Origin: Bacillota bacterium | GTDB taxonomy: Bacteria > Bacillota > UBA994 | Assembly (NCBI GenBank): GCA_009773495.1 | Contig: WSXW01000003.1 | Coordinates: forward strand, 70,551-134,550 | Direction: 5' to 3' | Length of the DNA: 64,000 nucleotides | Part shown: positions 1-64,000 of the stretch, piece by piece | Numbering within the stretch: position 1 is the first letter of the stretch | How the letters are laid out: every line of letters starts with the position of its first letter | The notes under the pieces: generated by a model | Databases searched by the model: none | Told to the model about the DNA's origin: nothing | What the model saw: only the letters and a program-made list of their open reading frames with translations | Position numbers and translations under genes: made by a program

Positions 1-136
1 CCACACCGCTGTTGATCCACAGCAACGTGGGGTCCTCAACAGGGACCAACGAAGCACTGGGTAGAACGGTGTGAGTTTTGCCGCGGAAGAACTCAAGGAA
101 CGAGTGGCGCAATTCATTAGCAGTATGAAGTTTCAT
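1..136 (-). CDS. alaS: alanyl-tRNA synthetase, N-terminal fragment (gene runs off the window start)
   Basis: Minus-strand ATG (rc of 134-136) gives [45 protein letters not shown], the conserved AlaRS N-terminus. AGGAGG lies 8 nt upstream. It is absent from the ORF track because it is truncated by the window edge. Confidence 0.75.
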
Positions 137-149
137 AGGGGTTACCTCC

Positions 150-430
150 TTATTTGTGGCTACTCGCGTTCTTTGGGTAACAAAAAAGACCCTTCGTCCT
201 CAGGGACGAGAGTCTCGTGGTACCACCCTGCTTACTGTATGAAACATACAGTCACTCAGCATGCCGGTATCGGGGCATCCGGCAACTTCGTCAGCTGCAA
301 GCTCAGGGTTGGCTGCAAAACTACTTGCGCAGGTTCTCTCACACCACTCCAGAGGAGTGAGAACCTTCTCTTTAGCGAAGGAGGCTTTGTCATTCCCGTC
401 ATAGCCGTATATAAATTAATTATAGCATTT
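150..430 (-). promoter_or_regulatory. T-box leader (tRNA-sensing riboswitch) upstream of alaS
   Basis: Minus strand reads AGCAGGGTGGTACCACGAGACUCUCGUCCCUGAGGACGAAGGGUCUUUUUU (rc of ~183-231). This matches the T-box consensus AGGGUGGNACCGCG with one change, and is followed by a terminator hairpin with a U-run just 5' of the alaS RBS. The listed 71..433 + ORF is its antisense. Confidence 0.7.
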
Positions 431-446
431 TGATTAGAGTTGTCAA
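419..446 (-). promoter_or_regulatory. sigma-A type promoter for the alaS T-box leader
   Basis: Minus strand has TTGACA (rc of 441-446), a 16-nt spacer, then TATAAT (rc of 419-424). Confidence 0.5.
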
Positions 447-458
447 GGAGCTACCGCT

Positions 459-1487
459 TCAATCCCCAGCTGCTATGTGCTCGAGGGTTGCCTTGATCAT
501 CGCTGCGACGGGTACCGAGAGAACCAAGCCTGCGAGCCCGCCTAGTTCTCCACCCAAGAGTAGGGCAAAAATGACGAGCAGTGGATGAAGCCCCACAGAG
601 TGCCCGAGGATTTGCGGTGTTATCAAGTTGCTTTCGATTTGCTGCACTACGATAATGACGACTAAGGCCTTGAGACCCATCGCGGGAGACACGAGCAGCC
701 CGACTATTACGGGTGGGATGCCGCCGATTATGGGACCGAAATAGGGAATGACATCTAACATACCCGCCAGCACCCCAAGTAAAACAGCGAACTCGAGTCT
801 GATTAGGCTGAGACCAATTGTCGATAATACCCCTACCATAAAAGCTATAAGCAATTGCCCACGAATCCAACTGCCCAGGGTTCCGTCAATCTTTGACAGC
901 CAAGCTAAGAGCTTGCGACGGTGCTTACCGGGCATGAGGTTAGTAATAGTTCGCTTGAGTACATCCACATCTTTAAGTATATAGAAGGCTAAGATGGGAG
1001 TAAGGAGGGCCACAAAAACCCTGCCTAGGGTCTCTAACAGCGCATCAACCGTGTGGTCTAGCACTAACAGCAGTCGGTCTTGCGTTCGTTGTATGTTTTG
1101 TTCGATTAAATTTTGAAACACCGGCGGTAAGTTTGCGCGCTGGAAGCGCTCTTGCATGTCGGCTAGTACTTGTGTAAAAAGCTGTGTGAATTCCGGCAAT
1201 CGTTCTGAGAGCTTGTTGATCTCGACTAAGATGCGGGGGATTGTATAGGTGATGCCTAAGGCAATAAGAGCCCCCGCTGCGAGATAGATCATGAAGATGC
1301 CTAGCACTCTAGGTATCCGCCGGCTTTCAAAGAAGTCCACCAGGGGATTTAGAAGATACGCCAGAAATACGGCGAGGACAAATGGCGTGGCGGCAGAGCT
1401 GAGAGGTGCGCGATTGATCCAGAGCAGCGCTGCTGCGAAAAGGCCTAGGCCCCAAGCAACTACCACTCTAAGTCTCTGTCCTTCCAT
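459..1487 (-). CDS. AI-2E family (PerM/YtvI-like) membrane transporter
   Basis: 342 aa with multiple TM helices and the typical AI-2E/UPF0118 pattern. A GGAGGAGG RBS lies upstream. Confidence 0.7.
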   Translation of the reverse strand: MEGQRLRVVVAWGLGLFAAALLWINRAPLSSAATPFVLAVFLAYLLNPLVDFFESRRIPRVLGIFMIYLAAGALIALGITYTIPRILVEINKLSERLPEFTQLFTQVLADMQERFQRANLPPVFQNLIEQNIQRTQDRLLLVLDHTVDALLETLGRVFVALLTPILAFYILKDVDVLKRTITNLMPGKHRRKLLAWLSKIDGTLGSWIRGQLLIAFMVGVLSTIGLSLIRLEFAVLLGVLAGMLDVIPYFGPIIGGIPPVIVGLLVSPAMGLKALVVIIVVQQIESNLITPQILGHSVGLHPLLVIFALLLGGELGGLAGLVLSVPVAAMIKATLEHIAAGD

Positions 1488-1516
1488 GCTTACACCTCCT
1501 CCTCTACTTTACTTTA

Positions 1517-1548
1517 CGTAAAAATAGACTGAGTATAACTCAGTCTAT
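1517..1548 (-). terminator. rho-independent terminator after the 65-aa gene
   Basis: Perfect hairpin TAGACTGAGT-ataa-ACTCAGTCTA followed by a T-run on the minus strand. Confidence 0.6.
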
Positions 1549-1550
1549 CG

Positions 1551-1748
1551 TTACTCGAGGATCTCTTGAGCTGCTTCTTTGAGACCGTCAGCAGAATCTC
1601 CGAATTGATGTATGGCTTGTTTACCGCGTGAGGCAAACTTCATAGCCATACCCCTGAGTTCGGATTTTTCTCGCACGGTCATCTGCATGCCGTAATATGC
1701 TCCGACTAATCCACCAACTAGTAAGCCAGCAATAAATCCTTTACGCAT
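1551..1748 (-). CDS. small membrane protein (hypothetical)
   Basis: 65 aa with a hydrophobic N-terminus FIAGLLVGGLVGAYYG, followed by a terminator. Confidence 0.45.
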   Translation of the reverse strand: MRKGFIAGLLVGGLVGAYYGMQMTVREKSELRGMAMKFASRGKQAIHQFGDSADGLKEAAQEILE

Positions 1749-1766
1749 GTAGCACCTTCCTGTACT

Positions 1767-2009
1767 CTAATTTTCTGGGACTGTCATTTCTGTTTCAAAG
1801 TCAGATATCGCTTCTAGACTTCCGTCATCAAGGACCTGAAAAATCTCGACACCTCTCTTGTTTAAGGCGAACTCAATACAACAGTCCCAGCAGTAATATT
1901 GTTCCACCCCGACTCTTCCTAATGCACGACTATTGCACAACGGACATCTCAGAGCCTTCACTTTGCACACCCCACTTATATGAAAGATCCACTGGCTCAT
2001 CCGGCACAA
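1767..2009 (-). CDS. small zinc-ribbon protein (hypothetical, doubtful)
   Basis: CPLC...CWDCC cysteine pairs. It overlaps the 3' end of the PRC-barrel gene by about 70-80 nt in another frame. Confidence 0.3.
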   Translation of the reverse strand: MCRMSQWIFHISGVCKVKALRCPLCNSRALGRVGVEQYYCWDCCIEFALNKRGVEIFQVLDDGSLEAISDFETEMTVPEN

Positions 2010-2469
2010 TCATATTCTCGGCGCTCATAATGGCGCTGTCGATGAGCGGTATGATGGCCCGCCCTGAAATGAAATCTCCGACAATGCCGTCGGTTAGTAC
2101 ACATCCCACGATGCGTCCGTCTATGGGATCAAGCGCTACGTCATCGATCCGACCTAGATACTGTCCGCTAGTTGTGAGAACTTGTTTACCCAGGTAGCGA
2201 TTGCCGTTTCCCTGGGTTAGAGGTATTTTGCCAAGGTGTTGAATTACCGAGGTGCTACTGATGGTGACCGCGTCGTGCCCTACACTGTAAATGTTCTCCC
2301 AGGCGATGATTTTGCTCTTGCGCAGTAGATTGCCCTTATCTAAAAGCAGCGCAGCGATACGCTGCTCCTGTTGATCGCAGACGAGATCCTTAACCTCTGT
2401 AATGCGCTGTCCGGTGGAGAGATCGATAATCGGCAGACCGATAATTTCTTTTCCTCGACGCATCGGCAT
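1930..2469 (-). CDS. tandem PRC-barrel domain protein (YlmC/YmxH-like)
   Basis: Two repeats of the GKEIIGLPIIDLSTGQRITEVKDLV / LGKQVLTTSGQYLGRIDDVALDPIDGRIVG type. Confidence 0.6.
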   Translation of the reverse strand: MPMRRGKEIIGLPIIDLSTGQRITEVKDLVCDQQEQRIAALLLDKGNLLRKSKIIAWENIYSVGHDAVTISSTSVIQHLGKIPLTQGNGNRYLGKQVLTTSGQYLGRIDDVALDPIDGRIVGCVLTDGIVGDFISGRAIIPLIDSAIMSAENMIVPDEPVDLSYKWGVQSEGSEMSVVQ

Positions 2470-2534
2470 GCCCTCCTTACGATATTATGTGAACTAAATC
2501 ATTTGAGACCTGCTCCGACTAGTCTGCCCCTAGC

Positions 2535-2567
2535 AAACAAAAAAAATGCGCTCGAAAGAGCGCATTA
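2535..2567 (-). terminator. rho-independent terminator downstream of mnmA
   Basis: AATGCGCTC-gaaa-GAGCGCATT hairpin with an 8-nt T-run on the minus strand. Confidence 0.7.
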
Positions 2568-2571
2568 CGGT

Positions 2572-3645
2572 CTACACTATCGTCCCCCCGCCGACGACAA
2601 GGTCGCCTTTATATAATACTAATGACTGGCCGGGAGTGGGGGCTCGCACAGGTTCAGCAAAGCTGACGACCGCCCTGTCATTTCCCAAGAATGATACCCG
2701 ACAAGGTTGGTCTGCTGTGGTATAGCGCGCTTTGCCTGTTAGGTCTTCATCAGGCTCAGGGCGCTCAAGGAAATGCAGTTCACTTATTTCTACCCGATGC
2801 CTAAAGAGTTCTTCGCCCGGGCCCACCACGATACGATTGCCTTTTGCATCTATTTCTAGCACATAGAGTGGCGTAGGTGAAGTTAAGCCGAGACCCTTTC
2901 TTTGCCCAATGGTATAGTCGAAAATACCGCGATGTTGGCCTAGCACTATTCCTAGGCTATTAACTATAGCTCCGGGAGCATCGAGGGCACCTTCCGAACG
3001 CAGAAAACCTTTATAGTCATCATTCTGAACAAAACATATCTCCTGACTGTCGGGCTTCTCGGCTACGACTAAATCAAGTTTAGCGGCTAACTTACGTACT
3101 TCTGGTTTAGTCATCCCACCGAGTGGAAATAGTGTATGACTTAGCTGAGTTTCGGTCATGCGGAATAGCATGTAGGTCTGGTCTTTACGGCTGTCGACTG
3201 ACTTGCGCAAGCGAGTTCCTTGGGGCACATGCTCTACCCTAGCGTAGTGACCCGTAGCAATGTAATCGCAGCCTAAAGAGCGCGCCTGCTCCAGAAATTG
3301 AGTAAAACGCACGCGGCTATTACAGGCAATGCAGGGGTTAGGAGTTCGGCCTGCTTTGTATTCGGCAATAAAATACTCCACGACATGCTGGCGGAAGATT
3401 TCTTTATAATTAAGTACGTAATGCGGCATGCCGAGCCGTTGTGCCACAAAGCGGGCATCTTCTACGGAACTTAGGGAACAACAGCCGCCTGCGTCTGGAG
3501 CATCTTCTTGGATCCATAGGCGCAGGGTTGCCCCAATTACTTCAAACCCTTGCTCCTGTAAAACATAAGCTGCGACGGAACTATCTACCCCGCCGCTCAT
3601 ACCCAACAAAACTTTAGCTGACAAAGCCAACATCTCCCTTACCAC
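2572..3645 (-). CDS. mnmA: tRNA-specific 2-thiouridylase
   Basis: PP-loop motif SGGVDSS near the N-terminus. The 357-aa sequence matches the MnmA/TrmU architecture. Confidence 0.9.
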   Translation of the reverse strand: MVREMLALSAKVLLGMSGGVDSSVAAYVLQEQGFEVIGATLRLWIQEDAPDAGGCCSLSSVEDARFVAQRLGMPHYVLNYKEIFRQHVVEYFIAEYKAGRTPNPCIACNSRVRFTQFLEQARSLGCDYIATGHYARVEHVPQGTRLRKSVDSRKDQTYMLFRMTETQLSHTLFPLGGMTKPEVRKLAAKLDLVVAEKPDSQEICFVQNDDYKGFLRSEGALDAPGAIVNSLGIVLGQHRGIFDYTIGQRKGLGLTSPTPLYVLEIDAKGNRIVVGPGEELFRHRVEISELHFLERPEPDEDLTGKARYTTADQPCRVSFLGNDRAVVSFAEPVRAPTPGQSLVLYKGDLVVGGGTIV

Positions 3646-3668
3646 TGCGCAGCTTCACGTTTAATAGA

Positions 3669-5000
3669 TTAGTCTTCCTCTTTTTCACCACGCCAATAAG
3701 CTAGGCGTTCGCGCAGGTTTTTCTCATACCCTAAACCACTTGGTTTGTAGAAGCGTTTACCTATTAAGCCTTTTGGGAGATACTCCTGCTTTACATGGTG
3801 CCCGGGGTGGTCGTGGGGGTAAATATACCCCTTACCGTGCCCAAAGTGCTTGGCTCCTTTATATGAGGCGTCACGCAGATGAATAGGAACTTCTACTTCA
3901 GCGTCACCTTCAAGGACTTCTAGAGCAGCATCGATACCAAAGTATGAGGCGTTGGACTTGGGTGCGCTGGCTACGTACACCACAGCTTGGGCTAAGGGAA
4001 TCCTGCCTTCAGGCATGCCTAGCAGTTCTACCGCTTGGTGGGCTGCTACCGCAACTTGCAAGGCGCGCGGGTCGGCATTCCCTACATCTTCGGCCGCACA
4101 GATGATAATGCGACGCGCTATAAAGCGCGGATCTTCACCGGCTTTAACCATACAAGCCAACCAAAACAAGGCAGCATCGGGGTCGCCACCGCGCATGGAC
4201 TTAATAAAGGCGGAGATAATGTCGTAATGCTTGTCACCGGTTTTGTCGTAGAGAATGGCGCGCTGCTGAGTAGACTCTTCGGCTACGGCTAGAGTAATAT
4301 GGATTTTGCCAGCTGCATCGGGCTCGGTACTCAGAGCAGCTATTTCTAAAGCGTTAAGCAGGCTTCTCGCGTCCCCTGCAGATTGGGTAATCATATGTGT
4401 CATAGCCGCGTCATCCACGCCGAGCAGCATCTGACCAAGACCCATTTCTGTATCCTGCAGCGCACGGCGTGCAATCTGCGCCAGTTCGTCTCTACCTAGA
4501 GTTTCTAGTTTGAATAAACGGGAGCGCGAAAGCAGCGGGGCATTAACACTAAAGAAGGGGTTTTCGGTGGTAGCACCAATCAGCACAATTAACCCCTTTT
4601 CTACTGCGGGCAAAAGTGCGTCTTGTTGACCTTTGTTGAAGCGATGGATCTCGTCGATGAAGACCACCGTGCGTTGTTCGTTCTGGGCCAAGCGGTCCTT
4701 AGCTTCCTGAACCACGCGCCGAATATCTGCCACGCCTGAGGACACAGCGTTGAGTTCGGTAAACTGGGCTTTAGTGCTATTCGCAATAATCTGGGCCAGA
4801 GTAGTCTTCCCCGTGCCGGGTGGACCATAAAGAATCAGTGAAGAGAGCCTGTCTGCCACGATGGCGCGGCGCAATAGCCGCCCTTCGCCAACGACGCCGC
4901 CTTGGCCAAAAAACTCCTCTAAACTACGGGGGCGCATACGCTCCGCTAGGGGTGCGCTGCGCCTCATCCGGTTTTCAGCAGTATACTCAAATATACTCAT
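3669..5000 (-). CDS. rarA: replication-associated recombination protein A (AAA ATPase)
   Basis: Walker A GPPGTGKTT and the conserved MgsA/RarA C-terminal domain. Length is 443 aa. Confidence 0.9.
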   Translation of the reverse strand: MSIFEYTAENRMRRSAPLAERMRPRSLEEFFGQGGVVGEGRLLRRAIVADRLSSLILYGPPGTGKTTLAQIIANSTKAQFTELNAVSSGVADIRRVVQEAKDRLAQNEQRTVVFIDEIHRFNKGQQDALLPAVEKGLIVLIGATTENPFFSVNAPLLSRSRLFKLETLGRDELAQIARRALQDTEMGLGQMLLGVDDAAMTHMITQSAGDARSLLNALEIAALSTEPDAAGKIHITLAVAEESTQQRAILYDKTGDKHYDIISAFIKSMRGGDPDAALFWLACMVKAGEDPRFIARRIIICAAEDVGNADPRALQVAVAAHQAVELLGMPEGRIPLAQAVVYVASAPKSNASYFGIDAALEVLEGDAEVEVPIHLRDASYKGAKHFGHGKGYIYPHDHPGHHVKQEYLPKGLIGKRFYKPSGLGYEKNLRERLAYWRGEKEED

Positions 5001-6034
5001 TTGAGAACCTGGCTAATACGTGTTAAGACCTCGTCAATGTCTTGCTCACTAATGTCTAGATGTGTCACAAACCTAGTAATCTCACTGCTCATAGCGTTAG
5101 ACTTAACGCCCTTGGCGTCTAGTTTTTGTACTAGCTCTGCCGGGTTCAGACCTACAGATTGAGATTTAACAGCGACAATGTTAGTCTGTACACTGTCAAA
5201 ATCTACGGCCACTCCGAGTTTAGCCAAACCTTCAGCTAAGCGACGCGCATTCTTGTGGTCGTCTTGAAGGCGCTCTACTCCAGTCTCCAGAGCAAGTAAG
5301 CCTGCTGCTGCAATAATACCGGCCTGCCGCATGCCGCCACCCACCATTTTGCGATACTTACGCGCCTTGGCAATAAAACTCTTACTACCCACTAACACGG
5401 AGCCCACAGGGCAGCCGAGGCCTTTGGATAGGCACAAGCTAATGGAGTCGCAGGGCGCTGCGAGGTCCTTGACGGACACACCTAAGGCTACAGCGGCATT
5501 GTAGAGCCTAGCTCCGTCCATATGTAGCGGAAGGTTATGCTCCCTAGCCACAGTGGCTAGGGCTTGTGTTTGCTCTACAGTTACGACTGTGCCGCCGGCG
5601 CGGTTATGAGTATTCTCGATACAGATCAAACCTGTGCGCGGGTAGTGGATATTCTCACTACGGATGTTCGCGCGTACAGCTTCGGGTTGAAGTATACCCT
5701 TAATACCGTCAACGCGGCGGGGCACAAGACCGCCTAGAGCAGACATTCCGCCTACTTCGTACATGAAGATATGTGACTCGGACTCAAGTATTACTTCATC
5801 ACCGCGCTCACAGTGGCTGAGCAGAGCTAGCAAGTTGCCCTGAGTGCCACTTGAGACATAAAGGGCGGCTTCTTTACCTAGGAGCTCAGCAGCCCGCTGT
5901 TCAAGGAGGTTCACTGTGGGGTCTTCGCCATAGACATCGTCGCCTACAGCAGCCTTGGCCATGGCCTCGCGCATGGCAGCGCTCGGCAACGTAACAGTAT
6001 CGCTACGCAAATCTATAATGCTCATTAATGTCAC
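4997..6034 (-). CDS. ltaE: low-specificity L-threonine aldolase (PLP-dependent)
   Basis: DLRSDTVT...GDDVYGEDPTVN...SGTQGN motifs of the threonine aldolase family. Confidence 0.8.
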   Translation of the reverse strand: MTLMSIIDLRSDTVTLPSAAMREAMAKAAVGDDVYGEDPTVNLLEQRAAELLGKEAALYVSSGTQGNLLALLSHCERGDEVILESESHIFMYEVGGMSALGGLVPRRVDGIKGILQPEAVRANIRSENIHYPRTGLICIENTHNRAGGTVVTVEQTQALATVAREHNLPLHMDGARLYNAAVALGVSVKDLAAPCDSISLCLSKGLGCPVGSVLVGSKSFIAKARKYRKMVGGGMRQAGIIAAAGLLALETGVERLQDDHKNARRLAEGLAKLGVAVDFDSVQTNIVAVKSQSVGLNPAELVQKLDAKGVKSNAMSSEITRFVTHLDISEQDIDEVLTRISQVLK

Positions 6035-6046
6035 TCTCCTCCCTCC

Positions 6047-6373
6047 TTAAAGGAAGGACTCGATGCGGCTCTGGATCATGGGTTTGGACATGAGACCAAT
6101 TAAACGAGTAGCCTCGGTACCATTCTTAAAGAGAATAAGTGTAGGCAAACTCATAATGCCTAACTCCATAGAGAGAGCCATATTTTCGTCAGAATTGAGC
6201 TTAGCAACCCTGACCTTATTTACGTTCTCCTGCGCAAGTTGCTCTAGTACTGGCGCGATCATGCGGCAGGGGCCACACCAAGCTGCCCACACGTCGACCA
6301 AAACAGGCGTAGTGGACTCCAGCACCTCCTTTTTGAAATTAGTAGAGTTGACTACCGTAATGTTGGCTGACAT
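6047..6373 (-). CDS. trxA: thioredoxin
   Basis: WAAWCGPC active site, 108 aa. Confidence 0.9.
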   Translation of the reverse strand: MSANITVVNSTNFKKEVLESTTPVLVDVWAAWCGPCRMIAPVLEQLAQENVNKVRVAKLNSDENMALSMELGIMSLPTLILFKNGTEATRLIGLMSKPMIQSRIESFL

Positions 6374-6382
6374 ATTACATCT

Positions 6383-6508
6383 TCCCTTTCTGTTTGCACT
6401 TTAGGCTGTCTGTTTCCCTTTCTGGTTGCACTTTAGGTTGTCTGTTTCCCTTTCTGGTTGCACTTTAGGTTGTCTGTTTCCCTTTCTGGTTGCACTTTAG
6501 GTTGTCTG
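6383..6508. repeat. 32-bp tandem direct repeat, about 4 copies
   Basis: Unit TGTCTGTTTCCCTTTCTGGTTGCACTTTAGGT repeats head-to-tail: 6407-6438, 6439-6470, 6471-6502, plus a degenerate copy at 6383-6406. No spacers are present. Confidence 0.9.
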
Positions 6509-6911
6509 AATACCCCACAATCGCGAGGTGAAAGCGGCGCCCCCGCTTTAGCATAGGTTCTAGCCCGTATTTTATTGCAACAAAAGAACCTCCTAAGCCA
6601 AAGAGCCCTAGCAATAGGCCGTAAATTTCGCTGCCTAGGGCTTGACTGCCATATATGGCCCCAGTAAAGAGAAATATGAGAGGTGCCACATAGACTAGGA
6701 AAGCAGCTGTGAGTACATCTGTATCTTGGAGCTCAAGAGTTACCTTCTCCCCGGGCTTAGCATGAATCATATTCTTCGCTTCGACGTAGATGTCCTTCAT
6801 TTCATGGGCTAAACCACACTTTTGGTGGCAGTTCGCACAGGCAGAATGTTGCACTACCCTGACCTGGGCGATATCTCCTCTAAGCTCAACAATTTCACCG
6901 AATTGGCGCAT
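6465..6911 (-). CDS. RseC/MucC-family protein (sigma-E regulator / SoxR-reducing system component)
   Basis: N-terminal GDIAQVRV...SACANCHQKCG plus two TM helices. The listed C-terminus is read from the tandem repeats, so the true stop is uncertain. Confidence 0.55.
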   Translation of the reverse strand: MRQFGEIVELRGDIAQVRVVQHSACANCHQKCGLAHEMKDIYVEAKNMIHAKPGEKVTLELQDTDVLTAAFLVYVAPLIFLFTGAIYGSQALGSEIYGLLLGLFGLGGSFVAIKYGLEPMLKRGRRFHLAIVGYSDNLKCNQKGKQTT

Positions 6912-7183
6912 GGCTCTCCCTCCTTCTCACTTCATTGTACAACCGAGACTATCGCTGGTCAAACGATGTGTAGGAGAGTATATAAAAGTTGCCGTTGTCG
7001 TAATTTCGGACTCGTGCTATAGTCTATAACGTTAGGAAACAGTAAGTAATGGTAAGCCTGAATTCACTGAACTGATACGAGGACTGATGTTGCGATGACA
7101 AAGAATTGCCATCAGAGTACCTCAGTTTTATCAGGTTCATCAGGATCTAGTGCCAATCATCTCCGCCGTGCTCGGTCTGTGTC

Positions 7184-8464
7184 ATGGTAATTCATATGTT
7201 CTGTATAGAGGGGGTCATCAGCTTGGGTATTGTAAGGCAGTATCAGCATTATTATAGAACATATAACCGCAATATACGGTTGTACTTGTGGCATTTCTTT
7301 ACTTGGCAGTTAGGTGCACTGATATATAATCTCTTCTTCCCCTTGTACCTGTTGTCTGCAAATATCGATGAACAAGTTATGGGTAGTCTCTTTGCGCTAA
7401 ATACGCTTTCCATGGCGGTGTGTGCTATCCCAGCTGGCTTTTTGGCCGATCGGTTAGGCCGCAGAAAGAGTTTTATTTTAGGGTCTGCGCCCTCGCTACT
7501 GGTGGCCGCGCTCAAACTGACGACCACAAATATCGCGTTTTTGCGTCTGCTGTACCTGGTAGATGGGGCTTTCATTATGCTATTTTTAGCTTCAAGCAGT
7601 CCTTTTATTGTAGAAAACACGGAACCAGAAAACCGTATACATGCCTTTAGCCTCTCTGCGATGATGATGCTGGGAGCAGGCATCTTTGGAAATTTCTTTG
7701 GCGGTTATCTCCCGCAAGTAATTAGGTTGGTTAACGCTTCCTTAGGGGATATCACCGTATACCGCATTATCTTCGTATGCGGAACAGTTTTAATGTTTGT
7801 GGCCTTTACCTTCCTCTTTAAGCTCATTGACGTTCCTACTAGTGTCGCACCGAGTGCAAATCGCAAGCTCGTGTTACCAGGTAAGACCGACATGAAGTTT
7901 CTCTTTAAGTACATGGTCGCTGCAGGCTTTATTGCCTTGGGCGCCGCCCACTTTATGCCTTTTGCTACAACGTTCTTTAGGCGCACTTATGGCGCTTCGC
8001 CAAGCCAACTGGGTGCCTTATTCTCTGTGACCCAGCTGACAGTGTTTATTGCTACTGCTATTGCACCCTCTCTTGCGGAGCGGTGGGCACCCATACCTGC
8101 CATTATCTTTACGCGCATAGTGTCACTCCCCTTACTGTTTGGTATTTCTACTGTGCATAACTTCTACTTCGCCGGGGGCTTGTACATGCTGCGAAACGCC
8201 TTCATGCAAATGTCTAGCCCGCTAGAAGCAAATTTCTTTGTGTCGAACATCTCTCCTGAGGTTAGAGCTACAGCTAACGGGATAAATAACATGGCGATGA
8301 GTAGTCTTCGCTCATTAGCGAGTTACAGCGCGGGTATTATTATTACTCGTAGCGGAAGATTCGGAGGGTATACCGCGGCTATCCAAGTTATGTTGGTCTG
8401 TTACATTTTCTCAACTGTTTTCTTGTATGTTTTCTTCGCGCGGGGAAAGAAGCTATTGCCGTGA
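7184..8464 (+). CDS. MFS transporter
   Basis: 12-TM pattern with the MFS signature GFLADRLGRRK. The start codon is uncertain. Confidence 0.7.
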   Translation: MVIHMFCIEGVISLGIVRQYQHYYRTYNRNIRLYLWHFFTWQLGALIYNLFFPLYLLSANIDEQVMGSLFALNTLSMAVCAIPAGFLADRLGRRKSFILGSAPSLLVAALKLTTTNIAFLRLLYLVDGAFIMLFLASSSPFIVENTEPENRIHAFSLSAMMMLGAGIFGNFFGGYLPQVIRLVNASLGDITVYRIIFVCGTVLMFVAFTFLFKLIDVPTSVAPSANRKLVLPGKTDMKFLFKYMVAAGFIALGAAHFMPFATTFFRRTYGASPSQLGALFSVTQLTVFIATAIAPSLAERWAPIPAIIFTRIVSLPLLFGISTVHNFYFAGGLYMLRNAFMQMSSPLEANFFVSNISPEVRATANGINNMAMSSLRSLASYSAGIIITRSGRFGGYTAAIQVMLVCYIFSTVFLYVFFARGKKLLP

Positions 8465-8545
8465 GGAAAATGCGGGCAGCGGATGTGTCAAATCGTGTTA
8501 ATCTGTGTTCAGTTACCCTCCGCGTTGTCAAATTACGCACAAACA

Positions 8546-8582
8546 AAAGACCGATAAGCAAACTGCTTACCGGTCTTTTAAA
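8546..8582 (+). terminator. rho-independent terminator after the MFS gene
   Basis: AAGACCGATAAGCA-aac-TGCTTACCGGTCTT hairpin followed by TTTTAAATT. Confidence 0.65.
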
Positions 8583-8881
8583 TTACCCCCACAATGCCGT
8601 TAACCCTTTGTTTTGAACCTGCTCTCTGCAGGTGGGTAACCGCACTATGTACCTCGCGAATCCGGCTTAGCGGCTGCCACTCAGTACATTGTTATTGGTT
8701 TCCCATTTTGTTGGTGTTAGGAACAAAACTCTCGGGCCTCACGCACATCGCAGGGCAAACTGCGTAATAAATCTGTTTCTTGGTTCTATCTTAGCACGCT
8801 TCATTGTCCACTCGCAACATGAAAATACTGTATCACTTGGCAATGTAGTATGAATAGACTGTAGCAGAGGGAGGTGAAAGC

Positions 8882-9175
8882 ATGCAGATCTCCGCGACTA
8901 TACTGCTACTTGCAATAGTAGTAGAACAAGTTACCAATATTATAAAAAGTGCCCTACCGGCAATTCGTGACGAGTGGTCAAGAGTGTCCGCTATCTTTGT
9001 GGGCATAATTCTATGCTTTGCTACACGCATAGGTATTTTGGCTGATCTCAATGTCCCTGTAGTTTATCCCGCTGTGGACTATATCATAACAGGCCTGCTA
9101 ATCTCGCGCGGTTCGAATTTCGTTCACGATATGTTCGAAGGAGTAAACTCCTACGTGCAAACACGAAAGAGGTAA
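8882..9175 (+). CDS. small two-TM membrane protein (hypothetical, possibly holin-like)
   Basis: 97 aa. RBS GAGGGAGGTGAAAGC precedes the ATG, and two hydrophobic helices are present. Confidence 0.45.
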   Translation: MQISATILLLAIVVEQVTNIIKSALPAIRDEWSRVSAIFVGIILCFATRIGILADLNVPVVYPAVDYIITGLLISRGSNFVHDMFEGVNSYVQTRKR

Positions 9176-9222
9176 GGCGGGAAGGCCAGTGAAGGTCAGA
9201 GTTACCGTCCAAAATTTCCTGC

Positions 9223-10980
9223 CTACTGGCGCACGTCGATTTTTAGTTCGTTCAAGACCTTAGCTGGTACGGTGTTGGGTGCGACGGTCATGAGGTCCTG
9301 GGCGGAGGTGGTTTTGGGAAAGGCGATACAATCGCGGATGCTGTCTCGTCCGGCGAGGAGCATAACAAAACGATCTAGCCCGAGCGCGATGCCACCATGC
9401 GGTGGCGTGCCGTATTCGAAGGCGTCCAATAGGAAACCAAACTTCTCTTGCGATTCTTCCGGCGTAAGCCCCAGGCAATCAAACATGCGTTGCTGTAACT
9501 CCCGCTGGTGAATACGAATGCTGCCACCGCCTAGCTCTACACCGTTAAGTACTAAGTCGTAAGCCCTAGCTCTTACTTCACCTGGCGCAGAATCCATCTT
9601 AGCGAGGTCAGTGCCGAGGGGAGAAGTAAAGGGATGATGGCAGGCGACGTAGCGCGCCTCGTCTTCATCCCAATCAAGCAGCGGGAATTCAACGACCCAC
9701 AGGAACTTAAACTCTCCTTTGCGTCGAAGTCCTAGTTTATCTGCCAGATGTAGCCTCAGTGCACCTAGTGACTGCAAGGCTACTTTCGGTTTGTCGGCCA
9801 CAAATAATAGTAGGTCACCTGCTGTCGCAGATAGTGTACTTAGCAAGTTTGCAGTTATTTCTGGGGTGAGGAACTTAGCTATCGGAGAGCGTACACCAGC
9901 CTCTTCAACCACAATCCAGGCCAAACCCTTAGCGCCATATTTGGCGACAAATTGGCCAAGTTCGTCAATCTCTTTGCGGCTGTAGCCACCACACTTGGTA
10001 GCATTGATAGCGCGAACAGTGCCGGTCTTCGCCGCATCGGCAAAAACCTTTAACTCAGAGTTGGCAACAACTGAAGTCACGTCGACTATTTCCAAGCCAA
10101 AGCGGAGGTCTGGTTTATCTGAACCGTAGCGGTTTAGGGCCTCAGCATATGTCATGACGGGAAATTCAATTTCAGGGCGATCCATACCAAGAGAGTGAGC
10201 CATAACATGGCGTACCATGCCTTCGGTGAGCTGTTGAATATCGTGCTCATCTACAAATGACATCTCAATATCTATCTGTGTAAATTCCGGCTGACGGTCG
10301 GCTCGCAAGTCTTCGTCTCTAAAGCACCGCGCTAACTGAAAATACCGGTCGTACCCAGCTACCATCAGCAGTTGCTTGAACAGTTGAGGTGATTGTGGTA
10401 GGGCGTAAAACTGCCCTGGATTGACGCGGCTAGGAACAAGATAGTCCCGGGCGCCCTCTGGAGTGGAGCGGGTTAGCTGAGGGGTCTCAATCTCTAAGAA
10501 ATTCTTTGTATCTAAGTAGCCGCGTACCGCGGCAGAGACTTTATGACGCAAGATAAGGGCAGCTTGGAGCTCCGGGCGCCTTAAATCTAAGTAGCGATAC
10601 TTAAGCCGCAGGCCCTCATCCGCGGTAATATTCGGCTGTATATAGAACGGAGTAGTTTTCGCTGTGTTTAAAACGCTGAGTGACCGGGCATAGATTTCGA
10701 TCTCCCCGGTTTTCATGTTGCGGTTAAGGCCCTCAACAGGACGGGCTTGTACCGCACCGAAAACCTCAATTACGAACTCGCTACGCAAAGTCTCTGCCTG
10801 AGCAAAAATGGCCTCGTTGTCAGGAGAGAAAACTATCTGCACTACACCACTGATATCCCGTAGATCGACAAAAATTAGTCCCCCGAGGTCTCTGCGTTTG
10901 GCCACCCAGCCACACAACCTTACCTCCTTGCTTACTTGCTTAGCATCTAGTTCGCCGGCCATAAGACGAGTTATTTTCAT
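9223..10980 (-). CDS. aspS: aspartyl-tRNA synthetase
   Basis: Class-II synthetase motifs (FRDEDLRADRQPEFTQID, GGGSIRIHQ) and an anticodon-binding N-terminus. Start is taken at MKITRL. Confidence 0.9.
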   Translation of the reverse strand: MKITRLMAGELDAKQVSKEVRLCGWVAKRRDLGGLIFVDLRDISGVVQIVFSPDNEAIFAQAETLRSEFVIEVFGAVQARPVEGLNRNMKTGEIEIYARSLSVLNTAKTTPFYIQPNITADEGLRLKYRYLDLRRPELQAALILRHKVSAAVRGYLDTKNFLEIETPQLTRSTPEGARDYLVPSRVNPGQFYALPQSPQLFKQLLMVAGYDRYFQLARCFRDEDLRADRQPEFTQIDIEMSFVDEHDIQQLTEGMVRHVMAHSLGMDRPEIEFPVMTYAEALNRYGSDKPDLRFGLEIVDVTSVVANSELKVFADAAKTGTVRAINATKCGGYSRKEIDELGQFVAKYGAKGLAWIVVEEAGVRSPIAKFLTPEITANLLSTLSATAGDLLLFVADKPKVALQSLGALRLHLADKLGLRRKGEFKFLWVVEFPLLDWDEDEARYVACHHPFTSPLGTDLAKMDSAPGEVRARAYDLVLNGVELGGGSIRIHQRELQQRMFDCLGLTPEESQEKFGFLLDAFEYGTPPHGGIALGLDRFVMLLAGRDSIRDCIAFPKTTSAQDLMTVAPNTVPAKVLNELKIDVRQ

Positions 10981-12155
10981 ACTTGACCCCTCCACTTTTC
11001 TAGCAGTGTGCGTTTATCTTCCATGCTTTTATCCAACCGATTCAGGTACATTTTAAGCTCTTTGGGGTTGAGGTGCCGTTTCCACTCAGCGTCTTTTAGG
11101 GGGAAAATACTAGTGGCACCCGCTCCAACACCAACAATTGCCTGTGTTTCGCCAATGAACAATATGTTGTAGAGGCACTCCTTGCCAGGATGAGACCAGC
11201 CCATATTCTCTAAGCCAGCTAAGATGCCGCGCTGCCTATAGAGATAGTAGGGTCGCATACCATGAGCTAGAAGTGTCTCTCTGCAGTTGTGGCTGGCCCG
11301 CTCCGCTTCCTCTGGTTGCATAGGTATCCAGTCCTCACCCTCCGTAAAGCGTGAAGTTCGCTTGGGAGAAAACATATGCGCAGTTACACTTGATGGTCCA
11401 AGGGCTAGTACCTCTGCTAAGCTTTGGCGCACACCTGCTGCCCCTTCTTCGGGAAGACCAATAATCAGGTCAGCATTGATATTACTAAGCCCCATCTCTT
11501 GAGCCAAGGCAAAGCTCTCGCGCACTTCACTAACGGTATGTAGGCGCCCTATGCGCTGCAGAGTAGCGTCGTTCATGGTCTGCGGGTTTATTGAGATGCG
11601 TGTAAGGGACGGCAACTCGGCTAGTTTTTCACGAGTGATTGTATCGGGTCGCCCAGCCTCAACTGTAATCTCAATCGTATCCTGCCACCGAGGCAGAGAA
11701 TTAATAGTGTTGAGGAGCTCTCTAAGCTGCAAGGGGCTCAGGGTAGTGGGAGTGCCACCCCCTACATAGACTGTGCACAGTTTGAGATCTAGGCTTCTCA
11801 TTGTGTCTGAAAGATTCTCAATTTCGCGCAGTAGCCCTGTCATATGCCTCCCCCGTTCTGCCTCGTTGTATTGCGCAGAGGTGCGCGTGGTAAAAGAGCA
11901 ATAGGCGCAACGCGAGGGGCAAAAGGGAATGTTGACGTACAGCGAGATGAGGTCCGGCCTGTTAAGGACTGGAGCCAGCATTTCACGTTGTAAAAGCGAT
12001 ACTTGTACTAGGAGTTCCGCCTTGGAGCGCTCCACATCACGCTCTAGCTGTAGTCGATGTACTATTTCTTTAGGGCCAAAACCGAAGCCGAGCATTTGGT
12101 CCACCAGCTTACCAGGCCTTACTCCTACCAAAATTCCGTAGGGCTTCTTTACCAA
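10977..12155 (-). CDS. radical SAM protein of the HemN/HemW/HemZ (oxygen-independent coproporphyrinogen oxidase-like) family
   Basis: CPSRCAYCSF (CxxxCxxC) motif and the HemN C-terminal domain. It overlaps the aspS start. Confidence 0.7.
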   Translation of the reverse strand: MVKKPYGILVGVRPGKLVDQMLGFGFGPKEIVHRLQLERDVERSKAELLVQVSLLQREMLAPVLNRPDLISLYVNIPFCPSRCAYCSFTTRTSAQYNEAERGRHMTGLLREIENLSDTMRSLDLKLCTVYVGGGTPTTLSPLQLRELLNTINSLPRWQDTIEITVEAGRPDTITREKLAELPSLTRISINPQTMNDATLQRIGRLHTVSEVRESFALAQEMGLSNINADLIIGLPEEGAAGVRQSLAEVLALGPSSVTAHMFSPKRTSRFTEGEDWIPMQPEEAERASHNCRETLLAHGMRPYYLYRQRGILAGLENMGWSHPGKECLYNILFIGETQAIVGVGAGATSIFPLKDAEWKRHLNPKELKMYLNRLDKSMEDKRTLLEKWRGQV

Positions 12156-12760
12156 TATCGATTGCGCACCCTTTCCCTCCCGATTGTCGTCGAGGGCCCG
12201 TGCCCTGGGTAGACTTTAGTCTCGTCAGGAAGCTGCTTGAGGCGATTCAACGACGCGGCAAGTTCAGCGGGGTCTCCCCCCTCCAAATCTGAACGGCCAA
12301 TGGATGAGGCGAATAATGTATCCCCAGCGAAGAGAACTCCTTCTGACTCATTATACAAACAACAAGAGCCCGGAGTATGACCAGGGGTGGATAGCACTAC
12401 AAAGGATAGGCCTGCCAATTCTATTTCATTAGCGCCTTGCAGGAAGCTTTGCGGCTCAATGGGCTCATTAAGGCCGAGGTAAGCCGCCATTTGGTCGTCG
12501 ACTGCGCCGAGGTACGGCAAGTCTGCTCTGTGTATGATTATTTCTGCTAGGGTGTTGCGTCGTACAACCATCGCGTCTGCTGTATGGTCGGCGTGCCCAT
12601 GGGTTAGGACAATTTGCTTGAGCTTAAGCTCACGATTTGTGAGTGTAGTTAGTATATCCTCGGCATCCCCACCGGGGTCGATCACGCTAGCCTGATCTCC
12701 GTTTATAACGAGATAACAGTTAGTCTGAAGTTTGCCTACGCGTATAGTTACGACTTCCAT
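12149..12760 (-). CDS. MBL-fold metallo-hydrolase (glyoxalase II-like)
   Basis: THGHADH metal-binding motif, 203 aa. Confidence 0.75.
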   Translation of the reverse strand: MEVVTIRVGKLQTNCYLVINGDQASVIDPGGDAEDILTTLTNRELKLKQIVLTHGHADHTADAMVVRRNTLAEIIIHRADLPYLGAVDDQMAAYLGLNEPIEPQSFLQGANEIELAGLSFVVLSTPGHTPGSCCLYNESEGVLFAGDTLFASSIGRSDLEGGDPAELAASLNRLKQLPDETKVYPGHGPSTTIGRERVRNRYW

Positions 12761-12771
12761 TGCCGTTCCTC

Positions 12772-13221
12772 CTAAAAAAGCTTATTGCTGTCCAGCAAGA
12801 GTGTTACCGGTCCGTCATTGACAAGCTCAACCTGCATCATGGCTCCAAATATACCTGTTTCGACGGTGTGCCCTCTATCTCGAAGCTCACTCACAAATTT
12901 ATCGTATAAGGGAATGGCTAGCTCAGGGCGAGCGGCATCAGAATAACTCGGACGTCTCCCGCGCCTACAGTCTCCATGTAGCGTAAACTGGGAAACAACA
13001 AGAACAGAACCCGCCACATCTGCTAGGCTGAGATTCATTTTATCCTCGACGTCTGCAAAAACGCGAAGGCCCGAAATTTTCTCAGCTATATATTCGGCGT
13101 CATGCTCAGTATCGTGGACATCAACGCCTAATAGCACTAAAAAACCATGAGAAATTTTACCTACGACTTGGTCTTCTACGGTAACTTGCGCCCTACTTAC
13201 CCTCTGTACCACTGCCCGCAT
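12772..13221 (-). CDS. dtd: D-aminoacyl-tRNA deacylase
   Basis: MRAVVQRV...SQFTL...GPVT signature, 149 aa. Confidence 0.9.
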
Positions 13222-15412
13222 TGCCGTCGTCTCCTTTGCCGCCGCTTGCGCTGAGTACTCGTTTTACAGTAAACACATCTCGTAGTTTGCGTAAGCGTGT
13301 CAATACTCGATCGAGATGAATAAGGTCCTTTACAATGATAGTGAAGCTCACATAAGCTTCCTGTTCTTTAGTAGTTCGCGCCTGCATGGACGTAATATTG
13401 GTCTTAGACTCTGTTAAGTACTGCAACACATCCTGCAGTAGTCCAGGCCTGTCCATTCCCACTACTTCAATGCGCACCGGGTAATCTGCCGCAGTCTTAC
13501 TACCCCAAGTCACTGCTATAAGACGTTCGCGCTGTTGCATGAGCGAGGGCAAGTTGGGGCAGTTGGCCGTGTGCACCGAAACACCACGGCCCCTGGTGAC
13601 GAAACCAATTATTTCGTCACCAGGCAATGGATTGCAGCAACGAGAAAACTTCACCAGCGCATTGTCTAGCCCGATTACTTGCACCTCTTCAGCTGAAGTT
13701 GGATGCGCGGATTGAGTGGGTATAGCGATGGGCTCTGCGTCGTTAATACCCTTGATCTTTTGATACAATGCCACGAGGCGATTAACAATATGGATCACGC
13801 TAGCTCCACCGTGGCCTATTGCGGCCAGCATATCTTCATCGGAAAGGTAAGTTAGCTGCTCAGCTACCTCTGTTAAAAACGCTTCATCCATGATGTCGTC
13901 TGCCAGGTGACCTAAACGCTTTAGCTCTCGCTCCAGCAGGTCGCGTCCTTTGTCAATATTCTCGCTCTTTTGTTCCTTCTTAAACCACTGCTTAATTTTG
14001 CTGCGCGCTTGGGGAGTGCGAACCATTTTAATCCAGTCGCGACTAGGTCCCCCCATCTGCTTGGTGGTGACAACCTCTACGATATCGCCTGTCTTTAGCT
14101 CATGGGTTAAGGGTACCATACGACCGTTGACCTTAGCTCCCACGCATCGGTGGCCTATGTCTGTGTGAACGCGGTAAGCAAAATCTAACGGAATGGACCC
14201 TACAGGTAAGTCTATGACATCACCCTTAGGTGTAAATACAAACACTTCGTCAGCAAAGAGATCTATTCTAAGACCGTCGACAAACTCTTCGGCCCCACGC
14301 AGTTCTTGCTGCCACTCGAGAATAGAGCGCAACCAAGTTAGTTTGCTCACAAACGCTTTGTCTGGCCTTGCGCCTTCTTTGTAGCCCCAGTGTGCAGCAA
14401 TACCGTTTTCTGCTATGCGGTGCATCTCAAGGGTACGAATTTGGATCTCTAAAGGTTCGCCACGTTCACCTACTACGGTTGTGTGTAAGCTCTGATAGAG
14501 GTTGGGTTTAGGCATGGCGATATAATCTTTAAACCTGCCCGGAATGGGCCTCCACACGTTGTGTACTAAACCTAATACGCCATAGCAGTCCTTTACTGAA
14601 TCGACAATAAGGCGAATGGCGGTAAGGTCGAAAATTTCATCAAAGCCTCTGCCGGCCATCATCTTGCGGTAGATACTATAAAAGTGTTTGGGGCGGCCCT
14701 GTATATCTGCCTTTATTCCCACTTCGTCTAGTTGATTTCGTAGCGTTCCTAACGCGTGAGCAATAATAGCCTCCCGGTCGATACGCTTGGCAGCAACTTT
14801 AGTAGCGATGTCTTTGTAGGCTTCGGGTTCTAGGTAGCGGAAGGCTAAATCTTCGAGCTCCCACTGGATACGGCTGATACCTAGGCGATGGGCAAGAGGT
14901 GCATAGATATCTAAAGTCTCTTTGGCAGTGACCTTTTGTTTGACTTGAGGTCGAAACTTTAGTGTGCGCATATTATGGAGCCTGTCTGCCAGCTTGATTA
15001 AGATAACCCTTAAGTCCTCGGCCATAGCCAAGAACATCTTGCGCAAAGACTCTGCCTGTTGTTCCTGCTTGTTCTTAAAGTCGAGGCGGGAGAGTTTAGT
15101 AACACCGTCCACTAGGTGGGCTACCAACGGGCCAAAATTCTGAGCTATTTCTTCGATGGATATGCCTGTATCCTCGACTACATCGTGCAGCAAGGTTGCG
15201 GTCAAAGTCTCAATATCCATCTGAATGTCGGTGAGAATTAAAGCTACTTCAATGGGGTGAGAAATATAATCCTCGCCCGATTCTCGTAACTGCCCGCTGT
15301 GTGCATCGTAGGCAAACTTAAAAGCCCGCTCCAGGACGCTTAAATCTGCCTGCGGACTATAAGATTTTACTTTGGCAACTAACGTTTGAAAGCCTGCCCT
15401 TTCTTTATGCAC
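13193..15412 (-). CDS. relA: bifunctional (p)ppGpp synthetase/hydrolase Rel/SpoT
   Basis: HD hydrolase, RelA/SpoT synthetase, TGS and ACT domains in order. Length is 739 aa. Confidence 0.9.
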
Positions 15413-15495
15413 AATTTCCCCCCCAAGTTACATCCATTGCCTCAATAATAAGGTGACTTGTATTACACCCAGGCAGTTGCCTGCCTGGGTGTTGT

Positions 15496-16008
15496 CTAGT
15501 ATTTTATCAGCGAATGAACCGGATATCCGTTAAGGACATCGCGACCATGTAGCTCTAATAACTCAATCAGGAAGAGCACCCCGACTACTTGGCCCCCTAA
15601 CCCTTCGACGAGGTCGACGGCTGAGCGGATAGTGCCACCGGTGGCCAGCAAATCATCCACTACGAGTACACGACTGCCAGGCTCGATCGCATCCTCATGA
15701 ATCTCTAAGTGATCCTCGCCGTATTCAAGTGAGTAAGAGGCTCGCCGGGTCGGACCTGGCAACTTGCCAGATTTACGCACCGGGACAAAACCTTTGCCTA
15801 AAGAGTACGCCAGAGGTGTACCAATAATAAAGCCCCGGGCTTCGGGCGCCACAATGAGATCAAACTCTAAATCTGCACACATTAGTGCCAGGTCATCGAT
15901 GGATTGCTTAAACGCAGGGCCATCTTTAAGTAAAGTCGTGATGTCACGAAACAAAATTCCCGGTTTAGGGAAATCAGGTAACGCACGGATTTTGTCAGCT
16001 AGGCTCAT
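15496..16008 (-). CDS. apt: adenine phosphoribosyltransferase
   Basis: PRTase motif VLVVDDLLATGGT. Start is taken at MSLADKIR, with AAGGAGG 10 nt upstream. Confidence 0.9.
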   Translation of the reverse strand: MSLADKIRALPDFPKPGILFRDITTLLKDGPAFKQSIDDLALMCADLEFDLIVAPEARGFIIGTPLAYSLGKGFVPVRKSGKLPGPTRRASYSLEYGEDHLEIHEDAIEPGSRVLVVDDLLATGGTIRSAVDLVEGLGGQVVGVLFLIELLELHGRDVLNGYPVHSLIKY

Positions 16009-18221
16009 CACGATACATCCTCCTTGTTCCATGTCTGTAAAGCCATATAGTTTTGAGATCGACTAAGCTCTTGTTTTTGTGCTGTGGGCAGTGGTTTAAT
16101 GGTGAGCACTCCGGCATCATAGCGAAACTCCACCAGCCCTAGCTCCTTAAAAATATGTGCGGAACTTGCGGCCACGCTATAGGCTACGGAAAAATACAAG
16201 CTAAAGTCTTTGGCAAACTGCGCTAAATTAATAGCTTCTTTACTGATAAAGTACCTATAGTACGCAGCAAGCGCGCCTCGGTCTGGAGCCAATAGGCTCT
16301 TTTGCCCTTTACCATTATACACTAAAACCGTATCAACAGAATAGTTGAACGAAGCTTGCAATCTGCTCTCCTCCTGGCTCAAGGCAGTCGTCAGTAGTAT
16401 TAGGCTAGAGCCACTTTCTTGCTCTGTAAGGTTCATGCACACCTTGTCGCCAGCCCTGATAAAAAATGGCGTGAAGTTATGTGCCGGTGCGAAGAAATAA
16501 TTCTTTGCTTCTTGGGGCAGGGGCGAAAATACCCTGTCGGATACACAAGGATTAGTAACAAGCCATAGTTCTTTGACTTGTACAAAGTCCTGTAAACGCA
16601 GCGAGATTGAACGACGCCCCCGGTATTCATCGAGAGTAGGGCGGAAGGCGATATTGAGCTTTTCACCGAGGTCTACGTCGGTAAAGCGGTTAGCTTGGTT
16701 AAACATAATAGCTGAAGCTACCTGCCCACCCTCTCCTACTAAACCTAGCCTCAGGTGTTCGCTCTGCTTACCCACTAGGCGTTTCTCAACCAACTTGATG
16801 CTCTTGGCCGCAAAGTTAGGCTGCGGATTCCCCATGCCAAAGGGAGCTAATAGCTCTAGGTCAGTGAGCATTGATTCGGTGATGTCTGCCAGAGTAACTT
16901 CAGCATCAATGCGTAGTTTGGGCACTAGTAATTCGTCGTCGATCTCAGCTGCAACCTCAGCAAAAGCCGCAATAAAGGCTGGCAAGGCCTCTTCTTGCAA
17001 GCTGAGGCCAGCCGCCATGGCGTGGCCGCCGCAACGTTCTAGGTGAGCTTCGCACCTACGCAATGCGCCCACCAAATCAAAACCACTAACACTGCGGCCA
17101 GAACCCCGCAGCTTGCCGTCCTCGTCACGGCACAAAAGAATCGTGGGGCGGTAGAAGCGCTCCACAAGGCGCGAAGCTACTATGCCGACTACACCATGCG
17201 ACCAATGATGTGCGTAGAGAATTAACGCGCGAGCGGATGGTTCTACCATACCCATAGCTTCTTCTGTAATGCTACTCTCAATTTGCTGGCGTTCGCGATT
17301 AAGGGCGTCTAGCTTGCCTGCGATTTCATTGGCTCGGTCATAGCTGCTGGTTTGCAAAAGTTCTATTGGTAAACTTGCGTCTTGGAGGCGACCAGCAGCG
17401 TTTAACCGCGGTGCAATGGTGTAGCCAATATTACCTGCAGTCACACACTCTGGGTCTATCCCTGCCATCTGCATCAGCGCACCTAGACCTACTCGCGGTG
17501 TACCAAGCTCTAGCAAGCCCTGCTTTACATACAGCCTGTTTTCTCCTTTGAGCGGAACTAAGTCTGCCACCGTACCCACAGCCACTAAGTCGAGCAACTC
17601 GTGGGCAGCGTCCTCTAGCAGTGCAGCGGCCAGCTTGTAGGCTACCCCCACACCGGCTAGATCCTTAAAGGGGTACAGACAATGCTTGAGTCTAGGGTTA
17701 ATGACCGCTACAGCCGCGGGGATAATCTCAGACGGAGTATGATGATCCGTAATAATCAGGTCAATGCCCTGTTCACGAGCAAACTCTGCTTCGTCACAGG
17801 CGGTTATACCGCAGTCTACAGTAACGATCAGGCTAAAGCCTCGGGCCTGTGCCATCAGGATAGCTTCACGCTGTAACCCATAACCATCCTCACGGGTGGG
17901 CACAAAGATATCAGTATCTATACCGTAGACCGAAAAGGCTTCGGATAACAAAACAGACGCTGTTATACCATCAGCGTCGTAGTCGCCATGAATTAAGACC
18001 CGTTCTCCCCTCTCTAATGCCTGATTAAGCCGAATTACTGCTTCAGTCATACCAGCTAAGAGGAACGGATTGTGCTCCTGCGAAAAATCCGGGTCGATAA
18101 AGGCTTGTAACTCTTCATGGGTATTAATGCCACGCGAGGCGAGAATTCTTTCGATAATCGGGTTGAGTTCCGTGTTATATAATTTAACTCCATCTTGTGG
18201 TATTACTTCCCACTTATACAT
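16008..18221 (-). CDS. recJ: single-stranded-DNA-specific exonuclease RecJ
   Basis: DHH and DHHA1 motifs (HGDYDADGITA, DHH). Start is at MYKWEV, with GGAGG 6 nt upstream. Confidence 0.85.
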   Translation of the reverse strand: MYKWEVIPQDGVKLYNTELNPIIERILASRGINTHEELQAFIDPDFSQEHNPFLLAGMTEAVIRLNQALERGERVLIHGDYDADGITASVLLSEAFSVYGIDTDIFVPTREDGYGLQREAILMAQARGFSLIVTVDCGITACDEAEFAREQGIDLIITDHHTPSEIIPAAVAVINPRLKHCLYPFKDLAGVGVAYKLAAALLEDAAHELLDLVAVGTVADLVPLKGENRLYVKQGLLELGTPRVGLGALMQMAGIDPECVTAGNIGYTIAPRLNAAGRLQDASLPIELLQTSSYDRANEIAGKLDALNRERQQIESSITEEAMGMVEPSARALILYAHHWSHGVVGIVASRLVERFYRPTILLCRDEDGKLRGSGRSVSGFDLVGALRRCEAHLERCGGHAMAAGLSLQEEALPAFIAAFAEVAAEIDDELLVPKLRIDAEVTLADITESMLTDLELLAPFGMGNPQPNFAAKSIKLVEKRLVGKQSEHLRLGLVGEGGQVASAIMFNQANRFTDVDLGEKLNIAFRPTLDEYRGRRSISLRLQDFVQVKELWLVTNPCVSDRVFSPLPQEAKNYFFAPAHNFTPFFIRAGDKVCMNLTEQESGSSLILLTTALSQEESRLQASFNYSVDTVLVYNGKGQKSLLAPDRGALAAYYRYFISKEAINLAQFAKDFSLYFSVAYSVAASSAHIFKELGLVEFRYDAGVLTIKPLPTAQKQELSRSQNYMALQTWNKEDVS

Positions 18222-18334
18222 GTCGTGCCTCCTAATAAATATGTTGGAGATTCCACTGCCTACCCCAGTTACATCCCCTGAAAAAAGAGTTGTGTCCCCC
18301 ACCTTAAAAAGAATCAGCGCCGATGGCACTGATT

Positions 18335-18670
18335 CTAGACGGCTTCTGTGCTCTCCAGTTTTGTTTCCGGTTTATTCTCTAAGCTTTTTATTTGTTGATC
18401 TTTCTTCGTGAGCTCTTCGCCCCGTTTCTTAATCTCGGCTTCGAGTTCGCGTACCCTCTTCGACTTACCGAGGATACTGGGGGCGGAGAACACTACGCCG
18501 AGCAGCACGCCTATGGCCAACATACCGATGATCACGGCTGATAACGGTACAGCCACCAAGCCGAACCCTAAGAAGGTGATGTCAACTAGTAAAGCATTTT
18601 GTACTGCGAACAGGGCAACTATCAGGGCAAAAGCTAATACTAGGATAAGCTTAACTGGCATCTTACTCAC
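18335..18670 (-). CDS. LapA/DUF1049-like membrane protein with a coiled-coil tail
   Basis: Two TM helices, then ELEAEIKKRGEELTKKDQQIKSLE. Confidence 0.5.
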   Translation of the reverse strand: MSKMPVKLILVLAFALIVALFAVQNALLVDITFLGFGLVAVPLSAVIIGMLAIGVLLGVVFSAPSILGKSKRVRELEAEIKKRGEELTKKDQQIKSLENKPETKLESTEAV

Positions 18671-18887
18671 TCCATATCACGGGATATAGCATATAATTCG
18701 TAATTTAAAACGCAAACTCCTGCAGGAGATGGAAAAAAGGCGACAGGAGAGGAAGTGTAGCATAGTAAGCAGAGTCGTTCCTTGTAGAGAGCGTTTCTAG
18801 TTCCTCGCAACGAAGATCAAGGAACGCCACATCGCCTTCCGGCAACCGCTTTAGTGCTGTAGGCACGACTGAGGAAGTATTATCTCT

Positions 18888-18929
18888 GCACGACCACGTT
18901 AAAAGGGGCTGCTACTGCAACAACCCCTT
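18888..18929. repeat. conserved hairpin-terminator element, copy 1 (see 50509..50552)
   Basis: GCACGACCACGTTAAAAGGGGCTGCTACTGCAACAACCCCTT. It is about 41/44 identical to copy 2, including the non-hairpin flank. It acts as the terminator of the vWA operon on the minus strand. Confidence 0.6.
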
Positions 18930-19064
18930 CGTTATGTAGCACCAGCATAAGGTTCGGTAACACTGACCGAGAACTGAAAAACATGAACCCCCTGAAGGAG
19001 ACTATCGGGACAGGAAAGATTACTGTAACACGGAAGGCTTAGAAGGAGACGGGAAGAGTTGAAG

Positions 19065-20813
19065 TTACAAATTCCTTACGGCCTCCCGGCGCTCTTTCTC
19101 CACGATTCGCAGCAGCTCCGGCGCGGTGATTTCATCGATGATGTGCACGCTACCGCCGGCGGACTGAGCCAGGCGGTCGAGTAGCTTATGGTTAGGTTGC
19201 AGACCTACGCAGCAGAGGCTGAGGCCCGACTTACCGATAGTCTCGGCAACATCTAGCGCCTCTTGTAAGGGATCTCCGGTGTTCATAGCCATGGTGGGTA
19301 TGCCATCTGTTATGACTACCATCAAAGCTTGCTGTGGCGAGGAGTGCTTATTGACATACCGAGCGCCCTTAAACAATCCTGCCGCGAGCGGGGTGAGTCC
19401 GGAGGGCTTTATAGACTTTAGCCCCGCCCGTAATAGTGCCTGGTTGCGAGTAAAAGGCACTGCAATCTCTACTTTATCTTCTTGAAAGTAGATTACGGAG
19501 AGGCGGTCATCTGTAGAATGCACAAGATGCTCCGCCAGTACCTTGGCGGCCTTCATACGCTTGCCCATCATACTGGCACTGGAGTCAATCAGCAGGCAAA
19601 TATCCAAGCGACTGCGCCCCATGCGTTGTTCAAAGCGCAGATGATGTTTGTTTACGCTCCAGAACTTTTTCGCAATGCTTTCGTGCAAACTGTTAATAAC
19701 AGTCGGCACAATTGCTAAGGTGCCTGTATTTTCGGTTCGTCTCTGAATGGCCTGACGGCCTTTATTCCTGCGCTTAGAATAAGTAGCATGACCAAAACCT
19801 CTGGCTGCTGTAGCTAAGTTGCTATTGCCGCCTCGGTACTTTTGTTTAAGGTCGCATTCAATTTGGCGACCGCACTTGGTCAAGAATTCGTACAGTTGTT
19901 TACCGTCTGGAGTTAGGTAGTAACGGTCGTTGTTGCGATCCACATACCCGTATCCCTGTAATTTGTTCCACGCGTCAACTAGCTTGGGCTGAAACTGCCA
20001 GAAGTTTGGAGTATCGCTAGGAGCCGGGGCACCTCTTTTATTAATGTTAGGGTGCGCGTTGCTGAGCAATTGCTTTAACTCCGTTACGTCATCCAGTTCC
20101 TCGATAATTTCGGCGATGTCAAGCATCTGATGCCGATAGAAATCGTCGTCACTACCGTCCTTGGTCTGTCTCGATTCCTTAATAAACGAATCTGTGTAAG
20201 CACTGTAGGCAGATAAGTCCTGCTTAGTATTGGGATCCGCCAGGTTGTGTTTAATGTGTTCGATTTTACGTAGTTCAAAGCCGCATGACTTAATGGCGCA
20301 CTCCGCTTGCTCAATTAAAAAAAACACCAAGGCTATATTATTCGATGGGAGCAACAGTGATAGATGTACATGGTTTTCGTGCGATTTTCTAAGACTTTCT
20401 TTGAGCCCATAGGACAGCTTACCAGTAACACGGCCTCCCCCGCTTCCGGTTTGCACATCAATGTAATTGGCTAGGGCATAAATCTCTCTGCCGATGTTAA
20501 AGTGCATACCATAGTTCGTAGCTACTGCCCGCGTATAGCTATCTACTGCGGCGCGGGCGGCTTCTGCCACGGGTTTTGGATTCATGCGACCGAGGGAGTG
20601 AAAAATATCTAAGTGAACTACTTCGTTAAGCTTAGTGCGCCTATAGAACACCTTACCTGCATCGGCGTTTTGAATAACACACACGCTCTCTGGCTGACAG
20701 GGGTCAATGGTGTGTACCTTGCGGCTAACCACAGCAGTCTCGCCCACTCGGCAACCCTGTTCTTTGCTGAGCAATGTTAACAACTGCTTGGCGGAATTGA
20801 AGTGCGAACTCAC
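19065..20813 (-). CDS. vWA-domain protein (ChlD/BchD-like C-terminus) with a large unassigned N-terminal region
   Basis: C-terminal DICLLIDSSASM...TDG MIDAS-type vWA domain. The N-terminal ~390 aa has no clear match but contains IDVQTGSGGGRVTG. The stop overlaps the upstream ATPase gene. Confidence 0.6.
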   Translation of the reverse strand: MSSHFNSAKQLLTLLSKEQGCRVGETAVVSRKVHTIDPCQPESVCVIQNADAGKVFYRRTKLNEVVHLDIFHSLGRMNPKPVAEAARAAVDSYTRAVATNYGMHFNIGREIYALANYIDVQTGSGGGRVTGKLSYGLKESLRKSHENHVHLSLLLPSNNIALVFFLIEQAECAIKSCGFELRKIEHIKHNLADPNTKQDLSAYSAYTDSFIKESRQTKDGSDDDFYRHQMLDIAEIIEELDDVTELKQLLSNAHPNINKRGAPAPSDTPNFWQFQPKLVDAWNKLQGYGYVDRNNDRYYLTPDGKQLYEFLTKCGRQIECDLKQKYRGGNSNLATAARGFGHATYSKRRNKGRQAIQRRTENTGTLAIVPTVINSLHESIAKKFWSVNKHHLRFEQRMGRSRLDICLLIDSSASMMGKRMKAAKVLAEHLVHSTDDRLSVIYFQEDKVEIAVPFTRNQALLRAGLKSIKPSGLTPLAAGLFKGARYVNKHSSPQQALMVVITDGIPTMAMNTGDPLQEALDVAETIGKSGLSLCCVGLQPNHKLLDRLAQSAGGSVHIIDEITAPELLRIVEKERREAVRNL

Positions 20814-22186
20814 AGCAGGTCACCTTCGCTACGGACGCGATCAGCGTACGGGATTTCAGCAAGCCCCCTAGCAACATGAGGAGGGGCTACCATCTGGATT
20901 TTCTCCGGGGATATATCACTGAGCGCCCGTGCCGCGTCGTTAACGTTACGTCTGTTTTGTAATCCGGGCTGGATGTAATCTGGTACATGCGGGCCGCCCG
21001 GTTGGCCGCTACTCTGATTCAGTTGGTCCGCGCGAGGTTCCTTAAAGGCATTAAAAAATCGCGTAAATAAGCTGCCCGACTTAATGCTGTCTAGGGCATT
21101 TTCACGCTTGAACTCAGGGAGCGGCCCGGAACTACTGGGGGTGAATAGAGGGGTTACTTTCTGCTTGAGACTACTCAATATATCTGCTAGGATTTCAGGA
21201 CTGACGCGGTGGCGAAGAGCCATATAGACGCCGACAATGATGTCCTCTTTATCTGCGTGCAAGGCGCCGCGCCAGGCGCAATTCATACGCGCGGTAAAGA
21301 GAATCGACTCTGCCGCTCGAAGGCTCTCCAGGGCATAATCTATGTAGATCTTGGCAACTAAGTTGACCATCTCTTGCGAAACTTTTACTAGCCCTATGGC
21401 CTGTTCTCTATTGGCTAGAGTATTGGCAGAGTCTTTTGGTCGCGTCGTTAGGCTGCCAGTATAGGGCTCAGAGGATAGCGCTAATACATCAACGAGCGTA
21501 CTGATTTCGCTAGGTCTCTTAACACCAACACATATATCAAAACGGTCGGAGAGTTGCCGCCTAATGCCGTCTAAGGGCCCGGGGTCTTCGTCAGGGTTTG
21601 ACGCTGCCCACACAGTCACTTTTAGAGGCAACTCGACCAGAGGCAGACCTGTCTCCTCTATTTGCAGACGGCCAGGTTTCGTACCCATGACATCGAGTAG
21701 GACATCTGCTATTTCTGGCGAGGTGTCTGCCAAACGATTGATTTCATCTACCAGCACTATGCCCCGATGCGCCTGTGCTAAAATGCCTGGTAGTAAAGCG
21801 GCCTCTGGCCCATTGCGATCTGTCAGCCGATTTAGATCAATGCTGCCCACTACAGTAGCAATCTTAGCGGAGTGAGATATCTCTAGGTAGGGCATAGAGA
21901 TACTCTCTGTCCCTATGACCGCCAGTTCTTCGGCATTGAGACCGCGATGTGACGGGCAGTGGGGGCTACCCGGGTCGCAGTTGTAAAGACAACCACTGAT
22001 CCTCATGATTTTAGGGGTAATTTCGCGTGCAGCACGCAATACACTGGTTTTGCCGGTGCCGCGCAGCCCCTCTGCGTGTAAGTGCAAAGGGGTGGGGCTG
22101 GACGCTGCTAAAATAGACAGTTCGATGGCATGAAACAGCGCTTCGTTTTCAGAGTGTCTAATCAGTCGATGATACGACTTGTGCAT
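20810..22186 (-). CDS. ChlI/BchI-like (Mg-chelatase family) AAA+ ATPase with a C-terminal extension
   Basis: GLRGTGKTS Walker A, a CLYNCDPGSPHCP Zn-finger-like insert, VLVDEINR Walker B, and a ~110-aa extension. GGGAGGG RBS upstream. Confidence 0.65.
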   Translation of the reverse strand: MHKSYHRLIRHSENEALFHAIELSILAASSPTPLHLHAEGLRGTGKTSVLRAAREITPKIMRISGCLYNCDPGSPHCPSHRGLNAEELAVIGTESISMPYLEISHSAKIATVVGSIDLNRLTDRNGPEAALLPGILAQAHRGIVLVDEINRLADTSPEIADVLLDVMGTKPGRLQIEETGLPLVELPLKVTVWAASNPDEDPGPLDGIRRQLSDRFDICVGVKRPSEISTLVDVLALSSEPYTGSLTTRPKDSANTLANREQAIGLVKVSQEMVNLVAKIYIDYALESLRAAESILFTARMNCAWRGALHADKEDIIVGVYMALRHRVSPEILADILSSLKQKVTPLFTPSSSGPLPEFKRENALDSIKSGSLFTRFFNAFKEPRADQLNQSSGQPGGPHVPDYIQPGLQNRRNVNDAARALSDISPEKIQMVAPPHVARGLAEIPYADRVRSEGDLL

Positions 22187-22266
22187 AATTAAATCCCTCC
22201 CACAGCCACTTCCCCTGCTAGTTTTAACCTAAGCACCGGAAAAAATGACTCTATGAGAGGAATAAT

Positions 22267-22965
22267 TCAATGAGTATCTGATGCGAGTATATGTAAGGCC
22301 AAGCTCACTAGGTGCTGTGGCGGGATGTTTTTTTTGTGGGTCTGCTTTTCGAAAAATGCGCCAAGGTTTTTGAGCTTTAGCACCGTAACATCGCTTGAGG
22401 AATACCGCAGACGTATGTTGGGACCTGAGAAGACAAGCACTGGCTCTACCCACAGACCATCTTCGCCTGCTTCCCAGTATTCGGGCCTACTTGCTAATAG
22501 TTTGCGGAGTGCCTTAGTATGCTCACGCGTCTGGCGGCCGGGAGAGTAAATTTTGTTCTGACCATTTTGGGTGTAGTGAATACAATGATCATCTTTGCCT
22601 GTCACTGTACCTCCGTAGTTCTTGGTCTCTATGCAAAACACTCCGTATTCCGCGATTACAATATGGTCGATCTGAGCAGTTCCGCCTTCCTTAGGTATAG
22701 TCAGGTCGTTAAGGATATAGACTTCGCCGGGTAACTTCTCGAGTAGGTCTATGACCTGAGTCTCCCCTGTAGCCCCTGCTCCCCAAATCTTGCCCCGCTG
22801 AAAGTAGGCCGCCGAGGCCATGAAAACCAAAGCTGCTATAGCTACACCTATTTCGCTGCCAGAGAGTATTGCGCCCCAGCCTACGATAAAGAATATTAGC
22901 GCCGTACGGAAATAACGGTCGCGGCGGCGACTGAGAGAATTCATACTTTTTAGGACCTTTGCCAC
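22267..22965 (-). CDS. membrane-anchored NERD-domain nuclease-like protein
   Basis: Two N-terminal TM helices, then the NERD motif IDHIVIAEYGVFCIETKNYGG. Confidence 0.65.
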   Translation of the reverse strand: MAKVLKSMNSLSRRRDRYFRTALIFFIVGWGAILSGSEIGVAIAALVFMASAAYFQRGKIWGAGATGETQVIDLLEKLPGEVYILNDLTIPKEGGTAQIDHIVIAEYGVFCIETKNYGGTVTGKDDHCIHYTQNGQNKIYSPGRQTREHTKALRKLLASRPEYWEAGEDGLWVEPVLVFSGPNIRLRYSSSDVTVLKLKNLGAFFEKQTHKKNIPPQHLVSLALHILASDTH

Positions 22966-22982
22966 CGGACCACCTCCTGTCT

Positions 22983-25193
22983 TTACAACTCCACCCTCAC
23001 CAAGTCCCTGTCAATCAGGTTCATGCAGCGCGTGATTTTTTCGGCTAGGTGGGGTACATCTTTTAGAGCATGGCGCATTTGACGCAGTAAGTCAATTTCT
23101 CGCCGTAATAGAGCGACGATGTCTCCCTCATCTAAGTTGCATTGATCTAAAATAAAGCGTAGCTCCTCACCGTTAGCCCACAAATAACCAATTGGCGCTA
23201 GGTAACTGGTGTACACTATTTCTGCTGCAATGGCTCGATCGATTCGTAATCGATTAATAAAGCTAAACCACTTTTGAAGCTTCAGACTTTCTACCGGGAG
23301 CACTGTATCGAACTTCCGCCACGGATAATCCACACCTAGAAGCAAGGCCACAATCTCTGCTTCGGAGAGTTCCTCTAGCATTCCGGCAAAGACTAAGTCG
23401 GTAATCAGTAACTCCTGAATGTAAATCTGTGCTGCCATATCGCCGCGCGGCAACAGCTCTCCACCCTCTACGTACTGCAGACGTTCCAAAATCGTGACTT
23501 TGCGTTCAAACGCGTCAATATGAGTATCTCGCGAGGGTATCTTGTTTAGCTCGTCCTTGACTAAATTCAGATGATAGAGCATCTGGTTGTAGCGCTTTTT
23601 AAGCTTACTACAGTTAGTACGTTTATTAGGTGGACATTGTTTCGTAGAAGTTTCATCTAAGGAGAGCTTAAGTTCGGAGTGCTTCACACGCAAAGCAGCA
23701 TCCCGGTACCGAGACCGTTTCAGTAGATTTTCGTAGCTCCTGAGCTTATGGGTCTTTTGTAGATGAGTAACGGGGCACCAGATCTCATTAATCTGATCGC
23801 ATACGTATTCCTCGAGTTCACATTTCTCACTGAGAACTTCATTATACCTTGCCTCGAAGATACGCCGATCTCGGCTTGACAAGAAGCTAGCAAAGCTCTG
23901 TGTGAGAATGCGACTTCTATGTTCAGGAGAGACGTATTTTAGTAGATTGAGTACGGAATTAAACGTAAGGCGGAATTGGCTGTTAAGGCGCTCCAAGGGT
24001 TTGTCTGCATAATTCTCTAACCTGCCCTGAGTATTTGTCACGAGGGTAAATACGGAGCCAGACTCATCCATTCCCCGCCGCCCCGCTCGACCCGCCATTT
24101 GGTAATACTCTTGGGCTTTAAGAGGTCGCACGTTTTTACCATCGTACTTACGCTGACCATCGAAGCAAACCGAGCGGACAGGGTAGTTAATTCCGACGGA
24201 AAAAGTCTCGGTACAATAAAGTATCTTAATTAACTTTTGCCCGAATAGCTCTTCGACCATATCCTTGAGGATGGGTAGCAACCCAGCATGGTGATAGCCT
24301 ACCCCGCGCCTCAGCACCGTTCGCAGTACCCGGAAGTCTCCACTCGACGCAATTCCTGTCACGGCACTAAATCGAGCGATAGTTTCTTCGACCTCGCCCA
24401 ACTCTTGACGTGTTAGCAACTGAAATGCTTGAGCCGAGTCGCGGGCTTTTTCAGAGCACTGTCTGCGGCTAAACACAAAAAAGAGCGCCGGCAGGTGACG
24501 ACTCCTGAGGTACTTGATGAGGTCCAGGTGGTCAATTTGCCCCCGCTCAGGCTTTGCTACTAGTTCTAGCTTGCCGCATGGCACCACCGCCTGTTTTCCT
24601 GCCTCATCAAGCATAAAGTAGTAGTGATCGAGCGGCACCATACGTCTCGTTTCTACGACAATTGCAAATTCTTCTTGCCTAACTTCAGACAGCCAAGCAG
24701 CCAATTGGTCTAGGTTACCGATGGTAGCCGACAAACCTAGAACTCGTATATGCGGCGGGGCAAAGATAACACTCTCTTCCCAAGCAACGCCACGCTCGCT
24801 GTCTATATAGTGAATCTCGTCGAAGATAATGTAGGAAACATCCTGCACAAAGGGCTCCTGGGCTAGGACCATGTTGCGAAAAATCTCCGTCGTCATAATT
24901 AGGCAGTCCGCCCGAGGGTTAACATTTACATCCCCGGTTACAATACCTACGCGTTCTTCCCCGAATCGCTGCTTAAACTCTTTGTATTTCTGGTTGCTCA
25001 ACGCTTTAATAGGAGCGGTATATACGACTTTCTGACCCTGCGATATGATCTGTTCGACCAAGAAATCCGCGACTAGTGTCTTGCCCACACCGGTAGGTGC
25101 GCTGACAATTACCGATCGTCCTTGAGTAATAAGATCGATAGCTTGTCGTTGGAAAGGATCAAGTTCATAGTTCATATATCTTGTGAGTGTCAT
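22983..25193 (-). CDS. Ski2-like SF2 DEAD/DEAH-box helicase
   Basis: APTGVGKT Walker A, DEIH box, the FVFSRRQCSEKA motif, and a C-terminal Ski2/DSHCT-like region. Start is at MTLTRYMNYELDPFQ, with GAGGA 9 nt upstream. Confidence 0.7.
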   Translation of the reverse strand: MTLTRYMNYELDPFQRQAIDLITQGRSVIVSAPTGVGKTLVADFLVEQIISQGQKVVYTAPIKALSNQKYKEFKQRFGEERVGIVTGDVNVNPRADCLIMTTEIFRNMVLAQEPFVQDVSYIIFDEIHYIDSERGVAWEESVIFAPPHIRVLGLSATIGNLDQLAAWLSEVRQEEFAIVVETRRMVPLDHYYFMLDEAGKQAVVPCGKLELVAKPERGQIDHLDLIKYLRSRHLPALFFVFSRRQCSEKARDSAQAFQLLTRQELGEVEETIARFSAVTGIASSGDFRVLRTVLRRGVGYHHAGLLPILKDMVEELFGQKLIKILYCTETFSVGINYPVRSVCFDGQRKYDGKNVRPLKAQEYYQMAGRAGRRGMDESGSVFTLVTNTQGRLENYADKPLERLNSQFRLTFNSVLNLLKYVSPEHRSRILTQSFASFLSSRDRRIFEARYNEVLSEKCELEEYVCDQINEIWCPVTHLQKTHKLRSYENLLKRSRYRDAALRVKHSELKLSLDETSTKQCPPNKRTNCSKLKKRYNQMLYHLNLVKDELNKIPSRDTHIDAFERKVTILERLQYVEGGELLPRGDMAAQIYIQELLITDLVFAGMLEELSEAEIVALLLGVDYPWRKFDTVLPVESLKLQKWFSFINRLRIDRAIAAEIVYTSYLAPIGYLWANGEELRFILDQCNLDEGDIVALLRREIDLLRQMRHALKDVPHLAEKITRCMNLIDRDLVRVEL

Positions 25194-25373
25194 TATTGTC
25201 ATTCCTCGCCTAAGTAATATCCCTATTATTGTTTCGCCATGCTGGATTCTATTTCCTCTAAAAAGGCCCGCCTTAGCGGCTTTGTGGCCCCGCCTTTTAG
25301 CCTTTTTCAGACAACCATTTTTCATGCGGCAAATGTGATATACTAAGATTATATTCAAATCAAGAAACAGAGG

Positions 25374-26648
25374 TTGTCGATAATGCAAATCAACACGTTT
25401 ATGGAAATGGTCTTCTTGGTATTACTCATCACGGGCTCAGCCTATTTTTCTGCCATGGAGACTGGCCTAATGACATTAGGACGTTTGCGGGTGCGCCATC
25501 TCGTAGAACAACAAACAAGAGGAGCACAAAGAGTGGAGCGTCTTTTATCCAACCCCGGGCGGTTGCTGGGAACGCTACTCATAGGAAACAATATGGTCAA
25601 TATAGCAGCTACTAGTATCGGCACCCTCTTGGCCATATCGTATTTTGGCGAAGCGACTGGGGTGGTGGTTGCTACAGTAACGATGACAGTGATTATATTG
25701 ATTTTCGGAGAGATCACACCCAAGACCTATGGCATGCAGCATAGCCAATACCTATCCTTACGTTGGTCAGGCCCACTCAGTGGATTGTACTTGGTCCTAG
25801 GGCCGTTATCGAGCCTCTTAGAGTTTGTCTCTCGTTCGATTTTGCGCCTGCTAGGGGTACATGCTTCGGCCTCTGCACCGACTTTTAGTGAGGATGAGTT
25901 AAGGACTCTAGTCACTGTGGGTCAAGAAGAAGGAATACTGCAGATAGAAGAAAAAGACATGATTACTAGCATTATCGAATTTGGAGATACACTAGTAAGT
26001 GAGATAATGACCCCGCGTACCGAAGTAGTACGGGTAAGTACTGGAATTACCTATACGGAATTGCTAGATATCCTGCGACGGGACAATTTTTCTCGCGTAC
26101 CCATTTACGAAAACGGAATTGATGACATTGTAGGTATCCTCAATGTAAAGGACTTGCTAGGCGTTACACCAGATGCCTTTGTGATCAAGCAGCTCCTGCG
26201 ACCGCCATATTTCGTGCCTGAGTTTAAGAGAGTCAGCGAGCTCTTAGCTGAATTTAAGCGCAAGAAACTCCATATAGCCATCGTAGTCGACGAATATGGC
26301 GGCACTGCTGGCATCATTACCTTAGAGGACTTAGTAGAGGAGATTATCGGTGAGATTGCTGATGAGTACGATGTTGACGAAGAGCCTCAATTTACCTACA
26401 TTGACGAAAACACTATTGAATTAACGGGGTCGTTACACGTTCGTGAGGCCGCAGAAATTATTGGCAGGGATTTGCCCGAGGGAGAGTACGATACGGTTGG
26501 TGGTATGCTGATGTATACTTTAGGCACCGTACCTGTATTAGGGCAAAATGTGGAGATTAGTAACCTCAGTTTTACGATTCAGAAAATGGATGGTTCGCGG
26601 GTGGATTCCGTACTAGTACGCCTGAACACAATAGGGACTGACTCATAA
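25374..26648 (+). CDS. HlyC/CorC (CNNM) family transporter, DUF21 plus CBS pair plus CorC_HlyC
   Basis: N-terminal 4-TM DUF21, two CBS domains, and a C-terminal transporter-associated domain. Length is 424 aa. Confidence 0.8.
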   Translation: MSIMQINTFMEMVFLVLLITGSAYFSAMETGLMTLGRLRVRHLVEQQTRGAQRVERLLSNPGRLLGTLLIGNNMVNIAATSIGTLLAISYFGEATGVVVATVTMTVIILIFGEITPKTYGMQHSQYLSLRWSGPLSGLYLVLGPLSSLLEFVSRSILRLLGVHASASAPTFSEDELRTLVTVGQEEGILQIEEKDMITSIIEFGDTLVSEIMTPRTEVVRVSTGITYTELLDILRRDNFSRVPIYENGIDDIVGILNVKDLLGVTPDAFVIKQLLRPPYFVPEFKRVSELLAEFKRKKLHIAIVVDEYGGTAGIITLEDLVEEIIGEIADEYDVDEEPQFTYIDENTIELTGSLHVREAAEIIGRDLPEGEYDTVGGMLMYTLGTVPVLGQNVEISNLSFTIQKMDGSRVDSVLVRLNTIGTDS

Positions 26649-26663
26649 GCGTGAGTCAGTCCC
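26634..26663. terminator. 12-bp-stem hairpin at the CorC 3' end (bidirectional terminator candidate)
   Basis: GGGACTGACTCA-taagcg-TGAGTCAGTCCC. Confidence 0.5.
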
Positions 26664-26763
26664 TTCCTCGTGGGTGCCTCCTAATTTCATCGCCACCTAG
26701 TCTAAGTCCCAAATGAAAGTCATATTGTTAAATGGTATTCTCAAACGGAGGTGGCGCGTAATA

Positions 26764-27024
26764 ATGAACATGGCACGAGCCTTGTTGCAGGGGCTAAAAG
26801 GTCGAGAGATTTCAGCCACATATATTAGTCCTGAGCTTACCCTGTGCTTCCAAGCGCGAGTTGAGACAGTGCTAGAAACAGCTACTAATGAGGTTGCCTT
26901 ACTTCTATCACAAGGTGGCCGGATTATCGCTACTGGTGCAGGACCACGTGCTTCCGGTAATGGACTGATTTTAGACATTGCGCCCGGAAAGAAACTCTAC
27001 CTCAACGATAGTTTACCCGAGTAG
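26764..27024 (+). CDS. small hypothetical protein (86 aa)
   Basis: GGAGGTGG RBS 9 nt before the ATG of MNMARALLQGLKG. It is convergent with, and overlaps the 3' end of, the 27013..27564 gene. The antisense 26697..26978 ORF is low-complexity. Confidence 0.35.
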   Translation: MNMARALLQGLKGREISATYISPELTLCFQARVETVLETATNEVALLLSQGGRIIATGAGPRASGNGLILDIAPGKKLYLNDSLPE

Positions 27025-27564
27025 TAGTTCAAGCTTTATCCGAGTAAGAGTTTCATCACACGAGGCAGTAAGTGGTACTACAGCGGCCTTAGCTACAGCC
27101 TGTGAGTAAAGTCGCATCAGGGTTCCCTGATCGTTAATCACGGCAGACATGGCCCCCCCAGCAAATTCGGAAGAGGCCAAGCGGCCTAAAGCACTTTCAA
27201 TGCGGCGAACAGCAGCACCGGAGAGCGAACGCTTAACTAGCCGCAGGTCGTCTGCAAACTCTCCGGTGTCCTTTCCTAAGGCCGACATCAGTAAACATAA
27301 GCCCATGCGCAAAAATAGTGTGTCTAAGAGCCATTTCTCCAATGGTTGTACCGTAGTGGATAAAAAACTAGCCAAGCTACCTGCAGCAGCGAGCCTAACA
27401 GTCAAAGGGAGTTCTGCGTCCCCGGCCAAGGCATAGAGGGACGTAATATCTTGTTGTAGACAACCCATCCGCCCAACAAGCACCCTACATAGCATCCTGT
27501 TTACCCCCTTACATAAGTAACCATGATACTTTATGCGGGGGCGGCTAGCTTTAGACTTGCCCAT
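27013..27564 (-). CDS. hypothetical protein
   Basis: 183-aa ORF whose start overlaps the Nudix gene stop (operon position). No recognisable motif. Confidence 0.4.
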   Translation of the reverse strand: MGKSKASRPRIKYHGYLCKGVNRMLCRVLVGRMGCLQQDITSLYALAGDAELPLTVRLAAAGSLASFLSTTVQPLEKWLLDTLFLRMGLCLLMSALGKDTGEFADDLRLVKRSLSGAAVRRIESALGRLASSEFAGGAMSAVINDQGTLMRLYSQAVAKAAVVPLTASCDETLTRIKLELLLG

Positions 27565-28141
27565 TCTCCAATTTTGGAAGAATTAGCTGAGACCAGCTCT
27601 CCAACTCGTTAAACCGTGCCCTGAGCTCGCTGATACAGAGGAATGCTCCCGTCATCATGTCAGTCTCGCGAATTTCTACTAGTCCCTGTACGTTTAACAA
27701 ATATACGCAGCCAAGGTGATCTCGGCTAACGGCTGTACTGTCGTCGTTAATAAAACCCACAAAGTGCAAAAGGTCGTGTTCGAAATTTTGAATGTATACC
27801 TCTTCTTCTACCTCACGAGTTGCTGCTCGCATGATAACCACCTCGTCCATAGGGCCGTCGCAAGGGTTGATGTGCCCGCCCACGCCGCATGAAAGTTTCA
27901 TATGTAAGCGGGATTCAGACTGGGCTTTGAGGCGTTGCATGGTAAGTACCAAACCGCTCTGCAATACTACAACATAGGGGATCAACTGCCTATAGCGCGG
28001 ATCGCCTTCAGCTAGATTCCTCTCGAGATACTGTGCGCCAACCAAAATAGCCTCTAGCTGTGCTCTGTCCCCGGCTACAAACCCAGTTTGGCTCAAGAGA
28101 CCTTGCACTTGCTCATTTGGCACTACTAACACATGCTCCAT
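27551..28141 (-). CDS. Nudix hydrolase
   Basis: Nudix box GGHINPCDGPMDEVVIMRAATREVEEEVYI (Gx5Ex7REVxEE). Confidence 0.6.
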   Translation of the reverse strand: MEHVLVVPNEQVQGLLSQTGFVAGDRAQLEAILVGAQYLERNLAEGDPRYRQLIPYVVVLQSGLVLTMQRLKAQSESRLHMKLSCGVGGHINPCDGPMDEVVIMRAATREVEEEVYIQNFEHDLLHFVGFINDDSTAVSRDHLGCVYLLNVQGLVEIRETDMMTGAFLCISELRARFNELESWSQLILPKLENGQV

Positions 28142-28150
28142 AGTAGCCTC

Positions 28151-29167
28151 CTATAGTTTCTCTAAATACAACGTAAGCTCTTCTCGGTTGTGCCACAGGT
28201 GGCGTCCGCGTTTAAAAACAAAGCTGGACCGGAGAATGCTCAAGCACTCCCGAACAGTAGGCAATGGAGATTGGCCCATAAACTTGACCGTTAATACTAG
28301 CTTGCCCCCTGTACGAAGAGCCCTAGATAAGTCGACGACCAGCTGGGCTGTGCGCAGTGGGTCCCAACTCATATCGCAGGTGATTATATCCAAACTGTTA
28401 CGAATAAGCCTCAGATCAAAGGCATTTTGCCGAAGATACGTGAGATTCCGGTGCTTAAGCAACTCGGGATGCAGATCACCCGTGTCCACAGCTGTTACAT
28501 TAAGGCCGCGCTTTAAGAGCAGCGCAGTCCACCCACCCGGTGCAGCACCTAAGTCTAGCGCAGTTTTACACCTGCTGATATCGACCTCAAGTACTTCGAG
28601 AGCTTCTTCTAGCTTGTGCTGGGCACGGCTAAAGCTGTTCTTGGCAGCGCCATAGTGAACGGCTCCCCCACTCCACCGAGTGAGATTTGCTGACGGGGTA
28701 GAGTATCCTATGTATGCTTTGTCTGCGATTACTAGGCTTACCACAAACTGTGGTTCCTTAGTTTCGGGGACACCGCCTCGCCCTTGAATGGACTCATCTA
28801 AGTACTGTTTTACCTCAATGGCGCGGTAAGAGACGCTTTCAGATAGCACGCGGCACTGCACCCCAACCTTATAACCCTCGAGGTCGTCGGGCATTACCGC
28901 ACAGGCAGCAGCTCCGACGTCTGACACGGAATCAATAGGCGAGGTCTTATGTATAGCAAAGACATGGCGCAGAAATAAGGGTGTATTTTCAAGCAGGCCA
29001 GTTAAAAGCTGCGCGTTGCCCTCCAGCCTGTCCACTTCAAGTACCCCAGGACTAACCGTACTAATCTGGATATTGCCTTGCTGAGTACGCACTTCCTCGC
29101 AAAGGGTTTGCCTAAAGCGAGGGTCGCAACTTAACATAAGGCCCAAAATCTTAGCCACATTAATCAC
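28151..29167 (-). CDS. RlmM-like FtsJ-family RNA 2'-O-methyltransferase with an N-terminal THUMP-like domain
   Basis: SAM motif LDLGAAPGGWT. The C-terminal pattern DIITCDM...VKF...HLWHNREELT parallels RlmM. Confidence 0.6.
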   Translation of the reverse strand: MINVAKILGLMLSCDPRFRQTLCEEVRTQQGNIQISTVSPGVLEVDRLEGNAQLLTGLLENTPLFLRHVFAIHKTSPIDSVSDVGAAACAVMPDDLEGYKVGVQCRVLSESVSYRAIEVKQYLDESIQGRGGVPETKEPQFVVSLVIADKAYIGYSTPSANLTRWSGGAVHYGAAKNSFSRAQHKLEEALEVLEVDISRCKTALDLGAAPGGWTALLLKRGLNVTAVDTGDLHPELLKHRNLTYLRQNAFDLRLIRNSLDIITCDMSWDPLRTAQLVVDLSRALRTGGKLVLTVKFMGQSPLPTVRECLSILRSSFVFKRGRHLWHNREELTLYLEKL

Positions 29168-29186
29168 CTACCACTGATGATTATAA

Positions 29187-29220
29187 TCGAAAACCCGGGC
29201 GGACAAAACTCCACCCGGGT
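29187..29220 (-). terminator. rho-independent terminator after secF
   Basis: CCCGGGTGGAGTTTTGTCCGCCCGGG hairpin followed by TTTTCG on the minus strand. Confidence 0.65.
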
Positions 29221-29233
29221 CTGATTATTTCAA

Positions 29234-30133
29234 CTAGGTTCTTTTTGTATTCAAGCGCGCCTTGTTCTCGGCGTTTTTCCAGTCCACCCAGATCGAACTG
29301 GCAATAAAGATGGTGGAATAAACTCCAGCAATCAGACCAATCACAAGGGCAATGGCGAGAGGGCGCAGAGTAATCCCGCCAAAGATGAAAACTGAGCCGA
29401 CGACTAGTAAAGTACTGACCGAGGTGTTGATGGCACGAACAATGGATTCATTAACACTGCGATTGACCAGTTCCTCCATGTCAGCATGACGTTTAGCCTT
29501 GACGAGGTTTTCGCGAATGCGGTCAAATACAACCATAGTGTCGTTAACGGAGTATCCGACGATGGTAAGAATAGCTGCGATGAATTCGCTGTTAACCTCT
29601 ATTCTGAACAGCGCGAAGAAAATTATTACTACAAAAACGTCATGCAACAAGGCTATGACAGCCGCTACCGCAAATTTGTGCTCAAAGCGGATGGCAATGT
29701 AGATGAGCATACCAATCGAGGCCAAGATTAGAGCATAAATGGCGTTGCGCACCAATACGCCGCTGAACGTGGCATCGACTCGCGCGGTTGAAACAAGCTC
29801 AGCCTCCGGCCACTTCTCTTGCAACGATTCAAGAGCAGCATTAATACTTTCATTATCGATATTGGTGGTGCGGATTTCAACGCGGGTCCTCTGCCCACTG
29901 CCCTCGCGAATATCCCTGATCTGTAAACGCTCGATATGAGGCGAAACTGTCTGTTGAACTTCGCCAGTGGTGTAAACAGTCTTGAGGTCTACTTCAAGGA
30001 GCGAGCCACTCCGGAAGTCGACGCCGAAATTCAGCCCACGGAAAAGTAAAAGGCCTATACCAAAAACGATGAACACAACAGAGACATAGTAAAACTGCTT
30101 GCGCTTGCCAATAATATTCAAATTAAACTTCAC
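29234..30133 (-). CDS. secF: protein translocase subunit SecF
   Basis: 299 aa, SecF family TM pattern, adjacent to secD. Confidence 0.9.
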   Translation of the reverse strand: MKFNLNIIGKRKQFYYVSVVFIVFGIGLLLFRGLNFGVDFRSGSLLEVDLKTVYTTGEVQQTVSPHIERLQIRDIREGSGQRTRVEIRTTNIDNESINAALESLQEKWPEAELVSTARVDATFSGVLVRNAIYALILASIGMLIYIAIRFEHKFAVAAVIALLHDVFVVIIFFALFRIEVNSEFIAAILTIVGYSVNDTMVVFDRIRENLVKAKRHADMEELVNRSVNESIVRAINTSVSTLLVVGSVFIFGGITLRPLAIALVIGLIAGVYSTIFIASSIWVDWKNAENKARLNTKRT

Positions 30134-30146
30134 TTATGTCCCCTCC

Positions 30147-31382
30147 CTACATGCCCATAGACTTAGAGCTCTTGACGATATTGGCATTTATTACCAAATT
30201 CATGAGCAGCCGTGTCAGGTATACAGCAGTTAACATACTCACGCCGATACTGATGGCCAACGTTAGAGCGAAGCCCTTAACCGTACCGGTGCCAAACCAG
30301 TACAGAACAGCAGCGCCAACGACCGTAGTAATATTGGCATCCAAGACTGTCCACAGTGCCCGTTTAAAGCCGGCGCTAACAGAGACGCGCAAGGTACGGC
30401 CTGAGCCGAACTCTTCTTTAATACGCTCAAAGATAATGACATTAGCATCCACGGCCATACCTATCCCCAGGACAATACCGGCAATACCAGGTAGGGTTAA
30501 AGTGGCCTTGAGGAGAACCATAGACCACATTACGAGCAGAGCGTATCCAATGAGGGCAATATTAGCGACTAAGCCAAAACCACGATAAACTGCAAGCATA
30601 AACAATAGTACTAACACCGAACCGATTAGCCCGGCCACAACGCTCTTTTGCAGAGAAGTCTGACCCAAGGTGGGTCCGACTAACCGGAAATCGCGGGTCT
30701 CAAGCTTAACAGGTAGCGCACCAGAGCGGAGCATAATTGCCAGGTTTTTAGCTTCACTAAGAGAGGAGAGACCAGATATCTGCCCCTCAGCGCCAACTGC
30801 ATCCTGAATTTGCGGAACAGAGATGGGTTGTTCATCTAAAGCGATAACGAGATAACTATTGATATTAGCTTCGGTATGGGCACGCATAAGGCGGCCGCCC
30901 TCTTCGTCCAATTCTATTGACACGTAAGCCTGACCACGTTCGTCAAGTTTTTCACGCGCGTCTTTTAAATTCTTGCCTGTAAGAAAGGCTTTGCCCGGCA
31001 CAGCTTCTCCAGCCTCATTTATTATGAGACCGTGGAACGTAAGCTGCGCAGTTGTCCCAATGAGATCAACGACCTGCTGCACGTCCTCATAACCCGGTAG
31101 GGATACACGAATGCGGCGTGAACCTTCACGCACTATTTCAGGTTCAACAACGCCAAGCGCATTGACACGTTGACTAATGATTGCTACAGCCTGAGTCATC
31201 GCCTCTTCATCAATCTCGGGAACTTCAGCAGTCGGTACGGCCTCTAACACAACAGAGACACCGCCGCGGATGTCAAGGCCTAGAATAACCGAATCCTTGA
31301 TTGGCTGGTAGGAAAGGTATACCGCACCGCCCAGCAACGCGATAACTAGTAAAAAAATAAGAAAGTATATTTTGCTGTTCAA
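30147..31382 (-). CDS. secD: protein translocase subunit SecD
   Basis: 411 aa, SecD periplasmic and TM domains. Confidence 0.9.
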   Translation of the reverse strand: MNSKIYFLIFLLVIALLGGAVYLSYQPIKDSVILGLDIRGGVSVVLEAVPTAEVPEIDEEAMTQAVAIISQRVNALGVVEPEIVREGSRRIRVSLPGYEDVQQVVDLIGTTAQLTFHGLIINEAGEAVPGKAFLTGKNLKDAREKLDERGQAYVSIELDEEGGRLMRAHTEANINSYLVIALDEQPISVPQIQDAVGAEGQISGLSSLSEAKNLAIMLRSGALPVKLETRDFRLVGPTLGQTSLQKSVVAGLIGSVLVLLFMLAVYRGFGLVANIALIGYALLVMWSMVLLKATLTLPGIAGIVLGIGMAVDANVIIFERIKEEFGSGRTLRVSVSAGFKRALWTVLDANITTVVGAAVLYWFGTGTVKGFALTLAISIGVSMLTAVYLTRLLMNLVINANIVKSSKSMGM

Positions 31383-31574
31383 GTCTGTTTCCTCCTTAGC
31401 ATTTCTCTCTCTAAACCCTAACGCTAATTATAGCTCCTGACTGGTAAGTCAGTCAACGGATGGGCCTATAATGGAGCGGACAAGGTCCCTAGTCAAAAAT
31501 CATAAATCAAAGAGCAAAAACAGATCAGTCGTCCTGCCCTATTGATTTTTTGGTCTTTACTTTTTGTTTAGTTC

Positions 31575-32243
31575 TTACAAGAGCTTCGCTTCATTCATAA
31601 AAATCGAGAACTTGCTCTCTAATCGTTCCGCTGCCCGTCGACACATGACCATACGCGTTAAAAATATCTCAAAATAGTCCATAACCGGGCAAATGTTAGT
31701 GTCGATGCTTAATCTAAGTGTAATTATGCGCGACTCGGCATCTACTAACACTTCAGATTTGTTGACCGCGTAATTGACCCGATCATGAATATCAAAAGTG
31801 GCAAAGTCGCGGTTACGCACCCGAGAGCGATGCACGTCGGACTTATCGGCTATAATAAGGGCGGCAGCCACGTCATTGACGGATTGCCCATATTCTTCCT
31901 CGTGATTCCCGATGGCTGCGGACACAGTGGCAATATCTTCTAAAGACATGCCCATCTCCTCAAGTGTGTTCATAACTATGATTGCTGCGGTTTGACCATG
32001 GTTATGCCGACTGATAACGTTGCCGATGTCGTGAGTCCAACCTGCTATAGCCGCCAGTTCAGCCATACGCTCGGGGTAGTTGAGCTCCTTAAGGATACGG
32101 GCAGAGATAGTGGCGACAACACCAGCGTGTCTTAGGCCATGCTCCGTAAACCCCATGGCCGCTAGGTGCTTGTTGCCAAAGTCAAGATAGGTCTTGAGAC
32201 GAGGGTTCTGTTTTACCTCTACAAGAGTCGGTGTTTTTTCCAT
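31575..32243 (-). CDS. HD/HDIG-domain phosphohydrolase
   Basis: H...HD motif (LRHAGVVA...WTHDIGN). Its start overlaps the stop of the P-loop gene. Confidence 0.6.
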   Translation of the reverse strand: MEKTPTLVEVKQNPRLKTYLDFGNKHLAAMGFTEHGLRHAGVVATISARILKELNYPERMAELAAIAGWTHDIGNVISRHNHGQTAAIIVMNTLEEMGMSLEDIATVSAAIGNHEEEYGQSVNDVAAALIIADKSDVHRSRVRNRDFATFDIHDRVNYAVNKSEVLVDAESRIITLRLSIDTNICPVMDYFEIFLTRMVMCRRAAERLESKFSIFMNEAKLL

Positions 32244-32605
32244 TAATTAATCTCCTTTTGTGTGTACTGGGATAGGGCCTGTTCCGCTACAGCGAGCACC
32301 TGCTCTTTAGTGAGAGCATCAGTCAAGATCATGATATGAGCCGCTTCCCTTACCTCCGCGAGCAACTCCCATTGCTCGTCAAGGCGTTCCTGACCCCATG
32401 GGATGCGGCGGCGTTGCCGTGCGGTCTCTAGAGTACATCTCAAATAAATGATTACATCCGGGGTCAAACGTCGCCAAAATTTCTTCGAGACAGAATGCTC
32501 CTGGGGAATATTGACAGCATTATATCCTTTGTCGCGTAAGGCTGTAACCAGTGTACTTTTACCGGCAACACAATTACCTACGACGCCAATGCGGATATTT
32601 AGCAT
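32243..32605 (-). CDS. small P-loop NTPase (nucleotide-kinase-like)
   Basis: Walker A GNCVAGKST, 120 aa, translationally coupled on both sides. Confidence 0.55.
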   Translation of the reverse strand: MLNIRIGVVGNCVAGKSTLVTALRDKGYNAVNIPQEHSVSKKFWRRLTPDVIIYLRCTLETARQRRRIPWGQERLDEQWELLAEVREAAHIMILTDALTKEQVLAVAEQALSQYTQKEIN

Positions 32606-33303
32606 GGCACATCAATCGTCATCTTTCGTACTTTGATGTCTGGTTCATAGGTGTCTACGTAGATAACAAAAATGGCCATATCATCGGAAGGTCGCCTATC
32701 GTCTCTTCCAACTGCTTCTTGGAGCAGGAAATCAGCCAGATATTTGGGGTCATCCGCATGTTTGGCAATAAGCTCGGCAATCTCGCCATCCTGCCAAGGC
32801 TTCCCTCTGGAACGCCCGGCTGCCGAGATACCATCGGTCATGCCGACTATCGCCAGACCTTTTTCGATATTGAACTCAAAGACATTAGGTTTCATACTGC
32901 GGTGTACTCCAATGGGGTTGCTACCGGAGTCGAATGTTAATACGTTTCCGTCCTGCAGCACGTAGACTGGCGGGCCTCCGTTTTGGCTTATAACGATAGA
33001 CTGAGTTTCAAGATCTGCGGAGGCTATAACCAAAGTAGCTGAAACCCGCCCGTCGCGCAAAGCGTAGAGCATGTCGTGGACAGTGCGGGCTGCCGCGCCA
33101 TCACGAGCGCCTTCGGATATTAAACCGGCACACTTTGCGACCACCAGCTGACTGTTGGTGCGAGCTGACTTTCCGCTACCCTGTGCGTCCGCCAGCACAA
33201 TCGAGATGCCGCCTCGCGGGCGCTCAGTCACCTCAACAGAGTCTCCACTCTCAGATACGGAATATTTATTGGTTTTAGCGATTGCTGCTTTTATTTCAAG
33301 CAT
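32599..33303 (-). CDS. PP2C-type (SpoIIE/RsbU-like) Ser/Thr phosphatase domain protein
   Basis: GDSVEV...GGISIVLADAQGSGKSA...GMTDGI pattern of the PPM phosphatase family. Length is 234 aa. Confidence 0.6.
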   Translation of the reverse strand: MLEIKAAIAKTNKYSVSESGDSVEVTERPRGGISIVLADAQGSGKSARTNSQLVVAKCAGLISEGARDGAAARTVHDMLYALRDGRVSATLVIASADLETQSIVISQNGGPPVYVLQDGNVLTFDSGSNPIGVHRSMKPNVFEFNIEKGLAIVGMTDGISAAGRSRGKPWQDGEIAELIAKHADDPKYLADFLLQEAVGRDDRRPSDDMAIFVIYVDTYEPDIKVRKMTIDVPC

Positions 33304-33556
33304 GGCGGAGCCTCCTCTAGGACCGAATCAAAAATTATAAGGGGAACAGATAGGCCTTAGGCTTTAGGCTGCTAGGCGTTTGAAGGGGTAAAAGGTACAA
33401 GGTGTAATGAAGCTCTGAGGACTAACGTCCTCTACGAAGTACCAAGTACGAGGTATGACCATCCACCGTGTTCTGTGTACCGTGTTCTATGTACGCCGAA
33501 CTCCCAATGACCTTTCATTAGATTCCCCGTTAAAGGCCGGATTCCTGCCTGTCCAC

Positions 33557-34027
33557 CTAATAGCTTGTCCCAAGCCGTTTCGACCAAAACGCTCGTTCAA
33601 AGAGAATAGCCCGCGCCATGTGTGTTAGAGCTACATTTTTGGCTTGTGCAATTGATACGGAGATTCCGTTCTTAAGGAGCACCTCGCTGCCCACTTCACT
33701 CTTTTCGATACGTACAATAGCTTGAATCAGAAAGTAACCGTAGGCCGGGTCGCCCGGCACCTTCGGTGTGTGAACCTTTAATGGACCAAATGTCCTGTCA
33801 AGACAGAGGGGAAGCGGGGTCAAATGAGGGCGGCCAGAGACAAACTTAGCGGCATTAGATAAAGCCTTGCGGTCTAGAGCGAAGGACCTGCACGCCTGTC
33901 GGATCGCGGTAGGAAGAGTAATCGCAAGCACAACAGCCTCGTGCGGGTATATTACCCGTAATGCTAACCCTGTAGCCGAATACACCGGATAGAAAGCTAG
34001 AGCGGACATGAAATATACCTGTTTCAT
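33557..34027 (-). CDS. hypothetical protein
   Basis: 156-aa ORF with no recognisable motifs, flanked by repeat-rich intergenic regions. Confidence 0.35.
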   Translation of the reverse strand: MKQVYFMSALAFYPVYSATGLALRVIYPHEAVVLAITLPTAIRQACRSFALDRKALSNAAKFVSGRPHLTPLPLCLDRTFGPLKVHTPKVPGDPAYGYFLIQAIVRIEKSEVGSEVLLKNGISVSIAQAKNVALTHMARAILFERAFWSKRLGTSY

Positions 34028-34112
34028 TAAAATACCCCCCTTTACTTAAAAGACTACCATCCTTAAGTAACAGAGAGGTAACATGTATTCACTTAAAAGT
34101 AATACATAGGTA

Positions 34113-35165
34113 TTATACGAATGTGCACGGTGCTTGGGGGTTAAAAGTGTAACCTAGCCCTCTGCGAGTAACGATCCATTCTTGGCCGAGGGGTAGCCGG
34201 CTTCTCAAGCGCGACATCTGCGCTTTTAAACTCTTCTCTCCTAAATACAAATTTTGCCTACCGGTAACAGAAGTGTAAATCTGAGCAGGCGTATATATGC
34301 GACCGGGATTTGCAGCTAGATGACACAGAATACGGGTTTCCTGCGGGAATAACGGGAGTAACCTGCCCCGATAGCGTACTTCCATGGTATCGCGGTTAAT
34401 AGTTAGTTCTTCTGACTGAGTAGCAATCAATTTAAAAGCCAAACTAACAGCAGGGAGAGGGGTACGCTCGCCTGCCAGACCTAGTTTTCTCAAATCCCCT
34501 ACGGTTGGTCTAAGCCTAGCCACATGGTGTAGCTTGCCCTTGGATGCGGCGTCTAACACCACTTTGTAAACAGTATTGACGCTGCTCTCTCGGCATTGTA
34601 GTGCGCATGCTAAGTCACGGGTTAACTCTGGAGACCCCCTGCCCCAGGCATAGAGAGCGAGAGCGACATGATCATCGGGCTGACGCTTAAGTAGCGCGGC
34701 AACCTCGCCCCGACTAAAGAAACCGAGCTGTAAACGAGCGTCCTCCCAGTGACTCCGGGTGCCGATGACTATATAGGTCTGGGCCAACTGAGGTTCGAAA
34801 ACTCGCTCGCTATTAAATAACCTAAGCATCACCCTTAGCTCAGTTTGTCCCTCGAGGCTCAGGGAATCCGCACAGTCAATGAGCAGAACTGCTGGGCTGA
34901 GCTTCTTCAGTGCTATTAGCAAAGAGCTATGGGAGTAAGTCTGGGGCGTTAGATTCAGGCGTGCTGCCAAATGTTCAAAAAGATTGATATCGGGCATAGC
35001 TGCGTTAACATAATAGATACCACCAGGGGGCTCCGTTGTAAGCCCGCTTCCGATTTGAGAGAGGAATAAAGTTAGTCCGGCACGGGGTGTAGATTCGACA
35101 ATGAGGCTGCCTTCATCTTTAAGAATTTGTATGGCTCTGCTTAAAGCCTCTCGCTCAATTCGCAC
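34113..35165 (-). CDS. transcriptional regulator with a C-terminal OmpR/PhoB-type winged-helix domain and an unassigned N-terminal domain
   Basis: C-terminus ETRILCHLAANPGRIYTPAQIY...LKAQMSRLRSRL...VTRRGLGYTF matches the trans_reg_C pattern. The N-terminal ~240 aa is neither a canonical receiver domain nor has a Walker A. Confidence 0.55.
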   Translation of the reverse strand: MRIEREALSRAIQILKDEGSLIVESTPRAGLTLFLSQIGSGLTTEPPGGIYYVNAAMPDINLFEHLAARLNLTPQTYSHSSLLIALKKLSPAVLLIDCADSLSLEGQTELRVMLRLFNSERVFEPQLAQTYIVIGTRSHWEDARLQLGFFSRGEVAALLKRQPDDHVALALYAWGRGSPELTRDLACALQCRESSVNTVYKVVLDAASKGKLHHVARLRPTVGDLRKLGLAGERTPLPAVSLAFKLIATQSEELTINRDTMEVRYRGRLLPLFPQETRILCHLAANPGRIYTPAQIYTSVTGRQNLYLGEKSLKAQMSRLRSRLPLGQEWIVTRRGLGYTFNPQAPCTFV

Positions 35166-35300
35166 TTAAATCACCTCTTTCTCTGTTTCTCAATTGTACA
35201 TGCGAACGCCTGTTTGGTCAAGGTTCGTATGCCAATGTTGACAGAAAAGAGGACAATCAGTCGCGGCGTAGAATAGTTGAAACATGAGGAGGCGATCCAT

Positions 35301-38039
35301 ATGAAGTTTGGTCGTAGGCTGCTGTTCCTGTTTGTGTCGCTAGGCCTGCTGGTCATGGCTAGTGCAAATTTTTACACCAACTATCTCTGGTATGTGTCCA
35401 TAGGATATCAGGCTATTTTTTTGAAAACACTGCTTGCTCGCACGGCTTTGTTTACTGCCGCTCTTGTGGTTGCAACACTTTTCTTCGTTATAAACTTACA
35501 TATGCTGCGCACAACTATGCGTCACCGCATTATGGGCACAGCCACCGGTAATATTCGGTATTTTCCATCTGAACAGCCTTGGATGGAGTCATTTGAAGCC
35601 ATCTTAAGCAGTAAAAAGATTACCTTGCTCTTGTGGGGCATAGCGTTAACCCTGGGTACAATTGTTGCTCTACCTGCGAGCTCGGGCGGTCTATCTAGCC
35701 TGATGTATCTCAACAGCCAGCCTGCCGGTGTGGTAGACCCACTTTACCAGGTTGACGTGTCATTTTACCTGTTTCGTCTGCCCTTTTTAGTTAGTACGGT
35801 CTCCGCTGCGTTCGGGTTAGTGTTAATGACAACTTTAATTACGGTAGGCCTGTATGTTGTTACTAATAACCTCTCTCTAAACCAGGGGAGTTCTAACCAA
35901 GCCCTAAAGCACACATCTCTCCTAGTAGCCCTCCTTCTGCTTGTGCGCGGAGTGGGTTATCAGCTTGATGCTTACCGTTTGGTATATTCACCGCGCGGAG
36001 TTGCCTTTGGTGCCAGTTATACAGACGTGGCAGCCTCACGGCCTGTATTTGTGTTCCTAGTAGCGCTATCCGTTGTTGGAGCAGTTGTTGCTCTAGTAAA
36101 CCTAAAACTTAAACGGATCAAGCTGTTAAGTGTAATTCCTGCCCTGATTCTCATTGTGTCAATGTTGGCCGGCAATTTATATCCAATGCTGGTGCAACAG
36201 TATGTAGTTGAACCTAACGAGCTGGAGAAGGAGACACGATTTATCCAATACAACATAGATTCCACTAGGCGGGCCTTTGGGCTCGATTCACTTAAAAATA
36301 GCGAATTGCCTGCTCCTCAACCACTCAGTCAACAAGACGTGGCCAATAACCAATCCACCTTAGATAACGTTCGCGTGCTCGATTGGCGCCCTTTGCAACA
36401 AACCTATAATCAACTACAAAGTATACGTGTCTACTATAGATTCCACGATGTGGACATAGACCGCTATGTGATCGACGGTAAACTCGAGCAGGTAATGCTC
36501 GCCGCTCGTGAGTTATCGACCCAAGATCTTAGTGGCAGTGGCCGCACTTGGATTAACGAACATCTACGCTACACTCACGGTTATGGAGCGGTTGTATCGC
36601 CTGTTAACCAAGTAGGCCCACGCGGTGAGCCTCTGTTCTATGTACAGGATATTCCGCCTAAAACAACCACTTCAGTCTTAAGCATTGAGCGCCCGGAGAT
36701 TTACTTTGGAGAGTTTCCAGGTAATTACGTGGTTGTTAACGCACGTTCAGATGAGTTTAGTTACCCCTTAGGCGAGAGCAATGCCACTACGAGATATCAG
36801 GGGGACGACGGCATCACCCTTGGCTTCCTCAACAAGCTTATGTTCAGTCTCCGGTACGGTACTACTAAGCTGTTTTTAGCAGACGATGTACTCCCGGACA
36901 GCAAAATTATGTTTTATCGCAACATTCTAGAACGCTTACAGATGATAGCGCCCTTCCTAACTTACGAGCCAGACCCCTATCTAGTAATTAACGAAGGCCG
37001 CTTATTCTGGATTGTTGACGCTTACACTACATCGGACCATTATCCCTACTCGGAGCCCTACGGGGACTCACGCGTTAACTACATTCGAAACTCTGTAAAG
37101 GTTGTTGTTGACGCCTACAACGGCACTGTGACCTATTATTTAGCGGACGAGGGAGATCCCGTTGTTCGCACCTTGGCGACCACGTTCCCTAGCCTATTCC
37201 AACCGCTTGCAGCCATGCCAGACGGTTTACGGGCGCACATTAGGTACCCAGAGCAGCTATTAGCCATTCAGGCCAACGTGCTTTCGACCTACCACATGAC
37301 TAACCCGTCTACCTTCTACAACAAGGAGGACATGTGGAGAATTGCGCAAGAGCAATATGCAGGCGCTGATACGACTGTGCTACCTTACTACATGATCATG
37401 ACCCCACCTGGAGTCGGGGCTACAGACGAAGAGTTCGTGCTAGTACTACCACTCACCCCTGCTGGAACACAGCAGAACCCCAAGCACAACATGGTTGCCT
37501 ATCTAGCCGCCCGCAATGACTACCCCAATTATGGCGAGCTAGTCTTGTATCGTTTCCCCAAGGACACTGTAATTCAGGGCCCGATGCAGGTAGAGTCTCG
37601 CATCAGCCAAGATGCTCTGATTTCCCAACAGATCACATTATGGAGTGCTGCTGGATCTAATGTGCTACGTGGTAATTTGCTGGTTATACCGCTCGGAAAC
37701 TCCCTTATTTATGTGGAACCATTGTACATTCAATCTACTAGCAGCAGCTTACCTGAATTAAAGCGGGTAATCGTTGCTACGTTAGACAACATTGTTATGG
37801 CAGAGACATTTCAACAGGCACTAGCGCAACTCGTGGGGATCGCACCGCCACCTAGTCCCACCGCCCCCCCCATTCCTGGTGCAGACCCAACCCTAAGCCA
37901 ACTCTCACAGGCACTGGAACTTGCCTACCAATCAGCGCAAGGGGCCCTGCAAAGAGGCGACTGGGCTGAATATGGCAGGCAGCAACAGGAACTGTCGAGG
38001 CTGATTCAGGAATTACAAAAACTGGGTAATAGACCGTAG
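35301..38039 (+). CDS. UPF0182 family large membrane protein
   Basis: About 910 aa: N-terminal 7-TM bundle, then a large extracytoplasmic domain and a Pro-rich C-terminus. Start is at MKFGRR, with GAGGAGG 8 nt upstream. Confidence 0.55.
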   Translation: MKFGRRLLFLFVSLGLLVMASANFYTNYLWYVSIGYQAIFLKTLLARTALFTAALVVATLFFVINLHMLRTTMRHRIMGTATGNIRYFPSEQPWMESFEAILSSKKITLLLWGIALTLGTIVALPASSGGLSSLMYLNSQPAGVVDPLYQVDVSFYLFRLPFLVSTVSAAFGLVLMTTLITVGLYVVTNNLSLNQGSSNQALKHTSLLVALLLLVRGVGYQLDAYRLVYSPRGVAFGASYTDVAASRPVFVFLVALSVVGAVVALVNLKLKRIKLLSVIPALILIVSMLAGNLYPMLVQQYVVEPNELEKETRFIQYNIDSTRRAFGLDSLKNSELPAPQPLSQQDVANNQSTLDNVRVLDWRPLQQTYNQLQSIRVYYRFHDVDIDRYVIDGKLEQVMLAARELSTQDLSGSGRTWINEHLRYTHGYGAVVSPVNQVGPRGEPLFYVQDIPPKTTTSVLSIERPEIYFGEFPGNYVVVNARSDEFSYPLGESNATTRYQGDDGITLGFLNKLMFSLRYGTTKLFLADDVLPDSKIMFYRNILERLQMIAPFLTYEPDPYLVINEGRLFWIVDAYTTSDHYPYSEPYGDSRVNYIRNSVKVVVDAYNGTVTYYLADEGDPVVRTLATTFPSLFQPLAAMPDGLRAHIRYPEQLLAIQANVLSTYHMTNPSTFYNKEDMWRIAQEQYAGADTTVLPYYMIMTPPGVGATDEEFVLVLPLTPAGTQQNPKHNMVAYLAARNDYPNYGELVLYRFPKDTVIQGPMQVESRISQDALISQQITLWSAAGSNVLRGNLLVIPLGNSLIYVEPLYIQSTSSSLPELKRVIVATLDNIVMAETFQQALAQLVGIAPPPSPTAPPIPGADPTLSQLSQALELAYQSAQGALQRGDWAEYGRQQQELSRLIQELQKLGNRP

Positions 38040-38108
38040 GAACGAAGCAGGAAGTGAACGAGGACTGAATTCACATGAACACACTGAAGGAGATGACCGA
38101 ATTACAAC

Positions 38109-38150
38109 AGAGGGCTGGTTCACTTCAACGTGAACCAGCCCTCTGAGTAT
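38109..38150 (+). terminator. terminator hairpin after the UPF0182 gene
   Basis: AGAGGGCTGGTTCAC-ttcaac-GTGAACCAGCCCTCT, a 15-bp perfect stem. Confidence 0.55.
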
Positions 38151-38282
38151 CATTGCTTTCGGGCACCCATGGTTGACCAAGGGTCCTCTGTGTACTGTGT
38201 ACCATGTTCTGTGTACGGTCTACAGGGAGCCAGCGGCTAGGTGCCCCCATTCGCTATGCGCTATGTGCACGTTTCTTCTCGC

Positions 38283-39041
38283 CTACAGCACCTCTATCAA
38301 CCTAAACATCACATAAACCACTGCAGGAGGAACAGTCACCAGCAATAGACCACGCTTAGCTAAGTCAAAACCTCTAAAGGCATGGACCAGGTGATAGATA
38401 GTAAGTAATGCCCATGAGCCTAGTGAGATTAGATTTAAGAAGGGAATACCGTCGCGAACACCCACTACTAAGGCCATCGAGGCCAGTGGGACGACGAAGG
38501 AGAGAATTTCTATAATGTTGTTCTTGAATTCTAACCCTTCCTTAGCAACAGATAATCTGCGCAGCACAAGCGGTGCCGTCAACAACGCAATGATGGTTTC
38601 GGGGCCCATGTACGTGATGTTGTAAAGGAGTGAATATGCATATACGCTCTGCCCGGGTCCAGCGTATTCGCCAAAGAACACCACGCCGGCGAGGAAGTGC
38701 ATAAAGAAACGCGATAAGCCGCCAATCGTTATTCCTGCTAGCGGTTTTTCTTTAAAGAACCCTGCCAAGCCAACAGTAGCGAAGGCCAGTGGGTAGTCTA
38801 AAAGAGCCTGCACAGGATGAACAATATATGGGTCGACCATCATTTTAATCCCACTGAAGAGGAGCCCAGCCACTAACCCCGGAACCCCACCCCAACGTAG
38901 AGCCACAACGAAGAGTGGTAGCATCTGCAGTGACACAGACCCGCCTTGGGGCATTTCGCCCACGCGGAAGAGACTGAGCAGGTAGGCAAAGGCCACCATC
39001 ACCGCAATCTCTACCATCATCAGTGTTTTCTTGTTTCTCAC
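38283..39041 (-). CDS. ThiT/ECF-S-like thiamine (precursor) transporter
   Basis: 6-TM small transporter directly downstream of a TPP riboswitch. GTG start, with AGGAGGG 7 nt upstream. The first 26 codons of the listed ORF are read from the riboswitch terminator. Confidence 0.55.
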   Translation of the reverse strand: MRNKKTLMMVEIAVMVAFAYLLSLFRVGEMPQGGSVSLQMLPLFVVALRWGGVPGLVAGLLFSGIKMMVDPYIVHPVQALLDYPLAFATVGLAGFFKEKPLAGITIGGLSRFFMHFLAGVVFFGEYAGPGQSVYAYSLLYNITYMGPETIIALLTAPLVLRRLSVAKEGLEFKNNIIEILSFVVPLASMALVVGVRDGIPFLNLISLGSWALLTIYHLVHAFRGFDLAKRGLLLVTVPPAVVYVMFRLIEVL

Positions 39042-39084
39042 CAGAAGCCCTCCTTTATTCAGCAATGCCGCGGGAGTTAACCGA

Positions 39085-39216
39085 CAAATCAAAGTGCCCA
39101 TGCTAGGAAACATGGGCACAAATTATTGTGCTTAAGCTTCCCTACGCTGGTCTTAACCAGATCAGGTTCAAAGGGTCAGGGACATAGCTCCCTATCTCAG
39201 CCCAGCGGGCCCCCCT
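39085..39216 (-). promoter_or_regulatory. TPP (THI-box) riboswitch with a terminator expression platform
   Basis: Minus strand reads GGGGGGCCCGCUGGGCUGAGAUAGGGAGCUAUGUCCCUGACCCUUUGAACCUGAUCUGGUUAAGACCAGCGUAGGGAAGC. This matches the TPP aptamer consensus (CUGAGA ... ACCCUUUGAACCUGAUCUGGUUAAUACCAGCGUAGGGAA). It is followed by a GUGCCCAUG...CAUGGGCAC hairpin and a U-run. Confidence 0.85.
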
Positions 39217-39352
39217 AGCAACAATATGCTGTTACTATATAGTTTATCATGGAAAGTGAGAAGTGCAAGAGTGTAAATTGAGCAACGGTACCTCGTACAT
39301 CGTACTTAGCACCTCGTAGAATAACGAAATACGATGTACGAAGTACGACTTA

Positions 39353-39814
39353 CTACGCCACTACCATATACCACAGCACTAACGCTATCAGTGCTGTAAA
39401 CTTGGCCAAGCCGCTAATTAGCATGCCGACGACTGTGTTAAGAGCGTGGCGTAATGCAACTTGTGCCATGTGCCCGTGGGTGAGTTCTGCCAAGAAGACA
39501 GCTATGAGTGGGCCTAGTATCAGGCCAGGTAGGCTAAAAAATGCGCCTACTATCATTCCCAGCGCTGCTGCAAACGAGCTGCGGTTACTACCACCCTTCT
39601 TCTTAACCCACCATGGCATTACGACGTAGTCTGCAGCTATCGAGAGCACCGTTAAGAGGACAAAACCCACCCAAAATACGGGACCAAACCCATTCCATCC
39701 ACGCAAATAACCAAGCCATACTATTCCCGCCGCCACTAGCGGTGTAGCAGGAAGAATAGGCAGCAAAACCCCGGCAAATCCGAGGCCAATCAATAGCCAA
39801 GCGAGAAGGGACAT
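39353..39814 (-). CDS. DUF456-family membrane protein
   Basis: 153 aa, 4 TM helices. Confidence 0.5.
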   Translation of the reverse strand: MSLLAWLLIGLGFAGVLLPILPATPLVAAGIVWLGYLRGWNGFGPVFWVGFVLLTVLSIAADYVVMPWWVKKKGGSNRSSFAAALGMIVGAFFSLPGLILGPLIAVFLAELTHGHMAQVALRHALNTVVGMLISGLAKFTALIALVLWYMVVA

Positions 39815-39916
39815 TTTGGAACACCACCTAAGACTTTCTTGGTTCCTCGCTCTTCGTTCTTTGTACCTACTAGGAACTAGGAACGTGCAAGGAGAAACGG
39901 TTAAGGATAGTCTACT

Positions 39917-40387
39917 CTACCTATTTAACATCTGGCTCAGTCTGTCTACAAGCGGTGCAGTCTCGTTAGCGTCTTTGACAATAATCAAGACGGTATCATC
40001 ACCAGCGATAGTGCCCATGACGCCGGGAAGCTGAAGGCTGTCTAGGGCCGCCGCCGCAGCGTTACCACCACCGGAGAAAGTCTTAAGTACTATAAGATTA
40101 GAGGTAAAATCTATATTGAGGACTGCATTACGTAGAATGCGAACTAGCCTATCAGCTAAGCTGTCCCCCCCGCTACTGGGGGCTTGGGTGTAAATCTGTC
40201 GACCAGACCTTCCTACTATCTTAATTAGCCCTAATTCCTTAATATCGCGGGATACGGTAGCTTGGGTTGTCTTAAAGCCGGCTAAATCCAGATACTCGGC
40301 AAGTTCTTCTTGAGTCTCTACTTCAAAACGTGCAATTATCTCTAGTATGCGTGCCTGTCTCTGTTCCTTCACCAGATCCCTCCTCAA
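39917..40387 (-). CDS. argR: arginine repressor
   Basis: N-terminal wHTH (QEELAEYLDLAGFKTTQATVSRDIKEL) and the C-terminal oligomerisation/arginine-binding domain (GTIAGDDTVLII). Confidence 0.8.
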   Translation of the reverse strand: MRRDLVKEQRQARILEIIARFEVETQEELAEYLDLAGFKTTQATVSRDIKELGLIKIVGRSGRQIYTQAPSSGGDSLADRLVRILRNAVLNIDFTSNLIVLKTFSGGGNAAAAALDSLQLPGVMGTIAGDDTVLIIVKDANETAPLVDRLSQMLNR

Positions 40388-40605
40388 AATATACCTTTAT
40401 CGAGTATTTTATCATAATACCAAAATTCGGTCACCACATTTGGCAAGAGTATCCGGTCCTTAAACAGTAGTGTCAGTATATCCATGTGATTCAATTTCTA
40501 ACGACCGAGGTCGCCCCTTGTGACGCCGCTACCACACGGAACAGGCTGGCCCACATTAGTGAGCCAGCCTGTTCCGTGTGGTAGCAACTATTGAGAAAAG
40601 GTTTG

Positions 40606-41763
40606 TTATGCGCTGACGTAACCTGCTTTAACTAATATTGAAAGTGCCTTGGCATGGTCCTCTTTTGCAGTGAGGATTACTGGGCCGGTGCAGCCCATAC
40701 CAGTGGTGGCAAAGATGCCCACCTTCCAGACTTCGCGCACGGCAGTCTCAAGGTCTAGAATATCAATGCCGGAAATTTCTTCAGTGACGGGCTTGGCTGG
40801 AGGTAAAATAATTTCTTTCTCTTCAGCCGGGATCTCCGCCTTGGCCTCTTTTTTAAAGAGACCAGGCAGGTCAGCCTTATTAGCGGCAACGAACTCCTGG
40901 GCTACTACATCAAGCAGCTTCCCCTTGGCTACATCGCCGGCGTACTTGATAGCACCAGCTACAACTGGAGCGCCAGAGGCACGCGAGAGGATGAGGATGA
41001 TCTTATCCAGACCTTCACCCACGCCAGGCCCATAACCATAACCTAAACTCTCATAGTCACCACCAGTGGTATAGGCAGAAAAGACCTTCATGAGGACGTT
41101 GCCGGTAAGAGTATCTGTCACCATGATATCCGGGGCGCCAACTAGGAGATCATTGCCACGCATTACAGAGCCGCCGTCTTGGCGTACTGACTCTGCGAAG
41201 TTAATCTCATAGCCGCTATCTGCCAACCTCTGCAAGCTACGCTCAACGGTACGAGCAGAGTCAACGTTAAGAATGCCCAAAGTGGGGTTAGCGACCCCCG
41301 AAGCCTTAGCTACAGCTATGCCGTAAATCGCATTATTAACCATGGCCTCTACCCTGTCAGTAGCTGATGTTCCAGTGGTAGTGGCGAGAAACATCTCCCT
41401 ACCTCTACCCGGCGTAATCACACGTCCTACAGTGGATACCCCAATAGGGAAGTTGTAGTGCATGGTCACAGCTGCGGCTATTTCACCGCTCTTCAATAGC
41501 TTCTCCATGACTTGATGTTGTGTCTTCTCACAGTCTGCTTCTTCGCGAGTGAGCTTACTGTTGACTGCAGGGCCTATAAGAACGACCTCAAGGTCAGGAT
41601 TAGCCTTGGCAGCTAGCTCGGCGCCGCGAACGATCTCATCAATGCCGTGCTCACTACCAAGCAAGGTTACACCAATCCGTGTACGGCTACCAAATACTCC
41701 TGTTTCTAGAGCATCAGCAATCTCACCAAATACTTTTGCGACGAGTTTTTTTGCGTCTGTCAT
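40606..41763 (-). CDS. grdD: glycine reductase complex protein C, alpha subunit
   Basis: 385 aa, conserved GrdD N-terminus, last gene of the grd cluster. GGAGGTG RBS upstream. Confidence 0.75.
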   Translation of the reverse strand: MTDAKKLVAKVFGEIADALETGVFGSRTRIGVTLLGSEHGIDEIVRGAELAAKANPDLEVVLIGPAVNSKLTREEADCEKTQHQVMEKLLKSGEIAAAVTMHYNFPIGVSTVGRVITPGRGREMFLATTTGTSATDRVEAMVNNAIYGIAVAKASGVANPTLGILNVDSARTVERSLQRLADSGYEINFAESVRQDGGSVMRGNDLLVGAPDIMVTDTLTGNVLMKVFSAYTTGGDYESLGYGYGPGVGEGLDKIILILSRASGAPVVAGAIKYAGDVAKGKLLDVVAQEFVAANKADLPGLFKKEAKAEIPAEEKEIILPPAKPVTEEISGIDILDLETAVREVWKVGIFATTGMGCTGPVILTAKEDHAKALSILVKAGYVSA

Positions 41764-41778
41764 ATTATCACCTCCCGC

Positions 41779-43320
41779 CTATTTGGCGTCGGAAAGAGAT
41801 TCTGCCAGAGCACGCATAGCTTCGGCAATTAGTTTGCGTACCTCGCCCTCATCAATACCGCCTGTAGCCTGTTTAGTGGTACCGGGGTTAGCTTCCATCA
41901 CAAAGGAAACGCCATCGAAGAGATTTGTCATGCGAGCGAGGAATAAGCTTCCTTTACCAATGATCATGGCGCGCTTAATTTCGCCCTTCATCATCGCCTC
42001 ACGAGCCAGACCTATTACCGGCACACCCGATGGTACGTGGCCTTGGGTAGGTGCAAAACCAGGCATGCCATGCTTCTCTACAAAGCTGTTGAGATCGGCG
42101 CGCTCAATATCGCCACGCTTAACACCAAGGGCAGCAATCATTTTGTAGTTAGCAAGCGGAACATCGCCGGCCCCTGCAGGTACGGTTACTTCGGGGTTCT
42201 GCATTTCTACAGCAAATAAGTCAACCTCAGTTAACTTGATGTTGTTGCGATCCAAGGGGTCGGTTACTATAGCCTGCATAACGGACTGCGGACTAGAGCC
42301 GGAACCGATAGTATGTCGGCCCACAACGTCGGTACGGATAATTGGATTAATGCCGTCATTCTCAGATACCCAGATGGCGAAACCACCCATAATGTCCTCT
42401 AGAATAGGCAGGTTCTTCTTAGCGTGATCTTTGCCGTTCATACCAAGTTTAGCCGTAGCACCACCAGCTACTACTACCACGTTTTTATATACGCCAGCTT
42501 TAACTAGAGCTGCCGCAGTGACCATGGCGTGAGCCGGAGCAGCGCAGAATCCTCTCGTGTCACTGCCAGTAGCATTAACACAACCCACTACTTCGCCGAT
42601 AGCCTTGGCAAAGTTACCGCCGCCGCGCTGATTCATATCACCGCAGGCTTCCTCAGAACATTCGATGATGTAATCGACAGCCCTAGGGTCTAGGCCAGCT
42701 TTCAAGAAAAGATTACGGACAGAGACTACAGCGGACGCCATAGCCGAGATGTTTTCGAATATGATGTGTGCACTTAAGGATTCATCACTATCATGAGCCT
42801 GGCGCACACAACCAACCAAGCGATTACCTAAACGCAGAGGTTCGGCAACATGTGCTTCTACCTGCCTAGCGATGGTCGCCTCGTCGGAGGTCTTGTCGAG
42901 CTTACTGAGGTTCGCGCCCGCGAAGGCAGGGTGCTTAGCTAATAGTTCTTTAACCTCAATCGCAAACTTTTCTTCGATGAGCACGAGATCAAAAGAATCT
43001 ACTAACTTCATTACGCCGTAGAATTCGTCCTCGGGCATAATTTCGCCCCTTGTTCCGAAACGGTTCGCACCTTTACGACTGTTCTCGTACCAGGGCTTAG
43101 CAACCTGCTCGAGAGATTTTGGCAGGATGTTGCCGATATAGGCTTGATTAGGTGCATAATCTACGCAATCTGCAAAACTTCTGAGATGTTCAGGAAGGGC
43201 CTTGAGATAGTCACTATTCGGATTCTTGGCACGTTCTACGGTCTGGGTTGTGCCGTGGTCCAACAGGATGTTTGGTGTATGAAACAGGGCATAGGCAGCC
43301 CCTTTAATAACAGGAAACAT
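41779..43320 (-). CDS. grdC: glycine reductase complex protein C, beta subunit
   Basis: About 513 aa starting at MFPVIKGAAY, with GGAGGTG 6 nt upstream. Thiolase-like fold typical of GrdC. Confidence 0.75.
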   Translation of the reverse strand: MFPVIKGAAYALFHTPNILLDHGTTQTVERAKNPNSDYLKALPEHLRSFADCVDYAPNQAYIGNILPKSLEQVAKPWYENSRKGANRFGTRGEIMPEDEFYGVMKLVDSFDLVLIEEKFAIEVKELLAKHPAFAGANLSKLDKTSDEATIARQVEAHVAEPLRLGNRLVGCVRQAHDSDESLSAHIIFENISAMASAVVSVRNLFLKAGLDPRAVDYIIECSEEACGDMNQRGGGNFAKAIGEVVGCVNATGSDTRGFCAAPAHAMVTAAALVKAGVYKNVVVVAGGATAKLGMNGKDHAKKNLPILEDIMGGFAIWVSENDGINPIIRTDVVGRHTIGSGSSPQSVMQAIVTDPLDRNNIKLTEVDLFAVEMQNPEVTVPAGAGDVPLANYKMIAALGVKRGDIERADLNSFVEKHGMPGFAPTQGHVPSGVPVIGLAREAMMKGEIKRAMIIGKGSLFLARMTNLFDGVSFVMEANPGTTKQATGGIDEGEVRKLIAEAMRALAESLSDAK

Positions 43321-43404
43321 TTGGTCACCTCCATTGGATTCAAGAACAAAATGAGGCCCGAATCTAAAAAGTGCGGGCGGGGTTCCCGCCCGCACCAAAG
43401 CGGT

Positions 43405-44718
43405 TTACTTGTCGAAAACAACCTGTCCGTGTACTTCTGTCTCAAGTGCTCTCAGCGCTCTACGCACCAGCTTACGACGAAGTTCCTTCTCTTCACCAGC
43501 GGTAAGGAGAGGATTGCCCAGCGGGTACGGAATAGCTACAGTTGGAATAATGCGGTTAGCACCAACTGTGAGCGAAATCGGCACAACCGTGCACATATGA
43601 GCAACAGGTAGTCCAGCGCGTTCAATTTCCTTTACCATCGTTGCACCGCAACGTGTACAGGTGCCTCAGGTACTGGTAAGAATTACTGCTTGGACGCCAT
43701 CGTTAATAAGTTCTTGTGCGAACTTCTTCGCGAAAGCTACAGAGTTGTTAACGGAAGTACCATTACCAACTGTTGTGTAAAAATAACGATGCAATTCGCC
43801 AATCTCCCCGGCTTGCTCCATCTCGCGGAGGACATCCACCGGTAGAACACGGTCAGCGTCTTGATTAGCATATGTGGGGTCATACCCACCGTGAGCGGTA
43901 GCGTAAGTGTCTGAAGTCAAATCGGTCACACCGGCGATATCGTACTTACCGTACTTGCTAGCGCTAGATGACTCGATATGGTCCGGGTTACCCTTAGGCA
44001 CAATACCACCGGAGGTAACGAGAGCAATCTTAGCCTTGGCAGCGCATGCAATAGGCTGGTTGGGAGCAACGCGGTCGAAATGTGGCATGGCGTATTCTGT
44101 GGTGAAAGGCTGCCCATTGATTTTGGCGATGAGCATATCTACGGCACGTTTCGAACCACGCTCGGTGTGGAAGTAATTCTGGCGAATGCCGCGAGCCATG
44201 TAGCCATGAGTCTCTGGACTTACTTCTTCACCCTGCCCGAGAGCTACAACCACCTTAATGATAGCTGGAACGGCTTTGCGCATATCTGCGGCGCTGTTAC
44301 TGGTCTGTACGATATATGCGAACTTACGATACATATCCACACCTGGGTTTTCAGGGTACATGCCGGTGACTACAGGGATCGCAAGTTCTTCTGTAATCGC
44401 TTTAGCTACAGCACCGCAAGCAACACCGTAACGCCCTGCGTTAAAAGCTGGGCCAGCGATGACAACATCAGGCTGATGTTTCTTAATCATCCCGATGACA
44501 GTGGACAAGGCTTCATCTAGGTTTTCGTTGAAATAGCTGTCACCGCAGATTACAGTGGCTACGATTTCGCCTGCATTTCCTAGAGCGGCCTGGAGAGCTT
44601 GACCGGGGCCTACAACACCTGCACGTTCTTCGGGACGATAGTCAGCCTTGTCTTCGCCGCCAATGCCGCCGTAGAACTGGTTCAGGTAATGTACAACCCT
44701 AATTTTCTGGTTGCTCAT
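43405..44718 (-). CDS. grdB: glycine/sarcosine/betaine reductase selenoprotein B (contains in-frame UGA=Sec at 43666-43668)
   Basis: ORFs 43666..44718 and 43405..43638 share one frame and are joined through TGA. The junction reads ...U-G-T-C-T-R-C-G-A-T-MVKEIERAG. A CGUUGC-ggu-GCAACG hairpin lies about 15 nt after the UGA. Confidence 0.8.
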
Positions 44719-44751
44719 GTTCTTCCCCCCTTCTGTTAACTCTGCAAGTAA

Positions 44752-45216
44752 CTACTTACCGTATTTGCTATGAGAATCACGCATGTTGCCTACTTCAGCG
44801 TTAATGGCCGGAACATCGAGTACCATTTCCATCATGCTGATTTGTTCCTCGTAGATTTCTGCATCAACTTGCTCTTTAAGTTCGAAAATGTGATAGACTG
44901 CGAGCCCTAACTGGACTCCTGCCAAAGGACCGGCGAAGGTTGGATCACCAGCAGTTACGGTCTCAGCAGCGAGGCCTGCAGCCTCAGCTTCTGCGCCACC
45001 AAGAACAACAACAATGTTCTCAGCACCGTACTTTTCTGTGAGTTCCTTAACCCTACGTTGGTTTTCCAGATCCATGGCACCTGCGGCTGTTCAGACAAAA
45101 CACTCGGTAACTGAGAACACGACTTCAGCGCCAGCGGACTTCACGCATTCTTCAATGGCTGGTCCTGGCACGCCGTCGCGGTCACCAAGAATGACCACTT
45201 TTTTGCCTTTAAGCAT
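44752..45216 (-). CDS. grdA: glycine reductase selenoprotein A (in-frame UGA=Sec at 45091-45093)
   Basis: Reading upstream of the listed 107-aa ORF in frame gives [53 protein letters not shown]... This is the GrdA CxxU active site. GGAGG lies 8 nt before the ATG at 45216. Confidence 0.85.
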
Positions 45217-45335
45217 GGTTTCGAATACCTCCTTCATTGTTAATCATGACTCGTGAAACTTGAAACATGAATCGTCACCTGAGGGTGTGTTCTGACTAAG
45301 GTCAGAGTTCACGATTCATGATTCATGAGTAGCGC

Positions 45336-46628
45336 CTATACGCCCTTTGCCGTCAGCTTACTGAAGCCTAGCTCGTTAGTAGCACCGGTAATGACTTGGA
45401 TTTCGGCGGTAATGGTACCGTCCTTGGCCAAGCTACCGTTCCAGCCACCAGCAATTACGTCAGCAACTTCAGGGTGACCAATCACTTTTTTCATGGTGGG
45501 AAGAACAATTACTTCGTTAGCGTTACCAGCTGTAATTACTGCGTTAGCAAGTGGGTCAGCGTCGGCGAGAGACTGAGAAGCGCCGTCTTGACCTGCATAT
45601 TCATCGGTGACGAGAACGGTCTTTATGCCCTTCTTTTCAAGCTTTGTACAGTTCATCATGAGATCTGCGTCGGGGTTGCCGAAACCTTCCTCTGAAATGA
45701 TGGCCGCATCTACGCCAAGCCATTCAACTAACTTTGCTGTGAAGCTGGAGGAACGTTCCTTGTCGGCTAGGGTAACGTTTTCGTTGGTCACAACTACGCC
45801 GATAAAGTTATACTCCTTGCCATGACGCTCTAGTAAGTCATGAATAATGGGGCTGTTGAGGTGATGATAAGTGGTGTTCTTGTCACAGGCAGATACGCAG
45901 TTACCGGAGATAATCGCTCCATCCATAACCTCAGTGGGATAGATGAAGGTAGGCAGGGTGCGCTTAGCATCAATGCCGTAGACATACGTGTCGTGAAGCA
46001 GGCCTTGGCTCTGCAACATGTACACATAAGCAACCTTCGGGAGATTAGGGTATTGTTGCAAAGCTTGTGGTAGTGGTGGGCAGTCGTAAGTCACCACCTC
46101 GTCAGGAGTAACGCTGCGACCGGCTTCAGCTAAATAAGTGGCAGCCTTAAGACCCATGATCCGAAGAGCAGCTTCGTGCTCATGCTGGAGCAAACCTTCG
46201 ATAGGTTCTGCGATTACTACAACGTTATTGGTCTTAGAGAACGGAGTATATTCTGCACCAGGGCCAGTCATGTCGATAATGCCTTCTTGGAAACCGACAA
46301 TCTTACCTGTGGTAACGACCGCTGCGCCCTTTAGTACATGGGTAACGCCGTTACCAACTGTCTCTACCTTGCTAACAAAGCCTGGGAAAATGCCTCCTGA
46401 ACCTTGAACCTTTACACGAGGCTCAATTACATCCTTAACAGGAATAATGCGGGTTTCGTCGCCGGGCTTAGCTAAGTCAATTTCAAGAGAAGCAAAGCGC
46501 TCGTCTTCTAGTGTTGTTATCATTTCCTGCTTGTTAACAAATAGAACGCCATTCTTAACCTCTGTAATAGCACCGAACTGTACGTCAGAAACCTTGATAT
46601 AACCTAACTCTAAACGCATGATGTTCAC
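45336..46628 (-). CDS. grdE: glycine reductase proprotein GrdE (protein B alpha/beta precursor)
   Basis: 430 aa with the conserved GrdE sequence, including the internal Cys-containing processing region (NCVSACDK). GGAGGTG RBS upstream. Confidence 0.8.
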   Translation of the reverse strand: MNIMRLELGYIKVSDVQFGAITEVKNGVLFVNKQEMITTLEDERFASLEIDLAKPGDETRIIPVKDVIEPRVKVQGSGGIFPGFVSKVETVGNGVTHVLKGAAVVTTGKIVGFQEGIIDMTGPGAEYTPFSKTNNVVVIAEPIEGLLQHEHEAALRIMGLKAATYLAEAGRSVTPDEVVTYDCPPLPQALQQYPNLPKVAYVYMLQSQGLLHDTYVYGIDAKRTLPTFIYPTEVMDGAIISGNCVSACDKNTTYHHLNSPIIHDLLERHGKEYNFIGVVVTNENVTLADKERSSSFTAKLVEWLGVDAAIISEEGFGNPDADLMMNCTKLEKKGIKTVLVTDEYAGQDGASQSLADADPLANAVITAGNANEVIVLPTMKKVIGHPEVADVIAGGWNGSLAKDGTITAEIQVITGATNELGFSKLTAKGV

Positions 46629-46637
46629 CTCCTCAAG

Positions 46638-46955
46638 CTAAATGAGTTCTTTAAGTTTTGCCTCGATAGTCTCAGCAGTAGCCTCGTTAGGGCCAACCTC
46701 AGCTATCTTCTCGCCACCTTTGTAGAAAGCGATAACCGGCAGGCCAAGAACCTTCTGCGCGATGGCGAGACGACGGTTGCCGGACGTATCAAGCTTGCAG
46801 AACTTGGCCTTATCTGCGTACTGTGTAGCAATGCGCTCCACGTCTGGCATAATAGCCAGACACTTGTCACATTTGGGACCCCAGAAATCGACAACAACTA
46901 AGCCATCGGCCTGTAGTACCTCTTGATCAAAATTGTCCTTGTGTACTTCAATCAT
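46638..46955 (-). CDS. trxA: grd-associated thioredoxin with an atypical active-site context
   Basis: 105 aa with a Trx fold. The active site reads FWGPKCDKC (CxxC = CDKC) instead of WCGPC. GGAGGTG RBS upstream. Confidence 0.7.
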   Translation of the reverse strand: MIEVHKDNFDQEVLQADGLVVVDFWGPKCDKCLAIMPDVERIATQYADKAKFCKLDTSGNRRLAIAQKVLGLPVIAFYKGGEKIAEVGPNEATAETIEAKLKELI

Positions 46956-47103
46956 TTTATTTCACCTCCCTAATTGTACTGGGGCGCCTTCCGCCTTCCG
47001 CTTCTTAGAACGAAGGCGGAGAACGCATTAGCTCAATTTTTGGCGCTTTCCACTGTCTTCTATCGTCTTATTGAAAAGCGGATAGCGGAGAGCGGATAGC
47101 GGT

Positions 47104-48324
47104 CTAACGCAATTCGTCAATCTTAGCCTTTATGGCAACTTCGGTAATTTCGTCTTCGACCAAGCGTGAAGCAACTTCGCCGCGATGGAAGAAGAGCACT
47201 GTTGGATTCTGGACAACACCATAACGGGTTGCAACCCGCTGGTTACGATAGGTATCCATCTTCCAGAGTTTTACTGACTGACCGCCGGATGCGAGTGCGC
47301 CCTCAATCATAGGCATCATCTCGATACTCTTACCGCCCATAGGAGTCCAGAAAACGACTGCAACTGGACGTGACTCTGCGAGTACTGAGTCCCGGAAGCC
47401 CTCTTCTTCGATGAGGAATTTCTCAGCGGCTACGGCAGCGATAGCGCCGTCTGCAGCAGCAGTGACAACCTGGCGAAGGTACTTAACTCTAGCGTCCCCG
47501 ACGGCGAAAACGCCATCAACGTTTGTCTCCATGCGGTCATCGGTAATAATGTAGCCACGTGAGTCAAGATTAACTACACCTTTTAGGAAATCTGTTTGTG
47601 GAACGGTACCAACATAGATAAATACACCGTTTGTCTCCATCTCGGTGAGTTCGTTGGTCTTGATGTTCTTAAGAACAACAGCCTCAACTATGCCGTCCCC
47701 CTTAATCTCATTTATTGTAGAGTTCCATACGAACTTGACCTTAGGGTTTTTGAAGGCGCGTTCTTGTAGCATAGGCGCAGCGTCGAGTATCCCCTCATCG
47801 TGTATAGCTATTATCGTTACCGAATTGGCAAATTTAGTAAGGTGGTTGCCCTCTTCAATGGCTGCGTCGCCGTTGCCAAGGACTACAATGTCTAAATCAG
47901 TAAAGAAGTCAGCATCACAGGTGGCACAATAGGATACACCCTTGCCGCGCAGAGCGTGCTCGCCTTTTACACCTAATGTACGCGGGACTGCTCCTGGTGC
48001 AAAAATGAGAGTATGCGCTTTGTACTCGGTACCGTCTTTGCAACGCACAATCTTCTTCTCAGCGTCAATAGACACAACTTCATTGCGCACAAATTCAGCA
48101 CCAAAATGCTTGGCATGTTCGGTGAAAGCGTTCATCAGGCCAGGGCCTGTAGTGCCAGCAGCAAAACCAGGGTAGTTTTCCATGTCTTCCGTAGTAGCTG
48201 CCTGACCACCGGTCTTCCCCTTTTCGATAAGCAAGGTCTTAAGTTTTGATCGGGCGCCATAAATAGCAGCTGAAAGACCGCCAGGGCCGCCGCCCACTAT
48301 GATAATATCCCAAATATTAGACAC
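47104..48324 (-). CDS. trxB: thioredoxin reductase fused to a C-terminal thioredoxin-like domain lacking the CxxC motif
   Basis: FAD motif GGGPGG, redox CATCD and an NAD(P)H site. An extra ~95 aa has a Trx fold but FWTPMGG in place of WCGPC. GTG start with AAGGAGA upstream. The first ~60 codons of the listed ORF are non-protein-like. Confidence 0.7.
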   Translation of the reverse strand: MSNIWDIIIVGGGPGGLSAAIYGARSKLKTLLIEKGKTGGQAATTEDMENYPGFAAGTTGPGLMNAFTEHAKHFGAEFVRNEVVSIDAEKKIVRCKDGTEYKAHTLIFAPGAVPRTLGVKGEHALRGKGVSYCATCDADFFTDLDIVVLGNGDAAIEEGNHLTKFANSVTIIAIHDEGILDAAPMLQERAFKNPKVKFVWNSTINEIKGDGIVEAVVLKNIKTNELTEMETNGVFIYVGTVPQTDFLKGVVNLDSRGYIITDDRMETNVDGVFAVGDARVKYLRQVVTAAADGAIAAVAAEKFLIEEEGFRDSVLAESRPVAVVFWTPMGGKSIEMMPMIEGALASGGQSVKLWKMDTYRNQRVATRYGVVQNPTVLFFHRGEVASRLVEDEITEVAIKAKIDELR

Positions 48325-48545
48325 AAAGGCCACTCTCCTTCTGTAGTTTATATGAGCAGAGCGACAAGCGCTCGGCACAAGTGAGGGAACGGGCAGTGAG
48401 CATTGAGCAGGAGTTAGGCTTGAGGCTTTAGGCGTTAGAAGTACGGCAAGCGCCTTCCACGATCCACACGTCTGAACTATCCGTGTTCTGTGTACGCCGT
48501 TCCACAAGGAACAAGGAATGCCTCATGTGCTATGTGCCGCCCCGC

Positions 48546-48932
48546 TTACAACTTCCCTGCCATGCGTAACGACTCAAGTCCAGAATCTAGAAGTGACTTA
48601 TCAATAAGTTGCAGATCTTTGATTGCCTGCGTCGGAAAATCGCGATAGGGACGTTCTTTAACCATCCTCCGGGCAACTTCAAGACATCCTTCAGCAATCT
48701 GTACTGATTGGTAGTCTACACCTAAATCGCCCTTGGTAACCACAACGGACCTAAACGGATTTTCGTTAGGCTTGACACTTCCGGCAAATGGATGTGTTAG
48801 CAAATGATGGCCTAAATGAACAAGATCTCGTACCCTCTCCAGTACCGGCACGACTCCGTAATCAGTTACATGTATATCTGTTGAGGTGAGTTCTACAGTT
48901 GGGTTATTGCTGACTATTGTTATGTATCTCAT
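48546..48932 (-). CDS. grdX: glycine reductase complex component GrdX (putative)
   Basis: 128-aa protein in the first position of the grdX-trxB-trxA-grdE-grdA-grdB-grdC-grdD order conserved in glycine reductase operons. GAAGGAA RBS upstream. Confidence 0.5.
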   Translation of the reverse strand: MRYITIVSNNPTVELTSTDIHVTDYGVVPVLERVRDLVHLGHHLLTHPFAGSVKPNENPFRSVVVTKGDLGVDYQSVQIAEGCLEVARRMVKERPYRDFPTQAIKDLQLIDKSLLDSGLESLRMAGKL

Positions 48933-49191
48933 GGCGCGGTTCCTTCAATACCTTTTCAATAGCTCTAGTCAACTCAATGATGGTATCGGCTGCGATCTGG
49001 ACGTCGAGTGAGCTCACCCTAGTGAATATGGCCCCTCGCTCTGTCACGACGTAGCGCGGCGGTAGGTTGTTTAGCGCAATCGCCATGATGTCATACCTGC
49101 ACCTTTCGCACGTGCAAATCTTTACGATATTAGGTAGCATCTCGTCCAATTTTTCGAATACAATGTCTTGAGTTATGTTCTTGAGCAGCAT
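48904..49191 (-). CDS. ComFB-like small Cys-rich protein
   Basis: CTCERCRYDIMAIALNNLPPRYV pattern (CxCxxC plus ALNxLPPxY), reminiscent of the ComFB family. It is the first gene after the glycine riboswitch. Start is at MLLKNIT, with AAGGTGG upstream. Confidence 0.45.
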   Translation of the reverse strand: MLLKNITQDIVFEKLDEMLPNIVKICTCERCRYDIMAIALNNLPPRYVVTERGAIFTRVSSLDVQIAADTIIELTRAIEKVLKEPRHEIHNNSQQ

Positions 49192-49209
49192 ACAATAACC
49201 ACCTTTCAT

Positions 49210-49415
49210 AAAAAAATGAACGGCAAAGCATGCCGCCCAATTCTCTGTCCTGAAATACCTGAGAGATTCCGCGGCCCTCCGCTTGCTCCTTCGGTGCCAT
49301 AACTGGCTTTCCAGAGTGCTGTCAGCAGTGCGGTCCTTTTGCCTGAGAGTTTATGCTGCCTTTGGCGAAAGGTCAGATTGCTCCTTCGGCGCCCCAGTAG
49401 GGGTCTCTCCCGCTA
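49210..49415 (-). promoter_or_regulatory. tandem glycine riboswitch (two aptamers) with a terminator, leader of the grd operon
   Basis: Aptamer 1 on the minus strand reads GGGAGAGACCCCUACUGGGGCGCCGAAGGAGCAAUCUGACC...CUCUCAGGCAAAAGGACCG. Aptamer 2 reads CUCUGGAAAGCC...GGCACCGAAGGAGCAAGCGGAGGGCC...CUCUCAGGUAUUUCAG. Both have the GGAGAG / ACCGAAGGNGCAA / CUCAGG cores. They are followed by a GGGCGGCA-ugcuu-UGCCGUUC hairpin, a U7 run and then the ATG. Confidence 0.85.
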
Positions 49416-49589
49416 GCTTCTTCCAGCTAGTATGTTGTTCTTACCTAGAGAATATCATGCTTAAGACAAGCCTGCAAGGCAAATTTAGACTATGGGGCAG
49501 GAATAGACCTCGCTGCGGTAGAATAGTGTACTAGACTGAGCACATCGACAAAAATCTGGATATTTATTGTGAAAGGGGTAGTGATCACG

Positions 49590-50432
49590 GTGACTCGTAA
49601 GGTGACTATTATTACTGATAGCGCTGCAGACCTACCACGTGAGATTGCTTTACAACGTAATATACGCATAGTACCCTTGTATGTGACACTAGGGGACGAT
49701 ACCTTTAAAGACGGGGTGGAGTTAACCCCCGATGAACTCTATCTCAAAATGAAGTTCGACAAGGCTGTGCCTCGTACCAGCCAGCCCTCCCCAGAGGATT
49801 TCCGCCTGGCCTTTGAGGAATCCTCCCCTCCACATGTCCTTTGTCTGACTATATCCGCAAACCTTAGCGGTACACTCCAGAGTGCGGAACTGTCAAAAGA
49901 ATTATTATCCGAATCAGTACAAGTTACTACATACAATACCAAGAACGCCTCCCTTGGCGAGGGGCTAAAGGTACTAATAGCAGATGACCTTGCCCAAATA
50001 GGGCTCTCGGTCTGCGAGATTATCAACAGGCTAGACGCGCTTAAGCTGCGCACTATTTTTACCGTGGATCATCTACAATACCTTGAGCGAGGCGGGCGCA
50101 TTTCTAAGGCCCAAGCTACGATGGCTGCAGTGCTCGATATTAAACCTATCCTCACGATGTCGTCGAATGGCCTCATCGAGAATGTGACCAAAGTTAGGAG
50201 TCGGCAAAAATCTATCCGCTATCTCTTAGAGCAAATGGAACAGGATCTTACTTCACAGTACGCTGGCTACATTGCCCTAAGCTACGCTTTCTGCCCCGAG
50301 GAAGCAGAAAAAGTCTTAGCTGTAATTCAGACTAAATACCCCCAAGCAAAAATAGTGACTGGACCCATCGGCGCAGCCATCGGCTCGCATACCGGACCAG
50401 GCTGCCTCGCACTGTTCTACGAACTGAAGTAA
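49590..50432 (+). CDS. DegV-family fatty-acid-binding protein
   Basis: VTIITDSAADLP N-terminus and the DegV fold. Length is about 280 aa. Confidence 0.8.
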   Translation: MTRKVTIITDSAADLPREIALQRNIRIVPLYVTLGDDTFKDGVELTPDELYLKMKFDKAVPRTSQPSPEDFRLAFEESSPPHVLCLTISANLSGTLQSAELSKELLSESVQVTTYNTKNASLGEGLKVLIADDLAQIGLSVCEIINRLDALKLRTIFTVDHLQYLERGGRISKAQATMAAVLDIKPILTMSSNGLIENVTKVRSRQKSIRYLLEQMEQDLTSQYAGYIALSYAFCPEEAEKVLAVIQTKYPQAKIVTGPIGAAIGSHTGPGCLALFYELK

Positions 50433-50508
50433 CCAAAAGAGCGTGTCTATGGTCGTAGTATTGCTTCTGACGAGCAGGATAATCGTCCACGCTAAAATCC
50501 TGTGTAGG

Positions 50509-50552
50509 GCACGACCACGCTAAAAGGGGCTGTTACTGCAACAGCCCCTTTT
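50509..50552. repeat. conserved hairpin-terminator element, copy 2 (bidirectional terminator between degV and selD)
   Basis: GCACGACCACGCTAAAAGGGGCTGTTACTGCAACAGCCCCTTTTG. The 9-bp stem is perfect, with A-runs and T-runs on both sides. It shares the flank with the copy at 18888. Confidence 0.65.
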
Positions 50553-50587
50553 GCACACAGCGCATCTTCTAGTGATGTGATTCGTCG

Positions 50588-51661
50588 TCACAGCTCAGTT
50601 TCATGTTGAACTGCAAAGCACTTGCGTTCCACCACTTTTATGGGCCCTGCACTGCCGGATTTGCATTCACCCACACAGGCGGCGTCTACTCCAGCCGCAC
50701 GCAGTTGCTTTAGGGCCTCAGCAACGCGCTCTGCTGGCACTGCAAACAACAAGCCTCCACTCGTCTGCGGATCATACAGAATATCTCTTATTCTTTCCTC
50801 CACACTATCTGCAAACTCCACGCCCACGCCAAAGTGTTCTGCATTTCGATAAGCCCCGACAGGAATGAGTCCCATAGATGCATACTCAGTGGCGCCCGGC
50901 AGCAGAGGTATCTCGGAAACCCACAGCTCTAGCTCAACTTTACTGGCTCGGGCTAGCTCCATACAATGTCCAAGCAGACCAAATCCCGTAATATCAGTGC
51001 CACCACGCACACCAAAGCCCTTAAGTATTTCGGCTGATGTACGGTTAAGCATAGCCATTTGTTGTAATGCAAACGCCACATGAGAATCATCAGCTAAACC
51101 TGCCTTACTGGCTGTAAAAATAATGCCGCTACCTAAAGGCTTTGTCAGAATGAGCTTGTCTGTTGCTCTCGCTCCGGCGTTACTTATAATTTCTTTTGGG
51201 TGCACTGTTCCTGTAATAGATAGACCATATTTAACGTCCTGATTCTCAACTGTATGACCGCCTAAGACAACTACTCCGGCTTCCAGGCACTTGTCTGCCC
51301 CGCCGCGCATTACCTCGCCCATTACCTCAGGTTCAATGCAGGTTGCATAACAAACTATGTTGAGAGCAGTGAGCGGTGTCCCGCCCATAGCGTATACATC
51401 GCTTAAAGAATTAGCGGCAGCTATCTGCCCGAACATATAGGGATCGTCGGTCATGGGTGAGAAGAAGTCTAGCGTCTGCACAAGGGCAACGTCATCGGAA
51501 ATTTGGAATACGCCAGCATCATCACTTGTATCCAAACCAACCAAAACTCGAGCGTCTATAACTGTCGGCATAGCTGCCAGCAGCTTACTAAGGACTCCCG
51601 GTCCTAATTTACTGGCTCAGCCACCTCCTGATGAGAGTTCAGTTAACCTAACGTACCCCAT
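50588..51661 (-). CDS. selD: selenide, water dikinase (selenophosphate synthetase), Sec-containing form (UGA at 51617-51619)
   Basis: Extending the listed ORF upstream in frame gives MGYVRLTELSSGGGU-ASKLGPGVLSKLLAAMPTVIDAR... Sec replaces the active-site Cys. An AGGAC-cggga-GUCCU hairpin starts 11 nt after the UGA. Confidence 0.8.
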
Positions 51662-52590
51662 CGGTGCTTCCTCCCTTCTACTAGCTGACGTGCTTCCGGG
51701 GATCGAAGGAAGTTCGCCAGTTCTGCCACCGCCCGCCCACCATAGCGATGAGGCATAGTAATTAAGAAGAACGGGCGAGCGAACTTAACGCCTGCCAAGC
51801 TTACCGCGGTTGCTGTACCAAGTAAAAGAGACTTTTCAGCGGCGTACATTGACACCAAAGCCACGCCCAAGTTGGCCTCGACCGCGTTAACAGCCGCTAG
51901 GGAAGTTCCCACTTCCAAAACCGGTGTTAGTCGACTTGGCGAAAGACCAGCTGCAGAGAGTTCTCGTTCATATACGGAGCGACTTCCTGAGCCAGAGGCC
52001 CTACCCACAAACGGTTCCCCGTACAATTCCTCGAGAGCGACTTCTTTAAGACGGGCGAAACGGTGACTGGGATTAACTAGAAAAATTATCTCATCACTAA
52101 AAACAGCTTCCGCTCGCACCGTAGGATCTTTTGGCTGAGCGCCTACAATACCAAGATCGAGTTCCCGCCGATTGAGTTTATCTATAATTACGTTGGTGCT
52201 ATCTACTATCAGTCGCGGTTTTACACGCGGATATCTTTGTGTAAAAGCTCTAATGAGCTGCGGGCACAACTGTTCTCCTGGCACAGTACTCGCCCCTAAG
52301 AAAACAGGGCCTGCCACTTCTCCCATCATTTCATCTATCTGCCTGCGAGTGGTATCTACATCGTCTAACAGACGAGCTACACTAAGCGCGGCAAGCTCCC
52401 CTGCGCGCGTTAACTCCATTCCCTTGCTATTGCGTTCGATCAGCTTAGTGCCGAAGTAATCCTCCAAGGCCTGGATATGCATACTCACTGCAGGCTGAGT
52501 GAGGCCAAGCTGCTTGGCAGCTGCAGAAAAAGACCCTGCCTCCATAATAACGGAAAATGTTCGAAAATAGTTCAAATTCACTGCATCCAC
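51643..52590 (-). CDS. LysR-family transcriptional regulator
   Basis: N-terminal HTH FSAAAKQLGLTQPAVSMHIQALE and the LysR substrate-binding domain. Confidence 0.8.
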   Translation of the reverse strand: MDAVNLNYFRTFSVIMEAGSFSAAAKQLGLTQPAVSMHIQALEDYFGTKLIERNSKGMELTRAGELAALSVARLLDDVDTTRRQIDEMMGEVAGPVFLGASTVPGEQLCPQLIRAFTQRYPRVKPRLIVDSTNVIIDKLNRRELDLGIVGAQPKDPTVRAEAVFSDEIIFLVNPSHRFARLKEVALEELYGEPFVGRASGSGSRSVYERELSAAGLSPSRLTPVLEVGTSLAAVNAVEANLGVALVSMYAAEKSLLLGTATAVSLAGVKFARPFFLITMPHRYGGRAVAELANFLRSPEARQLVEGRKHRWGTLG

Positions 52591-52674
52591 CCCACTCGCT
52601 TAATAAGAATAACTATACCATAACCTCACCCCATTTCTCACTTTTTCATAAAGTGAACTGTGAGGGGGTGAAAA

Positions 52675-53793
52675 ATGAACAGACAAAAAATTATTTTCGT
52701 TGCGTCCGATGCCTCATATCCCAGTGTGCTGCGCAGTGTAGGTGTTAGATCCCACCAAGCAAAACTGCTTAGCAACCTGCGTATGGGCATAGCGAAGCTT
52801 ACCGTGCATCAGATCAGCCAACTACAGAACCAACGGTGCATTTCCTGCGTAGTTAGAGACCGACGGGTACATGCCTTAGTCGATAAAGCAGGCACAACCG
52901 TCGGTAGTCGTATAATCAATAAAACTGGCTTAACTGGCAGCGGCGTAACGGTGGCCATAGTGGACACAGGAATTGCGTGCCATCCTGATCTAACCGGACG
53001 CATTGTAGCCTTCAAAGATCTAGTGCAGAGACGTAGCAGGCCATATGACAACAACGGACACGGCACTCACGTTGCTGGCATAGTGGCCGGAAGCGGTCGT
53101 TTATCACAGTTCAGATATGCGGGTATTGCACCGCAGGCCAAGCTGGTGGGAGTTAAAGTGCTAGACAGAAATGGTTCAGGGATGCTTTCCACTGTGCTTA
53201 TGGGCTTGGAGTGGTGCCTCGCCAACAAGGATAAGTATAACATCAAGGTTGTGAATATGTCGTTAGGTGCGCCGGCGGTTACGCCCCACGCTACTGATCC
53301 CATGTGTCACGCAGCACAAAAGCTTAGCGAAGCTGGGATTCTTATCATAGCTGCAGCCGGCAACTCTGGTCCAGCTGAAAAGAGCATTGAATCCCCGGGG
53401 TGCTGTGGAGCTACTGTGGCAGTAGGGGCAGCAAATGATCGTAATACTCTAACACCTGAAGCCTGTACTATAGCCAGCTTCAGCAGTAGAGGTCCAACAC
53501 TCGATAACACGATGAAGCCTGATATATGTGCCCCTGGCGTCAACATTGTTGCGACAAGAGCTAGGCGTCTATATGTACAGAAGCTACAGAGAATTCACCT
53601 TTATAGTTATACCCGCATGTCCGGAACCTCTATGGCTGCCCCCATAGTGAGCGGGGTAGCGGCGCTTCTATTGCAGGGCGATCCATCATTGACTACAGAG
53701 CAGCTAAAGCAAAAGCTATTGGCAGGAACCATCAAGTTATCTAGTCCTGTGACAGCACAAGGTCAGGGGCTCGTCCAAATTAGTCCGGTTTAG
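52675..53793 (+). CDS. subtilisin-like (S8) serine protease with an N-terminal propeptide
   Basis: Catalytic triad motifs VAIVDTGI, HGTHVAG and GTSMAAP. GAGGGGGTG RBS upstream. Confidence 0.8.
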   Translation: MNRQKIIFVASDASYPSVLRSVGVRSHQAKLLSNLRMGIAKLTVHQISQLQNQRCISCVVRDRRVHALVDKAGTTVGSRIINKTGLTGSGVTVAIVDTGIACHPDLTGRIVAFKDLVQRRSRPYDNNGHGTHVAGIVAGSGRLSQFRYAGIAPQAKLVGVKVLDRNGSGMLSTVLMGLEWCLANKDKYNIKVVNMSLGAPAVTPHATDPMCHAAQKLSEAGILIIAAAGNSGPAEKSIESPGCCGATVAVGAANDRNTLTPEACTIASFSSRGPTLDNTMKPDICAPGVNIVATRARRLYVQKLQRIHLYSYTRMSGTSMAAPIVSGVAALLLQGDPSLTTEQLKQKLLAGTIKLSSPVTAQGQGLVQISPV

Positions 53794-53794
53794 G

Positions 53795-53830
53795 TAACGG
53801 GCGGAGAGTGTATCTCTGCCCGTTATTCTT
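53795..53830 (+). terminator. terminator after the protease gene
   Basis: AACGGGC...GCCCGTT hairpin followed by ATTCTT. Confidence 0.5.
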
Positions 53831-53956
53831 GTCCCCCAGACTTAAATGAAGACTTTACCAAGAACTTGGTTAGTTTAACAGGAGAAATGTTTGAAAAACC
53901 TTGTTAAGATTTTTCAAAGCGCGTACAATAAAGACGACAAGTTGGAGGTGTAGTCA

Positions 53957-54394
53957 ATGCTTGAGTTAGTAGAAAGATTTGAGAGCTTTCTATCGTTCTT
54001 ACCCCGTCTCCACAAGAAGGTCTTTGCTGGCTGCCAAGCTCTAGAGCAGCTTAACATGACTCCTAGTCAATTCAACACCCTACAGGTCGTAGCTCATCGC
54101 CCCGAATGGCGCATGACTGACCTTTCTACCCGTTTGCATGTTTCTGCGGGTAGTTTAACGACCATGATGAATCGGTTAATAGAATTAGAGTTAATAGAGC
54201 GCACCCGCAGCACCACTGACAGGCGCGTTGTTACAGTCAAGCTTACTGACAAAGGTACTACCATACTCCAAAGCGGTCGTGACCATATGCGGTCAACGCT
54301 TGCTGCTATCCTTGCTACCTTACCCCCTGCGGATAGGGAAGAGTTGCGTGTTTCCCTGGAAACTATGAACGGCATCATGAACAAGATCGTGTAG
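53957..54394 (+). CDS. MarR-family transcriptional regulator
   Basis: Winged-HTH MarR pattern (LTPSQFNTLQVV ... LIERTRSTTDRRVVTVKLTDKG). It is preceded by TTGTTA-17-TACAAT. Confidence 0.75.
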   Translation: MLELVERFESFLSFLPRLHKKVFAGCQALEQLNMTPSQFNTLQVVAHRPEWRMTDLSTRLHVSAGSLTTMMNRLIELELIERTRSTTDRRVVTVKLTDKGTTILQSGRDHMRSTLAAILATLPPADREELRVSLETMNGIMNKIV

Positions 54395-54396
54395 TC

Positions 54397-54426
54397 AAAC
54401 AGCGCCGGAGAGGCGCTGTTTTTTTA
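54397..54426 (+). terminator. rho-independent terminator after marR
   Basis: AACAGCGCC-ggaga-GGCGCTGTT followed by T8. Confidence 0.75.
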
Positions 54427-54499
54427 TGGCCATAGCTTTTACCTTGAACGAAAACACTTGGATGGCGTTCCCTAGAGGCTTTCGGCCGGAGGCCGGGCA

Positions 54500-54533
54500 T
54501 AAAAAAAAGCCCGGGGTCTGCACACCGGGTTTG
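54500..54533 (-). terminator. rho-independent terminator after tRNA-Sec
   Basis: On the minus strand, ACCCGG-ugugcagac-CCCGGG followed by U8. Confidence 0.6.
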
Positions 54534-54563
54534 TAAAGGGGTATTACCTATGATACTCCACTT

Positions 54564-54659
54564 TGGCGGGAGTATGTGGGAATCGAACCCACCGCGGACT
54601 GAGTCTAGCCCGCTGCCGGATTTGAAGTCCGGAAGGCACACCAGAACCTATCTACTCCC
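54564..54659 (-). tRNA. selC: tRNA-Sec (anticodon UCA)
   Basis: Minus strand reads GGGAGUAGAUAGGUUCUGGUGUGCCUUCCGGACUUCAAAUCCGGCAGCGGGCUAGACUCAGUCCGCGGUGGGUUCGAUUCCCACAUACUCCCGCCA. It has an anticodon loop CUUCAAA, a long variable arm, a GGGUUCGAUUCCC T-arm and an encoded CCA. It lies immediately downstream of selB. Confidence 0.85.
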
Positions 54660-54669
54660 AAGACCTAGT

Positions 54670-56601
54670 TTAGCATGGTAGATTAGCACTGTCAAAGGAA
54701 CTGTTAAGCCTGCGGCTTTCTCCCACTCGCAAAGTAAGCTTTTTCTGATCAAAATATTCTAGTAAAGGCAGAGCAAATTTGCGGCTGCTATCTAGCATGG
54801 TGCGAAATGTAGCTAAGGTCAATTCTTGTTCCTGCGCGAAATGCTCCTGTACCATATCCTTGGCTTGGCATACGGCTGCTCGTGCAAAATACATACCTTC
54901 TGCTATCTTCACTAGCTCTTGCGCTTCGACGAGTGCATCTAAGAGCTCTCGCATGTCTTCAGCAGACAGCTTGATACTATCGACTATTTCTTCCATAGTC
55001 GGGGGGCTATACATTTGCTTAGAGTACAAGCTCAAGGCCAGGTCACGCGCCCGCTGCCATTTTCCGGTGAACTGAACTGTAAAATCGTTGAGAGCAACCG
55101 CACGAGCAGTCAACTTGAGTCTGGCCTCGCCTTGTAACGCCAATAACAGTGCGCTAAAGACTCTGGCGTTAACGGACGGCAATATCCGGCTACGCAACTC
55201 CTCGCGCGATATGCCAGCCCTTAAAGGATAACGCTTATGATGGTCAGCTAAAATCGTAGCGAACCTTTCGCTGAGGTGCGCGATCGTATCGCGATGAATA
55301 ACGTAATCTACATCGTCTGCGCGCATCTCAACAACGAGTTCTTCACTAATTAATAGTTCTAAGGCGTCCTCGGCATCAGCTTTACCAACAGACTTTAGGA
55401 CTTCTTGACGGCTTAATAATCGATCATTATACCTCGCGATGCGTTGGCTTAAGATATCTGCTGTACTGCCGCTTTCTAAAACGCTTAGCTCATGCAGTCC
55501 TTTTTCCTTAAATCTCTTACGTTTCTCTGGAAGTGGGTCGAGAACAGTCCCGCCACCTATGGTAACCATGGGGGAATATGAGCGCATCACGAAACGGTCG
55601 CCGGCCCTTAGTGCAGTTGGCTCCTCCAGACGAAACTGAACAAAAGCGCTCTCACTAGGCAACAACTCTTGGCTGTCTAGCAGTACTACCCTGCACAGAA
55701 TCTCAGCTGTACCTGCATACAGTCGGACTCTCTGACGGTTGCTCAATATTTTCTCCACGTCAGGGAGCAGCGTCACCCGCGCATCCAACATCATGGTCGG
55801 TGTAAGGGAGCCGGGCGCAGTAAGAATATCTCCACGGTTCACCTGTTCAACTGTCACTCCTGCCAGATTCAAGGCGGTCCTTTGTCCCGCTTCAGCCCGA
55901 TCAACTTGCTTGCCGTGTACCCCCACTCCCCTTACTCTCACAAAGAGCTGAGAAGGCTGAATTTCTACTGTATCACCGGGTCGAACGGTGCCGGAAAGTA
56001 GCGTACCGGTAACCACTGTTCCAAAGCCTTGGACAGTGAATACGCGATCAATTGGCAGACGAAAAGGCAAGTTAGAATCGCGCGGATTTACGTCTTCACA
56101 AAAACGGTCTATCGTATCCGTTAGCTCCGGCAGTCCTCTTCCTGTGATTGCAGATACGGGTATAATGGGGGCTTCAGCCAGACATGTACCCTGAACCTTG
56201 TCACGAATTTCGAGCATAACAAGTTCTAGCCACTCCTCCTCAACTAGGTCGGCCTTAGTTAATACGACAATTCCTTGTTTCACCTGCAATAACGAGAGGA
56301 TGTGCAGGTGCTCTGCTGTCTGTGGCATTACACCTTCATCAGCGGCGACAATTAATAACACTAGATCCATGCCGCCAACACCAGCCAACATATTCTTAAT
56401 GAACTTTTCATGCCCAGGTACATCTACTATGCCCGCCCTGCGCCCGCTAGGTAGGTCAAAATAGGCAAAACCCAAATCTATGGTGATGCCCCGCAATTTT
56501 TCTTCCTTGAGTCGGTCGCAATCAATATTTGTTAAAGCTTTGACTAGAGTCGTCTTACCATGGTCAATATGACCAGCTGTACCAATTATGACGTGCTTCA
56601 T
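54670..56601 (-). CDS. selB: selenocysteine-specific elongation factor
   Basis: GTPase G1 motif [10 protein letters not shown] and EF-Tu-like domains, plus a long C-terminal winged-helix SECIS-binding extension. Length is 643 aa. Confidence 0.85.
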
Positions 56602-57977
56602 GATTTTTCCCCAGCTGCCTTACGTAGGGATACTAACAAGTCCTCGGTATCGTGAGGGAGAATGGTACGGGGATCAAGCAACACCCGATCGTGAAGTATT
56701 CTAGCTATAACGGGGATCTCAGCCTGCCGGAGACGCCCTTCGAAGCTCACACAACTCAGGGGAGAGGTAATCGCTACAGCAAAGCCTGGTATATCTCTGC
56801 CCGGCAGGGAACCTCCCCCCACCTGGCCGACGCATTCAATAACTTGCGCAGTAAGTCCTGCTATGGCGTTAACCTTATCTCTAAGTTCCTCTGCTGCATG
56901 AAACAAATCATCCTGACTCAAATTTAGCATGCGCACGAGGGGTATCTCCTGCCTATGCTCGGCGTGACGATAAAGTCTGAGGGTACTTTCTAAGGCGGCC
57001 AGAGTCATCTTATCGAGGCGCAAGGCCCGTGCTAAGGGGTGAGTGCGTATGCGAGCAATGCATTCGGCCTTACCTACAATCAGGCCAGCCTGTGGCCCTC
57101 CCATGAGCTTGTCGCCACTAAAGGTGACTATATCCATGCCTGTCGCCACGATTTCCTGCACCGTTGGCTCCCCGTAACCGGCAATCAACACGCCACTGCC
57201 TAAATCCTCAATTGCCAGCAACCCATGCTGATGACTAAGTTCTACAAGTGCTTCGGTACTTACATCTTCAGTGAAACCAATCACGCGAAAATTGCTCGTG
57301 TGCACCTTGAGTAAAGCCGCTGTATTGTGATTAATAACCCGTTCGTAATCACTAAGGTGAGTTTTGTTTGTTGCGCCTACCTCGCGTAGTAAGGCCCCGC
57401 CTTGTTCCATAACATCAGGAATTCTAAAGGATCCCCCTACTTCCACAAGTTGTCCGCGCGAAACAACGACCTCTTTACCCTGGGCCAAAGAGCTTAACAC
57501 CAGTAGTACAGCCGCTGCGTTGTTATTGACAGCTATTGCATCTTCGCATCCAGTTATCTCCCGCAGCAACTCCCGCACGTGGTCATGCCTGCTACCACGT
57601 TCACCCCTAGTCAGATCATATTCCAAGTTCGAATAGCCTCGAGCAGCCTGAACTACCGCGGCAATTGCTTGTTCCGCCAAAGGTGCGCGACCCAAGTTCG
57701 TGTGTAAAGGTATGCCTGTAGCGTTAATGACTCTCCGCAGGCTAGGAGAGTTACGCCGCTTAGTCTCTTTTGCAACCATCTCACCTATACTACTTATGGA
57801 TATCAGAATATCTAGTGATTGCGAGCCAATAGCTATCGACTCCCGTAGCTCTTGTAAAACGTTGCGCAGCACCACAACGACCTGTTCCCTCCCATGCTCA
57901 GCAACTAGGTCTTGGATAGCTCTGTTAGCGAGCAAATCATCCATCTTGGGTATCAGCCTGTACAGGTCACTGGTCAT
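56598..57977 (-). CDS. selA: L-seryl-tRNA(Sec) selenium transferase
   Basis: 459-aa PLP enzyme with the SelA pattern. Its stop overlaps the selB start by 4 nt. Confidence 0.8.
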
Positions 57978-58902
57978 GGCCGGTCACCCCGCTCAGATAC
58001 TTCTCAACGATAGATGCGACCAGTGCGCCATCTCCGACAGCAGTGGCCACTTGACGCAACACCTTTTGCCTGACGTCCCCTGCTACCAATACACCTTCAA
58101 CCGATGTACTTAAGTGCTGGTCAGCAACAACATAACCGCTATGGTCGAGCTCAATGATTGTGCGCAAAAACTCGGTATTAGGCTGGAGTCCGATATAGAT
58201 AAATATCCCATCGACCGGGATAGTTTCAATCTCGCCAGATTTTACGTTAGCCAGGGTGAGAGATGTTACTTTGGTGTCACCATAAATGGCTTCTACAATG
58301 GTATCGAATTTCACTGTTATCTGTGGGTTACGCATAGCTCGTTTAGTAAGAATAGGCGTAGCACGGAACGAATCGCGGCGATGCACGAGAATTACCTCTT
58401 TGGCGAAGCGAGTGAGAAAAACTGCTTCTTCTACCGCGGAATCAGAACCGCCTACTACGACCACCCTTTTGTCTCTGTATAAAGCCCCGTCACAAGTAGC
58501 GCAATATGACACCCCTGTGCCCCTAAACCTAAGCTCGCCCGGCACGCCTAGTTCCCGCGGGGAGGCACCCGTAGCCACGATAACACACTTAGCCTGATAT
58601 GTGCCGCCGTGCCCCTCCAGGAGCTTAACTGGCCCTACCAGTTCAAGTCTGTGGATTTCGTCGTAGATCACCTCAGCCCCAAAACGCTGCGCTTGGTCTA
58701 GCATTGATAACGCTAGATCTACACCGCCTATACCTTGAGCAAAGCCAGGGTAGTTTTCGATACTAGCTGTAGTGGCCATTTGCCCACCCGGTGCGAGCTT
58801 CTCAATAACGACTGTTTTGAGGCTAGCTCGGGCACAGTAGAGTGCCGCCGTTAACCCTGCTGGACCTGCTCCTAAGATGCAGACATCGTATATCTTGCTC
58901 AC
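57967..58902 (-). CDS. trxB: thioredoxin reductase
   Basis: GAGPAG FAD motif and CATCDG redox centre, 311 aa, GTG start. Its stop overlaps the selA start. Confidence 0.85.
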
Positions 58903-58921
58903 GTTAGATTTCCCCCTCCCC

Positions 58922-58962
58922 CAAAAAAATATAAAGACCCACGCGACAATGCCCGTGGGTCG
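58922..58962 (-). terminator. rho-independent terminator after the HMA-domain gene
   Basis: GACCCACG-ggcattgtcg-CGTGGGTC followed by a U-run on the minus strand. Confidence 0.6.
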
Positions 58963-58966
58963 AGAC

Positions 58967-59176
58967 CTACGCCTCTACGTCGTAACCTGCTTCGACAATG
59001 GCCCCTTTTATCGTGTCAAGTGACACCTTACTAGGGTCGTGACCAAATGTCACTCGACGAGTAGCGAGGTCCACCACAACGTTGCTGACTCCGGGCAAAC
59101 TAGCCAGTGCTCGACTCACGGTCGCTTTGCAGTGACCTCAGGTCATGCCAATTACGGTTAGGGTTACTTCTGTCAT
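58967..59176 (-). CDS. CopZ-like heavy-metal-associated (HMA) domain protein with selenocysteine in the metal-binding motif (UGA at 59138-59140); unannotated in the ORF track
   Basis: ATG at rc 59174-59176 with GGAGG 8 nt upstream. Translation gives [69 protein letters not shown]. This is a canonical HMA fold (GMTCxxC becomes GMTUxxC). A CGAC-cguga-GUCG hairpin lies about 13 nt after the UGA. csoR is upstream. Confidence 0.6.
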
Positions 59177-59314
59177 TTTGGTGGCCTCCTTAATTAATCA
59201 CAAATCACTAGGAGAAGCGCTTTCCGCCTTCTAGTACCCGACAGCATTACGGAGCAATGCGACAGGGCGCTTGCCGCTTAAGCATGGCTCGTCAGGTGCG
59301 CCGCCTACCCGCAC

Positions 59315-59578
59315 TTACTTAACATACCTCTGCAACACATGCATCAATTCGTCAATGGAGCTGTCGGCGTGCCCTGACTTGATAGCAGCTGACAAACACC
59401 CGCGGGCGTGTCCATCAAGAATTTGCATACCTACTTTATCTAAAGCTGCGCGAATGGCAGTTATTTGCGTCAAGATCTCTAGGCAATACCGGTCTTCTTC
59501 AACCATTTTCTGCACACCACGCACTTGCCCCTCGATGCGACTTAATCGTTTAATTACGACATCACTATTAGCCTTCAT
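59315..59578 (-). CDS. csoR: CsoR/RcnR-family metal-sensing repressor
   Basis: RLSRIEGQVRGVQKMVEEDRYCLEILTQI...H..C, the DUF156/CsoR signature. Start is taken at an internal Met to avoid overlap with fur. Confidence 0.7.
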   Translation of the reverse strand: MKANSDVVIKRLSRIEGQVRGVQKMVEEDRYCLEILTQITAIRAALDKVGMQILDGHARGCLSAAIKSGHADSSIDELMHVLQRYVK

Positions 59579-60062
59579 TGTTCCCATCCCTACACTTTGC
59601 GCAATATCCATAGAAGCGCAAACTATGGTCAACTATCTTAAAGTTACTCTGCGTAGCGATTCTCTCTTCCAAGTCATCTAAGAAATCTTCATTGAACTCG
59701 ATTATTTCCCCACAGTCTAAACACAGTAAATGATGATGGTAGTGTTTCTCCCTATCCCCAGAGTATTCATATTTTCTACCACCCTCGCCAAAATCGAGGC
59801 GAGAGATTACACCAAGCCCTTCAAACAATTCGAGGGTGCGGTAGACAGTAGCTAGGCCAATTTCTGGGTTACGCTCACGAGTTATGCCATAGATGTCTTC
59901 AGCCGTCATGTGATCGTGATCGTTGTTGAGTAGGATGACCAATATAGCCTCACGCTGGGGAGTGAGGCGAAAATCCTTCTCCTTCAAAAGGTCGCGAATT
60001 TCTGATACTACTTTTTGCTCAACCAAACTCTTCCCCACCCTCATACTCTTTGATCTTAGCAT
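59568..60062 (-). CDS. fur: Fur-family metalloregulator (Fur/Zur/PerR)
   Basis: HHHLLCLDCGEIIEF and CAKC Zn-site motifs. A TTGACA-18-TAAGAT promoter lies upstream at ~60080-60110 on the minus strand. Confidence 0.75.
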   Translation of the reverse strand: MLRSKSMRVGKSLVEQKVVSEIRDLLKEKDFRLTPQREAILVILLNNDHDHMTAEDIYGITRERNPEIGLATVYRTLELFEGLGVISRLDFGEGGRKYEYSGDREKHYHHHLLCLDCGEIIEFNEDFLDDLEERIATQSNFKIVDHSLRFYGYCAKCRDGNNEG

Positions 60063-60302
60063 GCCATGCTACAGTCTAACTGTCAAGTTTACCCATAGCA
60101 TTTGTCACGCCCTCATTTGCTCTGCCCTACCCACGCTGATACGGAGATAGGTGGGCAGCCCAAACTCATAACCTAGTCGCACCTCAACACCATGTCATAG
60201 TAGCCTAGGATATAACTGCCGGGTATCCGCATGAACAGTAGTGAGAACGGAGGGTTGCAGATAAAGACCATTTTGGTCTTGTCGGTACATCTGGTCGTAA
60301 CA

Positions 60303-61625
60303 CTACATTCGCTCCTTAAGTTCATTGTAGGCGGTACGAATCACCGATGCGCACTGACTGATATTGAGAGGTTTATCAAAACAGTGGTGGGTATCTAGTT
60401 CAGAGCACCGTGCGCGTTGATCTACCGACACCAGTAAATAAACGCTGGTACCCGCGCTCTTCCAGCTAGCTATTCTCATTTCAACGTCGGCATTGAGCAT
60501 GTTTGCATCGACCACAACCGCAATTAGCTCCGTCGCCGGTACTAGCTCTATAGCATTAACTACAACAAGGTCTAAGCCCATGCGTTTAAACAGCACCGGT
60601 GACACTAGCTTTAACACCTTATCTTGCGTCAACATCACCACAGAGGGTACGCCGCTAAAACCATGTCGTTGTGTCGTAGGTTCTGGAGGTAGCCCTCTGC
60701 TTGTACGCAAATCCTTGATATAGATGCTATGGTCTAGCTGCTTAGCTGCCCGCTTAAGCTCAGCGGCAATCTCACCTATCTCCCAATGACAGGTTATGGT
60801 TCTATGCTCATTCGTAACTACTGCTAAAGATACTGTAATTAGTGCATGCCTAACTTCCTGTCCATCACGACTCACCCCGATGACATAGCCCTGCTCCCGG
60901 TGCTCTGGGCGATAGAGCGTACGTATCTGGTCCTCAAAGCGTCGGATAATATCTTGGCAAATGCCATCGACTTTCTGAGGAGTTGAACAGATAACAAAAT
61001 CATCACCACCGATGTGGCCTATAAAGTCATCCGTATTACCGAATTTCTGTACACTAGCCAAAATAGAACTTGCAAGAAGCTTTATGGCCTCGTCACCCTG
61101 CAAAAAACCGTAGCTATCGTTAAAAGATTTAAAGTTATCGATATCCGTGTAAATAACTGCGTAGGGCTCATTCTTCGCCACTAGCTGTTTCAATCCCTCT
61201 ACTATGGTCATGTTACCTGGCAAACCAGTAATGGGATTTAAGGATCGTTCGCTGCGAGAGCGACGCAAATGAGCCTTAATCCTCGCTAAGACTTCGGTCA
61301 TTTCAAAAGGTTTGCAAATGTAATCATCTGCTCCAGCATCAAGCCCCTCCACAACGCTATCTACCGAGCCACGCGCCGTGAGCATAATGATGGGCACATG
61401 TGCAATAAGGGTATTATTCCTAATCTGTCGCGCTACTTCGAACCCATCCATTTCCGGCATCATAACGTCTAACAATATCAAATCGGGGCGTTCACTTATG
61501 GCTGCGCGTAAAGCACTAAAGCCATCCGAAGCTGTGATGACACCGTAGCCCGATGACAGCAAGTTCACCCGCAAGAGATTCACGATTAGCCGATTATCGT
61601 CCACTATTAAGATGCGCTTAGTCAT
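60303..61625 (-). CDS. response regulator with REC, GGDEF (GGDDF variant) and a degenerate C-terminal REC-like domain
   Basis: N-terminal REC (ILIVDDN...LLDVMMP...DDYICKPF). The diguanylate-cyclase domain has HIGGDDF at the GG(D/E)EF position. The C-terminal ~120 aa is receiver-like. Confidence 0.7.
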   Translation of the reverse strand: MTKRILIVDDNRLIVNLLRVNLLSSGYGVITASDGFSALRAAISERPDLILLDVMMPEMDGFEVARQIRNNTLIAHVPIIMLTARGSVDSVVEGLDAGADDYICKPFEMTEVLARIKAHLRRSRSERSLNPITGLPGNMTIVEGLKQLVAKNEPYAVIYTDIDNFKSFNDSYGFLQGDEAIKLLASSILASVQKFGNTDDFIGHIGGDDFVICSTPQKVDGICQDIIRRFEDQIRTLYRPEHREQGYVIGVSRDGQEVRHALITVSLAVVTNEHRTITCHWEIGEIAAELKRAAKQLDHSIYIKDLRTSRGLPPEPTTQRHGFSGVPSVVMLTQDKVLKLVSPVLFKRMGLDLVVVNAIELVPATELIAVVVDANMLNADVEMRIASWKSAGTSVYLLVSVDQRARCSELDTHHCFDKPLNISQCASVIRTAYNELKERM

Positions 61626-61640
61626 TCTTTGTGCTCTCCC

Positions 61641-62933
61641 CTAGCTCGGTAAAGTGAAGTAGAAAGTCGAACCTTTGTTAGGCGTGCTGGTAAGCCATAC
61701 TCTACCGCCGTGCAGTGCAACCATGGTCTGCACAATCGAGAGCCCTAGACCTAAACCCTCGGTCCTGCGGGCTACCGTGTTATCTGCCCTGAAGAATTTC
61801 TCAAAAATCAACACCTGGTGCTCTGGTTCAATACCTATTCCAGTATCTGCCACTGACACTTCCACCCATCCTCCTTGACACTTAACCTTAACCATAACGT
61901 CACCGCCAAGAGGAGAATACTTTATGGCATTGCTCAAGAGGTTATCCATTACTTGAGTTAGTCGAGTAGCATCGGCCGGAATTACTAGGTGTTGACTAGG
62001 TACAGACCAACGTATAGCGTGGTTAGGCGAAATGCTTTGCGCCCGGCGACAGGCTTCCTCCACCAATAGGATTAAATCTAGTGGCTCGCGGTGAATGGAA
62101 AGCGTGCTATACTCTGCCTGCTGAACAGCTAAGAGGTCCTCTACCACTTTAAGGGCCTGCTCTGTGCTAACCTTGATTGACTGTAAAAACTCCGCTTGAT
62201 CTTCAGCTTTCCAGTGCATATCAGGTCGGAGTAAAGTATCCACAAACCCTTTAATACAGGTAAGGGGTGTGCGCAACTCATGTGAGACCATAGCTACAAA
62301 ATCCCCTCTAAGGCGGCTTAACTCTGTCATACGCTCAGTCGTTTCTCGTTCTTTATGTAATAGGGTTACAGCGTAAAGCACCGCAGCAACCTGCTGTGTG
62401 AAGGTCTCAACTACTTTAAGTCGTTTTTCGATTACTGAGTCGTCCTCAAATACAGCTACCATTGAGCCTACCGTACGGTCCAAGACGCGTATTGGTAGAG
62501 CTACAACCAACCCCTTAAGAAGAGGAGCCTGTGATTGTTCGGCTTCGCAAGCCAACAACTCCAACATTTCTGGCTCTCCCAGCGGCGGATTGCCCAAACG
62601 TAATGTAGGGAGTAACTCCCCGCTCTCTGATACAACACTGTTAATCTGACAATAAGAAAGCTTAAGGGTAGTCATCAGTTCACTCACAGCTGTTTCCATT
62701 GTCGGTCGGAGTTCTGTTGAACCTGCTAAGCACTTTGACAGCGTATTAAGAGATACCAACTGATCGTTTAGGTGGAGTAACTCCTTCTCTAATCGTCGGA
62801 TGTCAGTAAGATCACGAGCTAAGCGCTGCTTAGTAAAGCGCCTCTCTTTTTGACACACGTATACTAGGATCAACACGAAAGGCATTGCGACAATAGGCAA
62901 CATAATTGGGAGTTTAACGGCTATCCACCCCAT
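61641..62933 (-). CDS. sensor histidine kinase (TM, GAF-like, HisKA, HATPase_c)
   Basis: H-box HELRTPLT and the N/G1/G2 boxes (DNLLSNAIKYS, DTGIGI). It lies directly upstream of the REC-GGDEF gene. Confidence 0.8.
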   Translation of the reverse strand: MGWIAVKLPIMLPIVAMPFVLILVYVCQKERRFTKQRLARDLTDIRRLEKELLHLNDQLVSLNTLSKCLAGSTELRPTMETAVSELMTTLKLSYCQINSVVSESGELLPTLRLGNPPLGEPEMLELLACEAEQSQAPLLKGLVVALPIRVLDRTVGSMVAVFEDDSVIEKRLKVVETFTQQVAAVLYAVTLLHKERETTERMTELSRLRGDFVAMVSHELRTPLTCIKGFVDTLLRPDMHWKAEDQAEFLQSIKVSTEQALKVVEDLLAVQQAEYSTLSIHREPLDLILLVEEACRRAQSISPNHAIRWSVPSQHLVIPADATRLTQVMDNLLSNAIKYSPLGGDVMVKVKCQGGWVEVSVADTGIGIEPEHQVLIFEKFFRADNTVARRTEGLGLGLSIVQTMVALHGGRVWLTSTPNKGSTFYFTLPS

Positions 62934-63007
62934 TAACTTCCATCACCACTCTCTTAAATGCTAAATCACTTCTTTCTCTCTTAAGCCCAGCAATCCCTGC
63001 TCAGGTG

Positions 63008-63047
63008 CACAAAAAAGTGGCACAAAGGATTCACCTCGTGCCACTAT
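63008..63047 (-). terminator. rho-independent terminator after the hflC-like gene
   Basis: AGUGGCAC-gaggugaauccuuu-GUGCCACU followed by U6 on the minus strand. Confidence 0.65.
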
Positions 63048-63059
63048 ACCGATTTACGC

Positions 63060-63932
63060 TTATTTGCCGCGGAAGTAATTGAGAAACGGGTCATCAGCGG
63101 CTAATACTATTACAGTATCGTCGTTGAATGTGGTTTGGTAGGCCTCAAGGGTACGCAAGAAAGCATAAAATTCTGGGTCTTTAGAATATGCTCGCGCGTA
63201 TATTTTTAGCGCTTCCTGCTCGCCATTGCCGAGAATCTCCTGAGCGGTCTTATAGGCTTCCGCCATGATGACTTCGCGCTCACGGTCTGTCTCGGAACTA
63301 ATACCCAAGGCAATCTCTTGGCCTTCAGAACGATATTGCTTAGCCTGACGCTCACGTTCAGTACGCATACGATCGTATACAAACAATTCATTCTCTGTAG
63401 GGAGGCTTACACGTTTAATACGGACAGATAAAACTTCAATTCCGTACTTCTCTTTAGTCTCACGGTTAGCGATCTCAGTTACATTGGACATGATTGTGGC
63501 ACGATTGCCACCAATGATTTCTGAAAAGGAGTGACGCCCTGCATCGTTACGTAGGATAGAATAGATGGCATCGTCAAGCAGGGCCTGGGCCCGCGACATC
63601 GACCCCTGAGCCGCTGTGCGAAACATTGATGGGTCAGAAATACGAAACCGAGCATAGGTGTCGATGACAATGTTCTTCTTGTCGGAAGTGACGAAGGCAG
63701 CGGGTTTACTGTCATACTCTATAGAGCGGCTCGACATCTTCTCCATTTGCTCAATAAAAGGGAATATAAAGTATAGACCAGGTTCATGAATACTCTGCAC
63801 GATTTGACCTAACCTGGTTTTAACGGCAAGTTGGCCCTCGTTGACTATAGAGACACTGGTTAAGAGCGCAACAGTAGTTAATAGCGCGAGGAATGCGAAA
63901 CGCAGCCTTACCTTACCGCCCATCGGTAGCAC
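63060..63932 (-). CDS. hflC: SPFH/band-7 protein (HflC-like protease modulator)
   Basis: N-terminal TM helix and an SPFH domain, 290 aa. A partner (hflK) would lie beyond the window end. Confidence 0.65.
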   Translation of the reverse strand: MLPMGGKVRLRFAFLALLTTVALLTSVSIVNEGQLAVKTRLGQIVQSIHEPGLYFIFPFIEQMEKMSSRSIEYDSKPAAFVTSDKKNIVIDTYARFRISDPSMFRTAAQGSMSRAQALLDDAIYSILRNDAGRHSFSEIIGGNRATIMSNVTEIANRETKEKYGIEVLSVRIKRVSLPTENELFVYDRMRTERERQAKQYRSEGQEIALGISSETDREREVIMAEAYKTAQEILGNGEQEALKIYARAYSKDPEFYAFLRTLEAYQTTFNDDTVIVLAADDPFLNYFRGK

Positions 63933-64000
63933 CTCCTACGTGATTTATAAGGGGGATGTAATTTAGATTGTTGCCGTCCTTGGTAACAACATAAATCTGT

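Follow-up and report, generated by a model that had tools for sequence, protein, structure and literature searches.

The window, by which we mean the whole 64,000-nucleotide stretch of DNA analysed here, carries on its minus strand a run of genes for a winged-helix regulator, an orphan protein, a PP2C phosphatase, a small P-loop protein and an HD protein, followed by secD and secF (Table 1). The five open reading frames upstream of secD lie at the coordinates given in a preliminary description of this DNA, and its domain calls, as well as the tight coupling of three of the genes, could all be reproduced: the PP2C and P-loop genes overlap by 7 nt (ATGCTAA, within CCATGCTAA) and the P-loop and HD genes by 1 nt (TAATG). 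Comparison with related loci shows that the block is a composite of three layers, namely the PP2C–P-loop pair, an HD–secDF part and a lineage-specific pair of genes upstream.

Table 1. Features of the locus, in window positions.
Feature	Position	Strand	Length	Remarks
secF	29234-30133	minus		Sec_GG and SecD_SecF_C (Pfam); synteny shown
secD	30147-31382	minus		SecD_1st, SecDF_P1_head and SecD_SecF_C (Pfam, identical gene in locus L001)
HD–secD intergenic region	31383-31574	minus	192 nt	Candidate sigma-70-like site; AAGGAGG ribosome-binding site
HD gene	31575-32243	minus	222 aa	
P-loop gene	32243-32605	minus	120 aa	
PP2C gene	32599-33303	minus	234 aa	
Intergenic leader upstream of PP2C	33304-33556	minus	253 nt	14-nt repeat; TATAAT box; GGAGG ribosome-binding site
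Orphan gene	33557-34027	minus	156 aa	
wHTH regulator gene	34113-35165	minus	350 aa	

A conserved pair of PP2C and P-loop genes

The PP2C protein matches the SpoIIE model of Pfam (PF07228) over almost its entire length (85.3 bits against a cutoff of 25, E 6.7e-24, profile positions 2-191 of 192). Its closest solved structure is PDB 3pu9, with an end-to-end alignment over aa 4-233 (E 9.4e-51), and the SpoIIE structures 5mqh, 3t91 and 5ucg are matched at E of about 1e-12. D21, D39, D157 and D207/D208 are invariant across 78 family members, and in the alignment with the SpoIIE chain of 5mqh, D21, D39, D157 and D208 fall on the Asp of the SGD, SDG, SDGI and DDM motifs. Against SpoIIE proper (TIGR02865) it scores 77.2 bits, with a cutoff of 490.8, and matches the C-terminal phosphatase domain only (profile positions 550-761). 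We thus predict a stand-alone, catalytically active member of the SpoIIE family, with no regulatory domain of its own. The 3pu9 protein, which we take to be from Sphaerobacter thermophilus, belongs to the same subfamily of stand-alone SpoIIE-type PP2Cs of about 235 aa; its record ('Protein serine/threonine phosphatase') describes no function, partner or context, and our literature search returned no relevant functional paper on 3PU9.

The P-loop protein combines a GxxxxGK[ST] Walker A motif (GNCVAGKST) with a kinase-type parallel sheet in a confident structure model. Its closest structural neighbours are small-molecule kinases, which measure 150-210 aa against its 120, and strands 2 and 3 do not enclose a substrate-binding (NMP-binding/SB) subdomain. 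Searches of Pfam and NCBIfam gave only sub-threshold matches (dNK, RapZ_N, AAA_17): dNK (PF01712) scored 22.7 bits against 27 and covered aa 39-65 alone, dTMP kinase (TIGR00041) 17.4 against 83.25, and RapZ 18.3 against 244 (NF003828) and 16.9 against 25.4 (PF03668). The C-terminal RNA-binding domain of RapZ is absent, and the likeness to that protein is one of fold only. Invariant in the family are the Walker A motif, including a family-specific Cys (G-x-C-x-x-G-K-S/T), the QEHS motif, W44 and R65, with R66 nearly so. The protein is a minimal NMP-kinase-fold domain that serves as founding marker for an unnamed family, which comprises 337 clusters at 50% sequence identity from at least 294 species, mostly Chloroflexota/Anaerolineae with some Bacillota.

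We analysed 80 loci of this family, the best-scoring of at least 294, which are dominated by Anaerolineales and whose counts are not phylogenetically independent. A stand-alone, catalytically intact PP2C gene lies just upstream of the P-loop gene, on the same strand, at 78 of the 79 loci from other species where this could be tested; most of these are MAGs of Chloroflexota and some are MAGs of Bacillota. The two genes form a widely conserved cassette. The 7-nt overlap recurs in two relatives of the window locus (L095 and L096), and even the P-loop member that diverges most (37% identity) has a 235-aa PP2C as its immediate neighbour, at a locus without secDF. Downstream of the P-loop gene, secD-secF was found at 60 of 69 testable loci; the remaining nine include that of the cultured Leptolinea tardivitalis. 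Half of the loci (40/80) carry a TrkA_N/TrkA_C gene of 350 aa between the pair, with overlapping stops and starts, and three independent contigs from one Anaerolineae-type lineage show, in the usual PP2C–TrkA context, a fusion of the P-loop domain with GAF and HD-GYP domains.

The gene order, the translational coupling (which suggests a stoichiometry of about 1:1) and the lack of a regulatory domain in the PP2C would fit a non-catalytic P-loop protein that binds ATP/ADP or GTP and tunes the phosphatase allosterically, much as RsbT and RsbQ act on RsbU and RsbP, or like the kinase-like domain of RapZ, with no transfer of phosphate. We consider such a nucleotide-sensing adaptor rather unlikely: the invariant QEHS and R65 and the nearly invariant R66, by their inferred mapping to an acceptor site and LID, suggest that chemistry has been kept, and with a TrkA gene between the two at half of the loci, strict co-translational assembly is harder to argue for.

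The HD protein and its secDF surroundings

The HD protein matches PF01966 above its cutoff (26.8 bits against 22) and carries an HDIGN motif as well as the six-ligand H/HD/H/H/D set typical of binuclear phosphodiesterases; by these features it is a predicted phosphohydrolase of a Clostridial secDF-associated family. This family is large and highly conserved in Clostridia, where the gene stands directly 5' of secD, usually downstream of (queA-)tgt-yajC and without a PP2C–P-loop pair. The preliminary description had proposed a hydrolase of nucleotide second messengers; no specific profile and no close structural match was found to phosphodiesterases of the HD-GYP, PgpH or SpoT/Mesh1 type, and we reject c-di-AMP, ppGpp and c-di-GMP as assigned substrates, as the protein bears specific similarity to none of the corresponding hydrolases.

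The HD-secD-secF part of the window corresponds to the Clostridial queA-tgt-yajC-(HD)-secD-secF cluster, with 62% identity between the HD protein and its Calderihabitans counterpart. The genes queA, tgt and yajC themselves are absent from the 64-kb window (tblastn with Calderihabitans QueA, TGT and YajC), and the regulator and orphan genes stand in their place. Five Bacillota MAGs (L010-L014) preserve the whole cluster with the PP2C–P-loop pair inserted between yajC and HD, in the order queA-tgt-yajC-(x)-PP2C-Ploop-HD-secD-secF, and to that extent the three coupled genes do form part of a conserved housekeeping operon in related genomes. They are nevertheless not one conserved unit, because HD rarely follows the P-loop gene (5/80 loci) and lives without the pair in Clostridia; of the stoichiometric triad proposed earlier, only PP2C and P-loop consistently co-occur, and the HD gene became translationally coupled to their cassette in the lineage of the window. 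Between HD and secD, the best candidate for a sigma-70-like site by consensus match is TTGACT-18-TATAAT (31456-31427, 11 of 12 positions), and no terminator-like site was found after the HD gene in this region. We count this promoter-like candidate ahead of secD among the points against the switch proposed below. A literature search on a link between secDF, yajC and HD returned nothing relevant.

Since HD is clearly able to occur apart from the pair, and since the queA-tgt-yajC-secDF region of Clostridia gathers diverse unrelated genes (DUF3792, SCIFF with its maturase, ABC_ATPase, 5-FTHF cyclo-ligase), one might see here nothing but unrelated housekeeping genes held upstream of secDF by operon inertia. 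For the PP2C–P-loop pair this is improbable, as the pairing extends across two phyla, is found also where secDF is missing and comes with conserved start/stop overlaps. Small P-loop, HD and phosphatase proteins are also known in combination from defence islands, and a mobile or anti-phage cassette was considered as well. PADLOC returned only two marginal HD-motif matches (E 0.005-0.009), GC content is flat over the region, the context is one of housekeeping genes, and the identity of SecD drops as phylogenetic distance grows, a pattern that gives no hint of recent transfer of the block; a defence system is effectively refuted by this context.

Under a further reading, the alternative raised in the preliminary description, the genes would serve small-molecule nucleotide turnover: the P-loop protein would be a kinase of nucleosides, nucleotides or metabolites, an HD-type phosphohydrolase would break down that nucleotide or one related to it, and the PP2C would be accessory. 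It draws on the weak dNK, dTMP-kinase and AAA_17 matches over the β3/LID segment, the small-molecule kinases among the best structural neighbours, the 1-nt overlap of the P-loop and HD genes in the window, the metal-ligand set of the HD protein and the P-loop–GAF–HD-GYP fusion. We hold it to be a minority possibility, given that all the small-molecule kinases listed possess an NMP/substrate-binding lobe that is absent from the P-loop protein, that HD is so loosely associated with this protein, that the HD protein of the window is not a member of the HD-GYP subfamily to which the fused domain belongs, and that the P-loop protein has a protein phosphatase as its near-obligate partner.

Lineage-specific genes and leader upstream

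Upstream of the cassette stand two lineage-specific putative DNA-binding proteins, the regulator with its winged helix and the 156-aa orphan. The C-terminus of the regulator matches Trans_reg_C (Pfam, aa 270-341, 44.8 bits against 26.2, E 1.3e-11), and wHTH matches in the PDB confirm an OmpR/PhoB-type winged helix at aa 250-342. Over aa 1-240, Pfam gave no Response_reg match at E<=10 and at best AAA_22 at E 0.077, in agreement with the earlier statement that this part is neither a receiver nor a recognisable ATPase; a 13-sequence profile searched against the PDB likewise gave no significant match for the N-terminus, the C-terminal wHTH alone being matched. Response-regulator matches cover the C-terminus only, a receiver with a phospho-acceptor Asp was not found, and the names 'response regulator' and 'HssR' given to the family in source records derive from the C-terminal domain alone, so that the annotation of this protein as a 'response regulator' should be corrected to one without a receiver domain. 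Motifs taken from the family alignment suggest that the N-terminal domain may be a degenerate P-loop, with a Walker-A-like 'PRAGLTLFLSQ' that lacks the Lys and a Walker-B-like 'LLIDxAE'. The regulator is atypical, as had been noted, yet restricted to one narrow lineage (15 clusters, all about 350 aa).

The orphan has no match of its own in Pfam or NCBIfam. Its homologues, 54-64% identical, occupy the same place between regulator and PP2C in three relatives (L095-L097), where the regulator gene is in every case 5' of orphan, PP2C and P-loop, and both upstream genes are stably linked to the pair. Three of four orphan homologues match ComK of Pfam weakly (best E 0.027), and the orphan is possibly a remote ComK-like protein; we do not assign it as ComK, since these weak matches are all that Pfam offers and an hhalign comparison with B. 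subtilis ComK was not significant.

The leader between orphan and PP2C, previously called repeat-laden, holds one tandem 14-nt direct repeat (ACA[T/C]AGAACACGGT, 33465-33492) besides short AGCCTAA-type repeats, for which that term is too strong. Motif matches number 5 in the window, where 0.6 would be expected. The tandem repeat is missing in L096 and L097 and takes another form in L095, which leaves it a local candidate site and speaks against a conserved operator. In relatives (L096 and L097) the leader itself is not preserved, the gap there being only ~50-80 nt, and a riboswitch or other structured RNA was rejected, with no Rfam match there and no significant fold (z 0.52).

A putative phospho-switch and its relation to known systems

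We tentatively interpret the PP2C–P-loop pair, with a confidence just short of even, as a reversible-phosphorylation or nucleotide-dependent switch tied to membrane housekeeping. The P-loop protein would be a protein kinase, or an ATP-dependent partner of the PP2C, and the signal would be reversed or carried out by the phosphatase. We infer a kinase activity from the fold of the P-loop protein and from conserved residues that it retains, namely the Lys of Walker A, the acidic/polar QEHS loop that follows strand 2 and a pair of arginines in the LID; because the lobe for small substrates is missing, a macromolecule is its probable substrate or partner. To our knowledge, among the relatives of this fold, RapZ-N and Fap7-like proteins do not act as protein kinases. 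The genes that persistently accompany the pair, secDF and, in Anaerolineae, one for a TrkA/RCK membrane protein, suggest that its target is a housekeeping function of the membrane or of secretion; secDF may, however, stand next to the pair through an operon structure inherited in growth-related gene clusters, and not for functional reasons.

Bacterial PP2C phosphatases are known to counter Hanks or GHKL kinases. In its most far-reaching form, which we regard as quite unlikely, our interpretation would make of the pair a novel phospho-switch in which a P-loop protein kinase, neither Hanks nor GHKL, opposes a SpoIIE-type phosphatase and tunes PMF- or ion-coupled membrane machinery (SecDF-assisted export and, in Anaerolineae, the RCK/TrkA membrane protein), with a nucleotide signal brought in by the secDF-linked HD protein and, in one lineage, by the fused GAF/HD-GYP domains. 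As far as we know, the cytoplasmic regulation of SecDF is essentially unexplored.

The preliminary description could name no known pathway, and neither can we: no curated P-loop family, defence-system match or publication was found, including in searches for the PP2C–P-loop pair, for SpoIIE/RsbU in Chloroflexi and for SpoIIE with secDF. The pairing of a PP2C with a kinase-fold P-loop protein in so many Chloroflexota and Bacillota species thus represents an unnamed and apparently undescribed system, and a reasonable target for biochemistry.

Among minimal relatives of the P-loop nucleotide-kinase fold, shikimate kinase, gluconokinase, CoaE, the RapZ N-domain and PDRP are 30-90 residues longer than the P-loop protein, which has no substrate-binding lobe and whose family is further marked off from them by the invariant Walker A Cys and the QEHS motif. 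On the phosphatase side, the closest analogy is with the partner-switching PP2Cs SpoIIE, RsbU, RsbP and RsbX, with which the PP2C of the window has its catalytic domain family and metal-binding Asp residues in common; RsbX, too, stands alone as a PP2C and shares an operon with the kinase that it opposes. The analogy is incomplete, because the conserved neighbourhood of the pair contains no Hanks kinase and neither a STAS protein nor a GHKL kinase, the latter two as judged from gene lists read singly (window lineage, Anaerolineae and divergent loci). Whereas partner-switching systems use a GHKL kinase and a STAS substrate, the PP2C described here pairs with a P-loop protein of kinase fold.

Layout of the locus

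All genes of the locus lie on the minus strand and are listed below in order of transcription, followed by the other features of the window. The observation made in the preliminary description was confirmed: its domain calls were reproduced with Pfam and NCBIfam, and the gene overlaps stand at 7 nt (ATGCTAA, PP2C/P-loop) and 1 nt (TAATG, P-loop/HD). Several MAGs of uncultured Bacillota, and metagenomes as well, carry the identical locus. The best promoter-like site of the region, of sigma-70 type, lies between the HD gene and secD (11/12 matches); no terminator-like site was found 3' of the HD gene in the region scanned. Use of selenocysteine by the organism follows from two features elsewhere in the window, a gene for tRNA-Sec and an element of the SECIS_4 family.

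Features of the locus and of the surrounding window
Feature	Position	Strand	Remark
Regulator, 350 aa	34113-35165	minus	first in transcription order
Orphan, 156 aa	33557-34027	minus	after regulator
Gap, 253 nt		minus	between orphan and PP2C
Motif ACA[C/T]AGAACACGGT, 14 nt	33465-33492	minus	exact tandem pair upstream of PP2C
PP2C, 234 aa	32599-33303	minus	
P-loop protein, 120 aa	32243-32605	minus	
HD protein, 222 aa	31575-32243	minus	
Gap, 192 nt		minus	between HD and secD
secD	30147-31382	minus	
secF	29234-30133	minus	
RlmM-like methyltransferase gene		minus	3' of secF
Near-copy of 14-nt motif	38201-38214	minus	elsewhere in window
Near-copy of 14-nt motif	48480-48493	minus	elsewhere in window
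Near-copy of 14-nt motif	34323-34336	plus	elsewhere in window
6S RNA gene	8582-8759	minus	above Rfam gathering score
Thia_YuaJ-type thiamine transporter ORF	38283-39119	minus	
TPP riboswitch	39122-39226	minus	78.8 bits; directly upstream of transporter ORF
SECIS_4 element	43628-43665	minus	
Glycine riboswitch	49321-49422	minus	above Rfam gathering score
tRNA-Sec gene	54568-54659	minus	

The PP2C and P-loop gene pair

The PP2C, P-loop and HD genes had been taken as one stoichiometric module, a reading that comparison across genomes does not support. Scanning a single genome for each species yielded at least 294 carriers of the P-loop gene, and synteny was counted in their 80 best loci. In 78 of the 79 testable loci the P-loop gene has a PP2C homologous to that of the window upstream of it on its own strand, whereas an HD homologue follows it in only 5 of the 80. 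The earlier interpretation holds in part; the true unit is a two-gene cassette of a PP2C and a mini-kinase, which are near-obligate genomic partners. Even the most divergent P-loop member checked (37% identity), in a locus without secDF, adjoins a 235-aa PP2C.

The commonest neighbours of the pair are membrane proteins. secD-secF lies downstream of the P-loop gene in 60 of 69 loci, and in half of the loci (L027:4923-5987, in an Anaerolineae comparison locus, and 39 other Anaerolineae loci) a gene for a TrkA_N/TrkA_C (RCK) membrane protein of ~350 aa is inserted between PP2C and P-loop genes, its start and stop codons overlapping those of its neighbours; no K+ selectivity-filter motif was noticed in this protein when its sequence was read by eye. 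In about a quarter of loci, also from Anaerolineae (L027:6336-7808 and 21 others), an M1-type peptidase gene separates the P-loop gene from secD; the L027 product is a zinc peptidase of 490 aa with an HExxH motif and a signal-like N-terminus.

Carriers are mainly Anaerolineales and other Chloroflexota, including the cultured Leptolinea tardivitalis, with some Bacillota MAGs. An exhaustive profile search of 1.84 billion representatives places the P-loop family at 337 clusters (50% identity, E<=1e-10), almost all of 100-160 aa. The window's member reaches the cutoff of no Pfam or NCBIfam family, and its 69 close homologues are nearly all unnamed or 'hypothetical', a few carrying automatic kinase labels. 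Among longer members, two (P0245 and P0271) have a common homologous C-terminal extension of ~220 aa without a Pfam match; others, fused to transketolase or beta-helix domains, may be gene-calling artefacts.

Neighbouring HD, regulator and orphan genes

The HD protein scores above the Pfam HD cutoff and bears an HDIGN motif. Its invariant residues (H39, HD71-72, H82, H114, D133) would fit a binuclear site, and its model (pLDDT 86.9) shows an additional C-terminal alpha/beta lobe. Homologues form >8000 clusters at 60-65% identity across Clostridia, and the gene is a secDF-associated housekeeping gene: the cultured Calderihabitans maritimus and Phosphitispora fastidiosa have the order queA-tgt-yajC-HD-secD-secF-...-recJ, a cluster in which both the PP2C and the P-loop gene are missing, and a Thermosediminibacterales contig has HD immediately 5' of secD. 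In Fonticella (L098:2771-4327) it lies 3' of tgt-yajC-DUF3792-SCIFF and a radical-SAM maturase. Five Bacillota MAGs (L010-L014) carry the cassette within the classical housekeeping cluster, as queA-tgt-yajC-PP2C-Ploop-HD-secD-secF, L010 with a 5-FTHF cyclo-ligase-like gene between yajC and PP2C; within the 64-kb window, queA, tgt and yajC are absent. Small conserved Clostridial genes seem to have a hotspot upstream of secDF.

The regulator, with Trans_reg_C at its C-terminus, is a local addition to the cassette, its family comprising 15 clusters only. Pfam and NCBIfam scans bore out that its N-terminus holds no receiver domain, despite the public-record names 'response regulator transcription factor' or 'HssR'. 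Judged from its conserved motifs, 'PRAGLTLFLSQ' (Walker-A-like, with Lys replaced by Leu) and 'LLIDxAE' (Walker-B-like), this domain looks like a P-loop NTPase lacking the Walker lysine; the one supporting match is AAA_22 (E 0.077), and profile comparison with the PDB gave none. The orphan, conserved in the window's lineage, reaches no Pfam or NCBIfam cutoff; three of four orphan homologues weakly match ComK (Pfam; best E 0.027). Three relatives at 47-57% identity (L095, L096, L097) keep the order regulator-orphan-PP2C-Ploop-(HD)-secDF, also where upstream flanks differ, so that regulator and orphan are lineage-specific yet linked; L096, from the window's lineage, has PP2C-Ploop-secD without HD. 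With 5 matches in the window where 0.6 would be expected, the 14-nt motif is over-represented there; it is a possible binding site of the adjoining winged-helix protein. Its tandem repeat is not conserved in related loci, and the 253-nt leader shows no significant fold.

Possible activities of the pair

Both partners keep catalytic-type residues. The PP2C has a SpoIIE/PP2C domain (E 6.7e-24) and aligns over its full length with PDB 3pu9, an unpublished structural-genomics phosphatase (E 9.4e-51), SpoIIE domains in the PDB reaching about 1e-12; SpoIIE proper was rejected on NCBIfam comparison. Across 78 sequences the metal-binding aspartates are invariant and G-x-R-D-G forms a subfamily motif. 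The P-loop family has G-x-C-x-x-G-K-S/T, QEHS, W44 and R65 as invariants and keeps D50, R66 and W70 in >=90% of sequences. The AlphaFold2 model (pLDDT 88.9) has a four-stranded sheet with strands 2-3 joined via one short helix, and lacks the phosphoryl-acceptor-binding lobe of small-molecule kinases.

The pair could form a phospho-switch or nucleotide-dependent switch, in which the P-loop protein would act on or with a macromolecule. A second reading, in which it is a nucleotide or metabolite kinase and the HD protein degrades the same or a related nucleotide, is kept alive by a genuine P-loop::GAF::HD-GYP fusion on three JGI metagenome contigs (L092:5001-6467, L093, L094), in the usual PP2C-TrkA context: its 488 aa comprise the mini P-loop (aa 2-118), GAF (151-285) and an HD-GYP-type HD_5 (304-472), a connection between the P-loop domain and nucleotide signalling of the HD type that hints at a role in such signalling. 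A defence cassette was rejected, PADLOC returning no defence signature, and we found no literature on the cassette.

By its position after strand 2, QEHS probably occupies the site of the Mg/acceptor aspartates of shikimate kinase, and the same positional mapping would put R65/R66 in a LID-like segment. Kinase/phosphatase-type pairs are known as a kind; what is new here is the unusual, unnamed P-loop partner.

Follow-up and report, generated by a model that had tools for sequence, protein, structure and literature searches.

A tandem glycine riboswitch, probably an ON switch, ahead of the glycine reductase operon of an uncultured serpentinite-aquifer Bacillota bacterium

A glycine riboswitch located 5' of the glycine reductase (grd) operon has already been described in Clostridioides difficile (PMC11477304, PMC10880999), where a PgrdX reporter containing the riboswitch becomes more active with glycine (10.1101/2023.06.30.547236; PMC11477304). 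Among tandem glycine riboswitches in general, 87-99% of the ON-type but none of the OFF-type representatives are reported to have a pseudoknot designated P5 (PMC7161355). P5 joins the loop of P3b of aptamer 1 to the tract right after P1 of aptamer 2 and usually overlaps an alternative helix. It was reported for the ON group found before aminomethyltransferase genes, Bacillus subtilis gcvT included, and awaits experimental validation according to its authors (PMC7161355). The glycine reductases of serpentinite-hosted Bacillota were proposed to use geogenic glycine as an electron acceptor (PMC9751293). That paper makes no mention of riboswitches, and we found no report of a riboswitch in the earlier literature on serpentinite Grd.

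The stretch of DNA analysed here (64 kb, hereafter the window) originates from a Bacillota MAG from a serpentinite aquifer. Its GrdX is identical to the protein of Bacillota MAG GCA_018333435.1, and the closest relatives of the locus (L001-L006) are MAGs of serpentinising springs and aquifers. The minus strand of the window carries a tandem glycine riboswitch with a P0/kink-turn, P5 and one terminator, which very probably acts as an ON switch ahead of comFB-grdX-trxB-trxA-grdE-grdA-grdB-grdC-grdD. A prediction made earlier from the sequence (the original prediction) had placed this element at 49210-49415; the upstream boundary has to be moved, as the element starts at about 49426 with the P0/kink-turn included.

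Aptamers, fold and ligand class

Both aptamers were recognised by the Rfam glycine riboswitch model RF00504, whose gathering score of 32 bits was applied to each aptamer separately. Aptamer 1 was matched at 49422-49321 (minus strand) with 57.5 bits in the scan of the whole window and in the re-scan, and aptamer 2 at 49322-49235 (minus strand) with 40.9 bits when the region was scanned alone. The tandem claimed in the original prediction is borne out by these two matches, obtained with the RF00504 check that it had proposed for the region. When the entire window was scanned with Rfam at gathering thresholds, aptamer 1 was the only one of the two to appear. A singlet riboswitch or a degenerate second aptamer was first suspected, and this idea was dropped after the local RF00504 scan and a search with our own covariance model (R1), built from 45 grd-linked aptamers. 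Over the 64 kb of the window, model R1 found two sites, aptamer 1 with 72.7 bits and aptamer 2 with 59.5 bits, and no further glycine aptamers. The parts of the tandem are as follows.

49321-49422, minus strand: aptamer 1, with P1 GCGG/CCGC, J1/2 GAGAG, GCCGAAGGAGCAA, the P3b hairpin and CUCUCAGG
49235-49322, minus strand: aptamer 2, with P1 CUCUG (49316-49312) paired with CAGAG (49247-49243), J1/2 GAAAG, ACCGAAGGAGCAA and CUCUCAGG
49419-49426, minus strand: P0 leader strand CUG (49426-49424), kink-turn bulge GAA and G-A step; pairs with linker CAG (49321-49319)

The aptamers adjoin at 49321/49322 and share one expression platform, a single terminator located 3' of the pair. In alignment with the tandem model RF03166, the P0/kink-turn region falls on the P0 of that model. 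As judged by its sequence, the element is a tandem glycine riboswitch with sequence-level marks of the ON type.

The core GGAGAG had been ascribed to both aptamers. It is present in aptamer 1, but aptamer 2 reads GGAAAG (CUCUG-GAAAG). The corresponding J1/2 sequence GAAAG was found in 32 of the 40 grd-linked tandems and is therefore not specific to the clade of the window; it may be the reason why the second aptamer often escapes the default Rfam filters. The binding-pocket motifs CCGAAGGAGCAA and CUCUCAGG are intact in both aptamers, and the bulged U of the latter motif contacts glycine (PMC7161355). Both aptamers are predicted to bind glycine. The asymmetry of a GC pair between the two binding pockets (PMC7161355) was considered as an ON signature and dropped; both pockets carry the full CUCUCAGG. 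The G-C versus A-U difference noted in this context is located at the base of P3 and could not be mapped to this asymmetry criterion.

The fold was evaluated on an alignment of 13 relatives. Paired cells made up 90.9% in this alignment versus 35-49% with the partners slid, compensatory changes occurred in 19 pairs, and none of 500 shuffles reached the observed values. P0 (helix 1) was 100% paired, with compensatory changes in two of its three pairs, and P2 and P3b of both aptamers covaried in the same alignment. For P1 and P3, 12-21 compensatory sequences were counted among 45 aptamers. The three-way junction fold (P1, P2, P3/P3a/P3b) is backed by covariation.

Glycine might still not be the ligand if the element belonged to a variant class with altered specificity, such as RF03166 (glycine-GGAnGA). 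This model was the top match over the whole element at relaxed thresholds, J1/2 of aptamer 2 (GAAAG) is off the consensus, and one relative (L012) is above the RF03166 cut-off with 113 versus 110 bits. Simple membership of the element in RF03166 was rejected after end-to-end alignment because its 74.7 bits fall far under the gathering score of 110. Moreover, each aptamer passes RF00504 independently, the pocket motifs with the glycine-contacting U (PMC7161355) are kept in both of them, and the enzyme encoded downstream is glycine-specific by its GrdB motifs. We consider a changed ligand extremely improbable and treat the element as a glycine sensor.

Terminator, P5 pseudoknot and direction of switching

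The regulatory parts that surround and connect the aptamers are listed below.

49449-49477, minus strand: candidate sigma-A promoter, with -35 TTGCAG (49477-49472), a 17-nt spacer and extended -10 TGaTATTCT (49457-49449)
49364-49368, minus strand: P5 5' arm UCGCC in the loop of aptamer 1 P3b, complementary to 49237-49233
49233-49237, minus strand: P5 3' arm GGCGG, inside the terminator 5' strand
49210-49239, minus strand: intrinsic terminator, with stem 49239-49231 paired with 49225-49217, loop UGCUU and U7 (49216-49210)

Upstream of the element, degV is encoded divergently (49569-50432, plus strand) and leaves a gap of 137 nt to the riboswitch side; the grd promoter must therefore sit in this gap. 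The candidate promoter at 49477-49449 was too weak to pass the consensus promoter scan. Its sequence block is conserved in relatives L084 and L086, whose flanking sequence diverges. We place a putative promoter there, with a transcription start predicted near 49442.

The terminator hairpin (UGGGCGGCA/UGCCGUUCA, 49239-49217) was found by a pattern scan. Its stem of 9 bp includes two G.U and five G-C pairs, the predicted energy of the core is -12.8 kcal/mol, and the stem is kept with compensatory changes within the clade of the window. By form, the hairpin followed by U7 is a Rho-independent terminator, and termination activity is predicted for it. Hairpin and U7 had both been recognised in the original prediction, but the stem was given there as 8 bp and not as 9 bp with the G.U pairs included. 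The U-run was also said to abut the first start codon. It does adjoin ATG 49209, but translation more probably starts at ATG 49191. This codon follows a ribosome-binding site (AAAGGUGG, 49206-49199), was the choice of gene callers for identical contigs, and is kept as the start position in relatives, with UUG in place of ATG in some. In a 75-nt fold, the terminator 5' strand formed a 13-bp pairing with the start-codon region. We treat this pairing as fortuitous because it is not kept in relatives and lies 3' of the termination decision.

In the classical ON design, the 3' strand of P1 doubles as the 5' strand of the terminator. Most grd-linked relatives are built in this way, with complete overlap, the 3' strand of their aptamer 2 P1 (ACAGAG) being the first part of the terminator 5' strand. 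In the window and its clade, the terminator core starts 3-4 nt past aptamer 2 P1, without overlap, and the only overlap with P1 is made by a weak AGAGAA:U6 extension of the terminator into the U tract. Aptamer 2 in its native fold can coexist with the terminator core, in a combined structure of -33.0 kcal/mol. Simple exclusion of the terminator by P1 was set aside for this sequence after this energy evaluation: because the two structures are compatible, the formation of P1 alone would not be expected to block termination here. With the terminator core clear of P1, the blocking would therefore have to be done by the P5 pseudoknot. Other candidate antiterminators would pair the terminator strands with the linker (GCACUGCUG with CGGCAUGC), with the P2 3' strand (GGCA) or with the 3' strand of aptamer 2 P3b (CCGC). 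They were rejected, each having 4-6 bp and not being kept in L001-L007, L084 and L086.

P5 overlaps five of the nine nucleotides of the terminator 5' strand, and its 3' arm excludes simultaneous pairing of P5 and the terminator. In the 13-sequence alignment, P5 (helix 8) was 92% paired and had two compensatory pairs (C-G to U-A). Across 38 loci, the 4-mer of the loop co-varied with the tract 3-8 nt past aptamer 2 P1, the types being CGCC:GGCG, UGCC:GGCA, UGUC:GACA, GUCC:GGAC, UGCU:AGCA and UACC:GGUA. GACA was present downstream in four of the five loci with a UGUC loop versus none of the 33 others, and an exact P5 complement of at least 4 nt was found in 29 of the 38 loci. The shuffle test across loci gave an observed value of 11.3 versus 10.2 +/- 0.37. 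Within this one riboswitch sequence alone, the P5 duplex (-8.1 kcal/mol) was not above chance, being matched in 317 of 1000 shuffles. Exchanging the loops of P3b and the downstream regions at random between loci gave no significant result either (656 of 2000 permutations reached the observed score) because most loci share GCC:GGC. It is the cross-locus shuffle test and the aligned pair counts that make up the support for P5.

The coexistence of the terminator core, clear of aptamer 2 P1, with the aptamer fold, as well as the presence of the terminator in the MFE folds of the leader in every case, would also agree with an OFF switch or a near-constitutive terminator, grd being then expressed via other regulators or by leaky read-through. 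Against this stand the covariation of P5 and its competition for the terminator 5' strand, and P5 is reported in ON-type tandems only (PMC7161355). In relatives that share this gene context, P1 and terminator are mutually exclusive, and no conserved antiterminator freed in the unbound state was seen in the relatives inspected. Repression of a glycine-consuming pathway by glycine would make no physiological sense, and grd of C. difficile is induced by glycine (10.1101/2023.06.30.547236). An OFF or constitutive mode is, in our view, very unlikely. The ON switch, as the original prediction had it, is the best supported reading, given the competition of P5 with the terminator, the P1/terminator overlap in relatives and the induction by glycine in C. 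difficile.

The ON switch could work as follows. Transcription would start from the conserved candidate promoter, about 15 nt 5' of P0. Without glycine, the 9-bp hairpin with U7 would form, extendable where AGAGAA pairs with the U tract, and the RNA would end 18 nt ahead of the first start codon. With glycine, the aptamers would dock, P1 of aptamer 2 would capture CAGAG, and UCGCC in the P3b loop of aptamer 1 would pair with GGCGG, P5 thereby sequestering the centre of the terminator 5' strand. Once P5 is formed, the hairpin would be blocked, and RNA polymerase would therefore read into the operon. Glycine would in this way induce the genes for its reductive consumption, the two UGA-recoded ones among them. 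The direction of switching is a predicted one, and a glycine-driven rise in expression would be expected from the example of grd in C. difficile.

The grd operon and the reach of control

The genes and other features downstream of the riboswitch are given below in the order of transcription.

48904-49191, minus strand: comFB (ComFB family), first cistron; PF10719, 82.5 bits; 29-nt overlap with grdX
48546-48932, minus strand: grdX; NF038093, 104 bits versus a cut-off of 40
47104-48324, minus strand: trxB; TIGR01292, 355.7 bits
46638-46955, minus strand: trxA, of the type tied to clostridial grd operons; NF047697, 148.7 bits versus a cut-off of 140
45336-46628, minus strand: grdE, component B proprotein; best NCBIfam match is the GrdG model, 635 bits, below its cut-off of 780
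44752-45216, minus strand: grdA, selenoprotein A, with in-frame UGA at 45093-45091 (CFVUTAAG); NF040748, 266 bits
43405-44718, minus strand: grdB, selenoprotein B, with in-frame UGA at 43668-43666 (UGTCTRCG); TIGR01917, 696 bits versus a cut-off of 602
43665-43628, minus strand: SECIS element of grdB, directly after the UGA; SECIS_4 model RF01990, 62.1 bits
43370-43396, minus strand: 12-bp GC-rich hairpin (10 G-C pairs) followed by UUUUUAGAUU (UUUUU), located 3' of the grdB stop and 5' of the ribosome-binding site of grdC
41779-43320, minus strand: grdC, with ATG 43320 after GGAGGUG; NF040746, 789 bits
40606-41763, minus strand: grdD; NF040747, 577 bits
40584-40529, minus strand: 22-bp perfect hairpin 3' of grdD without a U tract, read from the sequence

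The gene list of the original prediction, from a comFB-like gene to grdD, was correct by NCBIfam and Pfam. The two UGA-containing genes that it had noted downstream were recovered by translation as grdA and grdB. GrdC, GrdD, the thioredoxin system and GrdX were all above the NCBIfam cut-offs, and the sub-threshold match of GrdE to the GrdG model is as expected from a GrdE paralogue. TrxB has a C-terminal thioredoxin-fold domain without CxxC (PF00085, residues 307-405). No model match for a SECIS of grdA was obtained in the Rfam scan of the window.

GrdB was below the cut-offs of its paralogues, with 693 versus 800 bits for the GrdF model and 536 versus 775 bits for the GrdH model. Its translation carries AHGGxD[P]...RVLPxD...TxGNxTxV, the motifs of glycine-specific GrdB (PMC9751293). 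By these motifs and scores, component B is predicted to be specific for glycine and not to be the sarcosine or betaine paralogue.

All genes from comFB to grdD are located on one strand, and the gaps between them are short except for those ahead of trxB (221 nt), trxA (148 nt) and grdA (119 nt). The original prediction had put the entire operon under the riboswitch. This may be too broad, as fewer transcripts could extend into grdCD past the hairpin between grdB and grdC, which may serve to attenuate transcription within the operon or to stabilise the transcript; the reach of control downstream is to be read as a presumed one. The riboswitch might even govern comFB to grdB only, if the hairpin at 43396-43370 or internal promoters partly uncouple grdC-grdD from it. 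The strength of this hairpin (12 bp, 10 G-C pairs, followed by UUUUUAGAUU) and the sizeable untranslated gaps ahead of trxB, trxA and grdA are consistent with such a division. But the consensus scan found no minus-strand promoter-like sites in these gaps of 119-221 nt, and the sole minus-strand promoter-like site that it found inside the operon, at 41360-41332, lies within grdD. The stretch of about 50 nt from the hairpin to grdC is devoid of promoter features, and the U tract after the hairpin is short and interrupted. We regard such a restricted reach as rather unlikely, though worth considering; it would refine control of the operon by the ON switch and does not exclude it.

The ComFB first cistron was confined to the clade of the window among the relatives compared. 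The ComFB family comprises c-di-NMP receptors (PMC12448109), and its proteins are receptors of c-di-GMP/c-di-AMP. As a speculation that we hold to be doubtful, translational coupling of ComFB and GrdX under the riboswitch could link second-messenger signalling to glycine respiration, and the grd-linked tandems may form a distinct tuned subclass. Its marks may be GAAAG as J1/2 of aptamer 2, a low score of the second aptamer, and the blocking of the terminator chiefly by P5 rather than by P1. If true, the read-through ratio at the terminator could be an in situ reporter of intracellular glycine in organisms for which respiration of geogenic glycine has been proposed.

Distribution of grd-linked tandems and comparison with known systems

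The distribution of the arrangement was surveyed by a GrdX scan with one genome per species, of which the best 80 loci were kept. Using our own aptamer model, glycine aptamers were detected at 50 of these best 80 grdX loci, each from another species. In all 50 they were located on the coding strand within about 500 nt 5' of grdX, and two aptamer matches were present in 40 of the 50. In a re-check of 17 loci with the curated Rfam model, a glycine aptamer was confirmed in every one. Since 50 of the 80 loci have it, a glycine riboswitch before grd is the rule and not a curiosity. The rarity of this placement implied by the original prediction was therefore overstated, the arrangement being also published for C. 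difficile. Extras specific to the clade are ComFB as the first cistron, a TrxB fused to a thioredoxin-like domain, and the terminator-like hairpin between grdB and grdC.

As the riboswitch-grd arrangement is already known, the finding is sound but ordinary and adds little to riboswitch biology. For the serpentinite setting, the glycine-sensing leader would provide independent sequence-level evidence for glycine as both the physiological inducer and the substrate of Grd, and metatranscriptomes could show how many transcripts are terminated relative to those that read through. The window is also a convenient natural test case for P5, since P1 spares the terminator core, and ComFB as the first cistron is a clade-specific addition.

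The closest described counterpart is the grd operon of C. difficile (grdX-trxB3-trxA3-grdEABCD), which has a riboswitch of the same class at the same place before grdX and the thioredoxin genes. The likeness is one of class and position: in the window, a ComFB gene is inserted between the riboswitch and grdX, TrxB has an extra thioredoxin fold, and the host is an uncultured Bacillota of a serpentinite aquifer and not a gut clostridium.

The gcvT riboswitch of B. subtilis is similar to that of the window in its pair of aptamers, its P0/kink-turn and its one intrinsic terminator, and it has the ON logic (antitermination) that is predicted for the window. In B. subtilis, P1 of aptamer 2 is the antiterminator, whereas in the window the terminator core lies 3-4 nt past P1 and only P5 and the weak AGAGAA:U6 pairing compete with it. 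In contrast to gcvT, the pathway controlled is glycine reduction (Grd) and not glycine cleavage, and J1/2 of aptamer 2 is GAAAG.

The tandem class RF03166 resembles the element of the window in its tandem build with P0, but its consensus differs, while aptamer 2 of the window keeps the canonical pocket. The tandems of Vibrio cholerae (VCI-II) and Fusobacterium nucleatum, which are of the OFF type and precede transporter genes, have the same aptamer architecture and kink-turn as the window. These OFF-type tandems are without P5, mostly without P3b of aptamer 1, and with P4 (PMC7161355). Unlike them, the riboswitch of the window has P3b and P5 and no P4.

The first cistron and TrxB of the grd operon

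The riboswitch is followed first by a ComFB-family gene, which overlaps grdX by 29 nt. The two genes of the grd operon considered in this section are as follows.

48904-49191, minus strand, ComFB-family gene (PF10719, 82.5 bits)
47104-48324, minus strand, grd-operon trxB, encoding a C-terminal thioredoxin-fold domain of ~100 aa (PF00085, 39 bits)

ComFB proteins are c-di-GMP/c-di-AMP receptors (PMC12448109). A ComFB gene between the riboswitch and grdX was present only in the clade of the window (grdX loci L001-L006, L084, and L086 of relatives), and it was not found by tblastn in the remaining 74 grdX loci. The 5' strand and loop of the terminator (UUGGGCGGCAUGC; 49228-49240, minus strand) displayed 13-bp complementarity to the comFB start-codon region (GUAUGCUGCUCAA; 49181-49193, minus strand), and this pairing could mask the comFB start codon in a read-through transcript. 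The complementarity was seen in the window only and was not kept in L084, L086, or L001, which points to a probably fortuitous pairing.

The C-terminal thioredoxin-fold domain of TrxB had no CxxC motif and read FWTPMGGKS in part; the same 406-aa architecture was also called in relatives. The canonical trxA is a separate gene located 3' of the grd-operon trxB.

Hairpins of the grd operon and other RNAs

43370-43396, minus strand, hairpin of 12 bp (10 of them G-C) with UUUUUAGAUU on its 3' side, located past the stop codon of grdB and ahead of the ribosome-binding site of grdC
40529-40584, minus strand, perfect inverted repeat (22 bp; loop of 12 nt), 22 nt past the grdD stop codon
39917-40387, argR, the next gene past grdD
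39122-39226, minus strand, TPP riboswitch (RF00059, 78.8 bits)
38283-39119, YuaJ-type thiamine transporter gene, 3' of the TPP riboswitch
8582-8759, minus strand, 6S RNA gene (RF00013, 73.1 bits)

The grdB-grdC hairpin could set the GrdAB(E):GrdCD ratio, either as an attenuator inside the operon or by stabilising a 3' end. The operon probably ends at the inverted repeat past grdD, which is devoid of a U tract. Both the TPP riboswitch and the 6S RNA gene of the window are ordinary.

Selenoprotein and selenocysteine-decoding genes

50588-51620, minus strand, selD (TIGR00476, 347 bits)
51643-52590, LysR-family regulator gene, between selD and the selenocysteine-decoding cluster
54568-58902, minus strand, selenocysteine-decoding cluster, upstream of the grd locus, comprising:
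54568-54659, minus strand, tRNA-Sec
54670-56601, minus strand, selB
56598-57977, minus strand, selA
57967-58902, minus strand, second trxB

An in-frame UGA in the N-terminal glycine-rich loop of selD (SSGGGU-ASKLG) makes it a third selenoprotein gene, adjoining the grd operon and lying outside the transcription unit of the riboswitch. In the ORF list, selD is shortened to 327 aa.

Glycine aptamers at grd loci of the window and relatives

J1/2 of aptamer 2 (49307-49311, minus strand) was GAAAG vs. the consensus GAGAG. Among the 40 grd-linked tandems (L001-L077), GAAAG occurred in 32, GAGAG in five, and AAAAG in three. The RF00504 scores of these second aptamers were low (~36-41 bits), and whole-locus scans at the gathering score usually overlook them.

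One grdX-linked tandem, from an uncultured Clostridiaceae MAG (L012, 3745-3922, plus strand), scored 113 bits with RF03166, the variant tandem family glycine-GGAnGA, vs. a gathering score of 110. By this match, at least some members of RF03166 also precede grd operons.

Follow-up and report, generated by a model that had tools for sequence, protein, structure and literature searches.

A selD gene with an in-frame UGA at its catalytic codon, overlapping a LysR-family gene in an uncultured Bacillota bacterium

Selenide, water dikinases and the locus under study

SelD, the selenide, water dikinase, is the second most widespread selenoprotein family of prokaryotes (PMC13188914; PMC1794560). Selenocysteine (Sec) forms of the enzyme, known as Sec-SelD or SPS2, are found in Haemophilus influenzae, Aquifex aeolicus, Clostridia and Methanococcus and in mammals as SEPHS2. 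They are characterized by a UGA at the catalytic position within a G-U-x-x-K loop, by an AIRS/AIRS_C fold, and by a bSECIS element that lies directly downstream of the UGA inside the coding region. Cys-type SelD enzymes belong to the same family and have the same length, but encode Cys (TGC or TGT) in place of the UGA. These include the Escherichia coli enzyme (PDB 3u0o) and a set of Negativicutes homologues (P0033-P0043). A further relevant group is the LysR_Se/HrsM subfamily of transcriptional regulators, which adjoins selA, selB or selD in distant organisms and has been proposed to sense selenophosphate, as set out in the accessible text of Lin et al. 2015 (PMC5322559). A conserved Pro in the substrate-binding domain is among the residues specific to this subfamily (PMC5322559).

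The window analyzed here is a 64,000-nucleotide stretch of a Bacillota genome that contains a selD gene on its minus strand, with a LysR-family gene directly upstream (Table 1). This selD shares the UGA position, the G-U-x-x-K loop and the AIRS/AIRS_C fold of Sec-SelD/SPS2, along with a candidate bSECIS directly 3' of the UGA, and shows no difference of kind from these enzymes. It belongs to an uncultured Bacillota/Peptococcaceae-like clade whose members are 60-87% identical, and it carries the motif GGGUASKLGPG, compared with GAGCGCKISP in E. coli SelD. The A. aeolicus enzyme (PDB 2yye/2zod), natively a Sec protein and reportedly crystallized as a Cys mutant, aligns from residue 4 and shows ...SSGCAAKVGPG... 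in this region. The Negativicutes proteins (~55% identity) are full-length Cys forms, 343-346 aa long; MVKLTQHAKNGGCAGKIGP is an example of their N-termini, and their motif reads ...NGGCAGKIGP....

Table 1. Features of the selD locus and of the surrounding window.
Feature	Position in window	Strand	Details
6S RNA	8582-8759	-	Rfam, 73.1 bits; unrelated to selD
TPP riboswitch	39122-39226	-	Rfam, 78.8 bits; unrelated to selD
Two ORFs after grdB	41779-43398, 40606-41763	-	probable grdC/grdD candidates
grdB	43405-44718	-	UGA 43668-43666, motif TSTUGTCTRCG
grdA	44752-45237	-	UGA 45093-45091, motif CFVUTAAGAMD
trxB-trx fusion	47104-48507	-	467-aa listed ORF; Pyr_redox_2 residues 67-354, Thioredoxin 366-464
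grdX-like gene	48546-48932	-	
comFB-like gene	48904-49209	-	
Glycine riboswitch aptamer	49321-49422	-	RF00504, 57.5 bits; upstream of comFB-like gene
Terminator-like hairpin	50522..50552	-	perfect 14-bp stem AAAAGGGGCUGUUG-CAG-UAACAGCCCCUUUU; between convergent selD and degV
selD, selenide, water dikinase, predicted Sec form	50588..51661	-	start ATG 51661-51659; stop TGA 50590-50588; translation, profiles, structure alignment
Plain ORF of selD	50588..51571	-	327 aa, N-terminus MPTVIDAR
Candidate bSECIS stem-loop	51576..51616	-	two-part stem
Codon of predicted Sec15, in-frame UGA	51617..51619	-	equivalent to E. coli SelD Cys17
LysR-family regulator gene	51643..52590	-	stop TAA 51645-51643; last 19 nt overlap selD start
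selD Shine-Dalgarno GGGAGG	51670..51675	-	8 nt upstream of ATG; within LysR coding sequence (codons ...VEGRK...)
Promoter-like site	52612..52641	-	GTGAGA, 18-nt spacer, TG-TATAGT; ~20 nt upstream of LysR start; consensus scan
MarR regulator and subtilase genes	between tRNA-Sec and lysR-selD	+	
tRNA-Sec (selC), anticodon UCA	54564..54659	-	ARAGORN; Rfam RF01852, 77.7 bits; 10 nt downstream of selB
selB, Sec-specific elongation factor	54670..56601	-	TIGR00475, 388 bits (cutoff 242)
selA, selenocysteine synthase, consumes SelD's selenophosphate	56598..57977	-	TIGR00474, 575.4 bits (cutoff 268)
trxB, thioredoxin reductase	57967..58902	-	TIGR01292, 381.7 bits; overlaps selA start

Reading frame and conservation across the UGA

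An initial annotation, made from the sequence, had listed selD as an ORF beginning MPTVIDAR and placed the real N-terminus upstream of it, through a TGA. It also proposed that SelD is itself a selenoprotein and that the extended gene overlaps the 3' end of the LysR gene by 19 nt. The ORF start, the upstream extension in the same frame and the overlap (LysR ORF end at 51643, selD start at 51661) all hold. The Sec-type assignment is supported by homology across the UGA, by the position of the UGA at the catalytic Cys/Sec residue, by a stem-loop and by Sec machinery nearby, features from which Sec insertion can be predicted. Upstream of the plain ORF, the frame reads MGYVRLTELSSGGG*ASKLGPGVLSKLLAAMPTV..., with 14 codons, the start ATG included, before the UGA. 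The complete coding sequence, established from sequence and translation, comprises 357 codons including Sec15.

Family searches were carried out with the UGA-encoded residue replaced by Cys. The 357-residue product scores 378.8 bits against TIGR00476 selD (cutoff 125) over residues 5-311 and 341.4 bits against NF002098 (cutoff 299), with NCBIfam matches that begin at residue 4 or 5 and extend to at most 341. For P0001, the identical 327-aa product, the precomputed annotation lists AIRS and AIRS_C domains (PF00586, PF02769). E. coli SelD aligns over residues 4-339 (E 1.9e-73). This alignment with a Cys-form enzyme, a check proposed in the initial annotation, places U15 on Cys17 and Lys18 on Lys20, the catalytic residues of the glycine-rich loop, and the 30 upstream codons on E. 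coli residues 6-32. Because the equivalents of Cys17 and Lys20 fall there, the 30 codons before the annotated start encode the catalytic loop, and a protein beginning at Met31 would therefore lack it.

Thirteen closer relatives at the DNA level (60-87% identity) were available for comparison, four from a genome collection (L001-L003, L006) and nine obtained via exact protein look-ups (L087-L095). The genome-collection scan, run with a single SelD protein, returned six loci, the window's own genome being absent from it; a metagenome scan returned loci of 44-52% identity among the matches listed. A megablast search of the plasmid collection gave no match. All 13 closer relatives carry TGA at the identical codon, and their starts lie 13-14 codons 5' of it, behind GGGAGG or AGGAGG at the same spacing. 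Protein conservation extends to both sides of the UGA, with the consensus RLTxLSxGGG*ASKLGPG. Among the 86 matches listed (L001-L086), the catalytic codon is TGA in 58 and TGC or TGT in 15, while 12 show no motif and one (L026) is a spurious match. The ~30 next protein relatives (60-87% identity) have all been called as fragments of 304-331 aa beginning just after the UGA, with arbitrary annotated starts such as MGPGVLSKLL... and LGPGALNKIL....

One NCBI-derived SelD homologue, P0037, has an internal duplication and carries Trp at the Sec position (...SAGGWAAKIGP...). Translation with UGA read as Trp, or a mis-assembly, is the probable cause, and the entry is a further case of a mis-annotated Sec-selD.

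These comparisons bear on a first competing interpretation, in which SelD is a 327-residue protein initiated at ATG 51571 and the frame upstream is non-coding or open by chance. Such a protein corresponds to the plain ORF and to the deposited annotation, KAF0197511.1 ('MAG: selenide water dikinase [Bacillota bacterium]', 327 aa), an identical fragment from which residues 1-30, and with them the catalytic residue, are missing. However, the 327-aa form would be devoid of the glycine-rich loop that bears the catalytic Sec/Cys and Lys. The 30 codons before 51571 show homology to SelD, and every relative conserves the protein sequence that they encode. Nor is a start at 51571 conserved: the Met is Leu in most relatives, and the gene-caller starts nearby are arbitrary. 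Both findings that the initial annotation had named as contrary evidence, a conserved Cys-form SelD with that start and a lack of homology in the upstream codons, are thereby excluded. In the sequence read (minus strand, 50400-51900), a GGGAGG precedes 51661, whereas no Shine-Dalgarno sequence precedes 51571. A 327-residue enzyme is thus exceedingly improbable.

A second interpretation treats the gene as a selD pseudogene, a former Cys-type gene whose catalytic codon mutated to a stop. A single TGC or TGT to TGA change would suffice to produce such a picture in one genome, but 13/13 close relatives and most of the distant ones have TGA at the same codon. The 342 codons after the UGA are intact and strongly conserved, and the UGA is followed by a conserved hairpin with a compensatory change, described below. 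Moreover, the full Sec machinery and the two other selenoprotein genes in the window would need a SelD. The chance that selD is a decayed Cys-type gene appears very small.

The candidate bSECIS element and Sec decoding

Directly 3' of the UGA lies a candidate bSECIS stem-loop, predicted from a fold of the 48 nt that start at the UGA. Its lower stem pairs GCCAGUA with UGCUGGC (51616-51610 with 51582-51576), and its upper stem pairs AGGAC (51605-51601) with GUCCU (51595-51591) around an apical loop, CGGGA (51600-51596). The upper hairpin begins exactly 11 nt after the UGA, in agreement with the initial annotation. The consensus bacterial SECIS model (bSECISearch, summarized in PMC13188914) describes a loop of 3-9 nt, an upper stem of 4-16 bp, an MFE <= -7.5 and a UGA-loop distance of 16-37 nt; it also expects G among the first two loop nucleotides, with G or U as the usual next base. 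The selD hairpin agrees on every count, with a 5-nt loop, a 5-bp stem, an MFE of -16.1 kcal/mol, two consecutive G residues from loop position 2 (CGG), and a spacing of 16 nt, which is the lower limit of the model. These generic rules discriminate poorly: 65/66 Sec forms satisfy them, and so do 12/12 Cys forms.

When the window and its 13 relatives are aligned without gaps, 92.9% of the cells of the upper helix and only 71% of those of the lower helix are paired. Pair 18-26 is G-C in eight and A-U in six of the 14 sequences and is never broken, making it fully compensatory; the switch couples a synonymous Gly GGA/GGG change with a Val GUC/Ala GCC change. The 14 sequences are phylogenetically related, and this compensation may represent a single evolutionary event. 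Compared with synonymous recodings that preserve the peptide, the native sequence ranks in the top 2.7-3% for stability. A 4-bp core in the window's register is present in 39/66 distinct Sec forms and is never complete in the 12 distinct Cys-type sequences (Fisher p = 9e-5), and this register-specific test is the only one that separates Sec from Cys forms.

Several other observations weaken the case for this element. Hairpin stability did not differ significantly from dinucleotide shuffles (z -1.05 and -0.56). Plain MFE did not differ significantly between Sec and Cys forms in three sub-regions (p 0.12-0.5), in a comparison set whose Cys forms are richer in G+C. The Rfam SECIS families (RF00031, RF01988-RF01991) gave no match within 51400-51800 at E <= 10. 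About a quarter of Sec-selD genes possess a different hairpin located further downstream, with the loop starting at ~nt 37.

The window also encodes the machinery on which a Sec-type SelD would depend. The selA, selB and tRNA-Sec genes lie 3-6 kb from selD. The organism is clearly Sec-decoding, because grdA and grdB are classical selenoprotein genes, and selD is the third selenoprotein gene within the window. The grdB element matches Rfam SECIS_4 (RF01990; 43628-43665, 62.1 bits), unlike the selD hairpin. Plain ORF calling splits both grdA and grdB at their UGA. A scan for further TGA-bridged ORFs in the window left selD, grdA and grdB as the only plausible cases; the others, such as those at 6465-6962 and 18335-18763, were rejected as shadows of real genes or chance upstream extensions. 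The Sec machinery appears to form a string, trxB-selA-selB-tRNA(Sec), with trxB at its head, and a dedicated TrxB in this position may serve selenium reduction or delivery.

The presence of this machinery is relevant to a third interpretation, in which decoding of the selD UGA depends on a near-cognate tRNA for Trp or Cys, or on a reassigned code, instead of on Sec-tRNA(Sec). Low-level near-cognate read-through of UGA occurs in bacteria, and P0037 was deposited with Trp at the UGA position, presumably under another code. A reassigned code conflicts with the use of UGA as an ordinary stop by neighboring genes under code 11, including selD's own terminal TGA, and with the TGA stop of LysR in L087, L091 and L095. 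Near-cognate decoding sits poorly with the presence of tRNA-Sec, selA and selB, and Trp at the catalytic position would be expected to inactivate SelD, given the role of Cys17/Sec. Decoding by anything other than Sec-tRNA(Sec) is therefore considered highly unlikely.

Taken as a whole, the window very probably carries a complete selD gene with selenocysteine as the catalytic residue, incorporated by the mechanism proposed here, with Sec insertion predicted from sequence features. Translation would begin at ATG 51661, served by the GGGAGG inside the LysR 3' end, and the ribosome would reach the UGA fourteen codons later. The stem-loop, whose CGGGA loop starts 16 nt after the UGA, would bind SelB carrying Sec-tRNA(Sec), and insertion of Sec would complete the selenium-binding loop, G-G-G-U-A-S-K. 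SelD would then make selenophosphate for SelA and would in this way need its own product pathway, creating positive feedback on selenium supply. An autocatalytic dependence of the Sec pathway on selenium, as proposed in the initial annotation, follows logically and would apply to this gene given the predicted Sec insertion. The idea of such self-dependence was already discussed in the 1990s.

The LysR gene and the wider neighborhood

The LysR gene lies directly upstream of selD in eight relatives (L001-L003, L087-L089, L091, L095), and its 3' end overlaps selD in all eight. The overlap measures 1 nt in L091, 4 nt in L087 and L095, 16 nt in L001-L003 and L089, and 19 nt in L088, as in the window. 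The selD Shine-Dalgarno sequence is encoded by a conserved LysR tail, ...VEGR(K/R).... The overlap and the location of the ribosome-binding site in the LysR tail make co-transcription of lysR and selD, along with translational coupling, probable. The promoter-like site upstream of LysR could possibly serve this transcript, although it is a weak candidate: the consensus scan yielded three sites against 2.1 expected, which is not significant on its own.

Profile searches link the LysR protein to selenium metabolism. Its best family is NF040786 LysR_Sec_metab, with 202.9 bits, about 40 bits above the next. This score is below the curated cutoff of 250, and the protein is therefore not filed as a certified member. 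The LysR proteins of five relatives score 183.6-220.2 bits, all under the same cutoff, so the LysR of this clade constitutes a divergent branch or sister group of the NF040786 family. Like LysR_Se/HrsM regulators, the window's LysR adjoins Sec-pathway genes, with selB, selA and selC within 6 kb, and it probably controls selenium-related genes. The accessible text on LysR_Se/HrsM (PMC5322559) does not mention the overlap with the start of selD, which is conserved here at 1-19 nt.

Downstream of selD, a perfect hairpin separates it from the convergent degV gene. The surrounding 79-nt stretch folds at -32 kcal/mol (z -3.89), with 0/200 shuffles as stable, and the hairpin is flanked by AAAA and UUUU. 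It is likely a bidirectional intrinsic terminator that the consensus terminator scan missed because its T run comprises only four T. Farther along, the glycine riboswitch upstream of the comFB-like gene suggests glycine-induced expression of a glycine reductase operon. The grdX-like ORF of the window has no Pfam match at E <= 1e-5, and its L087 homologue contains PF28011. The real start of the trxB-trx fusion probably lies ~60 codons downstream of the listed TTG, since homologues are called at 406 aa. Beyond the fusion, the minus strand continues with trxA, grdE, grdA and grdB.

A different arrangement occurs in a sister clade comprising L090, L092 and L094 (62-65% identity), where Sec-selD has no LysR neighbor. 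There, selD follows an alanine dehydrogenase/sodium:alanine symporter pair and directly precedes grdX-trxB-trxA-grdE, so that it appears to belong to the cluster of glycine reductase genes.

The selD finding represents ordinary biology combined with an annotation correction, and no new kind of system, because Sec-SelD is so widespread among prokaryotes. Sec-SelD, which ranks among the two most widespread selenoproteins of bacteria, holds no surprise for a specialist. Only the conservation of the lysR-selD overlap within this clade is mildly unexplored. Based on the conserved overlap and gene order, one speculative and rather doubtful model is that a LysR_Se-like gene and Sec-selD form a conserved, translationally coupled module, in which the UGA/bSECIS acts as a selenium-dependent translational gate and, together with a selenophosphate-sensing regulator, creates a positive-feedback, possibly bistable, switch. 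If true, the cell would become committed through such a lysR-selD switch to its selenoproteome, and with it to the neighboring glycine reductase operon under riboswitch control.

The finding matters chiefly for annotation. Nearly every database entry from this clade is truncated at the UGA and has lost its catalytic residue. Automated annotation would, as a result, misjudge the enzyme and undercount the selenoproteome of these uncultured Bacillota. Read through its UGA, as its sequence predicts, the gene would encode a selenium-activating enzyme that itself needs selenium; its neighbors are a full set of Sec-machinery genes and the operon for a selenoprotein-dependent glycine reductase.

Follow-up and report, generated by a model that had tools for sequence, protein, structure and literature searches.

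Does the TGA that interrupts a small minus-strand gene next to csoR end translation, or does it encode a selenocysteine (Sec) that holds a metal ion? The gene lies in a 64-kb window, by which we mean the whole stretch of DNA analysed here. Read through the TGA, it specifies a protein of the heavy-metal-associated (HMA) type that resembles CopZ. The answer turns on the conservation of the reading frame, on the presence of a signal for Sec insertion and, if the protein is made, on the metal that its neighbours suggest.

The reading frame and its in-frame UGA

The initial annotation had described a 69-codon gene led by a ribosome-binding site and split by the TGA in the list of open reading frames; its Shine-Dalgarno sequence, start and stop were found as described (Table 1). 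At this locus the program-made list holds only a 50-aa fragment that begins at an internal GTG (58967-59119). Across the assemblies examined, no full gene was called at this position; calls were at most the 50-aa fragment or a mistranslation with TGA as Trp. The 50-aa fragment of the window, looked up as an exact sequence, had no match.

Table 1. Positions of the gene, its translation signals and its neighbours in the window
Feature	Position	Strand	Detail
Sec-containing HMA/CopZ-like gene	58967..59176	(-)	69 codons and stop, Sec at codon 13
Shine-Dalgarno sequence of HMA gene, AAGGAGG	59191-59185	(-)	8-nt spacer to ATG
ATG start of HMA gene	59176-59174	(-)	
In-frame TGA, first metal ligand of GMT-U-GHC, read as Sec	59140-59138	(-)	codon 13
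Candidate bacterial SECIS	59109..59125	(-)	stem nt 17-20 with nt 26-29 after U of UGA, loop CGUGA
TAG stop of HMA gene	58969-58967	(-)	
Terminator-like hairpin, GACCCACG...CGUGGGUC and U-run	58923..58961	(-)	begins 5 nt after HMA stop codon
trxB, thioredoxin reductase, immediately downstream of HMA gene	57967..58902	(-)	TIGR01292, 381.7 bits (cutoff 343)
selA	56598-57977	(-)	TIGR00474, 575 bits
selB	54670-56601	(-)	TIGR00475, 388 bits
tRNA-Sec	54564-54659	(-)	ARAGORN and Rfam
selD, itself Sec-containing	50588-51661	(-)	TGA 51619-51617, hairpin AGGAC[CGGGA]GUCCU
csoR, CsoR/RcnR-family metal-sensing repressor	59315..59578	(-)	Pfam Trns_repr_metal, 104.7 bits; C...H-x3-C fingerprint
Fur-family regulator, overlaps csoR start	59568..60062	(-)	Pfam FUR, 133 bits

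That read-through would yield an HMA fold was borne out. With C put for UGA, the protein matched Pfam HMA (PF00403) at 73.6 bits (E 1.6e-20, cutoff 24.8) over the full profile (positions 1-62 of 62), and two orthologues, at loci L044 and L046, scored 79.7 and 73.7 bits. P0276, an orthologue with 64% identity to the window protein, was modelled with AF2 (pLDDT 91.3); the model has the fold beta-alpha-beta-beta-alpha-beta (strands 2-9, 30-36, 41-46 and 66-68; helices 14-25 and 53-62). Position 13 lies in the beta1-alpha1 loop, which is the metal loop, while beta1 (residues 2-9) is encoded upstream of the TGA. The best structural matches of the model were the CopZ structures 6ff2 and 2qif (TM 0.94-0.96), with MerP third, and the closest sequences of solved structure were CopA HMA domains and CopZ. 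P0276 was also considered as a full-length relative with a sense codon at position 13, and was rejected because its sequence comes from the L041 gene with TGA rendered as Trp.

Among NCBIfam profiles the window protein was matched best by CopZ, at 79 bits as compared with 48 for MerP. It falls below the CopZ cutoffs (79.0 against 91 for NF033795; 56.1 against 62 for TIGR00003), as do the main-clade proteins, while the L046 orthologue lies above them (99.2 and 78.1, respectively). The gene does not belong to the P-type ATPases: the 69-codon frame is followed by a stop codon and the terminator-like hairpin, with no ATPase domain.

The frame was compared among about 15 distinct orthologous loci, drawn from metagenomes and several lineages, in which the neighbouring thioredoxin reductase is 58-92% identical, and the HMA protein 51-94% identical, to that of the window. 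Codon 13 is TGA in all of them and TGY in none, even where the HMA protein is only 51-64% identical. The second ligand, at position 16, is a Cys codon (TGC or TGT) throughout. The metal site is thus GMT-(UGA)-GH-C in the orthologues, with U-G-S-C at locus L054; of the two Cys ligands in GMTCxxC the second is present and the first gives way to the UGA codon. All 10 pattern matches in metagenomes were true HMA genes. By contrast, every Cys-type CopZ homologue has Cys at the position of codon 13. Among 1.84 billion representative proteins, all relatives above ~50% identity were truncated fragments of 36-50 aa, and Cys-type relatives were all at or below 48%; the closest true Cys-type CopZ proteins are 52-54% identical. 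A scan of contigs with the U-to-C protein gave, among the matches listed, only Cys-type relatives of no more than 50% identity and no orthologue.

Selection acts on the protein on both sides of the TGA. The 12 codons upstream remain protein-like among orthologues, and those for V8, G10 and T12 vary synonymously, which argues for protein-level selection upstream of the TGA. In lineage L001 these 12 codons are conserved while the intergenic DNA just upstream has diverged completely. The whole 69-residue sequence is under protein-level purifying selection, with the metal-site residues intact. All orthologues have a Shine-Dalgarno sequence (AAGGAGG, GGGAGG or AGGAGG) 6-9 nt before the ATG, and neither in the window nor in the orthologues compared does one precede the internal GTG. 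Conservation is therefore of the coding type in a single frame across the UGA, and the translation signals stand only at the upstream start, the pattern of a bacterial selenoprotein gene.

Several outcomes that the initial annotation had set down as adverse were not seen. No homologue ends at the TGA, the frame in each continuing from a Shine-Dalgarno sequence and an ATG 12 codons upstream; the internal GTG does not open a separate frame led by a ribosome-binding site; and the TGA is not specific to one strain, as it would be in a local pseudogene. The proposal that Sec occupies the position of the first Cys of GMTCxxC agrees with the uniform TGA at codon 13. Selenocysteine almost certainly stands in for one of the pair of cysteines that hold the metal.

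A candidate SECIS hairpin whose core recurs in selD

Bacterial SECIS elements (bSECIS) have an apical loop ~16-37 nt after the UGA and a G in the loop. The initial annotation had noted a small hairpin at SECIS-like spacing, and such an element was indeed found. The evidence favours not the minimum-free-energy helix directly after the UGA but the mini-hairpin CGAC[CGUGA]GUCG (59124-59112), which spans nt 17-29 counted from the U of UGA and whose stem can be lengthened by a G16-C32 pair. The orthologue consensus is CGRC[CGUGA]GUCG: across 11 sequences 100% of the alignment cells are paired, one pair alternating between A-U and G-U. Codons 18-22, which span nt 16-30 past the UGA, are synonymously frozen (Fisher p=0.0017, permutation p=0.0003).

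The same sequence recurs at a second Sec codon. The 11-nt core GACCGNGAGUC occurs only twice in the window, in the HMA gene and, equally far downstream of the Sec-UGA, in selD, and the core GACCGNGAGTC only at the HMA hairpin and 13 nt after the selD Sec-UGA, where 0.08 occurrences are expected. The hairpin core is thus statistically linked to Sec-UGAs in this genome. Together with the TGA at the same codon in every orthologue found, this takes the observation beyond chance. The loop begins 17 nt after the UGA in the HMA gene, 16 nt in selD and 18 nt in the Rfam-validated SECIS of grdB. The element thus resembles both the SECIS_4 of grdB and the selD SECIS, hairpins whose apical loops likewise start 16-18 nt downstream of the UGA and include G or GU, and its core, GAC-CGNGA-GUC, is identical to that of selD save at the single N position. 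It differs from the bacterial SECIS families in its weak stem of 4-5 bp and in matching no Rfam model. Searches with SECIS_1 to SECIS_5 gave no match at E<=10 in 58800-59400, although the same library does find SECIS_4 in grdB.

The hairpin of the window is weak (-2.3 kcal/mol for the core, -5.5 when extended). Folds of the whole region after the UGA were no better than those of shuffled sequences, and thermodynamic z-scores were equally uninformative for the validated grdB SECIS. Nearly invariant throughout the main clade, the element shows no classical two-sided covariation there; the L046 and L044 orthologues carry different hairpins at the same place. The comparison with SECIS models that the initial annotation had proposed thus gave a divided result: a conserved mini-hairpin stands at SECIS spacing, frozen at synonymous sites and with a core common to the selD SECIS, but its folding energy is weak and Rfam does not recognise it.

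Two other helices were considered. The one of lowest free energy, adjoining the UGA (nt 4-7 with 18-21), shows an apparent covariation of U-A to C-G; it was rejected, being broken in 4 of the 11 sequences and placed where it would sit inside the ribosome during decoding. RNAalifold favours a further weak helix (nt 7-12 with 19-24). The H-C-K-A-[AT]-V codons largely dictate it, it cannot account for the frozen AGU-CGA codons, and its sole covarying pair is broken in the sequence of the window itself. It is kept only as an unexplained alternative.

From the frame, its conservation and the hairpin, we consider it probable that the gene is translated in full into a true selenoprotein of 69 residues with the HMA/CopZ metallochaperone fold, its Sec decoded through a SECIS and its metal most likely Cu(I).

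Neighbouring genes, the bound metal and rival readings

The window encodes the apparatus that such a gene would need. The initial annotation had placed a full Sec toolkit within 8 kb; selD, selA, selB and tRNA-Sec are all present, although the far end of selD is ~8.4 kb away. Further Sec genes in the window are those for SelD, GrdA and GrdB, and TGA is otherwise a normal stop, ending 10 of the 34 long open reading frames. An in-frame TGA at 48525 was rejected as a Sec site, since the TrxR-like gene there really starts downstream of it.

Upstream, csoR with a Cu(I)-type C-H-C fingerprint precedes the Sec-HMA gene in all lineages, and its stop codon overlaps the HMA Shine-Dalgarno sequence in L039-L042. 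The synteny of fur is likewise conserved, with a conserved TTGACA-type promoter upstream of it, and fur probably heads a fur-csoR-HMA(U) unit. Downstream, the terminator-like hairpin (minimum-free-energy fold -20.6 kcal/mol) is conserved in most orthologous loci; the consensus terminator scanner made no call because the hairpin loop exceeds 8 nt. In all main-clade loci the gene is syntenic with trxB-selA-selB-tRNA-Sec. At L046 trxB-selAB are absent downstream and csoR is still present.

These neighbours bear on the metal. The initial annotation had taken the csoR-copZ-like arrangement to place the gene in copper homeostasis. The pairing with csoR holds in all lineages, but no P-type ATPase motif, and hence no CopA-type ATPase, was seen in the 64-kb window, no CsoR operator was recognised, and beside the L046 orthologue stands an ATPase for which Cu-type profiles give lower scores (157 and 154 bits) than do those of the Zn/Cd/Hg/Pb type (223, 211 and 196). 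It is therefore worth asking whether a real Sec-HMA protein might have a partner other than copper, be it a different metal or metalloid of the soft kind (Hg, Cd/Zn) or a part in redox or selenium trafficking tied to the thioredoxin reductase and the Sec-synthesis genes. The invariable main-clade synteny with the latter and the missing CopA fit such a partner, as do the affinities of the L046 ATPase, the third place of MerP among the structural matches and the annotation of known HMA-type selenoproteins as mercury or heavy-metal related. Yet the one universally conserved neighbour, at L046 too, is CsoR with its C-H-C ligands, and the top family and structural matches are to CopZ. Moreover, the terminator-like element stands between the HMA gene and trxB, and the L046 ATPase is convergent and therefore outside the operon of the orthologue. 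We regard a partner other than copper as unlikely and Cu(I) as the likely bound metal, as far as gene order and family resemblance can indicate.

A broader role has also to be weighed, in which the Se-S copper(I) chaperone would double as a selenium checkpoint, full translation of the Sec-UGA letting transcription enter the Sec-synthesis genes. The idea arises because the terminator lies 5-12 nt after the stop codon and trxB-selA-selB-tRNA-Sec then follow without a recognisable promoter. Were it true, a single operon would tie the sensing of copper to selenium status and to Sec-machinery expression; we think it improbable.

A further reading makes the UGA mainly a regulatory stop: a short Sec-dependent reading frame would report selenium or Sec-tRNA and tune terminator read-through into trxB-selA-selB-tRNA-Sec, the protein being secondary. 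The terminator-like hairpin right after the stop codon, kept in most lineages, and the conserved order of Sec gene followed by selAB are consistent with this, and no promoter-like site was seen between terminator and trxB. The selAB operon of E. coli has been reported to be regulated by a SECIS-like element that precedes it. Against it stand the purifying selection on the entire HMA sequence and its metal site, the retention of the Sec gene at L046 where selAB do not follow, and the fact that terminators soon after stop codons are commonplace; we hold it to be very unlikely.

That the UGA simply terminates translation is scarcely credible; what remained would be a copZ pseudogene in decay, or else two frames, one for a peptide of 12 codons and one for a 50-aa GTG product. 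In its favour, the open reading frame list and several gene callers offer only the 50-aa frame, its GTG is kept among orthologues and Rfam finds no SECIS. Against it, the TGA persists at the ligand codon in ~15 loci down to 51-64% identity with the frame intact on both sides, a Shine-Dalgarno sequence precedes the ATG only, the GTG is conserved because the hairpin sequence is frozen there, the 50-aa product would, by the AF2 model of the orthologue, be without beta1 and the metal loop, and in L001 the 12 N-terminal codons are kept next to intergenic DNA that has wholly diverged.

Proposed mechanism and comparison with known systems

For the Sec-containing copper chaperone that we prefer, the sequence suggests the following course of events. 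The HMA(U) gene would be expressed last in the fur-csoR-HMA(U) unit, under the control of CsoR with its Cu(I)-type C-H-C ligands. SelB with Sec-tRNA(Sec) would bind the mini-hairpin, its loop 17 nt after the UGA, and insert selenocysteine. A soft metal ion, most likely Cu(I), could then be held between Sec13 and Cys16 as an Se-M-S site, and the protein would buffer the metal or pass it to an exporter encoded elsewhere. Sec has a lower pKa than Cys and is a softer, more polarisable ligand. On these general grounds, Cu(I) at Sec13 is expected to be bound with higher affinity, and exchanged more rapidly, than at a Cys. A selenenylsulfide with Cys16 would likewise be expected to form more easily, and the neighbouring thioredoxin reductase system might serve to reduce it.

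Selenocysteine in metal sites of the HMA type is no novelty, and the general picture is unchanged: UxxC P-type ATPases, the UxxU family NF041115, MerP and MerT/CopZ fusions are already catalogued. The window gene is a conserved, previously uncatalogued member of these selenium-containing heavy-metal-binding proteins. New to the prokaryotic selenoproteome is a conserved, wholly unannotated family of free-standing, CsoR-linked CopZ proteins with a candidate Sec-x-x-Cys site. Literature searches, within the library covered, yielded no direct report of a CopZ-type UxxC selenoprotein or of experiments with Sec-substituted Atx1/CopZ. The family offers a natural system for learning how a selenolate ligand affects the redox sensitivity of a metallochaperone, its affinity for Cu(I) and the kinetics of metal exchange. 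In addition, the short organism-specific SECIS core GAC-CGNGA-GUC, common to two unrelated Sec genes, could be used to mine these uncultured Firmicutes for further selenoproteins.

The closest comparison is with CopZ of Firmicutes (B. subtilis 1K0V/2QIF; S. aureus 6FF2; NF033795), encoded in operons of the csoR-copZ-copA type. The likeness extends from the stand-alone protein of ~69 residues and the GMT-x-GH-C loop to the fold (TM 0.94-0.96 to 6ff2/2qif) and to the place of the gene directly downstream of a CsoR with C-H-C ligands. The window gene differs in that its first metal ligand is UGA (Sec) rather than Cys, and in that trxB-selA-selB-tRNA-Sec, and no adjacent copA, lie downstream.

The cation-transporting ATPase E1-E2 selenoprotein shares with the window protein a UxxC motif in a heavy-metal-handling protein. 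P1B ATPases carry CxxC in their N-terminal HMA domain, and for this reason we infer that the UxxC of the selenoprotein sits in that domain too. Its Sec is in a large membrane pump, however, whereas the window gene encodes a free-standing 69-residue chaperone. The MerT/CopZ fusion NF045683 and the selenoproteins named 'MerP' and 'MerT' in the GOS and Sargasso surveys likewise have Sec in HMA-type modules that handle heavy metals; in contrast to these, the window gene has neither a MerT membrane domain nor a signal peptide-like extension and stands in a CsoR rather than a mer context. It scores 31.6 bits against NF045683 (cutoff 375), only the HMA part (positions 163-226) matching.

The 'UxxU_metal_bind' (seleno)protein NF041115, formerly 'putative mercuric reductase', of an Olavius symbiont is likewise small, HMA-like and free-standing, and carries Sec in its metal site. 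The two are homologous: the window protein scores 53.4 bits over positions 4-67 of the 74-position profile, and its orthologues 52-60, values that lie below the family cutoff of 95. They differ in taxonomic and genomic context and in the site itself, NF041115 having Sec at both ligands (UxxU) where the window protein has U-x-x-C.

The UGA-containing HMA gene and its orthologues

The initial annotation described a minus-strand gene that has a ribosome-binding site, is split by an in-frame TGA and missing from the ORF list, and reads through to a heavy-metal-associated (HMA) protein downstream of csoR and near the Sec genes. This account of the locus was correct in every particular. Sequence and translation agree, the mechanical ORF list holding only a 50-aa ORF from an internal GTG; with Cys put for the TGA, the window protein matches the Pfam HMA profile over its entire length (73.6 bits); csoR directly precedes the gene on the same strand; and selA, selB, tRNA-Sec and selD are all found in the window.

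Features of the Sec-HMA locus, of the rest of the window and of the L046 orthologue
Feature	Position	Strand	Remarks
6S RNA	8582-8759		
TPP riboswitch	39122-39226		
GrdB Sec codon	TGA at 43668	-	Rfam SECIS_4 at 43628-43665
GrdA Sec codon	TGA at 45093	-	CFV-U-TAAG
Second TrxR-like gene, C-terminal extension	about 47100-48525	-	downstream of glycine riboswitch
Glycine riboswitch	49321-49422	-	upstream of glycine-reductase cluster
selD, itself Sec-containing	50588-51661	-	ATG 51661; in-frame TGA 51619-51617 (GGG-U-ASK)
LysR-family regulator adjoining selD	51643-52590	-	NF040786 'selenium metabolism-associated LysR', 203 bits, below cutoff 250
tRNA-Sec	54564-54659	-	
selB	54670-56601	-	
selA	56598-57977	-	
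Thioredoxin reductase (TrxR) gene	57967-58902	-	
Terminator-like hairpin and U-run	58923-58961	-	between Sec-HMA gene and trxB-selA-selB-tRNA-Sec
Sec-HMA stop codon TAG	58969-58967	-	
Covarying helix	59117-59134; alignment A5 columns 7-24	-	Cys16 third base with codon 19 first base
Sec-HMA in-frame TGA (codon 13)	59140-59138	-	then 56 sense codons
Sec-HMA start codon ATG	59176	-	12 sense codons up to TGA
Shine-Dalgarno AAGGAGG	59191-59185	-	then 8-nt spacer before ATG
CsoR-family repressor gene	59315-59578	-	
Fur-family regulator gene	59568-60062	-	
L046 (oriented) csoR	310-609		
L046 Sec-CopZ	about 640-850		passes NCBIfam CopZ cutoff
L046 heavy-metal P-type ATPase	941-1783		convergent

The first homologue found was a 50-aa fragment, 94% identical, on contig L001. 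This contig carries the gene with an identically placed TGA; both the Shine-Dalgarno sequence and the 12 codons preceding the TGA are kept, and the intergenic DNA just upstream of them is unalignable. When TrxR homologues at 58–76% identity were traced to their contigs, the gene order in every one was Fur-CsoR-(seemingly empty gap of ~300 nt)-TrxR-SelA-SelB, and inside every such gap lay an HMA gene whose codon 13 is TGA. A scan of metagenomes for GGNATGACNTGAGGNCAYTGYAAR gave ten loci, all ten of them HMA-frame genes, and brought three further lineages (L043/49/50/52, L044/48 and L046). In total the TGA is present in ~15 distinct loci, with proteins 51–94% identical to the window's, and TGY in none. 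Upstream of the TGA, residues V8, G10 and T12 are conserved with differing synonymous codons; AAGGAGG, GGGAGG or AGGAGG stands 6–9 nt before the ATG in all loci, and no Shine-Dalgarno sequence precedes the internal GTG in any orthologous locus compared. When 1.84 billion representative proteins were searched exhaustively with HMMER, the listed relatives above ~50% identity were only truncated 36–50-aa fragments, and all other listed matches were at ≤48%.

Given this conservation, the use of TGA as an ordinary stop in this genome (it ends 10 of 34 long ORFs) and the presence in the window of three accepted Sec gene types (SelD, GrdA and GrdB), a pseudogene with a TGA peculiar to this strain, a split gene with an RBS-led ORF after the TGA, and codon reassignment are all very unlikely explanations. 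Comparison of the sequences makes it highly probable that the window gene encodes a genuine Sec-decoded HMA protein.

Database record P0276, an orthologue 64% identical to the window protein, was rejected as a full-length sense-codon relative: it is the L041 gene with the TGA translated as Trp, a pipeline artefact. In this JGI record (the same gene in L041 and L051) the public pipeline made GMT-W-GHC, and hence a spurious full-length 'sense' protein; in other assemblies the orthologue is called as a 50-aa fragment or left uncalled.

The candidate recoding hairpin

The proposal that a SECIS-like hairpin follows the UGA held in part: the element is paired and frozen in orthologues and shares its core with selD, but no Rfam SECIS family matches at the locus and the window copy has a short stem of low stability (−2.3 to −5.5 kcal/mol). 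Thermodynamic z-scores give no information on this locus, nor do they on the validated grdB SECIS. Codons 18–22 (GCG RCC GUG AGU CGA) have changed synonymously once across ten lineages, in contrast to the remaining 21 invariant, degenerate residues, all of which vary synonymously (Fisher p=0.0017, permutation p=0.0003). The candidate stem pairs C17-G29, G18-C28, R19-U27 and C20-G26 around a CGUGA loop, with G16-C32 as a possible extension; 100% of its cells are paired, A-U alternating with G-U, and there is no two-sided covariation in it within the main clade (loci syntenic with trxB-selA-selB). The 11-nt core GACCGNGAGTC has exactly two copies in the 64-kb window as against 0.08 expected, a number reached in 0 of 100 shuffles; they lie 14 nt past the HMA UGA and 13 nt past the Sec-UGA in selD, whose hairpin, AGGAC[CGGGA]GUCCU, starts 11 nt after the UGA. 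Loops begin 17, 16 and 18 nt after the UGA in the Sec-HMA gene, selD and grdB, respectively. The divergent L046 and L044 orthologues have different hairpins, starting 11–12 nt after the UGA: GGCCGC[CGUGGA]GC-A-GGCC (−9.1 kcal/mol) and GCAG-C-UGUC[ACCAA]GGCA-CUGC (−9.4 kcal/mol).

Two competing helices nearer the UGA were not favoured: the first is disrupted in 4 of the 11 sequences, and the second is mostly imposed by the amino-acid motif and leaves the frozen AGU-CGA codons unexplained. The wobble base of the Cys16 codon covaries with the first base of codon 19 (U-A/C-G) in 10 of 11 lineages, the window having C.A; a helix containing this pair would sit inside the ribosome during UGA decoding, and may be coincidental or reflect an alternative fold of the mRNA.

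Fold, family and proposed metal

The L041 orthologue, taken from a database entry that has W at position 13, was modelled with AlphaFold2 in place of the window protein. The model has pLDDT 91.3 and beta-alpha-beta-beta-alpha-beta topology; strand beta1 (residues 2–9) comes wholly from codons before the TGA, and the beta1-alpha1 metal loop contains position 13. Among solved structures the model is closest to S. aureus CopZ 6ff2 and B. subtilis CopZ 2qif (TM 0.94–0.96, rmsd 0.7–0.8 Å), followed by MerP 1osd; the solved chains nearest by sequence belong to CopA HMA domains and CopZ. CopZ is also the top NCBIfam match of the window protein, below cutoff (79 versus 91), and the L046 orthologue scores above it, at 99. 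A distance tree, weak evidence at 69 residues, grouped the main clade, including L044, and placed L046 among Cys-type CopZ (61% to database protein P0279). This placement is a hint that Cys was replaced by Sec more than once, and the L046 gene may represent an independent switch.

No NCBIfam model claims the window protein, which falls below cutoff for NF041115 ('UxxU metal-binding (seleno)protein', 53 versus 95) and NF045683 ('MerT/CopZ fusion-like heavy metal transport selenoprotein', 32 versus 375), and no free-standing, CsoR-linked CopZ with UxxC was described in the databases and literature searched. This conserved, unannotated gene is very probably a real selenoprotein gene, whose product joins the Sec-containing HMA/heavy-metal proteins already known. 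It enlarges the selenoproteome usefully and offers a natural case for studying Se-Cu(I) chemistry, and introduces no new principle.

The suggested place in copper homeostasis drew mixed evidence. CsoR is the sole neighbour kept in all lineages, and in every lineage it has the Cys...His-x3-Cys ligand set, which is characteristic of Cu(I)-sensing CsoR more than of RcnR, FrmR or CstR. Against this, the 64-kb window contains no P-type ATPase gene, no CsoR operator was recognised, and the ATPase convergent to the L046 orthologue, downstream of which trxB-selAB is absent, scores as Zn/Cd/Hg/Pb-type, not Cu-type. It is fairly probable that the window protein is specifically a copper chaperone. Sec is expected to bring a lower pKa, a softer ligand and easier Se-S bond formation. 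The gene probably encodes a CsoR-controlled metallochaperone that would hold Cu(I) between Sec13 and Cys16, and the more easily formed Se-S bond of Sec13 could be reversed by the adjacent TrxR system.

Proposed transcription unit and other Sec genes

In L039–L042 csoR and the HMA gene are so close that the stop codon of the former overlaps the latter's Shine-Dalgarno sequence, and in most lineages the HMA stop codon is followed by a terminator-like GC-rich hairpin and U-run. The fur-like gene is preceded by a promoter-like TTGACA-N17-(T/G)CATGCTAA (window ~60063–60130, minus strand), which most orthologous loci share; neither a CsoR nor a Fur box was recognised in this region in the window or those loci. 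Together, the hairpin and promoter suggest that fur-csoR-HMA(U) is one transcription unit. No promoter-like site was seen before trxB, and Sec-dependent read-through of the hairpin is one idea for how the Sec machinery might be transcribed.

An in-frame TGA at 48525 with a neat hairpin was rejected as a Sec site, lying upstream of the real start of the second TrxR-like gene. ORF lists hold selD only as a truncated 327-aa part. The window also carries a glycine-reductase cluster (43628–45093, minus strand), whose two Sec genes are GrdA and GrdB.
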